From Chlorobiota bacterium (GTDB taxonomy: Bacteria; Bacteroidota; Bacteroidia; Bacteroidales; F082): a stretch of 64,000 nt of DNA. Location: positions 188-64,187 of the forward strand of contig JAUVKF010000008.1 of assembly GCA_030596395.1 (NCBI GenBank). The letters run 5' to 3'. The position numbers and the translations under genes are program-made. Below the pieces are notes generated by a model, which saw only the letters and a program-made list of their open reading frames with translations, had not been told where the DNA came from and made no database searches. This document shows, one piece after another, positions 1 through 64,000 of this stretch; position 1 is the first letter of the stretch, and every line of letters starts with the position of its first letter.

Positions 1-1332
1 ATATTTAAATTACATGAACCGCAGCATGGGATAGATGAAAGTCATCAAAAAGAGACTTATATCTATATGTTTTTTAGTTATGGCTATTATGAAAACCTGG
101 GTGGAGAGAACAATAAGCGGAAATATATACCCTTAAAATATAGCACTGGTAAAAAGATAAAACCTACTGATTGGGAAGACCGGCCTTTTTATCGAGCGAA
201 AAAAAATTCGTTTGAGGAAGCCATTTTGTTAAATTGCAGACTGGATATGCTAGAGGATGAAATCAATAAAATTTATCGGGAATACGAACAAAAAGGCTTG
301 TTACCTGATCCTGCACAGCTTAAAGAACACCTTGATCAGTTAGTAGCCAATAAAATAAAACGGCCTGTCAGGGTAATGAACGATTATATTTCAAACTTCA
401 TAGTGGAGGCCAGCCGGGGCAAAAGACTTACTGCAAAAAAAACCAGGTACCGGAAACAATCCATTAAAAATTTACAGGGATTCTATGTCCAGTTTCAAAA
501 GTATCAGAAGAGCATATCCCAAACCCTGAATTATGAACAGGTAACTGTGGAATTCTTAAAGGACTTTATTAAATATTTTACTGATAAAGGCTATAGCCAG
601 AATACAATATCAAGGCATATTAAGCACTTGAGAATGTTAATGAGAGCATCGAGAGAAGAAGGATTGCACGACAACATTGAAATTGATAGCGGGCGATTTA
701 AAGTTGAACCTGTCGAAGTAGAGCGCATTTTTTTAAATGAGGAAGAAATACAAAGACTTTACGAATTAAACCTATCTAAGGAGCCTGTTTTGGAATTGGT
801 TAGGGATGTGTTTTTAATTGGGTGTTATATAGCACAACGGTACAATGACTATCGTAATATTAAGAAAAAATTGTTGATAAAACTTGAGGATAAAAGTAAA
901 GGAATAAAAATCTTTCAGTCAAAAACAGGAAAAAGTGTATTGGTGCCTTTGAGGCCAGAAGCCGACCTTTTATTAAAAAAATACAATTACAATCTACCTC
1001 ACACCTATGAGCAATTGATTAATACGAAAATGCAAATTATAGGTGAAATGGCTGGAATTACTGAGATGAAAAAAACCAATGAAATTATTAATGGTAAAAG
1101 GATTACGAAAATGGTACCCAGGTATAAACTAATTAAAACTCATTCTGCACGGCGATCGGGTTGTACCAATATGTACCTGGCAAATATTCCAGTGAATGAA
1201 ATAATGGCAATCTCAGGTCACCAAACAGTACAGGATTTTTTAAAGTATATAAGAACGACAGAAATACAGCTTGCAAATAAATTATCCAGTCATCCATATT
1301 TTTTAAATCCCGGTTTAATAATTGCAAAATGA
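1..1332 (+). CDS. Tyrosine recombinase (phage-type integrase); 5' end probably lies outside the window
   Basis: The frame of the 67..1332 ORF stays open back to base 1 (IFKLHEPQHGIDESHQKETYIY precedes the first Met), so the N-terminus is probably cut by the window edge. KYSTGKKIKPTDW resembles the Bacteroidota integrase arm-binding N-domain. Catalytic signature in the C-terminal half: IAQRYNDY (Arg), HSARRSG (His-x-x-Arg), ISGHQT...FLKYI (His ... Tyr). Confidence 0.85.
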   Translation: MFKLHEPQHGIDESHQKETYIYMFFSYGYYENLGGENNKRKYIPLKYSTGKKIKPTDWEDRPFYRAKKNSFEEAILLNCRLDMLEDEINKIYREYEQKGLLPDPAQLKEHLDQLVANKIKRPVRVMNDYISNFIVEASRGKRLTAKKTRYRKQSIKNLQGFYVQFQKYQKSISQTLNYEQVTVEFLKDFIKYFTDKGYSQNTISRHIKHLRMLMRASREEGLHDNIEIDSGRFKVEPVEVERIFLNEEEIQRLYELNLSKEPVLELVRDVFLIGCYIAQRYNDYRNIKKKLLIKLEDKSKGIKIFQSKTGKSVLVPLRPEADLLLKKYNYNLPHTYEQLINTKMQIIGEMAGITEMKKTNEIINGKRITKMVPRYKLIKTHSARRSGCTNMYLANIPVNEIMAISGHQTVQDFLKYIRTTEIQLANKLSSHPYFLNPGLIIAK

Positions 1333-1371
1333 AAAGTTATTGATGTATAAAAATGAAAAACGCTCTTAGCA

Positions 1372-1415
1372 AACAGCCCGTAAAACTCAATCTGAAATTT
1401 ACGGGCTGTTTTATT
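1372..1415 (+). terminator. Rho-independent terminator after the integrase gene
   Basis: 13-bp perfect stem aacagcccgtaaa (1372-1384) / tttacgggctgtt (1398-1410) followed by ttatt, 40 nt after the integrase stop. Confidence 0.7.
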
Positions 1416-1466
1416 GGTTGAGATACCAAGCGTACATTGTAGGGTTGTTTGTTGTTTTCCGTAGGA

Positions 1467-2099
1467 TTATTTGTATTTATTTTTATGAATTAAAACATAA
1501 TCTGACTTAACAGGAAAAAACAGAATTGTCTTATGAAAATCATGACAGCCAACCCCAACGTCAGTGACCAATTCAATCTCATATATTTTAGATTCATCAA
1601 TTGTTGACATTTTTGCTTTAAATATAACTCTCAAATAGGGCTTCTCAATTATTACATACTTTTTTTTCATCATTTCCTGTACAGGATCATTTATAAACAT
1701 TTGAGTAAAACCACTAGTTTCCCCTGGTGGAATTATAAAATATTCATTATCAGGATTAGCCGATTCTGAACTTGAAATTTTATAATCCCCATAGAACAGT
1801 TCATGATCAACATCAAATAGTTTTATCGGTATGTTTGATTTGTTAGTATAAATTGCATTAAACCCAGAAGGGGGATTATCACAGTCTGTATTTCCTGAGA
1901 ATGTTACCCAATTGAAATCTGAAAAAACAAGAACAGGCTCTAAAAACGAACTTAGATTTTGTTCAAATGATTTTAAAACTTTAGCGGTTTGATTTGATGA
2001 ATGAATAGAATAAATAAATCCTGCAATTGCTATTAGTGCAATAGCATAAGTTGCTAAATAATTAAAAATTATAAATTTTTTGCTTAATTTTTTTTTCAT
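1467..2099 (-). CDS. Hypothetical membrane-anchored protein (islet cargo)
   Basis: 210-aa ORF. Lys-rich N-terminus plus one hydrophobic helix (FIIFNYLATYAIALIAIAGFIY). The remainder is beta-rich with no motif I recognise. Very AT-rich codon usage. Confidence 0.55.
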   Translation of the reverse strand: MKKKLSKKFIIFNYLATYAIALIAIAGFIYSIHSSNQTAKVLKSFEQNLSSFLEPVLVFSDFNWVTFSGNTDCDNPPSGFNAIYTNKSNIPIKLFDVDHELFYGDYKISSSESANPDNEYFIIPPGETSGFTQMFINDPVQEMMKKKYVIIEKPYLRVIFKAKMSTIDESKIYEIELVTDVGVGCHDFHKTILFFPVKSDYVLIHKNKYK

Positions 2100-2518
2100 T
2101 TGCGGAATTAAATTGTGTTATTCCCGCAAGTTATTAAATTAACTGCATTTTCACGACTATTTTCAACAAAAAGAAAGTTGAGGTATCATGTTATTTTGAC
2201 ATCAATCTAACATTAGGAAATGGGTTTAGGTGTTTTGTAAATATCAAAAAAAAAAAACAACACCAAGAAGCTCTTTTCCGCTTTTAAAACGAGAAGAAAT
2301 GATAAATACCTGGTGAGATATCCTGAGAAAGATGAAAAGGGTGATAACTCAATTTCATTCATGCAGTTTGCTTTAGGTGTGTTTACAATTATGGAAATGG
2401 CATTCTCACCAGATATGAAGCTGAGTGAGTTTACTGATCTGAAAACCCTTGCTGAGAATCAAGCACAGGAATATAAGAAGGCTAAAAAGACGGCAATAAG
2501 GAGGTAATCTTTTGCACT

Positions 2519-3355
2519 TTATTTTGTAAGAGCCTTCAATCCGACCATTAACATAAGTGAATCATTGAGAGACCTATACCAAAGATCTACCTCTTTTCTC
2601 CTAATGGCATTGATCAATTCTCTACTGTTTTTAAATTTATTTGTTCTAAAATCATAAATCCAATCAGTTTTTTTTTGCTGAATCCATACTATTGAAGTTG
2701 GTCCACCAATTTTATTAATATCGTTTTGGTCTTTTTCTGAGGAAGCCAGATCTTCTATATAAACTTTTATAAAAGATATAGCTTTATTAATGTCAGCATA
2801 TTTGAGAAATTGATTTACAAAAGACAAATTATTGCCGTTTTTTAAATTTATTCTATAACCAGATATTATAGAATCAATACAGTGCTTATCATACCAGTAT
2901 ATAACTGGTATAGATTTATTATACCCACATATAAATATTGTATTCGTTTGGAGGATATAGAAATCATCTCCGGATAGTTTATTTTCAGCAAATTTAAGTA
3001 ACTCATTATAGAAATTGCCGATATCAACTTCTCGGATGGTTTCTTTTTTAAAATCCTCAAAAAGACCAAAAAAACTAGTATTGTTAAATGAAAATTGACC
3101 TGACATAGCGAGTACTATATCGTTATATTGGAATAATTTAGGTGATTCATCATAATAAGCAGCCACACTTCCGTTATTATCAAAAAAAACAGCACGCGAA
3201 TCAGATCCAACTATAATTCCATCATTGCAAATAGCAGCCATAATAAGTGTTCCATGTATCTTATTATTGATCTTAGAGGAACTGCTAATTTTAATCGGAA
3301 ATAGAATAAATAAAAGGAATATAACAAAAGAATAGAAAGTGATATTGTTTTTCAT
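2519..3355 (-). CDS. Proteasome-beta/HslV-like Ntn-hydrolase fold protein with N-terminal signal/anchor
   Basis: 278-aa ORF. A hydrophobic N-terminus (FYSFVIFLLFILFPIKISS) is followed by HG|TLIMAAICNDGIIVGSDSRA...PKLFQY...MSG. This matches the proteasome-beta pattern Gly(-1)|Thr1, Asp17 (D52 here) and a Lys near position 33 (K73 here). Later, KIGGPTSIVWI resembles the SGG-plus-hydrophobic strand of the same fold. Confidence 0.5.
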   Translation of the reverse strand: MKNNITFYSFVIFLLFILFPIKISSSSKINNKIHGTLIMAAICNDGIIVGSDSRAVFFDNNGSVAAYYDESPKLFQYNDIVLAMSGQFSFNNTSFFGLFEDFKKETIREVDIGNFYNELLKFAENKLSGDDFYILQTNTIFICGYNKSIPVIYWYDKHCIDSIISGYRINLKNGNNLSFVNQFLKYADINKAISFIKVYIEDLASSEKDQNDINKIGGPTSIVWIQQKKTDWIYDFRTNKFKNSRELINAIRRKEVDLWYRSLNDSLMLMVGLKALTK

Positions 3356-3607
3356 TTAACACTAATTATGATTACACATGAAAGTTACAAAAAATTTCTA
3401 TCTTCTTTCTCAAATCATGACTAAGAATTAATCAGCAATGAATCCCTGGCACAAAAGAAGAGGTATTACAGAACCAAAGAAGGAAAAACCAGTAGAAGGC
3501 AATAAATTATTTCCACTATTGCATTGAAAGTCGGTATAAAGAAAGTGTTGGAAATATTACTGAAAACTGAAATAGTTAACAAATATTCAACCCCTTAAAC
3601 GACCCCT

Positions 3608-3649
3608 AAGAAAAAACCCGTTACTTAACATATTATTAAATAACGGGTT
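3608..3649 (-). terminator. Rho-independent terminator of tRNA-Cys
   Basis: Stem aacccgtta (3615-3623) / taacgggtt (3641-3649). Read on the minus strand it is followed by TTTTTTCTT. It lies 15 nt downstream of the tRNA 3' end. Confidence 0.65.
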
Positions 3650-3663
3650 AGTATTTTTATAAG

Positions 3664-3734
3664 AGGTACCGAGCGGATTCGAACCGCTGTACATGGTTTT
3701 GCAGACCACTGCCTAGCCACTCGGCCACGGTACC
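3664..3734 (-). tRNA. tRNA-Cys (anticodon GCA)
   Basis: The reverse complement GGTACCGTGGCCGAGTGGCTAGGCAGTGGTCTGCAAAACCATGTACAGCGGTTCGAATCCGCTCGGTACCT folds as a cloverleaf. Elements: 7-bp acceptor GGTACCG/CGGTACC; anticodon stem GTGGT/ACCAT with loop CTGCAAA (anticodon GCA); T-arm AGCGG-TTCGAAT-CCGCT; discriminator U (the Cys identity base). CCA is not encoded. Confidence 0.93.
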
Positions 3735-3778
3735 AAAATAAAATCAGGAGCGCAAAATTAACAAAATATCAGAATAAT

Positions 3779-4186
3779 TTAATCTGATTTTCTTGATAGC
3801 CTCTTCATCCAGAACCAATGGAAAAGAAAAAGGAGGATTGTAATGATAACCAGAAGCCCATTTACAATTATCGAACGAAAAGCATCATGTTTGACCTTTG
3901 AAATAGCATCTTGTTTGGCAGCCTCATACATCGAATTAAGTGTTACATCATCAAGGGTGAGTCCGTGTTCAGGATCCAGCGACTTCATAATGTCAACTTT
4001 ATAATTGTCAAAAGAAGCCAGGCTCGGAGAGTCCTTTCCATAAGTGCGGTAGGCATTTATCGGATCAGTAAGATCCATTAACGAATAAACCATTGAAGTG
4101 GCGCAAATCAAAAATGTAATTACCGCGACAATACATAACGCATAACCATAAATCATCTGAATTTTCTGGGTTTTGTCCTTTTCCAT
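3779..4186 (-). CDS. Hypothetical two-helix membrane protein
   Basis: 135-aa ORF with hydrophobic helices near both ends (YALCIVAVITFLICATSMVY; IIVNGLLVIITILLFLFHWFW). No recognisable catalytic motif. Confidence 0.5.
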   Translation of the reverse strand: MEKDKTQKIQMIYGYALCIVAVITFLICATSMVYSLMDLTDPINAYRTYGKDSPSLASFDNYKVDIMKSLDPEHGLTLDDVTLNSMYEAAKQDAISKVKHDAFRSIIVNGLLVIITILLFLFHWFWMKRLSRKSD

Positions 4187-4266
4187 AGTTGTAAATTTTT
4201 GGTTTGAGATTATAATAACTAACGAAATTACAACATGACAAATAAGAAGTCAAGCTTTCATGGTGA

Positions 4267-4458
4267 TTATTTGCCCGATTTAGCAAGGGTTTTTAAACAT
4301 TCAAGGCATAAACAGGAATCAAACTCTTTGTTAATTTCATCAAGGACAAGGGGCGGAACATCAATCTCAAAACACCAGCATTTGCCCGATTTACCGCAAT
4401 CGAATTTATTGCCACAACGTGGACAGATTTCTTTTTCAACCAGTTTCTTATTCATCAA
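4267..4458 (-). CDS. Cysteine-rich CWC-family small protein
   Basis: 63 aa with CPRCGNKFDCGKSGKCWCFE...CLCLEC, the Cys pattern I associate with the cysteine-rich CWC family. Its ATG overlaps the folB stop (ATGA at 4455-4458). Confidence 0.6.
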   Translation of the reverse strand: MMNKKLVEKEICPRCGNKFDCGKSGKCWCFEIDVPPLVLDEINKEFDSCLCLECLKTLAKSGK

Positions 4459-4805
4459 TAGTCGAGTTCAAGGCTAACAAAATCAATCTTGCCACCCAGG
4501 GGTGGGTTTAATTTTCTGATCTTTATTCGGGCGCTAATAATTACTGGAAACTCATCCCGGATACGGTTTAAAATTCTTCTTCCTACATGCTCAAGTAATT
4601 TCGAAGGCGTTTTCATCTCCACTTTTACCAGCGAATAGATTGTTTGATAATTTACTGTATTGTGTAAATCATCTGTCGATTCTGCTTTAGATGTATCCGT
4701 TTTCAAAAACAGGTCAATACTAAATTTGGTACCAATAATCGCCTCTTCTTTAAAACAACCATGGTAAGCGAAAAACTCCATTCCTTCAATAGAAATCACC
4801 GACAT
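4455..4805 (-). CDS. folB: Dihydroneopterin aldolase
   Basis: 116 aa. The N-terminal IEGMEFFAYHGCFKEEAIIGTKF and the overall size are typical of FolB. Confidence 0.75.
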   Translation of the reverse strand: MSVISIEGMEFFAYHGCFKEEAIIGTKFSIDLFLKTDTSKAESTDDLHNTVNYQTIYSLVKVEMKTPSKLLEHVGRRILNRIRDEFPVIISARIKIRKLNPPLGGKIDFVSLELDY

Positions 4806-4825
4806 GACAATTACATTAAAGTTCT

Positions 4826-6370
4826 TTAAATATTAATTGTTTCTTTTCTTCCAAGGTTTATTAATCCTTTATCAATTCGGTTTAAGGTTTCGTCTTTTCC
4901 AATCATGGCAACAATGTCGAATAGGTGCGGACCTTTTAACGCCCCGACAATTAGTAATCTGAAAGCATTCATTACCAGCCCAGTACCTAACTCGTTTTCT
5001 TCAATCCATGTTTTTAAAATGGTTTCAATATTTGAAGATGTAAAGTCATTTATCCCTTCTAAAACTAATTTTAACTGATGCATTTCATCATAGGATGTGT
5101 CTTTCCACCTCTTTTTAACAGCCTTTGGGTCATACGATTCGGGTGCAACAAAAAAGAACGAAGAATGATCCCATATATCTTCGATGAAATTAGCCCTTTC
5201 TTTTACCATCCCAATAACCGTTGCAACAAATGTAGAATCGGTATTTGATACCTTTTTAGATTTAAGAATTGGAATAAACAGCATTGCTAAATAATCATCG
5301 GTTTTTGTGATCAGATATTGATGGTTAAACCATCTGGCTTTATCCGGATCGAACTTTGATCCTGATTTACCAACACGCTCCATTGAAAAAGCTTCAACTA
5401 ATTCATCCATATTGAAAAGCTCTTTTTCGTCTCCCGGATTCCAACCCAAAAGAGCCAGCATATTGATAAAAGCGTCAGGAAAGTAACCGTCTTCCCTGTA
5501 ACCACTTGAAATTTCGCCCGATTTAGGATCTTTCCACTGCAAGGGGAAAACCGGAAATCCAAGCCGGTCACCATCTCGCTTACTTAATTTACCATTTCCT
5601 TCGGGTTTAAGCAACAAAGGTAAATGTGCAAATTCTGGTGCTTTCCAGTCAAAAGCATCATAAAGTAATTTATGCAACGGAAGCGATGGCAACCACTCCT
5701 CACCCCTGATCACATGGCTTACTTCCATTAAGTGATCGTCAACAATATTGGCCAAATGATAAGTTGGCATGCCATCCGATTTAAACAATATCTTGTCATC
5801 AAGAACACCAGTATTCACTTTGATTTCACCGCGTATCAGGTCATTTAATATTATGTCTGAATTTGCAGGCATTTTAAAACGAATGACAAATGGTGTGTCT
5901 TTGTTTAATAATGACTGAAGTTCTTCCTGACTCAGCGTAAGTGAGTTTCTTAACTTCTTGCGTTCGATAGCATTGTAAATAAAAGTTTTTTTCTCTGACT
6001 CATAACTTTTTCTTATTTCATCCAGTTCTTTGCCTGTATCAAAAGCATAGTAGGCATGGCCTGAATTTATAAGGTCAAAAGCATATTTTTGATAAATGCC
6101 TTTTCTTTCTGATTGGCGATAAGGGCCAAATGGCCCTCCTTCAACAACACCCTCATCAAATTTAATTCCACACCAATTAAAAGCGTCAATGATGTATTGT
6201 TCTGCCCCTTCCACAAAACGGTTTTGGTCAGTGTCCTCGATACGAAGAATTATTTCCCCGCCTTGTTTTTTTGCAAATAAGTAATTGTACAAAGCAGTTC
6301 TAACACCGCCAATATGCAGGGGGCCGGTTGGACTGGGGGCAAACCTTACCCTTATTTTGTTGTGATCCAT
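4826..6370 (-). CDS. gltX: Glutamate--tRNA ligase
   Basis: [24 protein letters not shown] (HIGH motif) and GKLSKRDG (KMSKS motif). 514 aa, as expected for the Bacteroidota type of GltX. Confidence 0.92.
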
Positions 6371-6400
6371 AATAAATTTGATTTTGGAGCGGCAAAGATA

Positions 6401-6817
6401 CTAATCTCGAATCGAATTTAACTGTTTACGCTTTCGAAGTGCCCACCAAAGAAAACCAAAAGGGGCAAGAATCATTGTCGGAATGGTGGAGTTGAGCGGC
6501 TCCGGGGTCCCCTTTGCCGAATGAACAATAAAAGTAAAACTTACAGCCAGAATAGTTGGAATTAAGACTGCAAGGAAAATCGAAAGTATTAAATTTTTGA
6601 AACGAATTGATAAATTTTCTGCAATCCGCATCATAGTCCCACCGGCAATAAAAGTGTACAAACCCTGTTTAAGAGCAGCTATCAGAGCATTAGCAAAACC
6701 ATGGTCGTAATTGATAAAGAATACGACAAAAGCAAGAAACAGGCCTCCCCCAAAACCCATTTTAGGATCGAAGTATTTATTATTGCCCAGCAAGTTAGTT
6801 TTGTTTTTTATAACCAT
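6401..6817 (-). CDS. Hypothetical integral membrane protein
   Basis: 138 aa with about 4 hydrophobic segments. No motif recognised. Confidence 0.5.
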   Translation of the reverse strand: MVIKNKTNLLGNNKYFDPKMGFGGGLFLAFVVFFINYDHGFANALIAALKQGLYTFIAGGTMMRIAENLSIRFKNLILSIFLAVLIPTILAVSFTFIVHSAKGTPEPLNSTIPTMILAPFGFLWWALRKRKQLNSIRD

Positions 6818-6899
6818 GATTTGTTACTCAGCCAACAAATTTACTGAAAAACAAAAGGGACTGTTTAGAAAGCCCCTTATGAAAAAGATTATCACTTGG

Positions 6900-8879
6900 T
6901 TATTTAACAAACTTTCTTGTAAAGCTGTACTGCCCTTCTGTAATGTGTATAAAATATATTCCAAGAGAAAGATTTGATGTGTTGTAGTGAATATATTTTT
7001 GGTTTGAATTCTGCAGAGAAAGTGTTTTACCTGACAGGTCGGTAATCCTGATTTCTTTTTGCTTATTTGATTGGTTTAAAAAGTAGATATTCAAATAATT
7101 GTTTACCGGATTTGGACCGATACTAAAATAAACCGGAGATTCAGTTTCAGCAACAGACGGATAAATACTGCCAACTTTTTCCATGGTCCAGTCTTCCGGA
7201 TCAACAATAATGTCTGTTACTTCTTTGCTTGTGTAAACCGAAAAACTGTTAATGTTATCAGTTTGGATAAACTGAACAATTGTGTCGGTACCATCGTTGA
7301 AAACCAATTTATAATCCATAAGCATCTCGAAAAAAAGAGTTGCCGTTGTTGAAGGTGTTTGCGTAACAGTCATATAAAAAGCTCCCTCTGATGTAGAATA
7401 TTCGATATCATAAATGGGATATCCTTGTCCGTAATACCATTGATCGAAAAATTGTTCAAAGTCCATTCCGGTTACATCTTCAGCTACATTTTTGAAGTCA
7501 TCACCGGTTGCTGTGCTGTCAGTAAATTCTATCTGAAATGTTTTCAAAACATTAAAAAACATGTCATCGTCCTGTATTTCATGCCTTAATGTATGAACAA
7601 TTGCAGCGCCTTTATCGTATGATAACCTTCCGTTGAATATTCGCCATTGGTCACCCATGTCTTCGCTGATTTGGTCCTCGGGGATATAAGTGCTACCACC
7701 CGGTTGGGATATTGCTCTATTTTGAGCATTGGATATAAAAACCCTGCCGCTTTCCCATCCATGAATATATTCCTCAGCAAGGTAATTTGAATAAGTTGCA
7801 AAGCCTTCATTAATCCAGACGTCACTCCATGTAGCACAGGTTACATTGTCGCCAAACCACATATGACCTAATTCATGTGCTACCAATCCAAAACCGAAAC
7901 CCCCTAATGTAGTCATGGTTTGGTGCTCCATTCCACCACCCAGCTGGGTCAGACAGTGTCCGTATTTTTCTTCATGGAATGGATAAAGAATAAAAAGGTC
8001 AGAAAACAATTCAACCATTTCGTTGGTAGCATCCATGCCAGCTTTGTTGTTTTCCAAACAATTAGGTGCATCATAAATAAAATTTTGTATAAGAATAGAA
8101 TCACCATTCATCGCATCAGGATGTGCATAGGTATTGTATTCCTGATATTCCGAAACAGCAAATGAGATGAGATAATATGCAATCGGATATTTAGACTTCC
8201 ATTCGTAGCGGGTCATGCCATTACCAAGATTGACCACGTTTGTCAAAATGCCCTGCGAACCAGCCATATTGGTAGAGTCAGTCGTTAGAAAAACCCAGAC
8301 CGAATCTGCTTTATCTTCAAGAACCTGTTTTACCGGAAACCACTTTTTTGCACCAAAAGGTTCGGATAATGACCATGTAACATGCTTTTGATATTTTTCA
8401 CTATAAGCATGACTAAGCGTTGAAAGACCACTACCTGAACCAGGATCACCATGGTAAAAAATCTGGACTGTAAAGGCTGTGTTTAAGCTGATTGATGTAA
8501 CAGGGACCATAACATTATCTCCTTCAATGATCGTATCATTCGTGTAATTTACCCCGTCGATCAGGATCGTATCAATAATTAAATCAGGAATTAGTTCGAA
8601 CGCAAAAGTGTCTAATTCAACAACTGATTTAGCGTTAATTGTAACATTTCCTGAAATATAAGTTGAGGTATTTGAGACCTCTATATCCAGATGATAAAAC
8701 TTTACATCGTAATGATAAAGCAAATCGCTTTGTAAGATATACAAATGTTCAGGAGACAAAACTCCACGATCCTGCGGAATATGAGAACATTTTTGCTCAA
8801 TATTGTAATTGGTATTCCATTGTCCAAAAGTGCTGGCTATCGTTGATAATAGAATAACGGAAAGAAAAACTCGTTTCAT
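6900..8879 (-). CDS. M1-family zinc aminopeptidase with T9SS C-terminal sorting domain
   Basis: Signal peptide, GGMEHQTM (GxMEN-like), HELGHMWFGD (HExxH) plus WINEGFATY (distal Glu). The C-terminal ~80 aa (FSIGPNPVNNYLNIYF...GIYFIHI...RKFVK) look like a T9SS sorting domain. Confidence 0.85.
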   Translation of the reverse strand: MKRVFLSVILLSTIASTFGQWNTNYNIEQKCSHIPQDRGVLSPEHLYILQSDLLYHYDVKFYHLDIEVSNTSTYISGNVTINAKSVVELDTFAFELIPDLIIDTILIDGVNYTNDTIIEGDNVMVPVTSISLNTAFTVQIFYHGDPGSGSGLSTLSHAYSEKYQKHVTWSLSEPFGAKKWFPVKQVLEDKADSVWVFLTTDSTNMAGSQGILTNVVNLGNGMTRYEWKSKYPIAYYLISFAVSEYQEYNTYAHPDAMNGDSILIQNFIYDAPNCLENNKAGMDATNEMVELFSDLFILYPFHEEKYGHCLTQLGGGMEHQTMTTLGGFGFGLVAHELGHMWFGDNVTCATWSDVWINEGFATYSNYLAEEYIHGWESGRVFISNAQNRAISQPGGSTYIPEDQISEDMGDQWRIFNGRLSYDKGAAIVHTLRHEIQDDDMFFNVLKTFQIEFTDSTATGDDFKNVAEDVTGMDFEQFFDQWYYGQGYPIYDIEYSTSEGAFYMTVTQTPSTTATLFFEMLMDYKLVFNDGTDTIVQFIQTDNINSFSVYTSKEVTDIIVDPEDWTMEKVGSIYPSVAETESPVYFSIGPNPVNNYLNIYFLNQSNKQKEIRITDLSGKTLSLQNSNQKYIHYNTSNLSLGIYFIHITEGQYSFTRKFVK

Positions 8880-8971
8880 AATTTACAATTTATGCAGTAA
8901 TTGATGTTTATATTTGCCAAAAGTATAAAAACGTTTTTTGTCCGACATTGAAATAATTTGATTAGTCGTTT

Positions 8972-11900
8972 GTGAACCAGGAATATTACATACTCATCAA
9001 AAAGCTAAAAGGCTTTGTAAGCAAATACTACACGAATTTGATTATCAAGGGCCTGATTTTGAGTGTTGCGATTATTCTGACGATGTTTCTATTGGCCAAC
9101 ACATTCGAATATTTCGCTTGGAATAATATTCTTATCCGAACTATTCTATTTTATGTAATCAGTTCACTTACCTTGTTGATAGTAATCCTTTATGTTGCGA
9201 TTCCTTTATTCAAACTGGGAAAAATCGGAAAGACGTTGAATTTTCAGGAAGCCGCTAAAATTATTGGCGATCATTTTCCGAAGATTAGCGATAAGCTACT
9301 GAATACTATTCAGTTAAAATCAATTTACGAGGCTTCTGAGAGCAGTAAATCTGTTGAATTACTTTCCGCAAGTATTGATCAGCGGGCATCTGAACTAAGC
9401 CCGTTGCCATTTAAAAATGCCATAAATTTTAAACAAAACCTAAAGTATCTGAAGTTTATTGTCGCCCCGGTTCTTGTTATAGTTTTTATTTTAATTCTAT
9501 TTCCCGCATTCATTGTCGAACCATCAAACCGCATTGTAAACTACAATGAGCACTACACAAAACCATTACCATATACTTTACACATTGAAAATGAAAAATT
9601 AGAAGCGCTGCAAAAGGATGATTTTAACTTGATTGTAAGATCTGATGGGGCGGCTATTCCGGCAGAGATCTATATTCATGATGGGAATTACAGATATGCA
9701 ATGGCAGGCCATGCAAAAGGAAAATTTAGTTATACATTTAAAAGCCTGAGTAACGATATTTATTTTACGATTAACACTGATGATTATACAAGTGAAAGTT
9801 TCCACCTGACTGTCCTTCCAAAACCTACAATATACAGCTTTGATGTATTATTAAACTATCCTCATTACCTGAACCGAAAAAAAGATATAATTGAAAATTC
9901 AGGAGACTTAATAGTTCCTGAAGGCACTGACATTAAGTGGTTGATTTATACAAAGGACACAAGACAGATCATATTTAAACGGGAAGATGAGAAAATTCCT
10001 CTTGATGTTAGCGATAACAATATTTTTCAACATAGGATTAAAGCAGAATCAAACTTTTGGTATTCATTATTTGCTAAGAATGAACATGTAAAAATTCAAG
10101 ATTCATTAAGTTTTTCTGTTCAGGTAATAAAAGACGAGTATCCTTCTATTGAGGTAAGTCCTCTTCAGGACGAAACCCAATATGGTATTATTTTTTTTAA
10201 CGGTTCAATAAGTGATGATCATGGCTTTCACTCGCTAAAATTTTATTATCGAAAAGACAGTGTTATTGAAGTGGCATGGACGAGTATCGACCTGAGTATT
10301 GATAAAAGACTATCAAAACAGGCTTTTAGTTACGCTTTTCAATCCTCTGATTTAAATTTAATGCCGGGTGAAGGCATAACCTATTATTTTGAAGTTCGTG
10401 ATAATGATGAAATTAACGGTTTTAAAAGGGTAAAAACGAGTACGTACCAATTTCATTTAGATGGCATTGATGAAATTGAAGATAAATATGAAAATATTTC
10501 AGATAAAATCAAAGAAAAGATAGAAAATGCCCTTAAAGAATTAGAAAAACTAAACAGGGAACTTGAGGAGAAACGTGAAGATTTGTTTGAAAAAAAGGAA
10601 ATAAGCTGGACAGATAAAAAGCAATTGTCTGAACTACTGGAGAAGCAGGAAATAATTCAAAGCCAAATAAACGAGCTCAAGAAACTTAATGAAGAGTTAA
10701 GTAATTACGAAGATTTACTAAATAAAGAAAACAGTGAATTACTTGAAGATAAAATCGATGAACTAAATAAAATGTTCGATCAATTGTTAACAGAGGATTT
10801 GGAAAAAATGAAGGAGGATCTGGAAAAGATTGATAAAGAAAAAATAAGCGAACTCCTCCGAGCTCTTGAAAAGAGAAACGATGAATTAAAAACTGACCTT
10901 GAAAAAAACCTTGAAATTTATAAACAGCTCGAACTGGAAAAGAAAATACAAGAGTCAATAGATAAGCTTGATAAACTTGCTGAAGACCAAAATGAGTTGG
11001 CTGACAAAACTCTGGATAGTGAATTAGAGGAAGAACAAGCACTCAGCAAACAAGAAGAAATCAAAAAAAGATTTTCCGATATTGAAAAAGAACTTGAAGC
11101 AGCTGAAGAGTTAAATAGTACAATGGAGCAACCTTTTGATCTGAATACAGGTCATGAAATTAGAGATACTATTAATAACGAATTGAATCAAGCAAATTCA
11201 AAACTGAGTAAAGGCAAGCAGAAAAAGGCATCTCAAAATCAAAAACAGGCAGGAGAGAAAATGGAAAAGATGGCCAATGACCTGGGAATGATGATGCAAT
11301 CGGCAATGATGTCAAGGATGGGCGAAGATGCTGAAAAAATAAAGAAGATTTTAGACAATTTGCTTGATTTAAGTTTTAATCAGGAAAGTTTGATGGAGAT
11401 CATTAACGAAACAACCTTAAACGATCCAAAATATGTTGAGAATTTAGCTGAATTACAAATAATTAAGGATGGTTATCTGATTTTACACGATTCGTTGATC
11501 GCAATCAGTAAACGACAGATGGCTGTACAACAATTTATTGTCAGAGAATCAGACAAAATTAATTTGCATATTAACAGGGCTTTGCTATATTTGCAAGATA
11601 GAAGACGAGGTCAAGCCCTTAACGATCAGCAATATTCGATGACTTCGATGAACAATTTAGCGCTGATGTTATCAGAATCACTTGACCAAATGCAGGCCGG
11701 AATGAAAATGTCAGGTAAAAACCCTGGTCAGTCATGTCCAAACCCGGGAGAGGGTAGCCCTGGATCATTAGATGAAATACTAAAGATGCAACAGGGAATG
11801 AATCAGGGGATGGAAAAGGGTGAAGGAAAAAACGGCCTGGAAGGTGAGAAAGGACTTAATCAACAAACTGAAGCGCTGGCCAGAATGGCTGCTTTACAGA

Positions 11901-12298
11901 ACGAAATAAGAAAGAAGTTGGGTGAGTACCTTAAAGAGCTCGAAGGAAGTGAAGGGAGTAGCGGAGATTTGAGCAAACTGCTTGACGAAATGAGAAAAAC
12001 AGAGGAAGACATCGTCAACAGAAAAATTACGAAGGAAACGCTGGAAAGGCAAAAACATATAGAAGTAAGGCTGTTAAAATCTGAAAAGGCGAAACTGGAA
12101 CGGGAAAAAAAAGAAAAGCGAGAATCAATTGAAGGAATTAACAGAAAACGAACTGGCTCAGAAACAGATTTAAAATTACAAAACAAAAAAACAAACAAAG
12201 AGGACTTTTTACAAACCATTCCAATTGAATTAACGCCTTATTATAATGACTTGCTAAAAAAGTATTTGTACAAACTAGAAACTGATAATGGTAGCTAA
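8972..12298 (+). CDS. Large membrane-anchored coiled-coil protein (DUF4175-like, from memory only)
   Basis: 1108 aa with a GTG start. Two N-terminal TM helices and a third TM around residue 165. About 300 aa of Glu/Lys-rich heptad-like sequence (residues ~500-760). Gln/Met/Gly-rich tail. Confidence 0.6.
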   Translation: MNQEYYILIKKLKGFVSKYYTNLIIKGLILSVAIILTMFLLANTFEYFAWNNILIRTILFYVISSLTLLIVILYVAIPLFKLGKIGKTLNFQEAAKIIGDHFPKISDKLLNTIQLKSIYEASESSKSVELLSASIDQRASELSPLPFKNAINFKQNLKYLKFIVAPVLVIVFILILFPAFIVEPSNRIVNYNEHYTKPLPYTLHIENEKLEALQKDDFNLIVRSDGAAIPAEIYIHDGNYRYAMAGHAKGKFSYTFKSLSNDIYFTINTDDYTSESFHLTVLPKPTIYSFDVLLNYPHYLNRKKDIIENSGDLIVPEGTDIKWLIYTKDTRQIIFKREDEKIPLDVSDNNIFQHRIKAESNFWYSLFAKNEHVKIQDSLSFSVQVIKDEYPSIEVSPLQDETQYGIIFFNGSISDDHGFHSLKFYYRKDSVIEVAWTSIDLSIDKRLSKQAFSYAFQSSDLNLMPGEGITYYFEVRDNDEINGFKRVKTSTYQFHLDGIDEIEDKYENISDKIKEKIENALKELEKLNRELEEKREDLFEKKEISWTDKKQLSELLEKQEIIQSQINELKKLNEELSNYEDLLNKENSELLEDKIDELNKMFDQLLTEDLEKMKEDLEKIDKEKISELLRALEKRNDELKTDLEKNLEIYKQLELEKKIQESIDKLDKLAEDQNELADKTLDSELEEEQALSKQEEIKKRFSDIEKELEAAEELNSTMEQPFDLNTGHEIRDTINNELNQANSKLSKGKQKKASQNQKQAGEKMEKMANDLGMMMQSAMMSRMGEDAEKIKKILDNLLDLSFNQESLMEIINETTLNDPKYVENLAELQIIKDGYLILHDSLIAISKRQMAVQQFIVRESDKINLHINRALLYLQDRRRGQALNDQQYSMTSMNNLALMLSESLDQMQAGMKMSGKNPGQSCPNPGEGSPGSLDEILKMQQGMNQGMEKGEGKNGLEGEKGLNQQTEALARMAALQNEIRKKLGEYLKELEGSEGSSGDLSKLLDEMRKTEEDIVNRKITKETLERQKHIEVRLLKSEKAKLEREKKEKRESIEGINRKRTGSETDLKLQNKKTNKEDFLQTIPIELTPYYNDLLKKYLYKLETDNGS

Positions 12299-12773
12299 AG
12301 AACAAGCGTTAGAATTACAAATCGAGGATCAATCGCTAACACAAATCGAACATTTTGTTGATCATCTCTGCGACAAATTAATGATCAATGATGCATATTT
12401 TGGGAATATATTGATGTCCCTGAATGAATTTTTTAGCCTGTTGATTGACTTGCAGACGCAGAAGAACGTAAAGATTTCATATATAACAGATTACCAACGA
12501 CTTACGGTAAAATTCCAACCTATTGATAAAGAGATAGTTGAGGCTCTTGAAAGCGAGGTAGATCTAACGAATGTCATTGATTCTGAGGTAAATAAAAGGA
12601 TATTTATTCTTAATAAACTGGCAGACAGCATTATAATTAGTGACGACAGCTCTGTTTCACTGGTGTTCGATATAAGCGCATTACATAGCATTGTGTATGA
12701 TGATAGAAAGAAAAAACTACAGGCGTTTTATCGAAAGAAAGAAAAGAAAACAATAGCTGATAGTAATGATTAG
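12288..12773 (+). CDS. Hypothetical protein
   Basis: 161-aa ORF that overlaps the upstream gene by 11 nt and ybeY by 8 nt, an operon-like arrangement. No conserved catalytic motif seen. Confidence 0.5.
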   Translation: MVAKEQALELQIEDQSLTQIEHFVDHLCDKLMINDAYFGNILMSLNEFFSLLIDLQTQKNVKISYITDYQRLTVKFQPIDKEIVEALESEVDLTNVIDSEVNKRIFILNKLADSIIISDDSSVSLVFDISALHSIVYDDRKKKLQAFYRKKEKKTIADSND

Positions 12774-13188
12774 CTTTAAAAGTATAAAAGCCGGCTTTGA
12801 ATTAAAAGATCCGGCTTTTTTTAGGAGCTGGCTAAAGGTGGTCATAAAAATAGAAGCAAAAAGAAAATTAGGCGAAATACAATATATTTTTTGTGATGAT
12901 AAGTATTTGTTATTAATTAATAAGAAGTTTTTAAAACATGATACATTAACAGATATTATTACATTTTCGTCCTCAGCAAATTCAAAAAGCATTATATCCG
13001 GCGAAATTTATATTAGTATTGAGCGGATAGAAGAAAACATGAAATTATACAGAAGTAACTTTCAAACAGAATTCTCACGAGTGCTTGTCCATGGTTTGCT
13101 GCATTTATTAGGTTATAATGATAGCACACCAGATGAAAAAACAATAATGCAAAAAAAAGAGGATTATTACCTAAATTTGCAGCCCTAA
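12766..13188 (+). CDS. ybeY: rRNA maturation endoribonuclease YbeY
   Basis: HGLLHLLGYND zinc-binding H-x-x-x-H-x-x-x-x-x-H motif. 140 aa. Confidence 0.9.
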   Translation: MISFKSIKAGFELKDPAFFRSWLKVVIKIEAKRKLGEIQYIFCDDKYLLLINKKFLKHDTLTDIITFSSSANSKSIISGEIYISIERIEENMKLYRSNFQTEFSRVLVHGLLHLLGYNDSTPDEKTIMQKKEDYYLNLQP

Positions 13189-13201
13189 AAAATATCTTGA
13201 T

Positions 13202-13217
13202 TGTTTCACGTGAAACA
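13202..13217. promoter_or_regulatory. parS centromere-like site (perfect palindrome)
   Basis: TGTTTCACGTGAAACA is a perfect 16-bp palindrome matching the ParB/Spo0J parS consensus tGTTNCACGTGAAACa at every specified position. It lies in the ybeY-mnmG spacer. Confidence 0.75.
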
Positions 13218-13224
13218 AACACCA

Positions 13225-15093
13225 ATGTTTGAAAAATACGACATCATCATTGTCGGTGCCGGTCATAGTGGCTCTGAGGCTGCTGCCGCCGCCGCTAATT
13301 TAGGCTCCAGGGTTCTGTTGGTCACCATGAACATGAATACTATTGCCCAAATGTCATGTAATCCAGCCATGGGTGGAATTGCTAAAGGACAAATCGTTCG
13401 GGAAATAGATGCATTGGGAGGCTATTCAGGATTGGTTACCGATAAAACAATGATACAGTTCCGGATGCTGAATAAATCAAAAGGCCCGGCAATGTGGAGC
13501 CCAAGAGCTCAAAGCGACAGGATGCTTTTTTCGACAGAGTGGAGAGATATGCTTGAGCGCACCTCCAACCTTGATTTTTGGCAGGATATGGTAGTCGGCC
13601 TAATTGTAAAAGACCGGAGGGTTTTGGGTGTCCGTACGGAAATGGGGCATGAAATATTCACTAAAGCAGTTATTTTAACAAACGGCACTTTTCTTAATGG
13701 TAAAATTCATGTTGGAAAGAAAAATTTTGGAGGAGGGCGTATTGGAGATCCGGCCAGCTATGGATTAACTGAGGAAATAAAGAGTCTGGGATTTGAAACG
13801 GCTCGTTTAAAAACAGGAACACCGGTCAGGGTGGACGGTAGAACGATAGATTTTTCAAAAATGGAAGAGCAGGTAGGTGATGATAAACCTGGTAATTTTT
13901 CCTTCCTGAAGAAAACCAAACTAACTAAACAAAGGAGCTGCTGGATTACTTATACCTCCCCAAAGGTGCATGACGTTTTAAAACTTGGGTTTAATGACTC
14001 ACCTATGTTTTCTGGCACAATTGAAGGAACAGGCCCGCGATATTGCCCTTCTATCGAAGATAAAATAGAACGTTTTTCTGATAAGAGTGGCCACCAATTA
14101 TTTGTTGAACCCGAAGGCTGGAATACTGTTGAGTATTATGTGAACGGATTCTCTTCTTCTCTTCCTGATCATATACAGTTAAAAGCGCTGCGCAAAATTG
14201 CCGGTTTCGAAAAGGCAAAAATATTCCGGCCTGGTTATGCCATTGAATATGATTACTTCTCTCCTACCCAGCTGAAGCACACTTTAGAGACAAAAACAAT
14301 TGAAGGATTATATTTTGCCGGCCAAATAAATGGAACAACAGGATATGAAGAGGCTGCAGCCCAGGGATTAATGGCAGGAGTGAACGCACATCTCAAAATT
14401 AATGAAAGAGAAGAGTTTATATTAAAACGTCGAGAGGCGTATATTGGTGTTTTAATTGATGACCTGGTTACAAAGGGGGTAGATGAACCATATAGAATGT
14501 TTACTTCCCGGGCAGAATACCGCATTTTACTCAGGCAAGACAATGCTGATGCACGATTGACACCAAGGTCATTCGAATTAGGGCTGGCATCTGCCGAGCG
14601 ATATGCAATGGTTCGCAATAAGACTGCTAATGTTTCCAGGCTTATAAAATATTTAATATCGGAAAGCATTGCCCCCGATGATATCAACTCTTTTTTGATT
14701 GCGAATGGAACCTCTCCCCTCAAACAAAAAGTCAAAATGGCTACGTTACTGTTAAGACCACAAATTGGCCTCAATATGATGATTAAAGCAAATACAGCAC
14801 TACAGAATTTTGTTTCTATTAATGAGTTTGAGGAAGATGTATTGGAAGAAGCCGAAATAAGCATTAAATATGATGGTTATATCACGAAAGAAAAGGAAAT
14901 GGCAAATAAACTCGCCAGGCTTGAAGACATCCCGTTAAAGGAAGATTTTGATTATCAAAAATTAAAATCACTTTCATTTGAAGCGCGTGAAAAGTTAGAA
15001 AAAATACGACCGCGAACAATAGGACAGGCTTCAAGGATCAGTGGAGTTTCGCCATCTGACATTAACGTATTGGCAGTGTATATTGGAAAATAG
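13225..15093 (+). CDS. mnmG: tRNA uridine-5-carboxymethylaminomethyl modification enzyme MnmG (GidA)
   Basis: [23 protein letters not shown]-binding N-terminus, full-length GidA-like sequence. The start is moved to ATG 13225 because the TTG 13201 extension is just the translated parS site. Confidence 0.93.
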
Positions 15094-15100
15094 CAAAAAC

Positions 15101-15116
15101 CGTTTCACGTGGAACA
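15101..15116. promoter_or_regulatory. parS centromere-like site (15/16 match)
   Basis: CGTTTCACGTGGAACA. Bases 2-16 are identical to the reverse complement of the Bacillus-type parS TGTTCCACGTGAAACA. It sits directly after the mnmG stop and covers the GTG start of the next gene. Confidence 0.7.
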
Positions 15117-16005
15117 AAGCAACAAGAAAGTACAATTAAAGGAATGTCCGATATGTAGAAATCAGGATCTTTCACTTGTTATAAATACCGCAGATCATTT
15201 TCTTACAAACGAAAAGTTTGACCTTGTAAAATGCAATCAATGCAGCCTTGTCTTTACAAACCCAATACCAACCAGAGATCACCTCGGTTCTTATTATGAA
15301 TCAAATGAATATTTATCGCACAAACCTGAGCAGAAAAGCCTCCGGAATTTTGTTTATCGATTGGTAAGAAAAATTAACATAAACCGAAAATATCGCTTGG
15401 TTTCAGGTTATCAAGCATCAGGAAGTCTGCTGGAGATTGGAATAGGAACCGGAGAATTGCTAAATCATTTTAATCAAAATGGATGGGAAACCACAGGAAT
15501 TGAGCCAAATGAATCAGCAAGAAAATATGCAATAAACAATTATAAGTTGGATGTTTTTGAAGAAAGCAAACTAACTGATCTACCTGAAAACAGCTTTGAT
15601 GTTATCATGTTGTGGCATGTAATGGAGCATGTATATGATCTTCATGAAAGGATGCAACAAATAAAAAAATTACTCAAAAAAAACGGATTTGTTTTTATTG
15701 CAGTACCAAATCTGGACGCACCAGATTTTAAAAGGTACAAAGAATATTGGGCTGGTTTGGATGTTCCAAGGCATTTATATCATTTTACCGAAAGCTCAAT
15801 AAGTAAGTTGGTAAATCGTTATTCATTAAATATTATTGCTAAATATCCAATGAAGTTTGATGCCTATTATGTTTCCTTGCTAAGCGAAAAGTATTTAGGT
15901 AACCACTTACCTTATTTTTCCGCATTAATAAATGGTTTTAAATCAAACAAAGAAGCAAAAACGAAGAATAATTATTCTAGTATGATATTTGTTATATCTG
16001 AATAA
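15109..16005 (+). CDS. Class I SAM-dependent methyltransferase with N-terminal zinc ribbon
   Basis: CPICRN...CNQC zinc ribbon, SAM motif I LLEIGIGTGELL, and DVIMLWHVMEHV (motif IV region). GTG is the only plausible in-frame start. Confidence 0.75.
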   Translation: MEQSNKKVQLKECPICRNQDLSLVINTADHFLTNEKFDLVKCNQCSLVFTNPIPTRDHLGSYYESNEYLSHKPEQKSLRNFVYRLVRKININRKYRLVSGYQASGSLLEIGIGTGELLNHFNQNGWETTGIEPNESARKYAINNYKLDVFEESKLTDLPENSFDVIMLWHVMEHVYDLHERMQQIKKLLKKNGFVFIAVPNLDAPDFKRYKEYWAGLDVPRHLYHFTESSISKLVNRYSLNIIAKYPMKFDAYYVSLLSEKYLGNHLPYFSALINGFKSNKEAKTKNNYSSMIFVISE

Positions 16006-16049
16006 TAGTTACTTTTAGTTAAGAAATATTACTCAACTAGTTTCATAAA

Positions 16050-19000
16050 ATGTCATTAGGACGTAAACCCTCAATACTAAATTTACCCCGTACTTATTTT
16101 GTAATAGCAATCATTTTTGTTTTACTATTTACAATTGTCTATTATTATTCTAATACACTGACCAGGAACGAAAGAATAGTTGGAAACCTGGAAAAATCAC
16201 TAGCGGGCGAGCTGAAAATGTTTGATATTAAGGGAAATGATATAGTTTCAATATTAGAAAGTACAGATACTAATTATTGGCCAAAACTTGAAAGAGTGGT
16301 TGATAAAAATGGATTGTTTATTCAGGTTTACCTGAATGATTCTCTTATATTTTGGAACAGCAATCAAATTTTAACAAACCTTTCCAATATTGAATTGGCC
16401 AACTACAACCTTATTGAAGATCATAAAGGCTGGTACACCGTATATTACAAAGAGAGCAACAAGTTTAAAATAATCATTTATGAAAGAATAAAATCCAATT
16501 GCCCTGCTAATAATAAATTTCTAAACAACTTCATAACAGCGGGCAATGTAAACTGTGATAGCATCATGTTCACAAAAGATCAATCAAAAAGTGAATATCT
16601 TGTTAGCGCTATAGATGGAAGTTTCTTGATAGGAGTTTATTTCATTGGTAAAAGCTCTGTCAGTGATCAAATGATTCTGTACTTGTTTGGATTGTTTTTA
16701 GCTGCATATATTTTTATCATTGTATGGATTGCAAGCCTTTATAATATTTTTAAGAATTATTTGAAGAATGAATTTCTCGTTTTCATATTCTTCTTCATTG
16801 ACTTAATACTCATTCGTAGTATTGAATATTTTATTGAATTTCCTGCAATTCTCAAGGATTCATATCTGTTTACCGATCAGTTCGAAATATTGTTTTCATT
16901 TAATTCAGTGGGAGATCTTTTGATTAATTCAATATTTATCCTTCTCGTCTCTATCCAATTTTATAGGGTATTTGATTTTCGGTTTGTGCAAAAAGTTAAA
17001 AATAAACCGTTTATATATACACTATTAATAAATAGCTTTCAAATTATTATTACAATTGGCCTTTTGTATGTTGTTTGTCTGGTAATTGAAAAGCAACCCT
17101 ACAATTCCTTTTATGGTTTTGATCTTAATGGGGTAGGAGTTTTTATAAGTTTGTTATCATTACTCATTCTTGTCTCCTCATTGTTCCTTATTAATCATTC
17201 TTTTGTAAGATATCTAATAGCCTTTAGGCAACCGCTTTATAAACAGTTAATTGGGATATTATTAATTGCCTTTTTTGCTCATTATCTTTTTGCTATAAGT
17301 CTGGAAATAGTAGTTATTTCAATAATTTTTCTTTTTCTGGTACTCATGGTTTATTATTATTTATCAGATAATGAAAAACACAGTTTTTACAAATACCTTC
17401 TCCTGATAATTATATATGCTTCAAGCACAACATATGTAATAAATATCGCCAGAGAAACAATTAAAAATAACCATCAATATTTCACACTTGATGCTCTTTC
17501 GGATTCTCACGATCCATTGCTGGAAAATACATTTGCTGATTTTGGAGGTTTGATTAAAAAGGACACTCTTGTTATTGAGCTATTAACGAACAGTACTACC
17601 AATAACAAGGCCGGTATCGAGAACTATTTACAGACAGAATATTTCTCTTCGATATCTGATAAATACAATATTCAGATAACAATTTGTAAGGCTGATGAAA
17701 TGCTGGAAATAAAACCCGAAGGAATTATTATTAATTGTTCAAGTTACTTTGAAGGATTAATCCGTGATTATGAAAGCGACAGGATTAATAGTGATCTATA
17801 TTTAATATACGGAGAACCGGGAAGTACATATTATGTGGGTCGAAACACGTTGAGTGTTGATGGTGAAACGATAACATTATTTATTGAGTTTTTCTTTACG
17901 TATATACCAGAAGGATTGGGCTACCCTGAGTTGTTGGTAAATAATGCAGCTTTAGATATTGATTTGACGGGGTATTCATTTGCTCGCTATGAAAATAATC
18001 AACTTGTAAATAAGTTCGGAGATTATCCATACTTAACAAGTTTTATTAATATGGAAAAGTTCGCAGATAATGAGCTGTTTAGTTTGCATAAATTCAGGCA
18101 TATTAAACATAAATTATCCGATGATAACTATCTGATAATTAGCAGGACAAATGAAAATATTTCGGTACAACTTGTAACTTTTTCAGTACTTTTTGTTATT
18201 TATATTTCAATAGTATTTGTGGTGGTTTTGGTGTTGTTCGGAAGACAGACAATCAACTTAATCCGATTGAGTTTTCAGGCAAGGCTGCAAATGATATTCC
18301 TGTCCACTATATCGTTAATAATCATTGTGCTAACAGCGATAACTTTGTTTTACGCCGATATTGATAACAAAAACCGGCTTGTAAATCAATTATCGGAAAA
18401 AACAAATTCAGTAATTATTGAGTTACAGCATAAGCTTAGCGAAGAGATAGATTTTTATCAAATTGACCCAACTGAACTGGAGTATTTACTTCAAAAGTTT
18501 TCACTAGTGTTTTTTTCGGATATCAATCTTTACAGTCCGTCAGGAGAGCTAATTTCCACTTCACGGCCCGAAATATTTAAACGGGGATTATTATCAGAAA
18601 TGGTAAATCCAATGGCATACGAAGAATTGTTTATCAAAAATGAATTGTTTTTTATTACGCAAGAAAAAATTGGTAAAACATCATATTATTCAGCATATGC
18701 TCCAATAATGTTAAGTGGTAGTCAGCCTGCCGGAATGATAAACTTACCCTACTTTGCAAAGCAATCAGAAGTAAGCCGATCGTATTATTTAATGATATTT
18801 ACATTTATCAATTTATTTGTTATTCTGGGGATTATCGGGTCAATTATAGCAATTTTCTTATCGAGATTTATTACCAGGCCGCTGGCTGTTTTGCAGCAAA
18901 ACCTTTCTGCAATTCAAATTGATAAGCGAAATGAAATGATTGTGTGGAAAAGCAATGATGAAATTGGCCAGCTCATTGCTGCCTATAATGATATGATTGA

Positions 19001-19715
19001 AAAACTTGAGCAAAGTACAGAATTACTGAAACAATCAGAACGGGAAAGCGCATGGCGTGAAGTTGCACAGCAAATAGCCCATGAAATAAAAAACCCGCTA
19101 ACACCTATGAAGCTTAATATTCAGTATCTGGAAAAGGCTTATCTGGAAAAGGATCCTGCATTGGACGAGAAGGTTAAAAATATCAGTAAACTTTTAATAA
19201 ACCAGATAGAAACACTTAATAAGGTGGCAGAAATGTTTTCTGACTTTGCCAAAACAAAGGGTAGAAAATTTGAAAAAGTTGACTTGATCAAGGTAGTCAG
19301 TGAAGCCAGTCAATTATATAAAAGCCACTCTAATGTCAAATTTGAAGTTAGAAAAGAAAAAGAAAATCAGTATTTTACAAAAGCATTTGAAAAAGATTTG
19401 TTGCGTGTGTTTAACAATCTTGTAAAAAATGCAATTCATTCTATTGAGGACCGGCAAGATGGCAGGATAGCGATTAGTATTACAACTATAGAAAATTACC
19501 ACCAGATAGATTTTTCTGATAATGGAAAAGGGATCCCCGATCAGGCCAAAGCCAATATTTTCCAGCCTTATTTCACCACAAAATCAAAAGGTACAGGATT
19601 AGGCCTTGCCATTGTAAAAAATATTATGAATGAAATAGGAGGAGAGATCACTTTCGAATCATCATCAGGAATTGGTACAAGCTTTAAATTAAAATTTCCT
19701 GTTTTTACAGAGTAA
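16050..19715 (+). CDS. Large polytopic sensor histidine kinase (NtrY-like transmitter)
   Basis: 1221 aa. More than 10 predicted TM segments in two blocks, and a HAMP-like segment after the last TM. H-box HEIKNPLTPMKL, N-box NLVKNAIHS, G1 DNGKGI, G2 GTGLGLAIVKNIM. Confidence 0.85.
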   Translation: MSLGRKPSILNLPRTYFVIAIIFVLLFTIVYYYSNTLTRNERIVGNLEKSLAGELKMFDIKGNDIVSILESTDTNYWPKLERVVDKNGLFIQVYLNDSLIFWNSNQILTNLSNIELANYNLIEDHKGWYTVYYKESNKFKIIIYERIKSNCPANNKFLNNFITAGNVNCDSIMFTKDQSKSEYLVSAIDGSFLIGVYFIGKSSVSDQMILYLFGLFLAAYIFIIVWIASLYNIFKNYLKNEFLVFIFFFIDLILIRSIEYFIEFPAILKDSYLFTDQFEILFSFNSVGDLLINSIFILLVSIQFYRVFDFRFVQKVKNKPFIYTLLINSFQIIITIGLLYVVCLVIEKQPYNSFYGFDLNGVGVFISLLSLLILVSSLFLINHSFVRYLIAFRQPLYKQLIGILLIAFFAHYLFAISLEIVVISIIFLFLVLMVYYYLSDNEKHSFYKYLLLIIIYASSTTYVINIARETIKNNHQYFTLDALSDSHDPLLENTFADFGGLIKKDTLVIELLTNSTTNNKAGIENYLQTEYFSSISDKYNIQITICKADEMLEIKPEGIIINCSSYFEGLIRDYESDRINSDLYLIYGEPGSTYYVGRNTLSVDGETITLFIEFFFTYIPEGLGYPELLVNNAALDIDLTGYSFARYENNQLVNKFGDYPYLTSFINMEKFADNELFSLHKFRHIKHKLSDDNYLIISRTNENISVQLVTFSVLFVIYISIVFVVVLVLFGRQTINLIRLSFQARLQMIFLSTISLIIIVLTAITLFYADIDNKNRLVNQLSEKTNSVIIELQHKLSEEIDFYQIDPTELEYLLQKFSLVFFSDINLYSPSGELISTSRPEIFKRGLLSEMVNPMAYEELFIKNELFFITQEKIGKTSYYSAYAPIMLSGSQPAGMINLPYFAKQSEVSRSYYLMIFTFINLFVILGIIGSIIAIFLSRFITRPLAVLQQNLSAIQIDKRNEMIVWKSNDEIGQLIAAYNDMIEKLEQSTELLKQSERESAWREVAQQIAHEIKNPLTPMKLNIQYLEKAYLEKDPALDEKVKNISKLLINQIETLNKVAEMFSDFAKTKGRKFEKVDLIKVVSEASQLYKSHSNVKFEVRKEKENQYFTKAFEKDLLRVFNNLVKNAIHSIEDRQDGRIAISITTIENYHQIDFSDNGKGIPDQAKANIFQPYFTTKSKGTGLGLAIVKNIMNEIGGEITFESSSGIGTSFKLKFPVFTE

Positions 19716-19741
19716 ATCTCTATTTTTGGCTAAATCATTCA

Positions 19742-21211
19742 ATGACATCAAATCCCATAAAAAGGCTGGCAGGAGAAACTGCAATCTATGGTTTAGGCAC
19801 TATTGTACCTCGCCTGCTCAATTATTTTTTAGTTCCGCTTTACACCTGGATATTCAGCCAGCAGGAATACGGCCGCATTACCGAGTTGTATGCGTGGGTT
19901 GCCATTGTTATGGTGGTACTGACCTATGGAATGGAAACCTCTTTTTTTCGTTATGCCGAATTGGAGAAGGATGTAAAAAAAGTTTTTAATACCGCAACAA
20001 GCTCCATCCTTTTTACTTCAATTGTTTTTATAATATTCGTTATTACCCTTTTAAATCCTATTTCTGAGGCCATACAATATGCAGACTATAAGGAATATAT
20101 TTTGCTTCTTGCCATTATTGTAGCAATTGATGCTTTTACAGCCATTCCTTTTGCTTATTTAAGATACCAGAACAAAGCCAAAAGATTTTCGTTAATAAAA
20201 ATAATTAGTGTAGCAATTAATATAGCTTTAAACCTGGTATTTATATTGTTGATCCCGAATGTTTTCAAGACCAATTACACTGATTTTTCCATTTACGGTC
20301 ATTCGAGCCTGATTGTCTTTGTTTTTATTGCTAATCTTTTTAGCTCTGCTGTTTCGCTTGTATTGTTAATACCAGAATTAAAAAGCTTTAGAATTACGAT
20401 AGATAAAGCGTTACTCAGGAAAATGCTTGAATATGGCCTCCCAATTCTTATAATTGGAATAGCAGGTATGATCAATGAGGTGTCGGATAAGATATTGTTA
20501 AGGTATTTTTTACCTGAGCATTACGATGCTGAGGCGCAAATTGGGATTTATGGCGCAAATTATAAGCTTGCCATTTTAATGATGCTATTTATCCAAATGT
20601 TCAGGTATGCGGCAGAACCGTTCTTTTTCAGGGAGTCGGGCAAGAAAGATTCAAAAGCTATATACAGTAATGTAATGACGTATTTTGTCATATTCACATT
20701 ACTTATTTTCCTTGGTGTTACACTTTATATTGATGTATTGAAATATTTTATCGGGCCGGCGTTTTGGGTTGGATTGCAAATTGTACCGATTGTTTTGGCG
20801 GCCAAAATGTTTCTCGGCGTTTTTTATAACCTTTCGGTGTGGTATAAATTAACTAACAAAACTTTATATGGCGCTGTTATCAGTCTTGTTGGGGCTGCTA
20901 TTACCATTGTTTTAAACATCATTTTAATCCCCAAAATCGGGTATGTAGGATCTGCCTGGGCTAATTTTGCCTGCTATTTTTCAATGATGATGATCTCCTT
21001 TATTTGGGGAAGGCGTATTTTTAAAGTGCATTATAATTTGAAAAAGATTATGTTGTATTCCTTTTTTACGATTGTCCTTTTTGCAATATCCATTGCATTG
21101 AAAGAGAAATTGGGCTCAATTCATCTTTTGCTGAATACTTTTTTGCTATTATCATTTTTAGTTGTTGTGTTTATTGTAGAAAGGCATTCACTGAAAAAAC
21201 TAACACCCTGA
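19742..21211 (+). CDS. Polysaccharide/oligosaccharide flippase family membrane protein (MOP superfamily)
   Basis: 489 aa, about 14 hydrophobic helices. The N-terminal LAGETAIYGLGTIVPRLLNYFLVPLYT is typical of Wzx/polysaccharide-biosynthesis proteins. Confidence 0.6.
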   Translation: MTSNPIKRLAGETAIYGLGTIVPRLLNYFLVPLYTWIFSQQEYGRITELYAWVAIVMVVLTYGMETSFFRYAELEKDVKKVFNTATSSILFTSIVFIIFVITLLNPISEAIQYADYKEYILLLAIIVAIDAFTAIPFAYLRYQNKAKRFSLIKIISVAINIALNLVFILLIPNVFKTNYTDFSIYGHSSLIVFVFIANLFSSAVSLVLLIPELKSFRITIDKALLRKMLEYGLPILIIGIAGMINEVSDKILLRYFLPEHYDAEAQIGIYGANYKLAILMMLFIQMFRYAAEPFFFRESGKKDSKAIYSNVMTYFVIFTLLIFLGVTLYIDVLKYFIGPAFWVGLQIVPIVLAAKMFLGVFYNLSVWYKLTNKTLYGAVISLVGAAITIVLNIILIPKIGYVGSAWANFACYFSMMMISFIWGRRIFKVHYNLKKIMLYSFFTIVLFAISIALKEKLGSIHLLLNTFLLLSFLVVVFIVERHSLKKLTP

Positions 21212-21299
21212 GAAATAATTTCTGATCTTAAGATATAAACACGTTGCAATACGTTGTTTTGTTGGAAAACGACTGAATAGGCTGGCTGTTAAAAATGAT

Positions 21300-21307
21300 T
21301 ATTTTTG
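21300..21307 (+). promoter_or_regulatory. Bacteroidota -7 promoter box (TAnnTTTG) upstream of dut
   Basis: TATTTTTG, 38 nt upstream of the dut ATG. Confidence 0.3.
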
Positions 21308-21344
21308 CCAATTCTAAAATTTACGTTGATATAAAGAGTTATTC

Positions 21345-21779
21345 ATGGAAATCAGGATAGTAAACAAGTCGAAACACGATTTACCAAAATATGAAACAGA
21401 GGCTTCGGCGGGTATGGATTTGCGGGCTAATCTGGATCAGCCTATACTGTTAAAACCACTTGAAAGAACTTTGATCCCAACCGGACTATTTATTGAATTG
21501 CCTTTAGGATTTGAAGCCCAGGTGAGGCCCAGAAGCGGCATGGCAATTAAACATGGAATTACAGTTCTGAACACACCGGGGACTATTGATGCGGATTATC
21601 GTGGCGAAATAAAAGTAGTCATCGTAAACCTTTCAAATAAGAACTATGAGATTAATGACAGTGAGCGAGTAGCACAAATGATTATAGCTGCACATGCCAA
21701 AGCAAACTGGTTGCAGGTGAAAGAACTGAATAAAACTGAAAGAGGCGCTGGTGGATTTGGACATACTGGCCATCAGTAA
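21345..21779 (+). CDS. dut: dUTP diphosphatase
   Basis: 144 aa. [23 protein letters not shown] and GGFGHTG dUTPase motifs. Confidence 0.92.
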
Positions 21780-21798
21780 AATAAACCGAATAATTTAC

Positions 21799-23532
21799 AT
21801 GAAATATATTATAAAAGCGCTGTATATATTGTTTCTATCGGTGTTTTTGTTGTCCTGTGCGGGAACAAAAAAGACTTCTATTGATAGTAACGGAGCAACT
21901 GAACTTACTGAAAAACAGCGATATCAGGAATCTGACATATTCGTAAAAGCAATTTCCGAACGGGAACTGGGAAACCTTAAGAATGCCCTGGAATTGTTTG
22001 ATCAAGCAATCGTAATTAATCCGGAAGATCCTGCAGCACATTACGAAAAAGCCCGACTACTACAGGCATTGGGTAGAAATGACGAAGCCCTGGTAGCAGC
22101 AAAGTCAGCAACACGGCTTGATACCGAAAACAAATGGTATAAAGTTCTTTATGCCAGCGTTTTAAAAGCAACAGGCAAATATACCGATTATGTATATGTT
22201 TATGAACAGTTAGTGAATGATTACCCAACAGACCTTACTTTTCTTAACGAACTTGCATTCTCCTATTATTTTACCGGTGAATATGAAGAGGCCGTTGAAG
22301 TATATGATAAAATTGAAAAGCAGGTTGGAATTAATGAGTCGTTAACTACACAGAAAGTACAGCTTTACACGAATATTGGGAAGAAAGATGAAGCTGTAGC
22401 TGAATATGAACGGCTCATCAACATATTTCCTGACGAGTCAAGGTATTATGCCTTGCTGGCAGAATATTGTGCTAAGAATCAAATGAGCGAGAAGGCCATA
22501 TGGGCGTACGAAAAAATTGTTGAGATTAATCCTGATGATCCGTATGTGCACATATCGTTGGCCGATTATTACAAAAAAGCAGGTAACAACGAGCGTTCAT
22601 TTGAAGAATTAAAAATAGGATTAGCCAATCCCGAACTGGATCTTAAAACAAAAGTTAATCTTTTAATCACCTTTTATTCAGGTCAATTAACTGACGAACA
22701 ACGCAAGGAGGCGCTTGAACTTTCTGAGATTCTTCGTCAAACACATCCAAACGAAGCACTATCAGAAGCTTTTTATGCTTCTATGCTTTATGAAAATAAA
22801 GAGTATGAAAAGTCACGTGTCCTTATTCAGAAAATTTTAAAGGAGGACGTAGCCAATTACGGATTGTGGGAGCAACTCCTATTTTGTGACTTGTATCTTG
22901 AGGACTTTAAAGCCTTGTCTAAAGACTCGGAAGATGCGGTTGATCTGTTTCCATCCTATCCATTGCCTTATTTTTTTGCTGGAATAGCGAATTTCCGGTT
23001 GAAAGATTTTGTCAAATCAAAAGCATTCCTTGAATCGGGTAAAGAGTTTGTTGTAAATAATAATGCCTTGCTCGAACAGTTTTATTCTACCCTGGGCGAC
23101 ACCTATAACGAACTTGAGAATTATGATGCTTCCTATGATGCTTACGATAAGGCCCTGGTTTTAAACCCTGAAAATTCAGTTGTGCTGAATAATTATGCTT
23201 ATTATTTATCGTTACGATCGGTAAACCTGGATAAAGCGGCTAAAATGGCAAAGAGTTCAGTTGAAATTGACCCTTACAACCATAACAACCTCGACACCTA
23301 TGCCTGGGTACTTTACAAGCAGGGAAAATACGAAGAAGCACTTGAATGGATTAATAAAGCCTATAATAATGGCGGGGATACAAGCGGTATCGTTCTGGAA
23401 CATTTTGGTGATATCTATTACAAAATGGATAAAAAAGATGAAGCAATAAATTATTGGAAACAAGCCAAAGAAAAGAAAGACCACTCTGATTTCCTTGATA
23501 AAAAAATAAAAGACGGAGTTTTATATGAATAA
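21799..23532 (+). CDS. TPR-repeat lipoprotein
   Basis: The ORF-track start 21751 overlaps dut. The Met at 21799 gives a lipoprotein signal MKYIIKALYILFLSVFLLSC|AG. The rest is a series of 34-residue TPR-like repeats (e.g. YAWVLYKQGKYEEALEWINKAY). Confidence 0.75.
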   Translation: MKYIIKALYILFLSVFLLSCAGTKKTSIDSNGATELTEKQRYQESDIFVKAISERELGNLKNALELFDQAIVINPEDPAAHYEKARLLQALGRNDEALVAAKSATRLDTENKWYKVLYASVLKATGKYTDYVYVYEQLVNDYPTDLTFLNELAFSYYFTGEYEEAVEVYDKIEKQVGINESLTTQKVQLYTNIGKKDEAVAEYERLINIFPDESRYYALLAEYCAKNQMSEKAIWAYEKIVEINPDDPYVHISLADYYKKAGNNERSFEELKIGLANPELDLKTKVNLLITFYSGQLTDEQRKEALELSEILRQTHPNEALSEAFYASMLYENKEYEKSRVLIQKILKEDVANYGLWEQLLFCDLYLEDFKALSKDSEDAVDLFPSYPLPYFFAGIANFRLKDFVKSKAFLESGKEFVVNNNALLEQFYSTLGDTYNELENYDASYDAYDKALVLNPENSVVLNNYAYYLSLRSVNLDKAAKMAKSSVEIDPYNHNNLDTYAWVLYKQGKYEEALEWINKAYNNGGDTSGIVLEHFGDIYYKMDKKDEAINYWKQAKEKKDHSDFLDKKIKDGVLYE

Positions 23533-24346
23533 GTCGTTTCGTGCATTATTAGTCTTATTACCAGCTATTTTGCTTGTAGTTTCTTCTTGTAAATCTACCC
23601 GATCAACCTTGAAAAAACCGTTGAAGGAATACGGTTTCAATTACCTGTACGCTAAAATGCTCGATAACCATGTATCCTTTGATTACCTGAATGGTAAATT
23701 CGACATTGAGTATTTCGAAAACCGGAAAAAAACTGTGCTTAGAGGGCAATTTCGAATTAAGTATGATAGCCTTACCTGGTTATCCTTCTCCCCCGCGCTT
23801 GGAATCGAAGCAGCGCGCATCTCCTTATCTGATGATTCGGTTAAGTTTATAAACAGGCTCAATAAAACATATTTTTTGGGTGAATATAAAGTGCTTGATA
23901 GTTTGCTGAATACAACAATTGATTATGCAATCCTTCAGGCTATGATCATCGGTAATGATATCACACAGTATGATGTTAACAAATACAGGGCTTCAATTGA
24001 TGGTGGTTTGTACCGTATTACAATACAGGAAAGACACAAAATTAAAAGGTCATTGAAATTTGGGGATATTGATTCAAAAGTTTTAGTTCAGAATATCTGG
24101 ATCGATCCCGATAATTTCAGAATCAGGAAAATTGACATTAAAGAATTGGGTGATGATTCAAAAAAACTAACTGTTGTTTATGATAAATTCATTCAGGTTG
24201 ATGGACAATTGTTCCCTTCAAAAATTCATATCAATATAGTTTCTCAAAAAGCCATAAAGATTAATATTAATTTTATAAAAATGGAGTTAAACGAAACTCT
24301 ACGTTTTCCTTTTAAAGTGCCAAGGAAATACGAAACAATGTTTTAA
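23525..24346 (+). CDS. Lipoprotein, DUF4292/LolB-like (from memory of the conserved TPR-DUF4292-M23 gene trio)
   Basis: Lipobox LLVVSSC|K, 273 aa, beta-rich. Overlaps the TPR gene by 8 nt and precedes an M23 peptidase. Confidence 0.45.
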   Translation: MNKSFRALLVLLPAILLVVSSCKSTRSTLKKPLKEYGFNYLYAKMLDNHVSFDYLNGKFDIEYFENRKKTVLRGQFRIKYDSLTWLSFSPALGIEAARISLSDDSVKFINRLNKTYFLGEYKVLDSLLNTTIDYAILQAMIIGNDITQYDVNKYRASIDGGLYRITIQERHKIKRSLKFGDIDSKVLVQNIWIDPDNFRIRKIDIKELGDDSKKLTVVYDKFIQVDGQLFPSKIHINIVSQKAIKININFIKMELNETLRFPFKVPRKYETMF

Positions 24347-24360
24347 TAAACGAGGTTTAG

Positions 24361-25560
24361 GTGATTCGCCATTTTCACATATTATTTGCTTTCTTTATTA
24401 GTTGTATTGTTGTGTTTGGTTATGCGCAGGAAACTTCAAAAGAACTGGAGGCAAAAAGGAAAAAAATAGAAAAAGAAATCGAATACACCAACCTGCTCAT
24501 TGAGCAAACAAGGAAAAGTAAACAAGTCACACTTAATGAACTGAAACTCATAGGCAGTCGAATTTCACAGAGGAATGAATTAATCGCTACACTTAAGAAA
24601 GAAATTGTAGTACTGGATACCAAAATAGAATCTGCAGAAATTAGCATAAAGCGCTTAAATAATGAATTGAAAGAATTAAAAAGTGAATATGCCAAAATCA
24701 TCTCGTTTGCTTACAGGCACCAGACGGATTACAACAAACTGATCTATCTTTTTTCTGCTGAGAATATGAATCAGGCCTACCAGCGTTTGAGATACCTTGA
24801 TCAAATTGGCGAATACATAAGAAATGAAGCCGACACTATCAGGCAGAAGGAGAAAAACAAGGAAACCGAGTTGAAACAGTACAATAAACAGGTAAATGAA
24901 AAAAAGAAACTGCTGGATTCCGAAAACACCCAGGTTTCAAAACTTGAAAGAGAGCAAATACAGAAAGATAACCTAAAAAGAAAATTAACCGGAGCAGAAA
25001 AACAATTGAAAGCCGACCTTCGGAAAAAAGAAAAAGAATCACGGAAACTGGACAAAAAAATTGAGGAGATAATTGCCAAGGAAACCAAGCCTAAAAAGAC
25101 AGGAACTGGTACTGAATATGCATTAAGTCCCGAAGAAAAACAACTGTCAGCATCATTTGCAAGTAATAAAGGTAAACTCCCCTGGCCTATCGACCGCGGA
25201 ATGATTTCGGAATCCTTTGGCGTTCATAGGCACCCGGTTCTGAAAAATGTAAAAACAAAAAATAACGGGCTTAACTTTTTGACTTCCAAAGATGAAGAAG
25301 TCAGAACTATTTTTAGCGGAAAAGTGGTTAGCGTAACTACAATAAGTAGTTCAAATATTGCTGTAATTATTAAACATGGTGAGTTTTTTACAGTTTATTC
25401 CAACCTTGATGTAGTGTATATAAAACCTGGAGATCAGGTTGATATTAAGCAAATGATTGGCAAAGTACACACAAACTTAAAGGGCAAAACCGAGTTGCAT
25501 TTTCAGGTGTGGAAGGGCAAAGATTTGCAGAACCCTGCCAACTGGATTATTAGAAGATAA
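24361..25560 (+). CDS. Coiled-coil M23-family peptidase (EnvC-like murein hydrolase activator)
   Basis: GTG start, signal peptide, ~230 aa of coiled coil. C-terminal LytM-type domain (PWPIDRGMISESFGVHRHPVL...GLNF...IIKHGEFFTVYSNL...LHFQVWKG). Confidence 0.8.
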   Translation: MIRHFHILFAFFISCIVVFGYAQETSKELEAKRKKIEKEIEYTNLLIEQTRKSKQVTLNELKLIGSRISQRNELIATLKKEIVVLDTKIESAEISIKRLNNELKELKSEYAKIISFAYRHQTDYNKLIYLFSAENMNQAYQRLRYLDQIGEYIRNEADTIRQKEKNKETELKQYNKQVNEKKKLLDSENTQVSKLEREQIQKDNLKRKLTGAEKQLKADLRKKEKESRKLDKKIEEIIAKETKPKKTGTGTEYALSPEEKQLSASFASNKGKLPWPIDRGMISESFGVHRHPVLKNVKTKNNGLNFLTSKDEEVRTIFSGKVVSVTTISSSNIAVIIKHGEFFTVYSNLDVVYIKPGDQVDIKQMIGKVHTNLKGKTELHFQVWKGKDLQNPANWIIRR

Positions 25561-25567
25561 GTTGGTT

Positions 25568-27532
25568 TTAAAACCTGACAAGCTTTCCTGATGATACAGC
25601 CGTATTATTTTCTGAAACTCTATAAAAATAAATCCCGGGTCTGGCGCCTTGCCAAATTATTGAATAGCTTAATTTATTGAGTTTAACCTGTTTCGCATAA
25701 GCCCGTTTACCATATTGATCAAAAATCTCAACCATGTATTGACCGCCCATTTCACCTTCAATGGTAATACTCACCTGCGATGAAAACGGGTTTGGAAAAA
25801 CACTTACTTTGGTATTATACTCCAGACGATCATCCAGACCTACATTATCATACACATACATAGTTACCGGAACATATCGAGTGGCAATATTATCAGCCGA
25901 TATTTCAAGGTTAGTTTGATAAATTCCAGTATCCAGGCCATCAGAGTAAAATGTCAATGTTATTTCATCCCATTGCAATGAGGGAAGGCTGCCTTCATAT
26001 TGACTGAGTTCCAGCCAATCAGGATCGCCTTCAATTGAGATAGTGTAATTGATTGTATCGCCTCCGGTATTTGAAAGAACCAAACTGTCAAAAGTTTCCG
26101 AATTAAGTGGTAATTCCACATAAACGGAATCCTTATCTACTGAAAGGGCAGGGGCATCAAGTAGTAAATTAATTGCAGTAAACACGTTTAATCTTCCGCC
26201 TGTTACAGTTTTCCCCTGCAAATCTTCCAGCGAGTCAACACCATTTAAAATATAATCACGTATCTGTAAAATTGATTCTCCGGGATTGTTCTTATAAGCC
26301 GAAATAAAAGCTGAATCAGCAGCAGACATTAACAATGCAACAGAACCTGCCACATGTGGAGTAGCCATTGAGGTGCCAGATTTATTGCCATAGTTGTTGT
26401 TGATTAATGTTGATATAATTAATGTACCGGGAGATCCCAGATCAATAGTTGTATCACCATATGCAGCACCGGTATTTCTTCTATCCTTATTGGTAGTGTT
26501 GGTAACAGAGATCATATAAGGCGTAGTAAATGCGGTTGGTACATCACCTACTTCATCAATATCCCAATTTTTGTTTGCTGTAGCGCCAATACTCAAAATA
26601 CCCAACCTACCTAACGAATCATACATGGCTTCCCAAATCGGGAAGTCTTCAGGCTGTCCACCATCAACACCAAACGAACAATTATCGGCCACTACAAAAG
26701 CACCTTCCTGGCCGTTGGTCTGATCATATCTTTCGCGCACAACATATACATAAGATAATGCTTCAACTACGGTTGATTCGAACGTGGAACTACCGGCAAC
26801 AGGCAGTATTTTTACATTCCAGTTTACTCCGCTTACTCCGATTTCGTTATTTCCTTTTGCACCAACAATACCGGCTACATGTGTTCCATGGTTGTGAAAA
26901 GGAATAATTCCGTTGTGGTCATAAACATTCCATCCATGCCTGTCATCAATGTAACCATTTGAATCATCATCAATACCATTTCCGGGAATTTCATGATAGT
27001 TGACCCAGTGGTCAAGATCTTCATGATAAATATCAGATCCTCCGTCTATTATCGCAACTACAATTGTGTCCCCATTGGCAGTGAGGCCACCGGTTGTGAT
27101 ATCCCATGCATCTGTAGCATCAATGTCGGCGTCCAACTGGCCTCCGCCCTGCCCAAAATTATCCATTGACCATTGGTAGCCAAACAACGAATCGTTGGGT
27201 GAGGTTTCATTTCCATCTCTTAATTTGATGTAATGATTATATTGAACATGGACCACTGAGCGCTCTTGATGAATGGCTTGAACAATTGATTGGGTTGAGG
27301 TTAATGATTCATCGAAACCAAGCAGGAAAATGTTGAACCTTTTCGAAACTGTATGCTTTTTTACTAAGCCAAAAGTTCTATAGTCTAATAAAATCCTGTC
27401 GATTCCTGATGGATCATTTAACTGCACAAGTAATTCACCATCTACGAATCGTTTATTTTCATTCTGGCCAATAACATCGACCGAAATAAAAAGCAATGTA
27501 AAAGTTAAAAATGTTACTACAATAGATTTCAT
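25568..27532 (-). CDS. S8 subtilisin-family serine peptidase with T9SS C-terminal sorting domain
   Basis: Catalytic triad motifs VAIIDGGSD (Asp), HGTHVAGIVGA (His), GTSMATPHVAGS (Ser). C-terminal VSVFPNPFSS...GIYFYRV...KLVRF sorting domain. Confidence 0.9.
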   Translation of the reverse strand: MKSIVVTFLTFTLLFISVDVIGQNENKRFVDGELLVQLNDPSGIDRILLDYRTFGLVKKHTVSKRFNIFLLGFDESLTSTQSIVQAIHQERSVVHVQYNHYIKLRDGNETSPNDSLFGYQWSMDNFGQGGGQLDADIDATDAWDITTGGLTANGDTIVVAIIDGGSDIYHEDLDHWVNYHEIPGNGIDDDSNGYIDDRHGWNVYDHNGIIPFHNHGTHVAGIVGAKGNNEIGVSGVNWNVKILPVAGSSTFESTVVEALSYVYVVRERYDQTNGQEGAFVVADNCSFGVDGGQPEDFPIWEAMYDSLGRLGILSIGATANKNWDIDEVGDVPTAFTTPYMISVTNTTNKDRRNTGAAYGDTTIDLGSPGTLIISTLINNNYGNKSGTSMATPHVAGSVALLMSAADSAFISAYKNNPGESILQIRDYILNGVDSLEDLQGKTVTGGRLNVFTAINLLLDAPALSVDKDSVYVELPLNSETFDSLVLSNTGGDTINYTISIEGDPDWLELSQYEGSLPSLQWDEITLTFYSDGLDTGIYQTNLEISADNIATRYVPVTMYVYDNVGLDDRLEYNTKVSVFPNPFSSQVSITIEGEMGGQYMVEIFDQYGKRAYAKQVKLNKLSYSIIWQGARPGIYFYRVSENNTAVSSGKLVRF

Positions 27533-27561
27533 ACGCAGTATTGTTAATGTGGAGATAAAAG

Positions 27562-27601
27562 TAAAGAAAAAGCCGGTTCAGACTTTTACTAGAACCGGCT
27601 T
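27562..27601 (-). terminator. Rho-independent terminator after the C25 peptidase gene
   Basis: Stem aagccggttc (27570-27579) / gaaccggctt (27592-27601). On the minus strand it is followed by TTTTCTTT. Confidence 0.6.
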
Positions 27602-27641
27602 AACAATAATTTATGTTTTCAGGAATAAGATACTCTTTTAT

Positions 27642-30600
27642 TTAATTAACAATCAGCACTTTTTTAGTATAATACGCATCTCCCTGTTTTATTATTACCA
27701 GATAAATACCCTGTGCTAGATTTTGATAATTAAACTCTTTCACAAATCCATTTACTGCCGAAACATTATGCTGCGAATACACCTCAACACCAACAGAATT
27801 GAAAAACTTAATGTTTAATTTTTCTTCGGTTAATGATTTAATAAGGAGCCTGAAATAACCATTATTTGGGTTTGGTATAATACCAATACTGACATTATCA
27901 TTTATTTTTGTTAAACCAACAGTATTATCAATATTTATAACTAATTCATCAGAAAATTCACTCTCACCGCAATAACCAATAGATTGTGCTTTCAGGCTTA
28001 CCTCGCCAAGGAATTCAATATTCCAGTATACTGTGACCACTGTGTCATCTGCAAATAAGTTTCCTGCTTCCGCTGGAGTCAATACCCAATTGTATTCATC
28101 AGCGCCAGGTACTGACAAAATGGAATAATTTGTTTCAGGATCTTTATAAACATCAACAAATTCAGGTCCCTCTGGCATATCAGGAGCGCCAGGAGTATCA
28201 ATGAAAGTCAGCATCATCTCATCAGTTAAGACCTCCCCGTCAATATCATTATTTTCAAGGGTTAAGTAAACAAATCCGTTTAAGAGGTCATCCTCACCAG
28301 ATGTGTAAACTGGCGATAGTATTTCAGGGTTGTTGAAGCTGCCATCACCGGAAGTGCTCCATAAAACCGATTCCTGGTTGCTTGCAAGTCCAAAACACTG
28401 GAATGAACCATCAATGCAGGATTCTGAATCGGGTCCGGCAAAAACAGTGGAATACAACTCTGTAGGTAGTTCAATGTAATCAACCCAGGCGCAATCGTCA
28501 CCTGATTCCCCGCTGCCATCTTTCTTATATGACCATTCAAAAGTGTGGACTCCTGCTGAAACCGGAAAACTCGCCTGCGTCCATCCCTGAGAAGTACCCG
28601 ACCAGCTACCCCTCAATTGACCATCGATATAAAAGTTTAGCTTGTCACTGTCAAGTTCACTGGAAACCTTTTTATAGAAATTAATGTTGTCTTCGTTCAT
28701 TACCCGATAAGTAATAGAAAATGATGAAGTTTGATTGTTTCCGATAGCACCAGACTGTGCGCTAAAGTAACCTTCATATTTATTTTGTGTGCTTATTCCC
28801 CAGGGTAGATTTCCACCGGAGGTCCAATTGTATTTTTCAAAATTACCGGTTTCAAAATCTTCCAGAAAAATACCAATTTTTGGATAATAAATTTTATTAA
28901 TGGAGTATCCTGCCGTGGTTACATAATAATTCATCTGTGCAATTGCCGCCTCCGGTGCATCATCGGCTACAGTTACTGTATAAGTAGGGTATTTGGCTTC
29001 GAAAAAAGTTAAAACAGGAATAACCTGCTCTTGCTCTTCAACAGTAACAAACTGGTTATAAGGAACTAATGTGCAGACAACATTTTCGGCAAAACAATGG
29101 CCCTGGTTAAGCATTTTGATTTTTATATTAGCCGTTTCACCAGGATCAAGACGCCCATTGTCATTTCCAAATTCCGAGTCATCAACAATAAACTCCCTGG
29201 CTTCAACTTTTGGTGCGCGAACAACCATAAAATATTTACTGGTCCAGGTTGAGTCGTTTTCATCTTTTGCAGTTACATCAAATTGAACCCTGTGTTGGTC
29301 AGGTATTCCATCGCTAATGTGAAATTTATAGGCGAGATCACGGTTAACGTAACTTCCTGTATGAATTGTATCAAAATTTTCGGAAGAATCGATAAATTCG
29401 ATAAAATTGTCAGTTGTCGAGATGCTGACATCAACTTTATTTGCATCTTCATTACCCAGGTTTTTCATTATTAAACTCACCAGGATAACTTCATCGAACT
29501 CAGGTTTGTTATTACCATTGCCGCAGGTATCATTCAGCGAATGATCATCGTACATACAATAAGGCCCTTCAGGCGGAATCACCTCAATTTGATTCTCGTA
29601 ACGATAATAGTTTTGTTTGGTAATTACAATATCGATTATTGTACCCGGCTCCTGCGGAGGGATTGCAATCTCAATTTCTGATCCGGATCCTTCTGCTGTT
29701 GCAATAATCTGTCCGTCAATTGATAAACAGATGAAAGCCCCTTCATTTACGGAAATATCAAAAAAATCTAACCCGCTTAGTAGTATTTCATCAAGGTCAA
29801 CAGTTAAATATTGAGGAATTTCGTAATAAACGGTTGAAAAAGCATCGCCATGGTGGTGGAAAAGATTATAAGTAACTTCTTTGTTATTTGTATTAAATGG
29901 CCAGCTTGACTGCTCAAGGAAATATTTCCCGGCTGCGTTTCCGAATGCAGGAAGCACATCCCTTGATTCGGGTTCCGTTTCGAATTGGGGCATGAAATCA
30001 GGCCATAAATTATCATATAAACCCCAAACATAGGTATCGTTAACAAATGAATATGATACTTCACTTGCGGCAATTATACCCAAAGCGCCATACTCATGAC
30101 GATGAAATTTTTCTGCAAAACATTCGCCACCTTCATTAAACTTACCTGTGAGACAATTTACTGAGAACACAAATGTCAGGTCTTCGTTGTTGAGACCATT
30201 AATGTCAGCAGAGCTGTAAGCCGGTTCACCCCAGCCATTGGTGCTACCATGGTCGCGGTGTTGTAACACAAAAGCACCACTGTTAATATCATCATTAATA
30301 CGGCTGGCGTTGCCACCCCAATCATTAAGATAATTCGGAGTGTTGGGAATGTACTCTAATCCGTCTTCTCCAAAAACATCTAAAATGGTATTTGTATTGG
30401 TAGCTGTTGACCAAACTCCTCCGCCAGGATTACCGCTGTAGATAGCGTTTTCCCGAACCGGAGATTTTCCTAATTCATGTTCGAAAAATCCTGCAATTAT
30501 TTCAGAACACAACTGGAACCAGCGTTCAGTTTGCCAGCCCATTGCGGTAATTGGATTTGCATAAAAGTCAGGGTTTGTAGGTGGTGTGCGCTCATAATCA

Positions 30601-31715
30601 AGGAATTTCATCACCATAGTTTCAAGGTGACCTTCATTCTGTGCGGTCATCCTTGCGAAAATGATATCCGGAAGGTGATCATTATCAACGTCAGCATAAA
30701 TATTGTCCGAAACGCAATAATTATTGTAAACAGGTGAAACAACTGTATTACCTGATGTTCCATGATCTGCCATAAGCAGAACGGCAACAGGCGGGATTGT
30801 CCAATTGTAATAAGCGTCATCTATATATGCTTCAATAGCAGAAGTTGTATTGCCGCCGATATCTGTTGTTGACACAACCATTGTTGAAATACCTTGTCGC
30901 ACTCTGAATTTTTTAATCGAATCAGCCCATGATTTAAAAGCATTATCATCTGGTGTAATAATCAAGTATTCGCATTCTGTTTCAGCCCTTGTATTTATTT
31001 TTTGGTAATCTTTTTCAGGAATGGATGCATCATTAAGTACCATGTCTTTTACTATAGGATCCCACCACCTGCTTCTAAGCCTGTCTTCGCCAAATTGTCC
31101 ATTTCCTCCTTCGAATACGACTTCAATTTCAATATCGCGATGTATCAGAAGGTCTTTTGTAACAGGATTATATTGAAAAGGGCTGATACCAAGTAAAACT
31201 ACATCTACTCCCCTAATTTTTTTTAAGTCGGAAATGACGGTAATATTTTCAGGATACAAAGCATTTTTTGAATAAATGGCATTGTTTTTTTCATAATGCA
31301 ATGGACCCTGGTCAGTATCCAATGGGATGATTGGAGCTGGCGCGATTGTCATGTCTTTTTGTATATCTGTTCGTTTTTTTAGAACGCTCACCTTAACCGT
31401 AGCACCCTGCGGAATGGCGACATACTGGCTGTAAATTGGCAAATCGGGTGCACCTTCGTCTCCCTGAAGCAAGACATCTTTTAATTTTACAGATTGCATT
31501 ACTTCCCTTTCAATTGTTTTATCAACAAGCTGAAACTGGTTCAAGGAAATATTGATACGTAAACCCTGTTGGTCTTCAGAAAGTACTTTGACGCCTTGTT
31601 CAGCCCAACTATCGTTATAGCTGAATGACTGGTTTTGTGCGAATAATAACTGGGATTGTGCTACGATAAGAATACTCCAAAGCACATGAATTGAATAACG
31701 GTAAATTGATTGCAT
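27642..31715 (-). CDS. C25 (gingipain-like) cysteine peptidase, multidomain, with T9SS C-terminal sorting domain
   Basis: 1357 aa. Signal peptide, N-terminal propeptide-like region, catalytic His/Cys context QHRDHGSTNGWGEP ... FVFSVNCLTGKF, several Ig/CARDB-like repeats. C-terminal IGIIPNPNNGYF...GIYLVII...KVLIVN sorting domain. Confidence 0.8.
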   Translation of the reverse strand: MQSIYRYSIHVLWSILIVAQSQLLFAQNQSFSYNDSWAEQGVKVLSEDQQGLRINISLNQFQLVDKTIEREVMQSVKLKDVLLQGDEGAPDLPIYSQYVAIPQGATVKVSVLKKRTDIQKDMTIAPAPIIPLDTDQGPLHYEKNNAIYSKNALYPENITVISDLKKIRGVDVVLLGISPFQYNPVTKDLLIHRDIEIEVVFEGGNGQFGEDRLRSRWWDPIVKDMVLNDASIPEKDYQKINTRAETECEYLIITPDDNAFKSWADSIKKFRVRQGISTMVVSTTDIGGNTTSAIEAYIDDAYYNWTIPPVAVLLMADHGTSGNTVVSPVYNNYCVSDNIYADVDNDHLPDIIFARMTAQNEGHLETMVMKFLDYERTPPTNPDFYANPITAMGWQTERWFQLCSEIIAGFFEHELGKSPVRENAIYSGNPGGGVWSTATNTNTILDVFGEDGLEYIPNTPNYLNDWGGNASRINDDINSGAFVLQHRDHGSTNGWGEPAYSSADINGLNNEDLTFVFSVNCLTGKFNEGGECFAEKFHRHEYGALGIIAASEVSYSFVNDTYVWGLYDNLWPDFMPQFETEPESRDVLPAFGNAAGKYFLEQSSWPFNTNNKEVTYNLFHHHGDAFSTVYYEIPQYLTVDLDEILLSGLDFFDISVNEGAFICLSIDGQIIATAEGSGSEIEIAIPPQEPGTIIDIVITKQNYYRYENQIEVIPPEGPYCMYDDHSLNDTCGNGNNKPEFDEVILVSLIMKNLGNEDANKVDVSISTTDNFIEFIDSSENFDTIHTGSYVNRDLAYKFHISDGIPDQHRVQFDVTAKDENDSTWTSKYFMVVRAPKVEAREFIVDDSEFGNDNGRLDPGETANIKIKMLNQGHCFAENVVCTLVPYNQFVTVEEQEQVIPVLTFFEAKYPTYTVTVADDAPEAAIAQMNYYVTTAGYSINKIYYPKIGIFLEDFETGNFEKYNWTSGGNLPWGISTQNKYEGYFSAQSGAIGNNQTSSFSITYRVMNEDNINFYKKVSSELDSDKLNFYIDGQLRGSWSGTSQGWTQASFPVSAGVHTFEWSYKKDGSGESGDDCAWVDYIELPTELYSTVFAGPDSESCIDGSFQCFGLASNQESVLWSTSGDGSFNNPEILSPVYTSGEDDLLNGFVYLTLENNDIDGEVLTDEMMLTFIDTPGAPDMPEGPEFVDVYKDPETNYSILSVPGADEYNWVLTPAEAGNLFADDTVVTVYWNIEFLGEVSLKAQSIGYCGESEFSDELVINIDNTVGLTKINDNVSIGIIPNPNNGYFRLLIKSLTEEKLNIKFFNSVGVEVYSQHNVSAVNGFVKEFNYQNLAQGIYLVIIKQGDAYYTKKVLIVN

Positions 31716-31850
31716 TTTACTTTATCTTTTAACTACGAAAATTTAATGGCACAAAAATATTGTATTTATCATTAAAAACCATTCTAAATTAGGTGGTTAC
31801 AGACTTGTAAATGATTGAGTTCTAAAATTACACAACAGTTTAAATTTGGC

Positions 31851-31858
31851 TAATTTTG
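31851..31858 (+). promoter_or_regulatory. Bacteroidota -7 promoter box (TAnnTTTG) upstream of lipA
   Basis: TAATTTTG, 18 nt upstream of the lipA ATG. A second box, TAAATTTG, lies at 31841-31848. Confidence 0.3.
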
Positions 31859-31875
31859 TAGCCTGATTATCAATC

Positions 31876-32742
31876 ATGACCGAAAAACATACACAAACAA
31901 TATTAAGAAAACCTGATTGGCTGAAGATCAAAATCCCATCCGGAAAGCAATACATAGACATTAAGGAGATTGTTGAACAACATAATTTAAATACTATTTG
32001 TACCAGCGGTCATTGCCCCAACATGAATGAATGCTGGGGCAGGGGAACTGCCACACTAATGATATTAGGCGATATCTGTACACGTGCCTGTGGGTTTTGC
32101 AATGTTAAAACAGGACGCCCTTTGCCGGCAGACCTGGAAGAACCAAAAAGAGTGGCTGAGTCAGTCAGGCTAATGAAGCTAAAACATTGCGTGCTTACTT
32201 CGGTTGACCGGGATGACCTCAATGACGGAGGTGCTGCAATATGGGCATTAACCGTACAAGAGATTAAAAAATTAAGTCCTGAAACAACTATTGAAACCTT
32301 AATACCTGATTTTGATGGGAAAGAAAAATTGGTAAAACTGGCATCAAATGCCGGGCAGGATGTTGTTTCGCATAATCTGGAAACCGTCAGGCGCATTACT
32401 CCATGGGCAAGGAGCAGGGCCAAATATGATGTCAGCTTAAAAACTCTTGAAATCATTTCTCAACTGGATGTGGTACCAAAGTCGGGGATTATGGTTGGCC
32501 TCGGTGAAACACCTGATGAGGTCGTAGAAACCATGAATGATTTACGCAAGGTGGGTGTTGAGGTAATCACGATAGGCCAATACTTACAGCCCACAAAAAA
32601 ACACCTGGAAGTAAAAGAATTCATTACTCCAGAACAATTTGATGAGTATAAGCGAATTGGTTTAGATAAAGGTTTTAGACATGTTGAAAGCAGCCCGTTG
32701 GTCAGGTCATCGTACCGGGCTGAAAGGCATGTTAAAAGATAG
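31876..32742 (+). CDS. lipA: Lipoyl synthase
   Basis: Radical-SAM CTRACGFC cluster motif plus the N-terminal auxiliary-cluster cysteines CTSGHCPNMNECW. 288 aa. Confidence 0.93.
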   Translation: MTEKHTQTILRKPDWLKIKIPSGKQYIDIKEIVEQHNLNTICTSGHCPNMNECWGRGTATLMILGDICTRACGFCNVKTGRPLPADLEEPKRVAESVRLMKLKHCVLTSVDRDDLNDGGAAIWALTVQEIKKLSPETTIETLIPDFDGKEKLVKLASNAGQDVVSHNLETVRRITPWARSRAKYDVSLKTLEIISQLDVVPKSGIMVGLGETPDEVVETMNDLRKVGVEVITIGQYLQPTKKHLEVKEFITPEQFDEYKRIGLDKGFRHVESSPLVRSSYRAERHVKR

Positions 32743-32748
32743 CTTACC

Positions 32749-33450
32749 ATGATCAATCAAACTGTTGAATTCCAAAACCTGGGGCTGATCGATTATAAAA
32801 ATGCCTGGGATTACCAGGAAGAACTTTTCCAGAAGGTCGTATCGGTTAAACAGGAAAACAGAAAGTCGAAGATTAACCAGGCCTCACCCAATTTTCTTTT
32901 ATTCTGCGAACATCCCCATGTTTACACCTTGGGTAAAAGTGGGAAAGAGTCAAATTTGCTTATTAATGAAGAATTCCTGAAAAGAAAAGGAGCCAGCCTT
33001 TATAAAATCAATCGCGGAGGAGATATTACCTATCATGGACCCGGGCAGGTGGTAGGTTATCCGATTCTTGACCTCGATAATTTTGGTCTTTCCATCAAAA
33101 GTTACATCCACAACCTTGAAGAAGTAATTATCCAAACGCTGAAGCATTTTGGGATAGATTCTTCCAGGTCGGAAGGGGCAACCGGTGTGTGGCTTGATGC
33201 AAGTGATGCCATAAAAGCCCGGAAAATATGTGCAATGGGAGTCAGGACCAGCCATTGGGTAAGCATGCACGGATTTGCATTGAACGTGAATACAGACCTT
33301 TCCTACTTTGATTATATTGTTCCGTGCGGAATACAGGGAAAAAGTGTTACATCAATAGCTAAAGAGCTTGGTAAAACAATATTAGTTGAAGAGGTTTACC
33401 AGGTATTACAAAATGGGTTTTCCAATGTTTTTGGAATGAAAATCAAATAA
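32749..33450 (+). CDS. lipB: Octanoyltransferase (lipoyl(octanoyl) transferase)
   Basis: RGGDITYHGPGQVVGYPI and KICAMGV...HGFALNV motifs. Directly follows lipA. Confidence 0.9.
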   Translation: MINQTVEFQNLGLIDYKNAWDYQEELFQKVVSVKQENRKSKINQASPNFLLFCEHPHVYTLGKSGKESNLLINEEFLKRKGASLYKINRGGDITYHGPGQVVGYPILDLDNFGLSIKSYIHNLEEVIIQTLKHFGIDSSRSEGATGVWLDASDAIKARKICAMGVRTSHWVSMHGFALNVNTDLSYFDYIVPCGIQGKSVTSIAKELGKTILVEEVYQVLQNGFSNVFGMKIK

Positions 33451-34165
33451 TTGTCTTCAATACATCCACCGATTTCATCTTTCCAAATCCTGGCAAATGC
33501 AATTGATAGTAAGTGATCAGGTTATCGAGAAGGTAGCGCCTTTCGTCAGTATTTAATTTGATCGAATTACTGTTCTCAAAAGTGCAGGTGCTAAGTTCAA
33601 TCAGCTGACCAACAGTATTTCCACTGATACATTGTGGATGAGATGGTTGATTCAGGCAAAACCGCCCTTCCTGCATATCAAAAAATATTGCTTTTTCCGT
33701 TGCCTCATATTTCGGATAAAATCCAAGAAAACGGCTTAATTGGATCATAAAAACCAGGTGGTAATTAAGGATGTTTTTATCGCTCAGATCAAACCAGGTT
33801 AATGCATTGTACATCCATTGGAACAAGGGTTTGTCAGGAACTTCCATGCGCATTGTTTTGTAAAGTAACTCGGCTAAAAAAAACAGGATCGACCGTTTGT
33901 TGATATCAACAGAGAAACTTTGATAATGGTACTCAACCCGGGGTTCTTTTAAATAATGGAGGGTTTTATTTTCCTTGTGATAGGCTACAAATTCTATCAA
34001 AGTTAGGGGCTGAAAAATGGCAATTTTGGTTTTTGATTTCCTGGCATGCAATCCTTTAACGATATAAGATTGCAATCCAAAATTTTCTGTAAATATTTTA
34101 ACAATTATGCTGGACTCGGAATAGGGATAATATCGAAGGACTATGCCTCGTGTTGACAGTGTCAT
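33443..34165 (-). CDS. recO: DNA repair protein RecO
   Basis: 240 aa. N-terminal OB-fold region GIVLRYYPYSESSIIVKIFTENFGLQSYIVKG is typical of RecO. Convergent 8-nt overlap with lipB. Confidence 0.8.
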   Translation of the reverse strand: MTLSTRGIVLRYYPYSESSIIVKIFTENFGLQSYIVKGLHARKSKTKIAIFQPLTLIEFVAYHKENKTLHYLKEPRVEYHYQSFSVDINKRSILFFLAELLYKTMRMEVPDKPLFQWMYNALTWFDLSDKNILNYHLVFMIQLSRFLGFYPKYEATEKAIFFDMQEGRFCLNQPSHPQCISGNTVGQLIELSTCTFENSNSIKLNTDERRYLLDNLITYYQLHLPGFGKMKSVDVLKTII

Positions 34166-34166
34166 C

Positions 34167-36509
34167 TTATCTGATCACAAGTATCTTGGTAACCAGTTTT
34201 TCAGAACCATCCTCATTGGATACAAAAACTAGGTAGACACCGGTTGCAGCCCGGCGGCCATCAAAATTATAACCGTCCCAGATGGCTTGCGCACCTTCTG
34301 ATTTTGTTTCGTATGCAAGGTTCCCATAAGTATCGGTAATTTTTACCGTTGAATTGACAGGAACCCCTTTTATAGCAATTACACCGTTATAATTTTCCCT
34401 GACAGGATTTGGATAAGCATATACCGGTGAGCCCGGAGGTGGCGGAGGAATGGATGTGCTTTTGTAAGAGATTATGCCATTGGCTGTTCCAATAAAAACT
34501 TCTCCATCGCTATCAATAGTAATACCCGAAATATTGTTTGACAACAAAGGACTGTTAGAGGTTGTAAAATGAGCCAGTTGTTCAATACCGTCATCTGATA
34601 AATAAAAAATACCGGCACGCTCGGTTCCAATCCATTTTCGGTTTGCCCCATCAATTGCAATAGCCGTAACAACTTCAGTTTCAAGCAATATGTCGGCCAG
34701 TCCTGATCCGTCATTTCGGGGAACAAGTATTTGTTGTGCGTCGAAATTAGCTCCCTGTTCAAATATTCGGTCAGGGGAATAAAATACACTTATCCCTTTG
34801 TCAGATCCAACCCATACCTCCCCATCAAGGTCGGTTGCAAAAGAATGCACCTTGCTTCCGGGTATAGCGCCATTTCCAGATGCAGAACTTAAAACTCTTA
34901 CCTGATCGTCGGTAGAATCGTCTATTGTATTTCCATCGTTGTAAACAATGACATAGCCATCGGTACGTTTAATCATCCATTTTTGGTTGAAACCATCAAC
35001 CATCAAAAACCCAACATCAATGCCACTTAAAGATCCTCCCAGACTGTATGATTGCCACTGGCCGTTATTTTTTAATACAGATAAGATATTGGGAGCTCCG
35101 GTGTTGGCCACCCAGAGGTTGTTTTGACTGTCAAAATCTAATCCGCTTACGTTAATGAGGCTCGGGTCTGCAATCCACGGCTGAAGCGTGCTGTTTTCAT
35201 GATTAAACAGACCACTGAATTCATTGTTCTCGAATTTCAATATTCCTTCCTGGAATGTTGCAACATAAACAATATTTGGGTTTATAGGATCAACCTTGAC
35301 ATCCACCATATCCGAAACAGTATCAAAAACTTCAGTATTTGAGCTGTTGTGTGATTGCCATACTCCTTCAACAAATGAAAACACACCGTCTGTAAGATAA
35401 AGTTTTGCCCAGTTTGCCTGTCTGCCACCAGGCGCAACCCAAACGTTTTTTCCTTCAGCATCCAGAGCGAATACATTTTTTGTTTTTGGACCATTGGGCT
35501 TAATAAATTCTCCGTACCAGTTGTCCCAATTTTTAATTAAGCCTTTGTTTTTATCTCCAATCCACAGGTATTTATCACCTCCTTTATCGATGGCTAACGG
35601 ACGAAACGTTTGACCATCAATTTGCCATATTTTATTTGTTTCAACACCCATTTCATCAAAAACGCCTATATAATACCTATTTACAATATACATCTTATCA
35701 CCATTGATCAGTGATTGAAAGTGCCTTTGATTATTTTCTTTTAGAAAATAATCCCAGTTAATTCCATCGAATACAAATAAGGTGTCCCCATCAAAATTGC
35801 CAGTATAGAAATTTGCATATATTTTTCCAGCATAATTCTGGACAAAGTTATAGACAAGGTTTGGATGGATTAAGCGGTTATCTTTTGTCCACTGATTGTA
35901 ATCAGCAAGATTATTGGCATTAACATCTGCATAGTAAATACCACTTTCTGTCGAAGCAAAAAATGAAGTGTCATTAAAAGTCATGCATAAAACATCAATT
36001 GCATTTCCGTCAGGACCAATGTAATAAGTGTCGCGAATTTCTTCCCTCGCCATATCAAGCACTACAATGCCAAAACCACAGGATAAGTAAGCATATTCAT
36101 CTTTGAATAAAATATTATTGATGGTTTTGTTACCAAGAATGTCTTTGTCTTTAATATCTGGGATATTGCTAATTTGTCCGTTAGCATGTATGATATCTAT
36201 ATTGGTGTTGGAATAAGCTACTAAAACTGCATTCCTGTTGGCATTATAACCAATCTTGCTAATCCCCACATCACTTAATCCTTTTACCTTGTCAAACCTT
36301 GCCACATGGTTGTCGTTTGTGTTATAGGTAAACAGGCTGAATTCGGTTGCAGCAAAAACAATATCCCCCGCCACAGCTACGTCAATTACTTTATCATAAG
36401 GTAAATGAGTTCGCCACTCTCCTATTCCAATGTCGCCATTATCAGCATGCAATTGAAAAAATAAAAGCAAAATAAAAAACGTAAAAGCTATATTGAATTT
36501 TCCGGTCAT
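34167..36509 (-). CDS. Secreted double beta-propeller protein with T9SS sorting domain (PorZ-like)
   Basis: 780 aa, signal peptide, long beta-propeller-type repeats. C-terminal sorting domain YAYPNPV...GVYLVFV...KILVIR. Size and architecture match my memory of PorZ, but this was not searched. Confidence 0.5.
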   Translation of the reverse strand: MTGKFNIAFTFFILLLFFQLHADNGDIGIGEWRTHLPYDKVIDVAVAGDIVFAATEFSLFTYNTNDNHVARFDKVKGLSDVGISKIGYNANRNAVLVAYSNTNIDIIHANGQISNIPDIKDKDILGNKTINNILFKDEYAYLSCGFGIVVLDMAREEIRDTYYIGPDGNAIDVLCMTFNDTSFFASTESGIYYADVNANNLADYNQWTKDNRLIHPNLVYNFVQNYAGKIYANFYTGNFDGDTLFVFDGINWDYFLKENNQRHFQSLINGDKMYIVNRYYIGVFDEMGVETNKIWQIDGQTFRPLAIDKGGDKYLWIGDKNKGLIKNWDNWYGEFIKPNGPKTKNVFALDAEGKNVWVAPGGRQANWAKLYLTDGVFSFVEGVWQSHNSSNTEVFDTVSDMVDVKVDPINPNIVYVATFQEGILKFENNEFSGLFNHENSTLQPWIADPSLINVSGLDFDSQNNLWVANTGAPNILSVLKNNGQWQSYSLGGSLSGIDVGFLMVDGFNQKWMIKRTDGYVIVYNDGNTIDDSTDDQVRVLSSASGNGAIPGSKVHSFATDLDGEVWVGSDKGISVFYSPDRIFEQGANFDAQQILVPRNDGSGLADILLETEVVTAIAIDGANRKWIGTERAGIFYLSDDGIEQLAHFTTSNSPLLSNNISGITIDSDGEVFIGTANGIISYKSTSIPPPPPGSPVYAYPNPVRENYNGVIAIKGVPVNSTVKITDTYGNLAYETKSEGAQAIWDGYNFDGRRAATGVYLVFVSNEDGSEKLVTKILVIR

Positions 36510-36686
36510 CTCGTTGTTTTTGATTTCTTAATTAACTGAAAATTAAAGAAATTATTGCTGTAATTATATGTGCTAATCCGTACTGGCAAAAATAAATCTT
36601 TTAAAATGAAAATCTCACCACATATTCATAAATGAAATGAGCAAACAAAGGGTATTATCAAAACCAGATACAACAATGTCTTCCTG

Positions 36687-37724
36687 TCAGGACAGTTTGA
36701 TCTTTCTAATCAATGCATCCTTTTTTGTCCATAACCACACTCCTCCTGAGGTTGCCCCAAGGATACTAACAAACCACAAAATTATGGCCATTAGATCCTG
36801 TGTTTTGTAAAGGGCTGTTGCAATGTTTCCGATGATTAGCCATTGAATAACATATGCTGCTGTAACATTTTTGCCGAACCATTCAATATAGTTAAGTATT
36901 GTATTTGAATATTTTCCTGTTAAATAATAAGCCATTGCTGACCATGCAATTAAAAAGAAAGTTGTGTAAATGAAAAACACATAATTATGATGGTAATACA
37001 ATTCAAGATCGGTAGATATTTTGGATCCATAGTCAATGAATAAAATGACAACAATTAGATAGATTACGAAAATGTAAATAATGTTCTTTTGAATGAAGTA
37101 ACTGAGATTTTGTTCTAGTTTGTAAAAAACAAAACCGGTTAATGGATAGGCAAACCAGGGAATAAATGGAAAATATGACCACCAGGTTCCTTCCCCATAA
37201 ATAAAAGCCAGCAAATAGTTTTCTGAATAGCTATCAAGCCTGTTCTTAAAAACAAATTGAATAATAAAAATTAAAACAAGGACAACAGAGTAAAAAAGCA
37301 ACTGATAAGACCGGATCAATTTAAGCAGCGACAGGCCAATAATACTCAAGCCGGCGAGAAACAAAATATCAACACCAAAAATATAGGGTAACGGATAAAC
37401 ATCAATGATGCCTGTAGCAATATTAATCAATAAATGAAGGTTCAGGCCTATGTTTAATGCAAAGCCAAGCAGAATAATTTTCAAACCACGAATGATTGAC
37501 TGCGCAAAGGTTTTCTTAGACTTCGCCACATAATAACCCATAACCAACATAAAAACCGGCGCAGCAGGTATGCCCCCCAGGAATAATGAAATCTTACCGA
37601 CAATGCTGTCATGAATATCCTGATGGGCAAACAGTTCCATCAAATGTACCTGGATCATCAGGATAACAGCAACACCTTTCAACAGGTCAGCGGTACGATT
37701 TCGGGGAAATGATATGGCAGTCAT
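36687..37724 (-). CDS. DUF1624 / heparan-alpha-glucosaminide N-acetyltransferase-like polytopic membrane protein
   Basis: 345 aa, about 10 TM helices. N-terminal R..DLLKGVAVILMIQVHLMELF motif is typical of this acyltransferase-like family. Confidence 0.55.
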   Translation of the reverse strand: MTAISFPRNRTADLLKGVAVILMIQVHLMELFAHQDIHDSIVGKISLFLGGIPAAPVFMLVMGYYVAKSKKTFAQSIIRGLKIILLGFALNIGLNLHLLINIATGIIDVYPLPYIFGVDILFLAGLSIIGLSLLKLIRSYQLLFYSVVLVLIFIIQFVFKNRLDSYSENYLLAFIYGEGTWWSYFPFIPWFAYPLTGFVFYKLEQNLSYFIQKNIIYIFVIYLIVVILFIDYGSKISTDLELYYHHNYVFFIYTTFFLIAWSAMAYYLTGKYSNTILNYIEWFGKNVTAAYVIQWLIIGNIATALYKTQDLMAIILWFVSILGATSGGVWLWTKKDALIRKIKLS

Positions 37725-37802
37725 ACTATGATAAAATTAGACTATTTAATAAAACTAAAAAGCCGGACATCTCTGCCCGGCCTGGATTGTATTAATTTTT
37801 CA

Positions 37803-40022
37803 TCAATCAACTACCGCCCCTTTCATAAGCTCAGCTTCATCTGGTTGAGCATAGTCTTTAATTACAGGAATAGTTTTCACCAGGGTTAATTCATCAATGA
37901 TATTTTTTGCACCTGCAAATTTATCTATAACGAAGAGCACATAACGGATATCAACATTGATGGTGCGCTGAATTTTGTTTTCAAACGCAATATCCCCGCT
38001 CATGGCTTCCCAGTTTCCATCAAATGCAAGGCCGATCAACTCTCCTTTTCCATTGATCACCGGACTGCCTGAATTTCCACCTGTTATGTCGTGGTTGGTT
38101 AGAAAGCACACTTTCATCACACCATCATCGCCGTAAGCCCCAAAATCCTCTTCATTATATAATTGTTTTAGTTTTTCAGGCACGGTAAACTCCCAGTTGC
38201 CCGGATCCTCTTTTTGAATGATACCATCCATTGTGGTGAAATAGTTAAAGTAAACTGCATCAGACGGATGATAACCCTCAACAGTACCGTAAGTAAGTCG
38301 CATGGTAAAATTGGCATCAGGATAATAATTCACATCAGGATTCATTTCGCGTAAACCGGCAATATAAAGCTTTTCGCCTTCGGCCAGTTTCGAATAAGTA
38401 TCTTTGGTTTTGGCTTTCAGATCCTTGTATGATTCAAAAAATGTTTTGGCCGCAACAAATGCCGGATCTTTTTCCAGTATTTTATGCTTTGGTTTGGAAA
38501 GAAATTCTTTAACCTCATTCGGATTATCAAATATCGATTTATCAAAAACATAATCAGCATATGCGCCGTAATCACCCTTAAATTTTTTGTCCATTTCAAG
38601 CAAATAAACAGGCTGCTGATCGAGTGGAACATTCTGGTGATACATCAATATCATCGAGGCAAACATATTTCGGTCTATATCAACATTGTAATTTTTAAAA
38701 TGTGCAGATATGTTTTCATCCAGATTAGAAATTTCCTTTTCAATATCAGCTTCCGGTGTTTCTTTTTCAGCAAAAAGCGCACTAAGGTTTTTGAAAGAGT
38801 TAGCATATTTAAGAATTTCAGATCCACGGTAAACAGCTTCTCTAAAATACCAGTTGGCAAGGTTGTATTGTTCCAGTACATCATATGCTTCCTCAATATA
38901 AACTAACGCATTGCCGTATTTTTCCCTTGCGTGCGAATTATTATTAAGCCACTCGGTAAATGCTGCTTCTTCGGCTTCTTTATTTTCTTTTACTTTTAAC
39001 TTTTTCAAACCTTTGGTTTGGCCGATAAAGTATTTCCAGTAATTGGCTGTCCCCGCATATTTTGATGCATATTGCAAACGAACGGCTTCGTCAGCGTCCA
39101 TACCCTCTTTCATGATGCGTAACTTTTCTTCACGAATTTTTACAATGGTCATGTTGCTCTGGTTCACTGCCAGATTAACACCAAACGAAGAAAGATAACG
39201 CTGTGTTCTTCCTGGATTGCCAAGTATCATAGAGAAATCACCCTCTTTAACACCCGAAACAGATATAGGAAGATAATGCTTTGGTTTCAGCGGCATATTT
39301 TCTGCAGAATATTCAGCCGGTTTACCGTCCTCACCGGTATAAACCCTGAACATGGAAAAATCGCCTGTGTGGCGTGGCCACATCCAGTTGTCTGTATCGG
39401 CGCCAAACTTACCGATTGATTCGGGAGGCGTACCAACCAGTCGGATATCAGTAAAGGTTTCATAAACAAACAAATAATATTCATTTCCGGCGAACATTGG
39501 TTCAACAATTGCACTGTAATGTGTGTCATTTGTTGCCTGCTCAATTAAGCCTTTGATGTTGTCTTTTTTTGTAGCACTCTTGTCTTCTTTGCTCATGTCT
39601 TCTTCTACACCGTTTAACGTTTCTTTGGTGACATCCTGCATACTTACAAGGAATTTAACCGAGAGGCCTTCTATCGGAATTTCTTCTTCTTTGCTTGTGG
39701 CCCAGAATCCATCATCAAGGTAGTTGTGTTCAGGTGAACTTACCTTTTGAATGCTGCCATATCCGCAATGATGGTTGGTTAGGATCAGACCTTCAGGTGA
39801 GATTATTTCTCCGGTGCAACCTCTTCCAAAAATGACAATTGCATCTTTAAGGCTTGAGTTGTTCACACTATAAATATCTTCAGTACTGAGTTTCAACCCA
39901 AGTTTCTGCATTTTAACGATGTTTTTGTTGATTAACAGGGGAATCCACATCCCTTCATCAGCCTTTACCTGGTTACCAAAACCAATGGCAAAAACAATTA
40001 ATAATACTGCTAACTTTTTCAT
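37803..40022 (-). CDS. S46-family dipeptidyl-peptidase (DPP7/DPP11-like)
   Basis: Signal peptide then DEGMWIP, catalytic His context LTNHHCG, catalytic Ser context GGNSGSPV. 739 aa. Confidence 0.88.
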   Translation of the reverse strand: MKKLAVLLIVFAIGFGNQVKADEGMWIPLLINKNIVKMQKLGLKLSTEDIYSVNNSSLKDAIVIFGRGCTGEIISPEGLILTNHHCGYGSIQKVSSPEHNYLDDGFWATSKEEEIPIEGLSVKFLVSMQDVTKETLNGVEEDMSKEDKSATKKDNIKGLIEQATNDTHYSAIVEPMFAGNEYYLFVYETFTDIRLVGTPPESIGKFGADTDNWMWPRHTGDFSMFRVYTGEDGKPAEYSAENMPLKPKHYLPISVSGVKEGDFSMILGNPGRTQRYLSSFGVNLAVNQSNMTIVKIREEKLRIMKEGMDADEAVRLQYASKYAGTANYWKYFIGQTKGLKKLKVKENKEAEEAAFTEWLNNNSHAREKYGNALVYIEEAYDVLEQYNLANWYFREAVYRGSEILKYANSFKNLSALFAEKETPEADIEKEISNLDENISAHFKNYNVDIDRNMFASMILMYHQNVPLDQQPVYLLEMDKKFKGDYGAYADYVFDKSIFDNPNEVKEFLSKPKHKILEKDPAFVAAKTFFESYKDLKAKTKDTYSKLAEGEKLYIAGLREMNPDVNYYPDANFTMRLTYGTVEGYHPSDAVYFNYFTTMDGIIQKEDPGNWEFTVPEKLKQLYNEEDFGAYGDDGVMKVCFLTNHDITGGNSGSPVINGKGELIGLAFDGNWEAMSGDIAFENKIQRTINVDIRYVLFVIDKFAGAKNIIDELTLVKTIPVIKDYAQPDEAELMKGAVVD

Positions 40023-40049
40023 AATCAGACTAAATGATTTTAATATTAA

Positions 40050-41147
40050 TTAAACAAATTTTTCTCCTTTTTCCGATTTTACATCATGGACAAATTGCCT
40101 GATTTGCTGCTCATCTTCCTTTCGGCAAACCAATAATGTATTTTCTTCTTCTACAACGATATAATCATTTAAACCCTGCAAAACAACGAGTTTATCATCA
40201 GGCATATTCACAATACAGTTTTCGGTATCGTATAGCATTACATTGTTGCCGATAATGGCATTTTCTAAATCATCTTTACTACGAATGCTGTACAGCGAAC
40301 CCCATGTTCCAAGGTCCGACCAACCAAAATCAACTGCCAGGGTATACACATTGTCAGCCTTTTCCATAATGCCGTAATCAATGGATATATTGCTGCATAC
40401 AGCATAAGTTTTTTCGATAAAACCAGCCTCGTCAGTTGTATTATAAATACCTTTTCCCTGGCGGAAAAGTTTATCAACATCAACCAGGTGGGTTTCAAAA
40501 GCCGACATAATGCTTTTAAGCGACCAGATGAAAATTCCGGAATTCCACAGGAAATCACCGCTTTCAAGAAATGATTTTGCGATTTCCAAATTGGGTTTTT
40601 CGGTAAAGGTTTTTACTTTATGCAAACGGTTGTCGTCTGAATAAACCGACTCTTCAATGAATTGAATATACCCATAACCCGTGTCAGGCCTGCTCGGTTT
40701 AATGCCCATTGTTACCAACCATTCATTTTCGGAAGCAGCTTTCATCGCCATTGCAACATCGTGGACAAACTCATCTTCTTTGAGAATGATGTGATCGGAT
40801 GGAGCAACTACAACAATAGCTTCCGGGTTGTCTTCTTTTATTTTATAATTGGCATAAGCAACGCAGGGTGCTGTATTGCGGCGAGATGGTTCACATAAAA
40901 CCTGGTTCTCCTTCATTTGAGGAAGATGTTCCAGAACAAGGTCTTTGTAAATCGCATTAGTAACCACCAGGATGTTTTCGGGAGGACAGATTTTCAAAAA
41001 CCTGTCAAAGGTCATTTGGATAAGCGTTTTGCCTGTTCCGAGTACATCGATAAATTGTTTTGGGCGGGATGTTTTGCTCATTGGCCAGAAACGGGTTCCC
41101 ACGCCACCGGCCATGATTACGCAATAGTTATTCTTTAAATTGTCCAT
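40050..41147 (-). CDS. manC: Mannose-1-phosphate guanylyltransferase
   Basis: N-terminal nucleotidyltransferase motif IMAGGVGTRFWPMS. 365 aa without a C-terminal isomerase domain. Confidence 0.8.
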   Translation of the reverse strand: MDNLKNNYCVIMAGGVGTRFWPMSKTSRPKQFIDVLGTGKTLIQMTFDRFLKICPPENILVVTNAIYKDLVLEHLPQMKENQVLCEPSRRNTAPCVAYANYKIKEDNPEAIVVVAPSDHIILKEDEFVHDVAMAMKAASENEWLVTMGIKPSRPDTGYGYIQFIEESVYSDDNRLHKVKTFTEKPNLEIAKSFLESGDFLWNSGIFIWSLKSIMSAFETHLVDVDKLFRQGKGIYNTTDEAGFIEKTYAVCSNISIDYGIMEKADNVYTLAVDFGWSDLGTWGSLYSIRSKDDLENAIIGNNVMLYDTENCIVNMPDDKLVVLQGLNDYIVVEEENTLLVCRKEDEQQIRQFVHDVKSEKGEKFV

Positions 41148-41159
41148 TGGGCTGCGTTA

Positions 41160-41384
41160 AATTTTGAGGGTGCAAAGATAGTAAACGATATTGGATTAGT
41201 GGTTAAGGGGGAATGGTTAATAGTTATAGGAGAATTGGTAAAGTTGGCTGATTGGAAAAAACGGTTGAATCGGTTAATAAGTGAATTAGTGAATTGTGAT
41301 TTAAGATTAGTGATCGCCAACTGGAGACTGCCGACTGTGGGTTGCTGACTGGAAACAACTGGCTGATTTAAAACATACTGGGGG
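41160..41384. repeat. Intergenic degenerate short-word repeat tract
   Basis: Runs of related 7-9 nt words (gattagtg, ggttaa, gaattagtgaattgtga, ttaagattagtga, ctgccgactg, gctgactgg, caactggctga) fill the whole sprT-manC spacer. The 85-aa ORF on the track (41135..41392) is just its low-complexity translation. Confidence 0.55.
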
Positions 41385-42011
41385 CTAATCAACCAGATTA
41401 ACAGGTGTTAAAGGATGAAACAGGTAAGTTCTTTTATTCTGTAAATTCAGGCATTTGTATCGTGTCCTTACCCGTTCGCCCTTTTTAAATTGTCTGCCGT
41501 TTTGTGTTACAAATAATGCATCGAATGGTAAATCCTCAACACGTGGATGTCCATTGCTTTTATCATATCGTTGAAGAATACGACTTAATTTTAAATCCGA
41601 AGTGCTTGAGGCTTTTACCATGGGTATCCCTTCGGGAGAATTTTTGATTGATTTTTCCAACTGCTGTTGGATATCTTCCGGGAACACCTTGAGCTTTAAA
41701 ACATCAATCATTAATTCTTTGTAAATCTGTTTCCATTCTTTGCCATGAGGCGCAACCCGGTTTTTGTATTGTTCATACACTTTAAGGTGCGCCAGTTCAT
41801 GTACAAACGTGATAAGAAAAGAGTATTTATTCAGATCGTGGTTGATGGTGATGCGATGATTCGAATGCCTGATTGGCGGACGATAATCGCCCAGTTTGGT
41901 TTTGCGGTTTCTTGTGATCTTCAGGTGGATTTTGTGGTTAATAACCGAATTGTACACTTTTTCAACGGCTGTATCAGGAAGGTATTGGGCTAAGATTTCT
42001 TTTTCGGTCAT
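41385..42011 (-). CDS. SprT-like zinc metallopeptidase-domain protein
   Basis: 208 aa with FVHELAHL (HExxH) in an SprT-like context (KLGDYRP...ITINHDLN). Confidence 0.7.
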   Translation of the reverse strand: MTEKEILAQYLPDTAVEKVYNSVINHKIHLKITRNRKTKLGDYRPPIRHSNHRITINHDLNKYSFLITFVHELAHLKVYEQYKNRVAPHGKEWKQIYKELMIDVLKLKVFPEDIQQQLEKSIKNSPEGIPMVKASSTSDLKLSRILQRYDKSNGHPRVEDLPFDALFVTQNGRQFKKGERVRTRYKCLNLQNKRTYLFHPLTPVNLVD

Positions 42012-42202
42012 ACGAATGTGGCTGTCTTATATTGGTTTGTTCCTGTATTTTGAAAGCTCCACTCCGGGCAATTACACTTTTTCTTTTTTTCCCGCTTGTT
42101 TGGTAAATACGAAGATTTAGTACTTGAACAGGAGGTCATTAAAATGCAAAATGCAATACCTGCCGAAAACATAAATTGCCATATTTTGTACCTGTTCACC
42201 AA
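42008..42202 (-). CDS. Small putative lipoprotein
   Basis: 64 aa, lipobox-like FCILMTSC|SS, basic tail. 4-nt overlap with the downstream sprT-like gene. The start could instead be the Met at 42172. Confidence 0.4.
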   Translation of the reverse strand: MVNRYKIWQFMFSAGIAFCILMTSCSSTKSSYLPNKREKKKKCNCPEWSFQNTGTNQYKTATFV

Positions 42203-42293
42203 TTTTTCATCAAATTATTCGTTTTCAAAAGTAATTGGTTTTTATGAACCCGATTATGACCAATTTATTTTCTTTTGAGTAAATTAGCCGCTT

Positions 42294-43034
42294 ATGAAAT
42301 TCCTGTATCAGGTTGGCGATTATATAATGATCATGTTTCAGGCTTTTAAACGGCCTGACAAAGGAAAAGTATTCCGGAGACAATTGTTTATCGATTTCCA
42401 GAATATGGGCGCTACATCAATTGGCGTTGTTACAATTATCTCCGTCTTTTTTGGCGCCATCATCGCTATACAAACAGCTGAAAATATCGATAATCCAATG
42501 ATCCCGCTTACAACCATCGGATTTAGCGTACGGCAAATGATGATCCTCGAGTTTGGGCCAACCATCATCAGTTTAATACTGGTGGGCAAAGTCGGGTCAA
42601 GTATTGCTTCCGAAATAGGAACCATGCGGGTTTCAGAACAGATCGACGCCTTGAAAGTGATGGGAATAAACCCGGCAAACTATTTGATTCTGCCCAAAAT
42701 AACAGCCGCAATGCTGTACAATCCGGTGTTGATCACTTTTTCAATCATATTGGGTATACTGGGTGGTTGGGCTGCATCAGTATTTACCGGTATTGTTACC
42801 ACAACAATATATATAGAAGGACTACGCGCGTGGTATGATCCGTTTACCATCACGTATGCCTTTGCCAAAACTGAGGTTTTTGCATTCATCATTGCCTCAG
42901 TTTCGGGTTACAAAGGATATACCGTAAAGGGTGGTTCGGTTGAGGTGGGTCAGGCAAGTACCAGCGCGGTTGTAACCTGCACAATTCTAATTGTTGTTTT
43001 CGACCTGATATTAACCCAAATGATGTTGATGTGA
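42294..43034 (+). CDS. mlaE: MlaE-family ABC transporter permease
   Basis: 246 aa, 5-6 TM helices. EIGTMRVSEQIDALKVMGINP is the conserved MlaE/Ttg2B motif. Confidence 0.8.
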   Translation: MKFLYQVGDYIMIMFQAFKRPDKGKVFRRQLFIDFQNMGATSIGVVTIISVFFGAIIAIQTAENIDNPMIPLTTIGFSVRQMMILEFGPTIISLILVGKVGSSIASEIGTMRVSEQIDALKVMGINPANYLILPKITAAMLYNPVLITFSIILGILGGWAASVFTGIVTTTIYIEGLRAWYDPFTITYAFAKTEVFAFIIASVSGYKGYTVKGGSVEVGQASTSAVVTCTILIVVFDLILTQMMLM

Positions 43035-43774
43035 TCGAGGTAAAAAACATATCCAAGTCGTTTAATGGCCAGCAGGTTCTTAAGGACATTACTACCAGGT
43101 TTGAAAAGGGAAAAACCAACCTCATCATCGGGCAGAGTGGTTCCGGGAAAACCGTACTGATGAAATGCTGCATTGGCCTGATTGATGCCGATGAGGGGGA
43201 TGTAATTTTTGACGGTAAAGTGTTTTCCAGGTTGTCAGGAAAAGAGCAAAGAATTACACGGCAGGAAATGGGTATGTTGTTCCAGGGAGGGGCTTTATTT
43301 GATTCATACACCGTTGAAGAAAACGTAATGTTCCCTTTGAACATGTTCACAAAAATGACTTTTGATGAAAAAAAAGACAGAGTGAATTATGTACTGGATC
43401 GTGTGAATATAGCCGAGGCCAATCATAAATTTCCTTCCGAAATAAGTGGCGGAATGATCAAACGTGTTGCTATTGCCCGTGCCATAGCACTAAACCCTAA
43501 ATACCTGTTTTGCGATGAACCCAATTCGGGCCTCGACCCTAAAACAGCCGAGGTGATTGACAGGTTGATCTCTGACCTTACAGAGGAATTTGGTATGACA
43601 ACGGTCATCAACACACACGATATGAACTCGGTTTTGCAAATCGGGCAAACAATAGTATTCATTTACAATGGTGAATTGTGGTGGGAAGGCGACAAAAACG
43701 GCATCATGAAAACTGACAATGCTGAATTAAATGATTTTGTGTTTTCAACGGAGTTAACCAGAAGGGCTAAATAA
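43031..43774 (+). CDS. mlaF: MlaF-like ABC transporter ATP-binding protein
   Basis: Walker A GQSGSGKT, signature ISGGMIKRVAIARA, Walker B LFCDEPNSGLD. GTG start overlapping the permease stop (GTGA). Confidence 0.85.
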   Translation: MIEVKNISKSFNGQQVLKDITTRFEKGKTNLIIGQSGSGKTVLMKCCIGLIDADEGDVIFDGKVFSRLSGKEQRITRQEMGMLFQGGALFDSYTVEENVMFPLNMFTKMTFDEKKDRVNYVLDRVNIAEANHKFPSEISGGMIKRVAIARAIALNPKYLFCDEPNSGLDPKTAEVIDRLISDLTEEFGMTTVINTHDMNSVLQIGQTIVFIYNGELWWEGDKNGIMKTDNAELNDFVFSTELTRRAK

Positions 43775-43996
43775 GAAGATCAAAGATCAATATTATATAA
43801 TTTTTAAAACAGAAAATCGACATTATATACCTCTTTTTGATTTGCAATAATGGAATGTTGGATTAATGGAGTAGTAATTAATTATTTACCCTACAGTACA
43901 ACAATACTCCATCACTCCATGTTCATTGAAAATTTTCCTTAAGCAATTTAGTAAAGCAATAGAGCAAATTATTTTTTCGAACCATAATAATTTTAT

Positions 43997-44536
43997 ATGA
44001 CAATAAACCTACTTGATATTCTGATCCTTATTCCACTTTTACTCTGGGCATACCAGGGTTATAAAAAGGGTTTTATCATTAGCCTTGCCTCGCTGGCAGC
44101 GCTGATACTTGGATTATATTTTGCTTTTTTCTTTTCAGATTTCACGGCCGGTAAACTAACAGAATATTTCACAATCAGCAACGAATACCTGGCGATAATT
44201 GCCTTTATAGTCACATTTGCAGTTGTAGTTGTTGCAGTGATATTGGTTGGAAATATCCTTCAGAAATTTATCGATGTACTGTTGCTTGGGTTCTTGAATA
44301 AAGCAGCAGGCGCTGTATTCGGTATTTTAAAAGGAGCCCTTTTCCTGAGCATTTTATTTTTCGTGATCAATTATTTCGATCCGGGACATAACCTGATCAA
44401 ACAAAAACACAGAGAAAGTTCCATTCTGTACGAACCGGTCGAATCATTTGCCCCCTTCCTTTATTCATGGTTACATCTTGATAACCTTGACATTAAATTG
44501 CCTTCAAAAGGCGATATTTTGGATGAGGTTTATTAA
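43997..44536 (+). CDS. cvpA: CvpA-family membrane protein
   Basis: 179 aa, 4 TM. N-terminal LDILILIPLLLWAYQGYKKGFI is typical of CvpA. Confidence 0.7.
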   Translation: MTINLLDILILIPLLLWAYQGYKKGFIISLASLAALILGLYFAFFFSDFTAGKLTEYFTISNEYLAIIAFIVTFAVVVVAVILVGNILQKFIDVLLLGFLNKAAGAVFGILKGALFLSILFFVINYFDPGHNLIKQKHRESSILYEPVESFAPFLYSWLHLDNLDIKLPSKGDILDEVY

Positions 44537-44567
44537 ATTTTCTTTTCATCATTTAATTATTAACTCA

Positions 44568-45248
44568 TTAAAAACGCCATCCAATCCTAACATTCAATGA
44601 TAGGTCAGGATAAAAGTATGCACCTGAATCATATGGTTTTGACCAGGGAAATTCGAATGAAGTTGAAGAATTACCAGATGGTTTATTAGTTGAATAGCTA
44701 CTTATCAGCTGCACTCCAACACCGGCGGATGTTTCAAATAAGAAGCCCGACTTAGCAATATATTTCCAGCCAACATTACCACAAACCCTAATTTTATTTC
44801 TTATTACCTGATATTCATCCTGGGAAGCCATACTATACATGTAATGAATTTGACCGCCAAAATATCCTCCTTTCAGTTCGTTTCCAAATTGCTGTATATA
44901 AGCCTTAATCTCAGTATTGACAGCAAAACCAAGCAAATCATCAACACCTATAACAAAATATCCCTTTTTTGAAGGGTTTTGATCATCAAAAATGTATCTC
45001 AAATCGCACTGCATGCCCACATTGTTTTTTAACCTGAACTCAACGCCTGCCTGAATCCCAACACTGTTGGTAACATAATCCCCTCCTAATCCGGCCAATG
45101 AAATTGATACATCAACAAACTTTTTTTGCACTGTTGTATCCTGTGCGTAGGTGTGCATGAAGGTTAGAAGCAGTATGAATATAATAACTTGTTTTTGCAC
45201 ATTTTTTGAATTCAATCGGTTTCCTCTGATCTGCTTTTCAAGTTTCAT
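44568..45248 (-). CDS. Putative outer-membrane beta-barrel protein
   Basis: Signal peptide (IIFILLLTFMHTYAQ), alternating amphipathic strands, and a C-terminal aromatic residue (RIGWRF). Confidence 0.5.
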   Translation of the reverse strand: MKLEKQIRGNRLNSKNVQKQVIIFILLLTFMHTYAQDTTVQKKFVDVSISLAGLGGDYVTNSVGIQAGVEFRLKNNVGMQCDLRYIFDDQNPSKKGYFVIGVDDLLGFAVNTEIKAYIQQFGNELKGGYFGGQIHYMYSMASQDEYQVIRNKIRVCGNVGWKYIAKSGFLFETSAGVGVQLISSYSTNKPSGNSSTSFEFPWSKPYDSGAYFYPDLSLNVRIGWRF

Positions 45249-45313
45249 TTCCGAATCGACTACGGGATGTTTGATACTGGATTTGACAATCTTCCAGCAT
45301 CGTTTACTATTTC

Positions 45314-46498
45314 TTACTTTTCAATCGCTGCTACCCCCGGCAATGTCTTCCCCTCAATTAACTCAAGCATTGCGCCACCGCCGGTTGAGACATAACTCAC
45401 TTTAATATTGTATTTGTTTACTGCCGCCACACTGTCACCACCACCAACAAGTGAATATGCACCTTTTGATGTTGAACCGGCAATGGCTTTTGCGATTTCA
45501 ATTGTGCCATTCTCAAAATTTTCCATTTCAAAAACACCCATTGGCCCGTTCCATAAAATGGTGGCTGAGTTTTCAATTACCTGTTTAAAAGTATGAATGG
45601 TTTCAGGGCCAATGTCCAGGCCCATCCATCCATCTGGTATTTCACCGGCCTGGCAAAGTTGCTTTTCCGCATCATTGTCAAATTTGTCGGCAGCAACAGT
45701 ATCAGATGGAATGTAAAAATTTACACCCAGCTTTTCGGCTTTTTTCATGGCTTTTTTTGCGGTATCGATTAAATCATCTTCAACAAGCGAATTGCCAACA
45801 TTTCCTCCCATTGCTTTAATGAATGTAAACATCATACCACCCCCAATGATCAGGTTATCAACTTTATCCAGCAGATGGTTGATGATTTCGATTTTGCCTG
45901 AAACTTTTGCGCCGCCAAGTACTGCAGTAAAAGGTTTTTCGCCTTCCTTCAGTACTTTGTTGATGCTTTTCAATTCATTACTCATCACATAGCCGAACAT
46001 TTTATTTACAGGGAAAAATTTGGCGATAATCGCAGTGGATGCATGGGCCCGGTGGGCAGTGCCGAATGCGTCATTCATATAAACATCGGCAATTTCAGCA
46101 AGCTTTTTGGCAAAAGCTTCATCGCCCTTTGTTTCTTCTTTGTAAAAACGAAGATTTTCAAGTAATAAGACTTCACCCGGTTTAAGATTTGCAGCTTTTT
46201 CTGTTGTTTGGTTTCCAATGCAATCATCGGCAAATTGAACATCTGTATCTAATTTTTCAGACAAGTCTGTTATCAGGTGTTTAAGCGAGAATTTTTCTTC
46301 GGGCCCTTCTTTTGGCCTGCCGAGGTGCGACATCAGGATAACAGCTCCGCCGCTCTCACGGATTTTTTGAATAGTTGGAATAGCTGCACGAATACGGGTA
46401 TCATCAGTAATTTCAAAATTATTGTTTAACGGTACGTTAAAATCTACACGCACAATTACCTTTTTGTTTGTAAAATCGTAGTTGTCAATATTTTGCAT
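45314..46498 (-). CDS. pgk: Phosphoglycerate kinase
   Basis: Full-length PGK: [31 protein letters not shown] motifs. Confidence 0.95.
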
Positions 46499-46538
46499 TA
46501 CAATAAAATTATTAGGTTATTGAATTGTTGAGTTTGAA

Positions 46539-46546
46539 CAAAACTA
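46539..46546 (-). promoter_or_regulatory. Bacteroidota -7 promoter box (TAnnTTTG) upstream of pgk
   Basis: Minus-strand TAGTTTTG, 41 nt upstream of the pgk ATG, in the divergent spacer. Confidence 0.3.
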
Positions 46547-46689
46547 TAAAACAAAGGCGTATAAAAATTGAAATGTGAACTATTTTCTTGCAATTACACC
46601 TCATTAGGTATTGAATCTATACCAGCGTTTTTAAATAGAGATTATTTACAACAACCCTCTTAAGATTAAATTCCTCTTTTGTATTTCTT

Positions 46690-46697
46690 TACATTTG
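46690..46697 (+). promoter_or_regulatory. Bacteroidota -7 promoter box (TAnnTTTG) upstream of the aminotransferase gene
   Basis: TACATTTG, 20 nt upstream of ATG 46717. Confidence 0.3.
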
Positions 46698-46716
46698 TGC
46701 ATAAATCCAAGTATCG

Positions 46717-47874
46717 ATGAATTTATTTGAAGGAAATATTTATTCAAAGCTTCCGGGTACCGGCACTTCCATATTTGCTGTGATGACAGGCCTGGCAAAA
46801 CAATATAATGCTGTTAATTTGTCACAGGGTTTTCCTGATTTTCCGGTTTCGCAGGAATTAATGGATAAGGTGTATTTCTATATGCAAGATGGTAATAATC
46901 AATATGCTCCCATGCCAGGAACACCTGGTCTGAGGAAGGCCATTTCTAAGATGTTTAAGCTAAACCATGGCGCGAATTACAATCCTGACTCGGAAGTCAA
47001 TATAACCGCCGGGGCTACCCAGGCTTTGTTTACAGCCATCTCCGCATTTATTAGTCACGGAGATGAGGTAATTGTTTTTGAACCGGCTTACGATAGTTAT
47101 GTGCCTGCCGTTGTTGTGAATGGCGGAATAGTCAGGTATAGCGAATTGCACTACCCTGATTATCGAATTAAATGGGATGAAGTGAAAAAACTGGTGAACG
47201 AAAAAACAAAAATGATAATAATAAATTCTCCACACAATCCTACCGGAAGCGTTTTGTACGAAGAGGATTTGAAGGCACTCGAACATCTTTTGAAAGGCAC
47301 TGATATTGTTGTGTTAAGCGATGAAGTTTACGAACACCTGATATTTGACGGGATACAACACCAAAGCGTTTGCCGGTTTCCCGACCTGTCACAACGAAGC
47401 CTTCTGGTGGGATCTTTCGGAAAAACTTTTCATGCAACAGGTTGGAAAATCGGGTTTGTGCTAGCACCCGAAAACCTGATGAAGGAATTCAGGAAAGTAC
47501 ACCAGTTTGTTGTATTTGCCGTGAATACACCTATCCAAATGGCTATTGGAGAATATCTGAATAATCCGGAAAACTATTCCGGTTTAGGCGAATTCTTTCA
47601 ACAAAAACGAGACTTTTTTGTAAATGCAGTTAAGGCATCAAGGTTTAAGGTGATTCCATCGTATGGCACTTATTTTCAATTGCTTGATTACAGCAATATC
47701 TCCGAGAAGAATGAGATGGAATTTGCTGAAGAACTGGTCAGTGAACACGGCATCGCATCGGTGCCGGTTTCACCGTTTTATCATGATAACAAAAGCAATA
47801 AAGCATTGCGATTTTGTTTTGCTAAAGAAGAATCAACCTTAACCAGGGCAGCAGGAATATTATGCAGGATTTAA
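46717..47874 (+). CDS. PLP-dependent aminotransferase, class I (methionine/glutamine aminotransferase YbdL-like)
   Basis: 385 aa. NLSQGFPDF, NSPHNPTG, and the PLP-lysine context SFGKTFHATGWKIG. Confidence 0.8.
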   Translation: MNLFEGNIYSKLPGTGTSIFAVMTGLAKQYNAVNLSQGFPDFPVSQELMDKVYFYMQDGNNQYAPMPGTPGLRKAISKMFKLNHGANYNPDSEVNITAGATQALFTAISAFISHGDEVIVFEPAYDSYVPAVVVNGGIVRYSELHYPDYRIKWDEVKKLVNEKTKMIIINSPHNPTGSVLYEEDLKALEHLLKGTDIVVLSDEVYEHLIFDGIQHQSVCRFPDLSQRSLLVGSFGKTFHATGWKIGFVLAPENLMKEFRKVHQFVVFAVNTPIQMAIGEYLNNPENYSGLGEFFQQKRDFFVNAVKASRFKVIPSYGTYFQLLDYSNISEKNEMEFAEELVSEHGIASVPVSPFYHDNKSNKALRFCFAKEESTLTRAAGILCRI

Positions 47875-48674
47875 AAGTATTGTGCTTACAATTGGACCTG
47901 GTTTGGGAAGACCCGGCCAAAAACCGGGAATTGTTTGAAATCAAGATCATAAACCATGTTGATGGGCACGACCTGATCATTTTACCTGAAACATTTACGA
48001 CAGGATTCCCGGATTTTCCTTCATTTATAAGTGAATCCATCGAAGGGGAAACCGTACAATGGATGGCCGGAGTGGCAAAAAAGGTCAATGCGGTGATTAC
48101 CGGTAGTCTGATAATCAATAACGATGGAAAATATACCAACACGCTGGTATGGATGCCGCCTGATGGTAATTTTTCAACTTACGATAAGCGCCACGTTTTT
48201 TCGATGGCAGGAGAAAATGAGGTAATTGAATACGGGCAAGAAGAGTTAATTATAGAATTAAACGGCTGGAAAATTAAACCCATGATCTGTTATGATCTGC
48301 GGTTCCCGGTATGGTCGAAAAATAAACTTGACAATCAGAAAAACTATGAATATGACCTTGCCCTTTACATTGCCAACTGGCCAGCCGTAAGAAACTATCC
48401 CTGGACTCAATTGCTTATTGCCCGCGCCATCGAAAACCTGGCCTATGTGATTGGTGTAAACCGAATTGGCTACGACAAAACCGGTAAACTCTACAGTGGC
48501 AATTCGATGGTCATTGACCCGAAAGGAAAAATACTGGCCGAAGCAGAAGAGGGTAAAGAGCGTGCACTAACAGAAATATTATCATATTCGGAGTTGCAGG
48601 CATTCCGGAAAAAATTCAATGTGGGTTTGGATTGGGATGGGTTTAATTTAAATGATTTGAACAAAATAATTTAG
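47862..48674 (+). CDS. Nitrilase-superfamily omega-amidase (YafV-like)
   Basis: Glu-Lys-Cys triad contexts ILPETF, YDKRHVF, MICYDLRFP. Overlaps the aminotransferase gene by 13 nt. Confidence 0.8.
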   Translation: MQDLKVLCLQLDLVWEDPAKNRELFEIKIINHVDGHDLIILPETFTTGFPDFPSFISESIEGETVQWMAGVAKKVNAVITGSLIINNDGKYTNTLVWMPPDGNFSTYDKRHVFSMAGENEVIEYGQEELIIELNGWKIKPMICYDLRFPVWSKNKLDNQKNYEYDLALYIANWPAVRNYPWTQLLIARAIENLAYVIGVNRIGYDKTGKLYSGNSMVIDPKGKILAEAEEGKERALTEILSYSELQAFRKKFNVGLDWDGFNLNDLNKII

Positions 48675-48843
48675 GTAAAATGAAATACTTTACAACTATT
48701 TCAGCATTATTTCTAAAATATGTTGTTAGCATATTTGGACAAATACTTAATAGAATTGTAGCATTTAATACAGTTTAATCACTATTGAAATTATAACAAT
48801 TTATTATATGGTCTTAGAAACGTATAGTGTTAAATTTATTTGA

Positions 48844-49173
48844 ATGGAATATAAAACGAGGCAACTAAGAAGAGAAGACCTCCCCAAAAATAGAAGATCG
48901 GCAGAGTCATTGCATTTACCGGTTCTATTTACCGGTCAATTAATGTACGTCTGTGATATTCACTTTACAGATGATGGTTTGTGTTGGCTTGAACAGGCTA
49001 AAGGAATTCCTACGCCTATTGCGAAATTGGATTTGGTTCTAAGCAGGAGTTCAAGTGAGATCAAGCAAGATATAAAAAGAAATAAACTAAAATTGAAACA
49101 AAATTCTGATCAAAAAGATATAATTTACAATAAGCTCAAACAACTTCAACGCGAATTAATGGAAACTATTTAG
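48844..49173 (+). CDS. Hypothetical small protein (islet ORF)
   Basis: 109-aa ORF in the AT-rich islet with a basic/coiled C-terminal half. Convergent with the MTase-HIT gene, stops 4 nt apart. No motif recognised. Confidence 0.35.
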   Translation: MEYKTRQLRREDLPKNRRSAESLHLPVLFTGQLMYVCDIHFTDDGLCWLEQAKGIPTPIAKLDLVLSRSSSEIKQDIKRNKLKLKQNSDQKDIIYNKLKQLQRELMETI

Positions 49174-49177
49174 ACCC

Positions 49178-50035
49178 TTATTTAGAAAAGATATTGCGAA
49201 TTCCACCACCAGCCTCAGGCAAATCGACATTAAATCTTGGTATGACATAAATATAAGCGTGTTCAACAGCTTGACCTCCCGCTTTTCCTATATTCATTCC
49301 GATATTAAACCCTTCAGCATTAAGTTTTTTTCTGAGCGTTTCTTGAACTCTATTTACGACCAACCAGCAAGCTGTTTGTTCATGTTGCGATAATTCAAAA
49401 TAATTCGCTATTTTTCTTTTTGGGATAACCAAAGTATGACCGGAAGATATAGGAAATTCTTCAACAATGGCAAATGCAGTTGCAGACTCAGTTATTAAAA
49501 TCTTTTCATCGATTCCTTTAAAAAATGGACTGATATTGACATTGCCTTTATTTAAGTGAGTGTAATGTTGATATTGATATATTTCGCAGTTCTCCGTTCG
49601 GAAAATGCTCTTGTAAGGTAATATAACATTGCATTGATAAGTTTTTGCTTTATATTTTGGATTAAATAAAAACCCGTTTCTTTTTATGTCACGTCTGACA
49701 GAAAAAAAAGCTTTTCCACCAGGCTTTAGTAATTCTGAAATTGCCATTAAAACGTGTGATTGTTCTTCTGGTAATAATACGTTTAGCACATAATTGCAGA
49801 TTATAGTATCAAATTTAGCTTTCGGATAGTTGGGCTTGTAATGTGGATCAAAACCAATAACTGCAAAGTCTTTTTCTTGAAGAAAGGCAACGTCTATCCC
49901 TAGACCACAGCCGAAATCAAGTACAGAACCATTGATTAATGCACGTTCCCATAGAGCTTTAACAGGTAAAGAAGGTTTCTTCCTCTCTTTAATTGTTAGA
50001 TGAGAATTTGGATTATCTTTTGATTGATAAATCAT
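49178..50035 (-). CDS. Fusion protein: class I SAM-methyltransferase domain + HIT-superfamily domain with a non-canonical triad
   Basis: N-terminal half: motif I VLDFGCGLGIDVAFL, acidic loop VIGFD, ICNYVLNVL, LKPGGKAFF. C-terminal half: HIT fold signature FAIVEEFPISSGHTLVIPKRK...NIGKAGGQAVEHAYIYVIPR. ATG 50035 overlaps the HNH gene stop (ATGA), which I prefer to the TTG at 50050 used by the ORF track. Confidence 0.7.
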   Translation of the reverse strand: MIYQSKDNPNSHLTIKERKKPSLPVKALWERALINGSVLDFGCGLGIDVAFLQEKDFAVIGFDPHYKPNYPKAKFDTIICNYVLNVLLPEEQSHVLMAISELLKPGGKAFFSVRRDIKRNGFLFNPKYKAKTYQCNVILPYKSIFRTENCEIYQYQHYTHLNKGNVNISPFFKGIDEKILITESATAFAIVEEFPISSGHTLVIPKRKIANYFELSQHEQTACWLVVNRVQETLRKKLNAEGFNIGMNIGKAGGQAVEHAYIYVIPRFNVDLPEAGGGIRNIFSK

Positions 50036-51135
50036 TTCTGATAAACCCAATTTTCTTGAAACCCCATATTCTTAGCTATTTGTAATTGTGGTTTTAAATT
50101 ATCCTGCATTCGAGTTGTAAATTCACCTTGCTTCATTGTATTTATCTCGCTAAGTGTTTGGTGAAAAAGTACTGAGTAATCCTCCAACAATTTGCTGTGT
50201 CCAGACATCTTCATTAGTACTGTGTGAAACGCATCGTACTGTAACGCAACATAGTCGTTGATGTAATTTACTGCTGGCAGATTATCGCTTTTCGAACTAT
50301 TCACTTCTTTTGGCGTTGGTACAAGGTTCCATAACTGGTCGTGCCCGGTAAAACTCCAAGGCAAGAAGTGGTCTATGCTATAACTGTCCTTCAGTATTGG
50401 TTGAGCTGAATAGATACACAATATGCTGACTTTGGTTGCGATGTATATATCCCAGAACTTTCTGGCATTCGTTAACTGACGCTGCTTTGGTGAAAACAGT
50501 TTTGTCGGTATATTCGCCACATTTGGATTGCGCTTTTGCAAATAGTTTATCAAATGCCAATAGGTAAACCCTTTCAGTATCTGCATGTGTTGCAGTAGGT
50601 AATCCTTCCATAGCGGACTAATCTCAATCGTATTGCCATCAGTAAATCGGTACAAACTGAGCTTGCGTACGTTTATAAAATCTCTATCAGCTCGTTCCAT
50701 TATTGCATTATTTACAAATTGGTCTTGCATTCCTCTCAGTTCGTCCGCAAACCAAGGCCGTAAAAAACGCTGGGGCACCCATCTGGATAACTTATGGGTC
50801 AGTTGACTTATCTCATACTTTTCTTTGTTTCGACCGAGTTGCTTTATCAATTCTGGTTTTTTAATGTCCTTAGGGTAACCAAACTTTTGTTGAATCTGTT
50901 TCACTGCATTTTCAAACTGGTCTTGCCTCCCAAAAGATAGCTTGAAGTAATTAATTGGATACCATACTTCTCCAATCATTTCAATTATTAAATCATCAAT
51001 ATTGATTTTCGTTACGCCAATTTTCACTTTTTCTAAAATGGCCAACAACCAGTAAAACTTATAAGAATTTGTAATATCGTTAAATGCAGCTGACAAATGA
51101 TTAACGGGTAAATCTGTGGATTTAGGCAGTTTCAT
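50032..51135 (-). CDS. HNH (Cas9-type, HNH_4-like) endonuclease with uncharacterised N-terminal domain
   Basis: The C-terminal motif SIDHFLPWSFTGHDQLWNLVPTPKEVNSSKSDNLP aligns residue-for-residue in pattern with the Cas9 HNH core (D-H-x-x-P-x-S-F...N-x-V...N-x-x-K-S-D-N-x-P). The N-terminal ~230 aa (LSAAFNDITNSYKFYWLLAILEKV...) match no domain I can name. Start taken at Met 51135 (MKLPKS). Confidence 0.7.
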   Translation of the reverse strand: MKLPKSTDLPVNHLSAAFNDITNSYKFYWLLAILEKVKIGVTKINIDDLIIEMIGEVWYPINYFKLSFGRQDQFENAVKQIQQKFGYPKDIKKPELIKQLGRNKEKYEISQLTHKLSRWVPQRFLRPWFADELRGMQDQFVNNAIMERADRDFINVRKLSLYRFTDGNTIEISPLWKDYLLQHMQILKGFTYWHLINYLQKRNPNVANIPTKLFSPKQRQLTNARKFWDIYIATKVSILCIYSAQPILKDSYSIDHFLPWSFTGHDQLWNLVPTPKEVNSSKSDNLPAVNYINDYVALQYDAFHTVLMKMSGHSKLLEDYSVLFHQTLSEINTMKQGEFTTRMQDNLKPQLQIAKNMGFQENWVYQK

Positions 51136-51321
51136 GATAAATATTCTTTTTTTAGCCAATATTGTCTGCAAGGAAAGGAATCGTGACCAGAGAAGGTTAA
51201 AGCATAGTTCATATTGGTAAAATTAAAAACATCTTGGTGTTAATTACTCCTTAGTTCCTTTCTAAATTCGAATTTAAACAAACGAAATGTAAATGACTGA
51301 CCGGATGATTTTCAAATATGC

Positions 51322-51329
51322 TAATTTTG
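51322..51329 (+). promoter_or_regulatory. Bacteroidota -7 promoter box (TAnnTTTG) upstream of trkA
   Basis: TAATTTTG, 21 nt upstream of ATG 51350. Confidence 0.3.
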
Positions 51330-51349
51330 CCACGCAAAATGATTGAGTT

Positions 51350-52708
51350 ATGAATATCATTATCGCCGGTGACGGTGAAGTGGGATTTTACCTGGCCCAG
51401 GCCCTTGTTGATTCAAATCACAATATTACCATTGTTGACCCCCATGAGGAACTGCTTAAAATGGTTGAGGCGCATACCGATTTGATGACCATTGTTGGTG
51501 AATCGAATTCGGTTGGTGTATTAAAGCAGGCCAATGTTGATAAGGCCGATCTGGTTATATCAGTCCTTCATGATGAGCAAACCAATATTCTCACGGCTAT
51601 CCTGGCAAAAAAACTCGGCGCAAAATCTACCATTGCCCGCGTAAACACCCTGGAAAACCTCAGCGAAGGAAATAAAAAAATTTACGAAGAACTGGGCATT
51701 GATTTTTTGATCTCCCCCGAAGATATTGCCGGTCACGAAGTAATCAATATCCTCAACCGGCCGGAAGCCACAGAAATATTTGAATTATCCGACGGAAAAC
51801 TTTCTGTATTCCTGATCAAACTGGAGGAAGGGGCGCCCGTTCTCAACAAAACCTTAAGCGCTATTGCTTCTGAAATTGGCTATTTGGACTTCAGGGCAGT
51901 TGCTATTCACAGGGGAATGGACACTTTTATACCAACTGGTGATACAATTTTTCTTCCGAACGACCTGGTGTATGTGATTACCAAGCCGGAAGCTATGAGC
52001 GAATTATTAATGTTGGGGGGTAAACAAAAGATGGACATCAGCAATATCATGCTTGTTGGTGGTGGGCGGGTCGGAAAAGTGGTTGCCAAACGCATGGAGA
52101 ATGATCTGAATATCAAACTTGTAGAAAACGACAGGGAACGTTGTATGCGGCTTACCGATTTGCTTGATGAATCTCTGATCATCAATGGGGATGCACGCGA
52201 CATTGACCTGATGGAAGACGAAGGCATTGAAAATGTTGATGCTTTTATAGCAGTTACCAATAGTGCCGAAACAAATATTCTCACCTGCCTGCATGCTAAA
52301 AAATATGGTGTTAAAAAGACAATTGCGCTGGTTGAGAACATCAATTATATTGAAATTTCACAGAATATTGGAATAGATACCATCATCAACAAAAAACTGA
52401 TTGCAGCCAGCTATATTCTCAAATATTCCATGGGTGATGAAGTGGCTTCATTGAAATGTTTAAGCGGGATAAATGCTGATATTGTTGAGCTTGTTGCACG
52501 TCCGGGATCTCCTGTTACCAAAAAACTGATTATGGAATTAAATATGCCCGAAGGAGCTATTATTGGTGGAATAATTCGGGGTGACGAATCTTTTATTGCG
52601 ATTGGCAATTTCCAGATAGAAGTTAATGATAAGGTAGTTGTATTTGCCCTGCCAGGTACTACCCGGAAAGTAGAAAAGTTGTTTATGAAAGGATCATTTT
52701 CCTTTTAA
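51350..52708 (+). CDS. trkA: Trk potassium uptake system NAD-binding subunit TrkA
   Basis: Two tandem RCK/Rossmann units (IIIAGDGEVG..., IMLVGGGRVGKVVA...). 452 aa. Followed by trkH. Confidence 0.88.
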   Translation: MNIIIAGDGEVGFYLAQALVDSNHNITIVDPHEELLKMVEAHTDLMTIVGESNSVGVLKQANVDKADLVISVLHDEQTNILTAILAKKLGAKSTIARVNTLENLSEGNKKIYEELGIDFLISPEDIAGHEVINILNRPEATEIFELSDGKLSVFLIKLEEGAPVLNKTLSAIASEIGYLDFRAVAIHRGMDTFIPTGDTIFLPNDLVYVITKPEAMSELLMLGGKQKMDISNIMLVGGGRVGKVVAKRMENDLNIKLVENDRERCMRLTDLLDESLIINGDARDIDLMEDEGIENVDAFIAVTNSAETNILTCLHAKKYGVKKTIALVENINYIEISQNIGIDTIINKKLIAASYILKYSMGDEVASLKCLSGINADIVELVARPGSPVTKKLIMELNMPEGAIIGGIIRGDESFIAIGNFQIEVNDKVVVFALPGTTRKVEKLFMKGSFSF

Positions 52709-52720
52709 TCCTCCCGGTAA

Positions 52721-54184
52721 ATGTCTGAAAAGCGATTTATAAATATTTCGATTGTTGCCAGGGTGCTGAGCTTTCTGATGATTGTTGAGGCTCTTTTTAT
52801 GTTGACTGGCCTGCCTTTTGCCTGGTATTATAACGAATCATTCTGGCCTCTTTTAATCTCAGCGGTTATTACCGGAACAACGGGTAGCATTATTTGGTTT
52901 TCTATAAAACCAAAGATCAAGAAAAAAGGAATTGGTAAACGAGAAGGCTATCTGATCGTAACTTTAAGCTGGATTGTCATTTCCGGTTTCGGCACATTAC
53001 CTTATATCATCAGTGGTGCAATTCCATCCTTTACAAATGCTTATTTTGAAACCATTTCGGGTTTTACCACAACTGGAGCTTCAATTCTGAATGACATTGA
53101 AATGCTGCCGAATAATATCCTGTATTGGCGCGCCATGACACAATGGATGGGCGGCATGGGAATCATTGTTTTAACCGTAGCGGTACTTCCGTTTTTAGGG
53201 ATTGGTGGTATGCAATTATTGGTTGCCGAAATGCCCGGCATCACACCTGATAAATTGCATCCACGGATAACAGCCACAGCTAAAAGGTTGTGGGGAATAT
53301 ATGTGATATTTACACTAGCAGAATTGCTTTTACTTTGGCTTGGCGAAATGGATTTTTTCGATGCAATATGCCATGCATTTGCTACCATGGCCACAGGTGG
53401 ATTTTCAACCAAAAACGATAGTATTGCCGGATTCTCTTCTTATACACAATATGTGATCGTGTTTTTTATGATCCTTGCCGGTACAAATTTTACATTACAC
53501 TATTTAGGCTTACACCGGAAATTCAGGAAAGCGTGGAGCAATCAGGAATTCAAAGTTTATTTTTGGATAATCTTATTGGTAACCCTATTTATCTCTTTAG
53601 GACTGATTATATCCCGGGAAACCGGCATTGAAAACTCCTTCCGAGATGCTCTGTTTTCAGTTGTTTCAATTCTAACGACAACCGGGTTTGTAAACAGCAA
53701 TTATTTGCTGTGGCCATCTTTTTTATGGATGTTATTATTTGTGCTTATGTTTGTTGGAGGCAGTGCAGGGTCTACCGGGGGAGGCATGAAAATCGTCAGG
53801 CATTTATTGCTTTTTAAAAATTCATGGATTGAATTAAAAAGAGCCATGCATCCTAGCGCGATCATTCCGGTAAAATTTAATGGAAAAGCCGTTTCGCAGG
53901 ATATTATTTTTAATGTAATGGCCTTCTTTTTAATTTACATGATTGTTTTTGCCCTGGGGACGGTTGTAATGTCGATGGTTGGATTGGATTTTGAAACTTC
54001 GGTGGGAGCCACTATTGCTACTCTGGGTAATATAGGCCCAGGAATTGGTGGTGTTGGTCCGGTTGAGAATTATGCTTTTTTCGGCCCTTTTGCAAAATGG
54101 TTTTTATCATTTCTTATGCTACTTGGCCGATTGGAATTATTTACCGTATTGATAATTATTTCGCCTGCATTCTGGAAATCCTGA
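52721..54184 (+). CDS. trkH: Trk potassium uptake system membrane subunit TrkH
   Basis: 487 aa polytopic protein with repeated selectivity-filter-like TTTGAS / ATGGFS / TTTGF / GNIGPG loops. Confidence 0.88.
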   Translation: MSEKRFINISIVARVLSFLMIVEALFMLTGLPFAWYYNESFWPLLISAVITGTTGSIIWFSIKPKIKKKGIGKREGYLIVTLSWIVISGFGTLPYIISGAIPSFTNAYFETISGFTTTGASILNDIEMLPNNILYWRAMTQWMGGMGIIVLTVAVLPFLGIGGMQLLVAEMPGITPDKLHPRITATAKRLWGIYVIFTLAELLLLWLGEMDFFDAICHAFATMATGGFSTKNDSIAGFSSYTQYVIVFFMILAGTNFTLHYLGLHRKFRKAWSNQEFKVYFWIILLVTLFISLGLIISRETGIENSFRDALFSVVSILTTTGFVNSNYLLWPSFLWMLLFVLMFVGGSAGSTGGGMKIVRHLLLFKNSWIELKRAMHPSAIIPVKFNGKAVSQDIIFNVMAFFLIYMIVFALGTVVMSMVGLDFETSVGATIATLGNIGPGIGGVGPVENYAFFGPFAKWFLSFLMLLGRLELFTVLIIISPAFWKS

Positions 54185-54186
54185 TT

Positions 54187-54801
54187 TCAGAATTTACCTC
54201 TGTATCTTCCTTTGTTTCCAAAAATATATCCAACATTGAACTCCATCACAATACCACTCCCATACCGTCTTTTTAAAAAAGTGTCAATGGCCTGATTGGT
54301 TGAACCGGAAAGTAGCGATATGTTATCAATAACCTGGATGGCATAACCCATTGTGAACATCACAAAAAACCCTTTGTTTAATACAAATTCGGCACCCACT
54401 ACAATTTGAATAAACGAAGATGGAAGCACCTCAACAATTGCAGTTGTGCCACTTGTTGAATCAGTTATTTCTAATGCCTGGTCTGTTAATCCGGTTGAAT
54501 AGATATACCCCACCCCTACAATTGGACTAAAGTTTTTTTCAAGGATAATATACCTTAACCGACCTGAAAACTTGAAACCACTCATTGCGATTCCGGCGCC
54601 TGCATCCAGTCCAAAATGAGGTGTGATATAATATTGCAAAGTAGCACCAACACCCACAAGCCCATTCCATCCCAAACTACCACTCACACCAAGGGTTCGT
54701 GTCAACCGAACAGGTAATTTCAATTCACCAAAATTTATTTGGTTTTGGGCGGAAGTTGAAGTTAGGACTGTAGAAAGTAAAACGATGAAAAGTAACCTCA
54801 T
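54187..54801 (-). CDS. Putative outer-membrane beta-barrel protein
   Basis: Signal peptide LLSTVLTSTSAQ, Gly/aromatic-rich alternating strands, C-terminal Phe (RYRGKF). Confidence 0.5.
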   Translation of the reverse strand: MRLLFIVLLSTVLTSTSAQNQINFGELKLPVRLTRTLGVSGSLGWNGLVGVGATLQYYITPHFGLDAGAGIAMSGFKFSGRLRYIILEKNFSPIVGVGYIYSTGLTDQALEITDSTSGTTAIVEVLPSSFIQIVVGAEFVLNKGFFVMFTMGYAIQVIDNISLLSGSTNQAIDTFLKRRYGSGIVMEFNVGYIFGNKGRYRGKF

Positions 54802-54928
54802 TGAAATTTTAAATAATGGAACTCCAAATTTATCTTAATTATTTGGGAAATAAAAAGCATCATGATTATTAATACCAATCAAGGATTAAATTACGCCAAA
54901 CGTTGACAAAAAATGCTGATTGGCACGA

Positions 54929-54990
54929 GGTACGTGGTGCGGGTCAGTGAGTTATGAAAACAATTTACCCGCAACCCGCATCCACGCACC
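54929..54990. other. GC-rich long imperfect hairpin in a divergent intergenic region
   Basis: ggtacgtggtgcgggt (54929-54944) pairs with acccgca-tccacgcacc (54974-54990), giving about 16 bp with one mismatch and one bulge. The right arm is preceded by a tandem copy of acccgca. The GC content stands out against the AT-rich spacer. Confidence 0.45.
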
Positions 54991-55138
54991 CCGTAACCTA
55001 AATTCATCCAGTTAAAAACAAATTAATAATCAGTGGTTAATTTTAACTCTTGGTTTGTATAATTAATATTCATCGTAGAACAAAGTTTGAATTCAATTGC
55101 AGCCAACTTTTTATACTTTTGACTTCAATAAACCCGAA

Positions 55139-55888
55139 ATGATCAAACTGTCGGTTGTCATAATTACCCTTAACGAAGAACGTAATATTAGCCGTTGTCT
55201 TGAATCGGTAAAGGATATTGCTGACGATCTGGTAATTATTGATTCCTTTTCAACCGACAGGACGAAAGAGATAGCCGAAACATTTGGAGCCAGGTTTATT
55301 ACACAAAGATTTGACGGATATATTAATCAGAAAAACTTTGCAAATGCACAGGCAAAGTTTGATCATATCCTGTCGCTTGATGCCGATGAGGTTTTGTCGG
55401 ATGAATTGAGAGAATCGGTAAAAGAAGTAAAATCCAATTTTGATGCTGATGGCTATACCATGAACCGCCTGACTAACTATGTTGGAAAATGGGTAAGGCA
55501 TTGCGGTTGGTACCCTGATAAAAAGCTACGCGTGTTCGACCGCCGGCAAGGAAAATGGGAAGGCCTGATCATTCATGAGGAGTTTAAATTGGCAGAAGGA
55601 GGAAAATCCAGACACCTGAAAGGAGATTTATTGCATTACTCTTTTAACTCGATAATTGAATACAAACAACAATCTGAAAAATTCACAACACTCGGAGCCG
55701 AAGCTGACTTTCAGAAAGGGAAAAAGGCACCTTTTTACAAAATTTGGTTAGCGCCAACAGTCAAATTTGTTCAGTGTTATTTTATCAGGCTTGGTTTTCT
55801 GGATGGTAAAACCGGGTTTACGATCTGTCGTCTTTCAGCTACAGCTACTCATCATAAGTATATTAAATTAAAACAATTATACAAATAA
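55139..55888 (+). CDS. Family 2 glycosyltransferase (LPS-core type)
   Basis: MIKLSVVIITLNEERNI...IIDSFSTD...SLDADE (DxD-type). ATG 55139 is preferred over the TTG at 55097. Confidence 0.8.
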   Translation: MIKLSVVIITLNEERNISRCLESVKDIADDLVIIDSFSTDRTKEIAETFGARFITQRFDGYINQKNFANAQAKFDHILSLDADEVLSDELRESVKEVKSNFDADGYTMNRLTNYVGKWVRHCGWYPDKKLRVFDRRQGKWEGLIIHEEFKLAEGGKSRHLKGDLLHYSFNSIIEYKQQSEKFTTLGAEADFQKGKKAPFYKIWLAPTVKFVQCYFIRLGFLDGKTGFTICRLSATATHHKYIKLKQLYK

Positions 55889-55890
55889 AA

Positions 55891-56904
55891 TTGAAACATC
55901 CCGGACGTATAATCATTAGCCGTACCGACAGCATTGGCGATGTTGTACTAACATTGCCGATGGCCGGGGCACTTAAAGAAATCAACCCGGGTTGTAAGAT
56001 CATTTTTCTGGGTCGCGATTACACCAGGGATGTTGTTTCATTGTCAAAATATGTGGATGAATTTGCCAGTTGGGACGATGTCAGGGGATTGACAATTCAG
56101 GAAAAGGTAAAATGGATAAAAAATTTAAATGCAGATGTCATCATCCATGTTTTTCCAAGGCCGGATATTGCCAGAATAAGTAAGTCGGCAAAGATTCCTG
56201 TACGGATTGGGGCATCGGGAAGACTTTATCATTACCTGAATTGCAATAAAATTGTGCCGTTAAGCCGAAAAAATTCTGACTTGCATGAAGCACAGCTCAA
56301 TTTCAAATTACTGAAACCCTTTTCAGATCGCCTGGTTTTACCATCCATTGAGAAAATAGCCGGTTATTACGGAATTGTACCAGACAAAAAATCAAATAAA
56401 AAGATTGATAAGCTTATCGACCAGACAAGGTTCAACCTGATATTACATCCTAAATCAAAAGGCAGCGCCCGCGAATGGCCAATGGAACATTACAGCGAAC
56501 TCATCAGCTTATTGCCAAAGGAGAAGTTTAAGATTTTTGTTACAGGAACAACAGAAGAAGGTCAACTGATTAAAAGTTTCCTCCAGGAGAATAAAGATCA
56601 AATGACTGACCTTACCGGCCGGTTCTCATTGACTGAATTGATTGACTTCATTCAAAAATGCGATGGTTTGGTGGCAGCAAGTACCGGTCCGCTTCATTTG
56701 GCTGCTGCTTTAGGGAAACTGGCTGTGGGACTTTATCCTCCGATACAGCCCATGCATCCCGATAGGTGGGCTCCTATCGGACAGAACGCTTATTACCTGG
56801 TTACAAATAAAAAATGCAGTGATTGCAGGAAATCCTTAAATTGCCGATGCATGAATGAGATCTTACCACAACAAGTAGCAAACTTAATTGTAAAAAATGC
56901 TTGA
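55891..56904 (+). CDS. Family 9 glycosyltransferase (heptosyltransferase-like)
   Basis: RIIISRTDSIGDVVLTLP N-terminus and C-terminal GLVAASTGPLHLAAALG motif. TTG start. Confidence 0.75.
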   Translation: MKHPGRIIISRTDSIGDVVLTLPMAGALKEINPGCKIIFLGRDYTRDVVSLSKYVDEFASWDDVRGLTIQEKVKWIKNLNADVIIHVFPRPDIARISKSAKIPVRIGASGRLYHYLNCNKIVPLSRKNSDLHEAQLNFKLLKPFSDRLVLPSIEKIAGYYGIVPDKKSNKKIDKLIDQTRFNLILHPKSKGSAREWPMEHYSELISLLPKEKFKIFVTGTTEEGQLIKSFLQENKDQMTDLTGRFSLTELIDFIQKCDGLVAASTGPLHLAAALGKLAVGLYPPIQPMHPDRWAPIGQNAYYLVTNKKCSDCRKSLNCRCMNEILPQQVANLIVKNA

Positions 56905-57871
56905 TAATAAAAAGAATACAGATCAATGGCTGGTGGTTGTCAACCCACATGCCGGCAGTAAAAAGTGCCAGCGCGACTGGCCCGATATCAGGAAACACCT
57001 TGAAAAAGCTGATTTTAGTATGCATTGTATTTTTACTGAGCGTCAATTTCATGCCATTGAACTGGTAAAAATGCATATTGAAGAAGAGGGATTTACAAAA
57101 ATTCTTGTTGTAGGTGGCGATGGCACGCTGAATGAAACTGTAAATGGTATTTTTAAGCAGCAAAGATTTAAGACAAATGACATCACAATTGGAGTGATCA
57201 CGGTTGGAACCGGAAACGACTGGGGCAGGATGTATGAAATGCCTGAATCATACAAAAAGCAGGTTAAGCTCTTGACGAATGGATATACTATTCTACAAGA
57301 TGTGGGTGAGGTTGAGTATCGTCATGCCGTGGATGAAGAAAAGCGTTACTTCATCAATATTGCCGGAATGGGATATGATGCGTTGGTTGCGAAGAAAACC
57401 AATCTCATGAAACAAAAGGGTAAAGGTGGGGCATTGGCTTATTTAATCAACCTGATCTCGGGCTTGTTTCAATACAAAAATACACACCTGCAAATTGTTT
57501 CCGATGGGAAGCAGCTATTTTCCGGCAAAGTATTCAGTATAAGCATTGGCATTTGTAAATACAATGGCGGCGGCATGATGCAGTTGCCCAACGCCATACC
57601 TGATGACGGACTTTTCGATATTACAGTTATCCGAAAGACCACCAAATACCGCATTGTAACCAACATCAAAAACCTGTATGATGGTTCATTCGTAAGCATG
57701 CCGGAAGTAGAACAATACAGAGGTGAAAAAATTTCAATCACCTCAAAACCCCCTCAGAAATTGTACCTCGAAACCGATGGCGAGTCCCTGGGACATTCAC
57801 CGCTGGATTTTAAAGTAATCCCAAAAGCGATCAGACTGATTGTGAGGAAGAAGTATTCGGTGGTAGATTAA
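56897..57871 (+). CDS. Diacylglycerol/lipid kinase family protein (YegS-like)
   Basis: VVNPHAGS...ILVVGGDGTLNETVNG...GTGNDW catalytic-domain motifs. Overlaps the GT9 gene by 8 nt. Confidence 0.8.
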   Translation: MLDNKKNTDQWLVVVNPHAGSKKCQRDWPDIRKHLEKADFSMHCIFTERQFHAIELVKMHIEEEGFTKILVVGGDGTLNETVNGIFKQQRFKTNDITIGVITVGTGNDWGRMYEMPESYKKQVKLLTNGYTILQDVGEVEYRHAVDEEKRYFINIAGMGYDALVAKKTNLMKQKGKGGALAYLINLISGLFQYKNTHLQIVSDGKQLFSGKVFSISIGICKYNGGGMMQLPNAIPDDGLFDITVIRKTTKYRIVTNIKNLYDGSFVSMPEVEQYRGEKISITSKPPQKLYLETDGESLGHSPLDFKVIPKAIRLIVRKKYSVVD

Positions 57872-58007
57872 AAAAACAGCATAAAGTAGTTTTCAATTAG
57901 CTCCTTTATTTGCTGATTCGTTGTTTCAATAAAACCTTTGGCATCTTTTATTAATTTCGCAGCGTTTTTCAATGCTGGAAATCAGCGCAATTAACAACGA
58001 ATTAATT

Positions 58008-61000
58008 ATGGGATACGATTTCGGGAAAATCGAAAAAAAGTGGCAGAAATTCTGGAAAGAAAACAAAACCTTCAAAGCATATAATAATTCCGACAAACCA
58101 AAATATTATGTGCTGGATATGTTTCCTTATCCATCAGGTGCTGGCCTGCACGTGGGTCACCCGCTTGGTTACATAGCATCCGATATTTATGCGCGTTACA
58201 AACGTCACCAGGGTTTTAATGTGCTGCACCCAATGGGTTATGATGCATACGGCCTTCCGGCAGAACAATACGCCATCCAAACCGGAACACATCCCGATAT
58301 CACCACCAACAAGAACATTGATAAATACCGCCAACAGCTCGACCACATTGGATTTTCGTACGATTGGGATCGTGAAGTAAGGACCAGTGATCCGTTTTAC
58401 TATAAATGGACACAATGGACCTTTATCCAGTTATTCAAATCATGGTACGATAACAATACAGGCAAAGCCAAAAGTGTTGACGGACTGATCAAAGAATTTG
58501 AGAAGAATGGGAATACTGGGGTAAACGCTGCATGCGATGAAGTTGAGCCATTTACGGCAGAAGACTGGAATAATTGGAATGAATCCGAACAACAACAGCT
58601 ATTGATGCATTACCGTCTTGCCTACCTTTCGGATACTATGGTGAACTGGTGTCCGGCATTGGGAACCGTTTTAGCCAACGATGAAGTTAAAGATGGATTT
58701 TCTGAACGTGGTGGGCACCCGGTAGAAAAGAAACTGATGAAGCAATGGTCGTTGAGGATAACTGCTTATGCTCAGCGTCTGCTTGATGGACTCGAAAAGA
58801 TTGATTGGTCCGAAAATGTAAAAGAGATTCAGCGCAACTGGATTGGCAGGAGCGAGGGGGCGAGTGTTGTTTTTGGCCTCTCCCCAACCCTCTCCACAGG
58901 AGAGGGAGTTGTTCCCCGATATCAAACTGCTGATAAGAAAACATGGCCCTTCATTAAGAATTCAATGCTTGAAGGACGACACAACCCAACTAAAGCAGAA
59001 GCCTTGATTTGGGATAAGCTTAGAAACAAGAGAATTGGTTATAAAATCAGGCGTCAACATGTTATTGATACATATATTCCTGATTTTGTTTGCTTAAGCA
59101 AAAAAACGGTAATTGAAATTGACGGAGGAATTCACGACAAACCTGATCAAAAAGAATATGATAATTTTCGAACAAAAAAACTTGAAGAACTTGGATTTAG
59201 TGTAATAAGATTCAAGAATGAAGAAGTTTTTAAAGAAATTGAAAATGTAGTAAATAGCATTAAAAAATATCTGGACAACAAAATTGTTGATTCTGAATCT
59301 TACAATGAAAACTTGACTTTTCCCTCCCCTGATGGGGAGGGCCAGGGTGGGGCAATAGAAGTCTTCACCACCCGCCCTGATACTCTCTTCGGCGCAACCT
59401 TCATGGTTCTTGCTCCTGAACATGAGCTGATTGATCAGATTACTACACTTGAGCAAAAAGAAAAAGTAGAAAAATATGTAAGGAGGGCAAAAAACCGCTC
59501 AGAACGCGAAAGAATGACCGAGGTAAAAAACATCACAGGCGTATTTACCGGAGCTTATGCTATTAATCCTTTGAATGGAGAAGAAATTCCGATCTGGACT
59601 GCCGATTATGTGTTGATGGGATACGGAACCGGGGCAATCATGGCGGTTCCCGGTCACGATAGCCGTGACTTTGCCTTTGCGCGTCATTTTAAGCTGCCCA
59701 TCATCCAGGTTGTGTCCAAAAAAGGTGAAGAACCAACCGATCCGTCAACCTGGGACGACAGCTACGATTCCAAAGAGGGTATTATGATCAATTCTGGTTT
59801 TATCAATGGCATGGATGTGACCAAAGCCATCAGGGCTACCATTGATGAATTGGAAGTCCTGGGAATTGGCTACGGAAAAATTAACTATCGTTTACGTGAT
59901 GCAATTTTCAGCCGCCAGCGGTATTGGGGCGAGCCTTTCCCAATCTATTACAAAAATGGTATGCCTTATCCATTGGACGAAAGCGAATTGCCTTTAAAAT
60001 TACCGCTGGTTGATAAGTATCTCCCGACTGAAAGTGGTGAACCACCCCTGGCAAGAGCAAAAAACTGGAAAACCAAAGAAGGTTATCCGCTCGAAACTAA
60101 TACCATGCCCGGTTTTGCCGGATCAAGCGGATATTATCTTAGGTATATGGACCCATGGAACGACAAGGAATATTTCTCAAAAGAAGCTAATCAATACTGG
60201 CGTAGTATTGACCTTTACCTTGGTGGTGATGAGCATGCAACCGGCCATTTGATTTACTCTCGTTTCTGGAACAAATTCCTGTTCGACCTGGGTCTGGTTT
60301 GCGAAGATGAACCTTATAAAAAATTGATCAACCAGGGTAAAATACAGGGCAGGTCGAGTTTTGTCTACCGCATTCAGGGGAAAAACCTGTTTGTATCGTT
60401 TGGTTTGAGAAAAAATTACGAAACACAAGCTTTGCATGTGGATATCAACATGGTGAATAACGATATACTTGACATCGAAGCCTTCAAAAACTGGCGGCCT
60501 GAATTTGCTGATGCAGAATTTATACTGGAGGATGGAAAATACATCTGTGGCCACGAGGTGGAGAAAATGTCGAAGTCAAAACTAAACACACAGAGTCCTG
60601 ATGATTTGATCCATAAATACGGGGCTGATACTTTGAGGTTGTACGAAATGTTCCTTGGACCTTTGGAACAGCACAAGCCATGGGACACAAAGGGAATTGA
60701 AGGTGTATTCAGATTTTTACGAAAACTCTGGCGCCTGTATTTTGACGATAATGATAATTTGATCATTACAGATAAGAAACCAACTGAAGATGAACAAAAG
60801 GTAATCCATAAAACCATTAAAAAAGTTCAAAGTGATATCAAGCGTTTTTCATTCAACACAGGGGTCAGCGCTTTTATGATCTGTGTTAACGAACTGTCTG
60901 ACCTCAAATGCCACAAACGGGAAGTGCTTGAACCGCTGTTGGTTTTGCTTGCACCCTATGCGCCGCATATTGCTGAGGAATTATGGGAAGCAACCGGCCA

Positions 61001-61250
61001 TGAAGGGGGAATCAGCTACGTATCAAATCCAAAATATGATGAAAAATACCTGGCTGAAAATACTTTTGCCTACCCGGTATCGTTTAATGGTAAGATGCGC
61101 TTTAAATTGGAATTGCCGATAGATATGGTCAAAGAAGAAATCGAAAAAAGGACAATTGAAGCTAGGGAAACACAAAAATGGATCGAAGGAAAAACAGTCC
61201 GTAAAATAATTGTTGTACCGAATCGAATCATCAATGTTGTTGTGGGCTAA
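58008..61250 (+). CDS. leuS: Leucine--tRNA ligase carrying an in-frame ~160-aa insertion
   Basis: [16 protein letters not shown] start, HVGH (HIGH) motif, [19 protein letters not shown] editing-domain entry, KMSKSK motif. ATG 58008 is preferred over 57972. About 1080 aa, whereas Bacteroidota LeuS is roughly 920-950 aa as I recall. Confidence 0.93.
58874..59353 (+). mobile_element. In-frame DUF559/Vsr-like PD-(D/E)XK endonuclease cassette inside leuS, flanked by GC-rich palindromes
   Basis: An extra block lies between [10 protein letters not shown] and [10 protein letters not shown]; E. coli-type LeuS has only about 10 residues here. The block reads [82 protein letters not shown], the DUF559 signature. 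Flanking palindromes are ccctctcc-aca-ggagaggg (58888-58906) and ccctcccc-tgat-ggggaggg (59322-59341). The core is visibly more AT-rich than the leuS flanks. Confidence 0.65.
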
Positions 61251-61292
61251 AACAGCGCCTTAGAATCCTTATTGGGACTTAAAAATCTATTC

Positions 61293-62105
61293 ATGAACAG
61301 GAGATTTTCCATATTGATTTTTATCATTGTCCTCATTGTTGATTTAGATCTATTCCCTCAGAAAATAGTCGAAAACAATGCTTTTCAGGAAGAAGAACAG
61401 CTTATTTATAAGGTAAGTTACACCTCGGCTATTGGCGGTTTTGTGGCAGGTACAGCGACAGTTGAAGTAAAAGCATGTGAAGATACTACCATATCAAACA
61501 GTTCGGATTTTTATCACATTGTCGGAATCGGTGAAACCAACAATTTTTTTAACATTTTCTACAAAGTACACGACCGGTTTGAGTCGGTGATCAGCAAAGA
61601 AACATTGTTGCCTGAAAAATTTATCCGAAGAACCCGGGAAGCTGATTATACATACGATGATGATGTTATTTTTAACAGGGAAGAGAATCTGGCCATTAGC
61701 CGTCGTGCAGAAAAGCCTGTTCCTGAAAACGTTCACGATATTATTTCAGCCGTTTATTTTATGCGCACATTGAACCTGGAAGATTTTAGAACGGATAGTA
61801 CATATTTAATAGATTTCTTTCTTGATGATTCGGCATATCATTCACATATCAAATATGTGGGCAGAGGTTACCTGGAAACCGAATGGGGATGGCTGCCTTG
61901 TTTAAAAGTAATGCCTATGATGGTTACCGGTGAAGTATTTTCAAAAAAATACCCCATGTTTGTGTGGATCACTGACGATGAAAACCACATCCCATTAATG
62001 GCTGAATCTGAAGTAATTGTCGGCTCGGTAAGGATGGTTCTTGTGGATTTTAAAGGGTTGAAAAACCCATTTATTAAACCGGTTAAACGAAAACATGTAA
62101 AATAA
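61293..62105 (+). CDS. DUF3108-like secreted protein
   Basis: The Met at 61293 gives the signal peptide MNRRFSILIFIIVLIV. YKVSYTSAIGGFVAGTATVEV and the overall beta-rich ~270 aa fit my memory of DUF3108. Confidence 0.45.
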   Translation: MNRRFSILIFIIVLIVDLDLFPQKIVENNAFQEEEQLIYKVSYTSAIGGFVAGTATVEVKACEDTTISNSSDFYHIVGIGETNNFFNIFYKVHDRFESVISKETLLPEKFIRRTREADYTYDDDVIFNREENLAISRRAEKPVPENVHDIISAVYFMRTLNLEDFRTDSTYLIDFFLDDSAYHSHIKYVGRGYLETEWGWLPCLKVMPMMVTGEVFSKKYPMFVWITDDENHIPLMAESEVIVGSVRMVLVDFKGLKNPFIKPVKRKHVK

Positions 62106-62211
62106 GACACATAAGAAAACTGAAGGATAAATTCCAAACAGTCTCTTAACATTCATTAACACAATACGGCATTAAGCTTGCGATAAAAACACCAAACCAA
62201 AAAACATACTC

Positions 62212-64000
62212 ATGAATCGAATACTGCAATACCTGATCATCAGCTTGCTAATCATCACGATCAGTGGATTTTTACTTCCCCAGGATAAAAAAGATTATGC
62301 TGAAAACTGGAAAAAAGTTGAAAAATATGTTGATGAAGGACTGCCCCGGTCAGCTCTGAAAATTGTGGATGAAATTTACCTTCAATCCAAAAATGAAGGT
62401 AATGAACCGCAAAAAATTAAAAGTCTTATTTACCGGATTAGTCTGCAAAGCCAGTTTGAAGAAGAGCATATTGTGAATGCGATTGAAACCTTTGAAAACG
62501 AAATCGAAAATGCAAAATCACCTGAAGCAGATATTTTGCATTCACTGCTGGCAGAACTTTACCAGTGGTATTATCAGCAAAACAGGTGGCAAATCAACGA
62601 CAGGGGTGTAGTGGTTGATTTCGAGCCAAAGGATTTGAATACATGGGATGCGGTAATGCTTAACAAAACCATTCGCGACCATTATCTGGCTTCTGTTCAA
62701 AACCAGGAAAACATCAGTAACATTAAGCTCAATGATTTTGAAGCAATTTTAACCAATGCTGATTCGGCCGCATACAGGCTGTGGCCCTCATTGTTTGACT
62801 TGTTAGGAAACCGGGCATTAAATTACTTTGCTTCAACCGATGTCGGCCTGGCGGAGATTGGAAATTCTTTTCCACTTAACAAAAACGACCTGCTACTCCC
62901 TGCCGATGAGTTTGTAAAGCTGAACTTTGATGAAATCGACTCGGCATCAACAGCTTTTACGGTGCTAAAGTTATATCAGCATCTGCTTGGCTATCACCTT
63001 CAAGCCGGAAATATTGAGGCAAGGGTTGACCTGGATTTGAAAAGGCTGCAATATGGATTAAACAATACTGATCAGTCGGAAAGTGCAACCCAAACATATA
63101 TTCAAACTTTAGAGAAACTCAGGGAAGAATTTAAAGCAAATCCCGTTTTTGTCAAACTTTCTGCCAGCCTGGCGCAGAAGCATATGGAAATGGGGAGAAA
63201 GTATCAGGTTACGTTGGGCGATAAATACCGCTGGGAATTGAACAAAGCTGAACAAATTTGTAACGAGGCTGTTTCGGCTTTTCCCGATTCGGAAGATGTT
63301 GCTACCTGCAAAAGTATTATCAATGAAATTAATAAAACTGATTTTGATTTTCAGGTTGAGAATGCCGTTTATCCGGAAAAACCAATATTGAGCTACCTCT
63401 CTTTTAGAAATATTGAGAGAATACATTTCAAAATAGTTAGTTTAAGTCCTGATGATTTAATCAAAAACAAAACACGCAGGGAAAGGTCAGATATTATTAA
63501 AGAATATCTTAAAAATCCAACCATACAAAAATGGACACAGAAATTACCTGATGGCGGTGATCATCAGAAGCACACTGCTGAGGCGATCATACCTGCCCTT
63601 GAATCAGGATTTTACATGGTTTTTGCCTCGGCAACTTCAACGTTTGATAATGAGGACATTATATATCATACACTCTGGGTTACGCGCCTGGGTTACCTAA
63701 GCAAGAACAACAATACCGATGGTAGTATTGAGCTTTATGTTGTTGATCGCATAAGCGGAAAACCGGAAGAGGGTGTAAATATTACAGCATATGAAAAACG
63801 GTATAATCCAAAAATCAGGAGCAATGAATATTTGCATGCTGGTGATTTTACAACCGATAAATCAGGTTATGCAAAGCTCGATTTTGAGGGTAAAATAAAA
63901 AATACTTCAATCAGCTTTATGCTTGAAAAAGATTGTGAACTGTTGTTTTCAGAAAACGATGCATACATCTATAAAAAATCAACCAATACCAAACTAAAGA
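62212..64000 (+). CDS. Large secreted protein, N-terminal part (alpha-2-macroglobulin-family-like); 3' end outside window
   Basis: Not on the ORF track because no stop is reached. The frame is open from ATG 62212 to the window end (596 codons). Translation: MNRILQYLIISLLIITISGFLLPQDKKDYAENWKKVEKYVDEGLPRSALKIVDEIY... followed by beta-sandwich-like segments (FQVENAVYPEKPILSYLSFRNIERIHFKIVSL; IELYVVDRISGKPEEGVNITAYE). These are typical of the N-terminus and MG domains of Bacteroidota alpha-2-macroglobulins as I remember them. Confidence 0.5.
   Translation, partial: MNRILQYLIISLLIITISGFLLPQDKKDYAENWKKVEKYVDEGLPRSALKIVDEIYLQSKNEGNEPQKIKSLIYRISLQSQFEEEHIVNAIETFENEIENAKSPEADILHSLLAELYQWYYQQNRWQINDRGVVVDFEPKDLNTWDAVMLNKTIRDHYLASVQNQENISNIKLNDFEAILTNADSAAYRLWPSLFDLLGNRALNYFASTDVGLAEIGNSFPLNKNDLLLPADEFVKLNFDEIDSASTAFTVLKLYQHLLGYHLQAGNIEARVDLDLKRLQYGLNNTDQSESATQTYIQTLEKLREEFKANPVFVKLSASLAQKHMEMGRKYQVTLGDKYRWELNKAEQICNEAVSAFPDSEDVATCKSIINEINKTDFDFQVENAVYPEKPILSYLSFRNIERIHFKIVSLSPDDLIKNKTRRERSDIIKEYLKNPTIQKWTQKLPDGGDHQKHTAEAIIPALESGFYMVFASATSTFDNEDIIYHTLWVTRLGYLSKNNNTDGSIELYVVDRISGKPEEGVNITAYEKRYNPKIRSNEYLHAGDFTTDKSGYAKLDFEGKIKNTSISFMLEKDCELLFSENDAYIYKKSTNTKLK

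What the first reader, a model, noticed from the sequence alone, without database searches (positions are those of the whole stretch)
58874..59353. In-frame DUF559/Vsr-like endonuclease domain inserted into the essential leuS gene
Canonical LeuS goes from ...[13 protein letters not shown] through about 10 variable residues to ...VFTTRPDT (entry to the CP1 editing domain). Here about 160 extra residues occupy that loop without breaking the frame. Their core is an unmistakable DUF559 (very-short-patch-repair-like PD-(D/E)XK) domain: [11 protein letters not shown]...[33 protein letters not shown]...[24 protein letters not shown]. The acidic residues expected for catalysis (IPDF, IEID) are intact. 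An in-frame Met (58965) sits where a free-standing DUF559 gene would start. The insert core is markedly more AT-rich than the leuS flanks. It is not an intein: there is no Cys/Ser/Thr at the N-junction and no His-Asn + Cys/Ser/Thr at the C-junction. This looks like a selfish nuclease cassette that survives inside an essential gene by being translated as a tolerated surface domain, or it has been domesticated. I am not aware of such a LeuS architecture being described.
Basis: partly seen in the sequence, partly recalled or inferred. Interest (0 to 1): 0.85.

Follow-up and report, generated by a model that had tools for sequence, protein, structure and literature searches.

The report
Read-through nuclease element inside leuS
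The essential leucyl-tRNA synthetase gene carries, in frame, a ~480-bp selfish-looking element: a Vsr-like nuclease gene with no start or stop codon, bracketed by two inverted GC-rich hairpin repeats. It belongs to a large, apparently undescribed family that sits inside many housekeeping genes across Bacteroidota and seems to persist by being translated straight through.

Summary
ORF 57972-61250 is a bona fide LeuS with about 160 extra in-frame codons (58875-59354). These contain a DUF559/Vsr-like PD-(D/E)XK domain (Pfam E 1e-31).

The insert is a bounded element. TIR-L (58876-58906) and TIR-R (59322-59353) are imperfect inverted repeats. Each holds an 8-bp GC hairpin, and these are the only two such hairpins in the 64-kb window.

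Of 120 close LeuS relatives, 38 carry the element at the same codon, 4 (P0064, P0070, P0078, P0143) were scored as scars or internally deleted remnants, and P0088 also shows a short remnant; the remaining 77 scored as empty keep a clean loop. The nearest relative (94% identical, same synteny) has only a solo-palindrome scar.

The nuclease core is under strong purifying selection (dN 0.17, dS saturated).

Among the best 80 of at least 581 GTDB hits, 71 of 82 copies lie in frame inside LeuS, IleS, MetG, MetH, RecG, RecJ, IcmF and other proteins.

The TIR motif alone occurs in at least 121 metagenome contigs, mostly without the nuclease and often in frame in genes.

No intein, intron or literature match was found.

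Best reading: a REP/RPE-like palindrome family whose autonomous form encodes a homing-type nuclease. Mobility itself is inferred, not shown.

The parts
57972..61250 (+). leuS CDS carrying the element. The likely true start is Met13 at 58008, and the end coordinate includes the stop codon.
   Evidence: The ORF is listed. It scores 918.7 bits on TIGR00396. HVGH lies at 58149-58160 and KMSKS at 60564-60578. Most relatives start at MGYDF. The synteny GT9-DAGK-leuS-DUF3108 is shared with the orthologous loci L082-L084.
58836..58874 (+). Conserved LeuS left flank, [13 protein letters not shown]. This is the last host codon stretch before the element.
   Evidence: The anchor is invariant in 120 LeuS sequences. 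The same flank borders the element in five classes of Bacteroidota.
58876..58906 (+). TIR-L: a C-rich head (GCCTCTCCCCAA) plus the hairpin CCCTCTCC-ACA-GGAGAGGG (58888-58906). It is translated as (G)[10 protein letters not shown].
   Evidence: Hairpin. Inverted-repeat relation to TIR-R and to the TIRs of other loci. The matching motif GCCTCTCCCCNNCCCTCTCCANAGGAGAGGG has at least 121 matches in metagenome contigs.
58907..58976 (+). Linker plus the conserved N-terminal extension of the element protein (PRYQTAD..W..IK). It contains the in-frame ATG at 58965-58967.
   Evidence: The extension is conserved in LeuS-borne and free-standing copies. pLDDT is below 50 for residues 306-331, followed by a helix. 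The ATG position was read.
58977..59273 (+). DUF559 / Vsr-like PD-(D/E)XK nuclease core (aa 336-434). Candidate catalytic residues lie in PDFVC (59079-59093) and IEIDGGIH (59112-59135).
   Evidence: Pfam PF04480 E 3e-30 within LeuS and 1e-31 for the insert alone. PDB 3HRL E 6e-19. Foldseek gives 3HRL TM 0.82 and the I-Bth0305I catalytic domain TM 0.76. dN is 0.17-0.18 with dS saturated.
59274..59321 (+). C-terminal tail of the element protein (the conserved IKKYLDNK motif spans 59259-59282, beginning inside the DUF559 core part) and a variable spacer.
   Evidence: The YLDNK tail is conserved in 38 LeuS copies and is retained in the internally deleted P0070/L086.
59322..59353 (+). TIR-R: the hairpin CCCTCCCC-TGAT-GGGGAGGG (59322-59341) plus a G-rich tail (CCAGGGTGGGGC). 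It is translated as [10 protein letters not shown](A).
   Evidence: Its reverse complement aligns with TIR-L at about 75% identity by manual alignment of the sequences. The stems differ at one position, and each keeps its own compensating partner.
59355..59384 (+). Conserved LeuS right flank, [10 protein letters not shown], the entry strand to the CP1 editing domain.
   Evidence: It forms strand E461-466 in the model.

Best explanation
Window 58876-59353 is one copy of a TIR-bounded selfish element that lives inside genes by being translated through.

**Anatomy (shown).**
- Two inverted copies of a ~31-33-nt C-rich/G-rich palindromic repeat bracket the element. Each repeat is a head followed by an 8-bp GC hairpin.
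- Between them lies an open cassette with no start and no stop codon. It encodes a DUF559/Vsr-like PD-(D/E)XK nuclease.
- The cassette is in frame with leuS. The predicted product is therefore LeuS with an extra module: two low-confidence Pro/Gly/Ser-rich linkers (the translated repeats) holding an independently folded nuclease domain. The module sits at the tip of the beta-hairpin that leads into the CP1 editing domain.

**Family (shown).**
- The same element type occupies the identical LeuS codon position in five Bacteroidota classes.
- It also occupies fixed positions in IleS, MetG, MetH, RecG, RecJ, IcmF, WecB, Acs, Gmk and others.
- In operon spacers it occurs with its own Met and stop codon.
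- All decay stages exist: a degenerate nuclease motif, an internally deleted doublet, a solo-palindrome scar and a clean empty site.
- The repeat alone is far more abundant than the nuclease and also sits in frame within genes, in either orientation.

**Mechanism (inferred).**
- The nuclease probably acts as a dimer on a palindromic or otherwise specific DNA target. Its closest solved relative with a known function is a homing endonuclease.
- It makes a break that recombinational repair heals by copying the element. This would spread it between alleles in a homing-like way and, rarely, to new sites.
- Only insertions that keep the host frame open survive in essential genes.
- Deletion between the near-palindromic ends removes the nuclease and leaves the short repeat.
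- The window copy has diverged TIRs (about 75% identical) but an intact, selected nuclease. It is probably an old resident rather than a recent arrival.
For: **Bounded element.**
- The only two GC hairpins in 64 kb lie at the insert ends.
- 38 of 82 related copies have TIRs with alignment score of 36 or more. Several are perfect or nearly so: L028 36/36, L054 33/33, L036 38/39.
- 68 of 76 TIRs hold a perfect stem of at least 6 bp, against 2.3% of shuffled sequences. There are 22 different stem sequences, so palindromy is kept by compensating changes.
- 45 of 82 copies have perfect hairpins on both sides, against a background of about 0-1.7 per kb, mostly 0.5 per kb or less.

**Insertion polymorphism at one codon.**
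- Of 120 LeuS sequences, 38 are full, 4 were scored as scars or remnants, and 78 were scored empty. One of those 78, P0088, carries a short remnant.
- The orthologous syntenic loci L082 (scar, dS 0.33 to the window), L083 (empty), L084 and L085 (full) and L086 (internally deleted) show the series directly.
- Filled LeuS sequences can be 95-96% identical to empty ones while about 80% identical to the next filled one (P0084/P0172, P0068/P0107, P0085/P0151).
- P0059, P0060 and P0061 share the same junction, which lacks the ancestral loop. Yet each is nearest to an empty LeuS that keeps the loop.

**The nuclease is functional.**
- dN is 0.17-0.18 with dS above 2.
- The motif is intact in about 33 of the 38 LeuS copies, a set found without reference to the nuclease.
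- The D of DFVC is kept in 71 of 71 embedded copies and the Q of RRQH in 69 of 71.
- The fold matches 3HRL, the I-Bth0305I homing endonuclease catalytic domain and Vsr.

**Translated through.**
- 71 of 71 intragenic copies among the best 80 genome hits are in frame and open through both junctions.
- The hosts include cultured isolates: Cellulophaga baltica DSM 24729, Pedobacter miscanthi, Flavobacterium difficile.
- Free-standing copies carry their own Met and stop inside the TIRs.
- The AF2 models show a folded core on disordered linkers.

**Repeat family.**
- At least 121 exact TIR-motif matches exist in metagenome contigs, only 3 of them next to DUF559.
- 32 non-redundant cases lie at least 60 codons inside a stop-free ORF, in either orientation. 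Of the 10 scanned, 6 were confirmed as AlaS, HisS, IleS (two), RlmD and a SpoIID-domain protein; LeuS (L211) is read from flanking motifs.
Against: - No mobility event was caught. No near-identical copies were found at different sites, and no element is more similar between two genomes than its host gene. The insert always diverges about 2-fold faster than LeuS.
- Host and insert trees are partly congruent (Spearman 0.51), as vertical descent with losses would give.
- No target-site duplication was found.
- The co-conversion test was inconclusive. Only P0084/P0172 shows a mismatch cluster beside the site, in a region that is variable anyway.
- The window copy's TIRs are only about 75% identical.
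- Retention of the insert in mRNA and protein is inferred from frame conservation, not observed.
- NJ trees on short, divergent alignments are weak evidence.
- The full-length AF2 model is only moderate (pLDDT 70.7).
Confidence: 0.7

Rival explanations
1. Ancient, now immobile relic. One insertion into leuS occurred near the base of Bacteroidota. It has been inherited vertically and repeatedly deleted. The nuclease is kept only because the domain must stay folded so as not to harm LeuS.
For: - The insert and host trees are partly congruent (Spearman 0.51), and clades of filled LeuS match host clades.
- No element is closer between genomes than its host.
- The window TIRs have diverged.
- Scars show that deletion happens.
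Against: - This needs many independent precise losses that restore an 8-residue loop which filled alleles such as the window's no longer contain.
- Filled and empty LeuS pairs at K of about 0.04 sit inside otherwise empty clades.
- Folding constraint alone would not keep D/E/D/H and Q across lineages.
- Perfect 33-39-bp TIRs occur in some loci.
- There are about 20 different host proteins, several sites per host, and two copies in one leuS.
Confidence: 0.2
2. Domesticated module. The nuclease serves the cell, for example in mismatch or very-short-patch-type repair, defence, or resolving hairpins or cruciforms formed by the dispersed palindromes. It rides on abundant housekeeping proteins for expression.
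For: - Purifying selection is nearly as strong as on LeuS itself (dN 0.17-0.18 against 0.10-0.16).
- The element persists across the phylum.
- Several hosts are DNA-repair proteins: RecG, RecJ and an Lhr-like helicase.
Against: - Presence is patchy even between near-identical LeuS sequences.
- All decay stages exist, including dead motifs.
- The hosts are functionally unrelated: aaRS, MetH, IcmF, WecB, Acs, Gmk.
- The element has TIRs and non-autonomous derivatives.
- It scores far below the Vsr family cut-off (18.3 against 97.85 bits).
Confidence: 0.12
3. The segment is removed before the mature protein forms, by an unrecognised intein-like, intron-like or translational-bypass mechanism. The flanking hairpins would act as the signals.
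For: Stable hairpins sit exactly at both junctions. Nothing here measures the RNA or the protein.
Against: - There is no Hint/intein profile and no Cys/Ser/Thr or His-Asn junction residues.
- There is no Rfam intron or other family.
- All 71 intragenic copies keep frame and lack stops. That would be unnecessary if the segment were removed at the RNA level or bypassed.
- The linkers vary in length and sequence.
- Solo repeats also lie in frame in either orientation.
Confidence: 0.03
4. Assembly chimera or annotation artefact in a metagenome contig.
For: The window comes from a metagenome-derived assembly (Logan/NCBI contig).
Against: - The same protein appears in two sources.
- 38 independent LeuS sequences carry the architecture.
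- Isolate genomes carry it too.
- Synteny is conserved.
Confidence: 0.01

Closest known systems
Inteins carrying a homing endonuclease domain
   Same: - In-frame insertion at fixed, highly conserved positions of essential housekeeping genes, aaRS and DNA-metabolism proteins among them.
- No start or stop codon of its own.
- An encoded endonuclease.
- Sporadic distribution, with degenerate and minimal forms beside empty sites.
   Different: - No Hint splicing domain and no junction nucleophiles. The module is presumably kept in the mature protein.
- The DNA ends are inverted hairpin repeats.
- The nuclease is Vsr-like PD-(D/E)XK rather than LAGLIDADG or HNH.
Vsr-like homing endonucleases (I-Bth0305I family; Dassa et al. 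2009, PMC2677866; Taylor et al. 2011, PMC3239194)
   Same: - The catalytic domain has the same fold (Foldseek 3R3P, probability 1.00, TM 0.76).
- DUF559 is placed in the same PD-(D/E)XK clade as Vsr and 3R3P in PMC3424549.
- I-Bth0305I is a homodimer that is most specific for a pseudopalindromic site (abstract of PMC3239194).
   Different: - Those enzymes are encoded in group I introns or inteins, or between split-intein halves. Here the gene is fused directly into the host reading frame.
- Sequence identity is only about 20%.
- Activity here is untested.
Rickettsia palindromic elements (RPE; Ogata et al. 2000 Science, from my own knowledge, not read here)
   Same: Short palindromic repeats inserted in frame within protein-coding genes, translated, and tolerated at protein surfaces. 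The solo and doublet repeats found here behave in the same way.
   Different: - RPEs encode no enzyme and occur in Rickettsia.
- Here an autonomous-looking form carries a nuclease.
- The family is found in Bacteroidota, with one Ignavibacterium hit.
REP/REPIN elements and their RAYT transposases (Nunvar 2010, Bertels & Rainey 2011, from my own knowledge)
   Same: - A protein gene flanked by two inverted copies of a hairpin-forming repeat.
- Many more solo and doublet repeats dispersed elsewhere: 118 of 121 motif matches lack the gene.
   Different: - RAYTs are HUH/Y1 transposases, whereas this enzyme is a PD-(D/E)XK nuclease.
- REPs are extragenic, whereas these are often intragenic and in frame.
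- Within-genome copy number could not be measured here.
Free-standing homing endonuclease genes of T-even phages ('intronless homing', from my own knowledge)
   Same: Copies with their own start and stop codons sit in tight spacers between conserved operon genes (argG-argC, mraY-murD).
   Different: - The setting is the bacterial chromosome, not a phage. Only distant DUF559 relatives (42% identity or less) were found in viral contigs.
- The nuclease family is different.
- TIRs are present.

Membership tests
DUF559 (Pfam PF04480) | Profile match above the curated gathering score | tested here: met
   109.4 bits against a cut-off of 20.6, E 1.1e-31, covering profile positions 11-108 of 109.
DUF559 (Pfam PF04480) | Vsr-like restriction-endonuclease fold with conserved D ... 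E-x-D ... H residues | tested here: met
   The AF2 core has pLDDT above 90. Foldseek gives 3HRL TM 0.82, 3R3P 0.76 and Vsr 1VSR/1CW0. PDFVC and IEIDGGIH are intact.
Vsr very-short-patch repair endonuclease (TIGR00632) | Score at or above the family cut-off | tested here: not met
   18.3 bits against a cut-off of 97.85. It is a relative in fold, not a Vsr orthologue.
Intein | Hint splicing domain; Cys/Ser/Thr as first residue; His-Asn followed by Cys/Ser/Thr at the C-junction | tested here: not met
   There is no Hint or intein family in the Pfam scan. The junctions read F|GLSP... and ...QGGA|IEV.
Group I / group II intron or other known RNA element | Match to a curated covariance model | tested here: not met
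   There is no Rfam match at E of 1 or less in 58300-59900 on either strand.
Homing endonuclease gene (functional class) | Presence/absence polymorphism at one identical site of orthologous genes | tested here: met
   Of 120 LeuS sequences, 38 are full, 4 were scored as scars and 78 as empty (one of these, P0088, carries a short remnant), all at the same codon. The same site is used in five classes.
Homing endonuclease gene (functional class) | Flanking co-conversion tracts or host-incongruent transfer | tested here: inconclusive
   Only P0084/P0172 shows a mismatch cluster beside the site, 9 against 2.9 expected. The trees are partly congruent.
Homing endonuclease gene (functional class) | The enzyme cleaves the empty target site | not testable with these tools
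   This needs biochemistry.
TIR transposon / MITE | Terminal inverted repeats and non-autonomous deletion derivatives | tested here: met
   TIRs of about 30-40 bp occur in 38 of 82 copies, some of them perfect. Doublets without the nuclease occur in P0143, P0070/L086, L171, L172 and L202.
TIR transposon / MITE | Target-site duplication and a recognised transposase | tested here: not met
   No duplication is visible outside the TIRs in the 38 copies with a TIR alignment score of 36 or more. Within the element the Pfam scan found only DUF559, plus a sub-threshold overlapping match to the related restriction-endonuclease family MTES_1575.
REP/RAYT system | Gene flanked by inverted hairpin repeats, with many dispersed solo repeats | tested here: met
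   for the flanks. At least 121 motif matches exist, only 3 of them next to DUF559.
REP/RAYT system | HUH/Y1 (IS200/IS605-like) transposase | tested here: not met
   The enzyme is a PD-(D/E)XK DUF559 domain.
Rickettsia palindromic element-like in-frame repeats | Palindromic repeat inserted in frame within protein genes and translated | tested here: met
   32 non-redundant solo or doublet repeats lie at least 60 codons inside a stop-free ORF, in both orientations. Six of the 10 scanned ORFs were identified as AlaS, HisS, IleS (two), RlmD and a SpoIID-domain protein. Translation is inferred from frame only.
Bacterial leucine--tRNA ligase (TIGR00396) | Equivalog score above the cut-off, with class I signature motifs | tested here: met
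   918.7 bits against 548.4. HVGH and KMSKS are present.

The most novel reading that the evidence does not exclude
A phylum-wide and so far undescribed class of mobile element.

- It is a REP-like palindromic repeat family whose autonomous members encode a Vsr-like (DUF559) nuclease as an open cassette without start or stop codons.
- These members colonise essential genes (aaRS, MetH, RecG and others) and persist by being translated through as an extra surface domain.
- This would make them a splicing-free functional counterpart of inteins, with RPE-like solo repeats as their non-autonomous derivatives.
- It would also give DUF559, a large family of unknown function, a role as a repeat-associated or homing nuclease.
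Probability: 0.45. Interest if true: 0.92.

Novelty: new variant of a known kind. Interest (0 to 1): 0.85.

Why it matters
**A third strategy for living in essential genes.** Selfish elements in essential genes are known to avoid killing the host by splicing themselves out, as introns at the RNA level or as inteins at the protein level. This element appears to stay in the protein, on flexible linkers at a tolerant loop beside a highly conserved motif.

**A candidate role for DUF559.** About 21,000 50%-identity clusters match this one query. The results link the family to a dispersed palindromic repeat, in an arrangement like REP/RAYT but with a different enzyme.

**Practical consequences.**
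- Hundreds of Bacteroidota housekeeping proteins, some in cultured strains, carry a 150-400-residue nuclease module that annotation pipelines silently fold into names such as 'leucine--tRNA ligase'. This affects orthology, phylogenetic markers and structure prediction.
- The insertion sites mark positions in aaRS, MetH, RecG and other proteins that tolerate whole-domain insertions.
- If the nuclease is site- or structure-specific, it could be a new compact reagent.

Tried and rejected
58874-59353 is out of frame by one base. The frame-true span is 58875-59354.
2. **Second copy in the window.** There is no second DUF559 copy, no second leuS and no further hairpin repeat in the 64-kb window.
3. 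**Target-site duplication.** None was seen outside the TIRs.
4. **Co-conversion tracts.** Eight filled/empty LeuS pairs were compared. One was suggestive and the rest negative, so the test is inconclusive.
5. **'Stop-free TIRs by design'.** TIR-L is stop-free in all three frames in 24 of 38 copies, against 9% for random host-like sequence. Composition-matched shuffles reach 48%, so this is a by-product of composition, not an extra signal.
6. **Rfam scan.** It found nothing.
7. **Phage vector.** The viral-contig scan found only distant DUF559 relatives, at most 42% identical, so there is no support.
8. **Cluster look-up to name the organism.** It returned no names. Relatives are annotated as Bacteroidales or Marinilabiliales MAGs.
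9. **Literature.** Seven searches on DUF559, Vsr-like homing endonucleases, in-frame palindromic elements in Bacteroidetes and similar terms found no description of this arrangement. An eighth query was rejected for its syntax. The library covers only open-access papers and bioRxiv, so absence is not proof.
10. **Conservation of E/D/H in the genome contigs set.** It cannot be used as evidence, because the scan pattern itself required those residues. I relied on the LeuS-derived set and on D and Q, which lie outside the pattern.
11. **Second ~110-aa LeuS insert.** The profile search gave only a sub-threshold SfsA nuclease-domain hit.
Full report
**1. The observation**

The window holds one uninterrupted ORF, 57972-61250 (+), of 1092 aa. 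It is an unambiguous bacterial LeuS: TIGR00396 scores 918.7 bits against a cut-off of 548.4, and HVGH and KMSKS are in place. The probable real start is Met13 at 58008, because most relatives begin at MGYDF.

Residues 302-461 (nt 58875-59354) are extra relative to the common 928-aa LeuS. The extra residues match Pfam DUF559 at E 1e-31 and the structural-genomics protein 3HRL at E 6e-19.

The composition claim also holds. GC is 0.31 between the end repeats and 0.43 in the rest of leuS, while the ends themselves are 0.68 and 0.78 GC. The in-frame ATG at 58965 exists. No intein profile or junction residues are present, and no Rfam family matches.

**2. The insert is a bounded element**

A scan of the whole window for perfect GC-rich hairpins finds exactly two. 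CCCTCTCC-ACA-GGAGAGGG lies at 58888-58906 and CCCTCCCC-TGAT-GGGGAGGG at 59322-59341, at the two ends of the insert.

Each hairpin has an adjacent C-rich head or G-rich tail. Together these form imperfect terminal inverted repeats: TIR-L at 58876-58906 and TIR-R at 59322-59353, about 75% identical by manual alignment. The two stems differ at one position, and each keeps its own complementary partner.

**3. Presence and absence in LeuS**

The 120 best LeuS relatives are 66-100% identical to the window protein. They all align around the anchors NWIGRSEG....F and (I)EVFTTRPDT.

- 38 carry a DUF559 insert at this exact position.
- 4 (P0064, P0070, P0078, P0143) were scored as short remnants, and a fifth, P0088, also shows one although it was scored with the empty sites.
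- The remaining 77 have a clean 8-residue loop.

The window's nearest relative is P0064. It is 94% identical, its locus L082 has the same GT9-DAGK-leuS neighbourhood, and dS to the window is 0.33. It has only a 13-residue solo-palindrome scar. P0070/L086 keeps both TIRs and the YLDNK tail but has lost the nuclease. P0143 is a bare TIR doublet. One clade (P0091, P0093, P0119, P0124, P0129) has a degenerate catalytic motif.

On an NJ tree of the host part, filled and empty sequences are thoroughly interleaved. 13 of the 38 filled LeuS sequences have an empty one as their nearest relative. The extreme case is K = 0.042 to an empty sequence against 0.264 to the nearest filled one, for P0084 and P0172.

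P0059, P0060 and P0061 share one junction that has lost the ancestral loop. Yet each is closest to empty LeuS sequences that retain the loop. Independent deletions cannot produce this pattern. It requires lateral replacement of one allele by the other.

Against that, the insert and host trees are partly congruent (Spearman 0.51 over 703 pairs). The insert always diverges faster than the host, with mean K of 0.65 against 0.28. Much of its history is therefore vertical, and no recent transfer was caught. A test for co-conversion tracts was inconclusive.

**4. The nuclease is under selection and folds on its own**

Between the window and L084 or L085, the insert core has dN of 0.17-0.18 while dS is saturated. 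Host LeuS has dN of 0.10-0.16.

The catalytic-type motif is intact in about 33 of the 38 LeuS copies, a set gathered without reference to the nuclease.

AlphaFold2 on the insert alone gives pLDDT 83, with the core above 90 and both TIR-encoded ends disordered. In the full-length model (pLDDT 70.7) the core at 337-440 is folded. Residues 306-331 and 441-460 are below 50. The module hangs between strands 297-303 and 461-466, which lead into CP1.

Foldseek ranks 3HRL first (TM 0.82). Next comes the catalytic domain of the homing endonuclease I-Bth0305I (3R3P, TM 0.76), then E. coli Vsr. The PD-(D/E)XK survey PMC3424549 places VSR, DUF559, DUF2726 and 3R3P in one clade. The domain is not a Vsr orthologue: TIGR00632 scores 18 bits against a cut-off of 98.

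**5. The same element in many genes**

In the best 80 loci there are 82 copies. Of these, 71 are embedded in frame in long ORFs. NCBIfam and Pfam identify the host on both sides of the module:

- LeuS at two sites
- IleS
- MetG
- MetH at three or more sites
- RecG
- RecJ
- an Lhr-like helicase
- IcmF
- WecB
- acetyl-CoA synthetase
- adenine deaminase
- a LegC-type aminotransferase
- Gmk
- LeuC
- MurF-Alr
- a Type ISP restriction enzyme
- a SpoIID-like protein

The carriers include cultured strains: Pedobacter miscanthi, Cellulophaga baltica DSM 24729, Flavobacterium difficile, Mucilaginibacter sp. OK268, Aequorivita todarodis, Polaribacter sp. BAL334 and Marivirga aurantiaca.

LeuS site A is the same position in Sphingobacteriia, Chitinophagia, Cytophagia, Flavobacteriia and Bacteroidia.

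The 11 short-ORF copies have their own Met and stop codon inside the TIRs. Where checked, they sit in operon spacers (argG-argC, mraY-murD) in the direction of transcription.

In a library of 1.84 billion cluster representatives, the insert has 21,053 relatives at E of 1e-3 or less. 85 of the best 150 are longer than 220 aa.

**6. The ends are a dispersed palindromic repeat**

Across the 82 copies, 38 have TIRs with alignment score of 36 or more, and some are perfect over 33-39 bp. 68 of 76 TIRs contain a perfect stem of at least 6 bp, against 2.3% of shuffles. They use 22 different stem sequences, so palindromy is conserved through compensating changes.

The peptides LSPTLSKGEG and TPPQPSPEGRE / LTPNPSPKERG are the same DNA motif read in different frames.

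Only 3 of them lie next to a DUF559. Most are solo 33-nt units or inverted doublets of about 85-120 bp.

32 non-redundant cases lie at least 60 codons inside a stop-free ORF, in either orientation. Of the 10 ORFs scanned against NCBIfam, 6 were identified as AlaS, HisS, IleS (two sites), RlmD and a SpoIID-domain protein. LeuS (L211) was recognised from its flanking motifs. One of the IleS sites is the site that carries the full element in P0054 and P0055.

**7. Interpretation**

The anatomy combines features of several known systems.

- A gene flanked by inverted hairpin repeats, with many solo repeats elsewhere, as in REP/RAYT.
- Palindromes translated in frame within genes, as in Rickettsia RPEs.
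- A nuclease cassette without start or stop at fixed conserved sites of essential genes, with a full cycle of decay forms, as in inteins and homing endonuclease genes.

It fails the defining tests of each: there is no Hint domain, no ribozyme, no HUH transposase and no target-site duplication.

I therefore read it as a selfish, TIR-bounded nuclease element that survives in essential genes by read-through translation. Its spread is most likely homing-like, through break-induced copying between alleles, with rare moves to new sites. These last steps are inferences.

The alternatives are:
- a now-immobile relic (0.2);
- a domesticated function (0.12);
- removal at the RNA or protein level (0.03).

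**8. Novelty**

Seven full-text searches returned no description of DUF559 elements in frame within housekeeping genes, or of this repeat family. An eighth query was rejected for its syntax. The library is limited to open-access papers and bioRxiv.

The domain architecture is visible in public annotations: the LeuS relatives carry precomputed Pfam hits to both DUF559 (PF04480) and tRNA-synthetase domains, and some are named 'leucyl-tRNA synthetase'. It appears not to have been interpreted.

Noticed in passing
LeuS relatives P0067, P0114, P0140, P0144, P0153, P0171, P0173, P0174 (not in the window protein); LeuS core position ~631, which corresponds to window ~60370 (between FVYR and ALHVDI): A second, different ~110-residue insert sits at another LeuS site. 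Its pattern (AE..LW ... RKFDF ... IIEIK) looks like a PD-(D/E)XK nuclease. It is present with or without the DUF559 insert. Pfam gives only a sub-threshold SfsA nuclease-domain hit (E 0.0055). P0111 seems to keep a remnant of it.
   Followed up: partly
L036 3581-6300 (Paludibacteraceae MAG 5N463, nanopore assembly): One leuS carries two DUF559 elements, at site A and at site B (before LE.TTMPGWAGSS). A frame break lies between two overlapping ORFs and may be a sequencing indel. The site-B copy is most similar to the site-A copy of a Paludibacter genome, which hints at movement within a lineage.
   Followed up: partly
Proteins P0097, P0101, P0103, P0138 (LeuS of 1210-1333 aa): Inserts of 308-387 residues are built from one DUF559 plus several tandem or nested copies of the repeat doublet (TPP.PSP.GRE ... 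VLPFGEDLGGV). The repeats therefore seem to accumulate inside an already occupied site.
   Followed up: no
L044, L056, L063 (Prevotellaceae) and L067 (Bacteroidales MAG): Copies with their own start and stop codons lie in the spacers argG-[element]-argC and mraY-[element]-murD, co-oriented with the operon. The upstream gene's stop codon lies only 3-4 nt before TIR-L.
   Followed up: partly
L006, L012, L016: The element also sits in frame inside the C-terminal specificity domain of a Type ISP restriction-modification enzyme. That places a nuclease module inside a defence nuclease.
   Followed up: no
L026 (Ignavibacterium sp.), L078 (Candidatus Saccharibacteria MAG), L071 (Janthinobacterium lividum MAG): A few copies with the same hairpin ends occur outside Bacteroidota. 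They could reflect real spread or bin contamination.
   Followed up: no
L176/L277 (AlaS), L213 (HisS), L239/L245 and L241 (IleS), L172 (RlmD), L211 (LeuS): Solo or doublet copies of the 33-nt repeat, without any nuclease, lie in frame inside aminoacyl-tRNA synthetases and an rRNA methyltransferase, in both orientations. They are translated as LSPALSKGEG in the sense orientation, or as PSPLERAGER or LSFGEGRGEA in the antisense orientation.
   Followed up: partly
window 57972-58007: The leuS ORF as listed begins 12 codons upstream of the MGYDF start used by most relatives, so the annotated N-terminus ([12 protein letters not shown]) is probably not translated.
   Followed up: no
Protein P0179 (377 aa, from the representative search): The top-scoring representative contains three tandem DUF559 domains, the first two with degraded motifs. 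This architecture is unlike the single-copy inserts.
   Followed up: no
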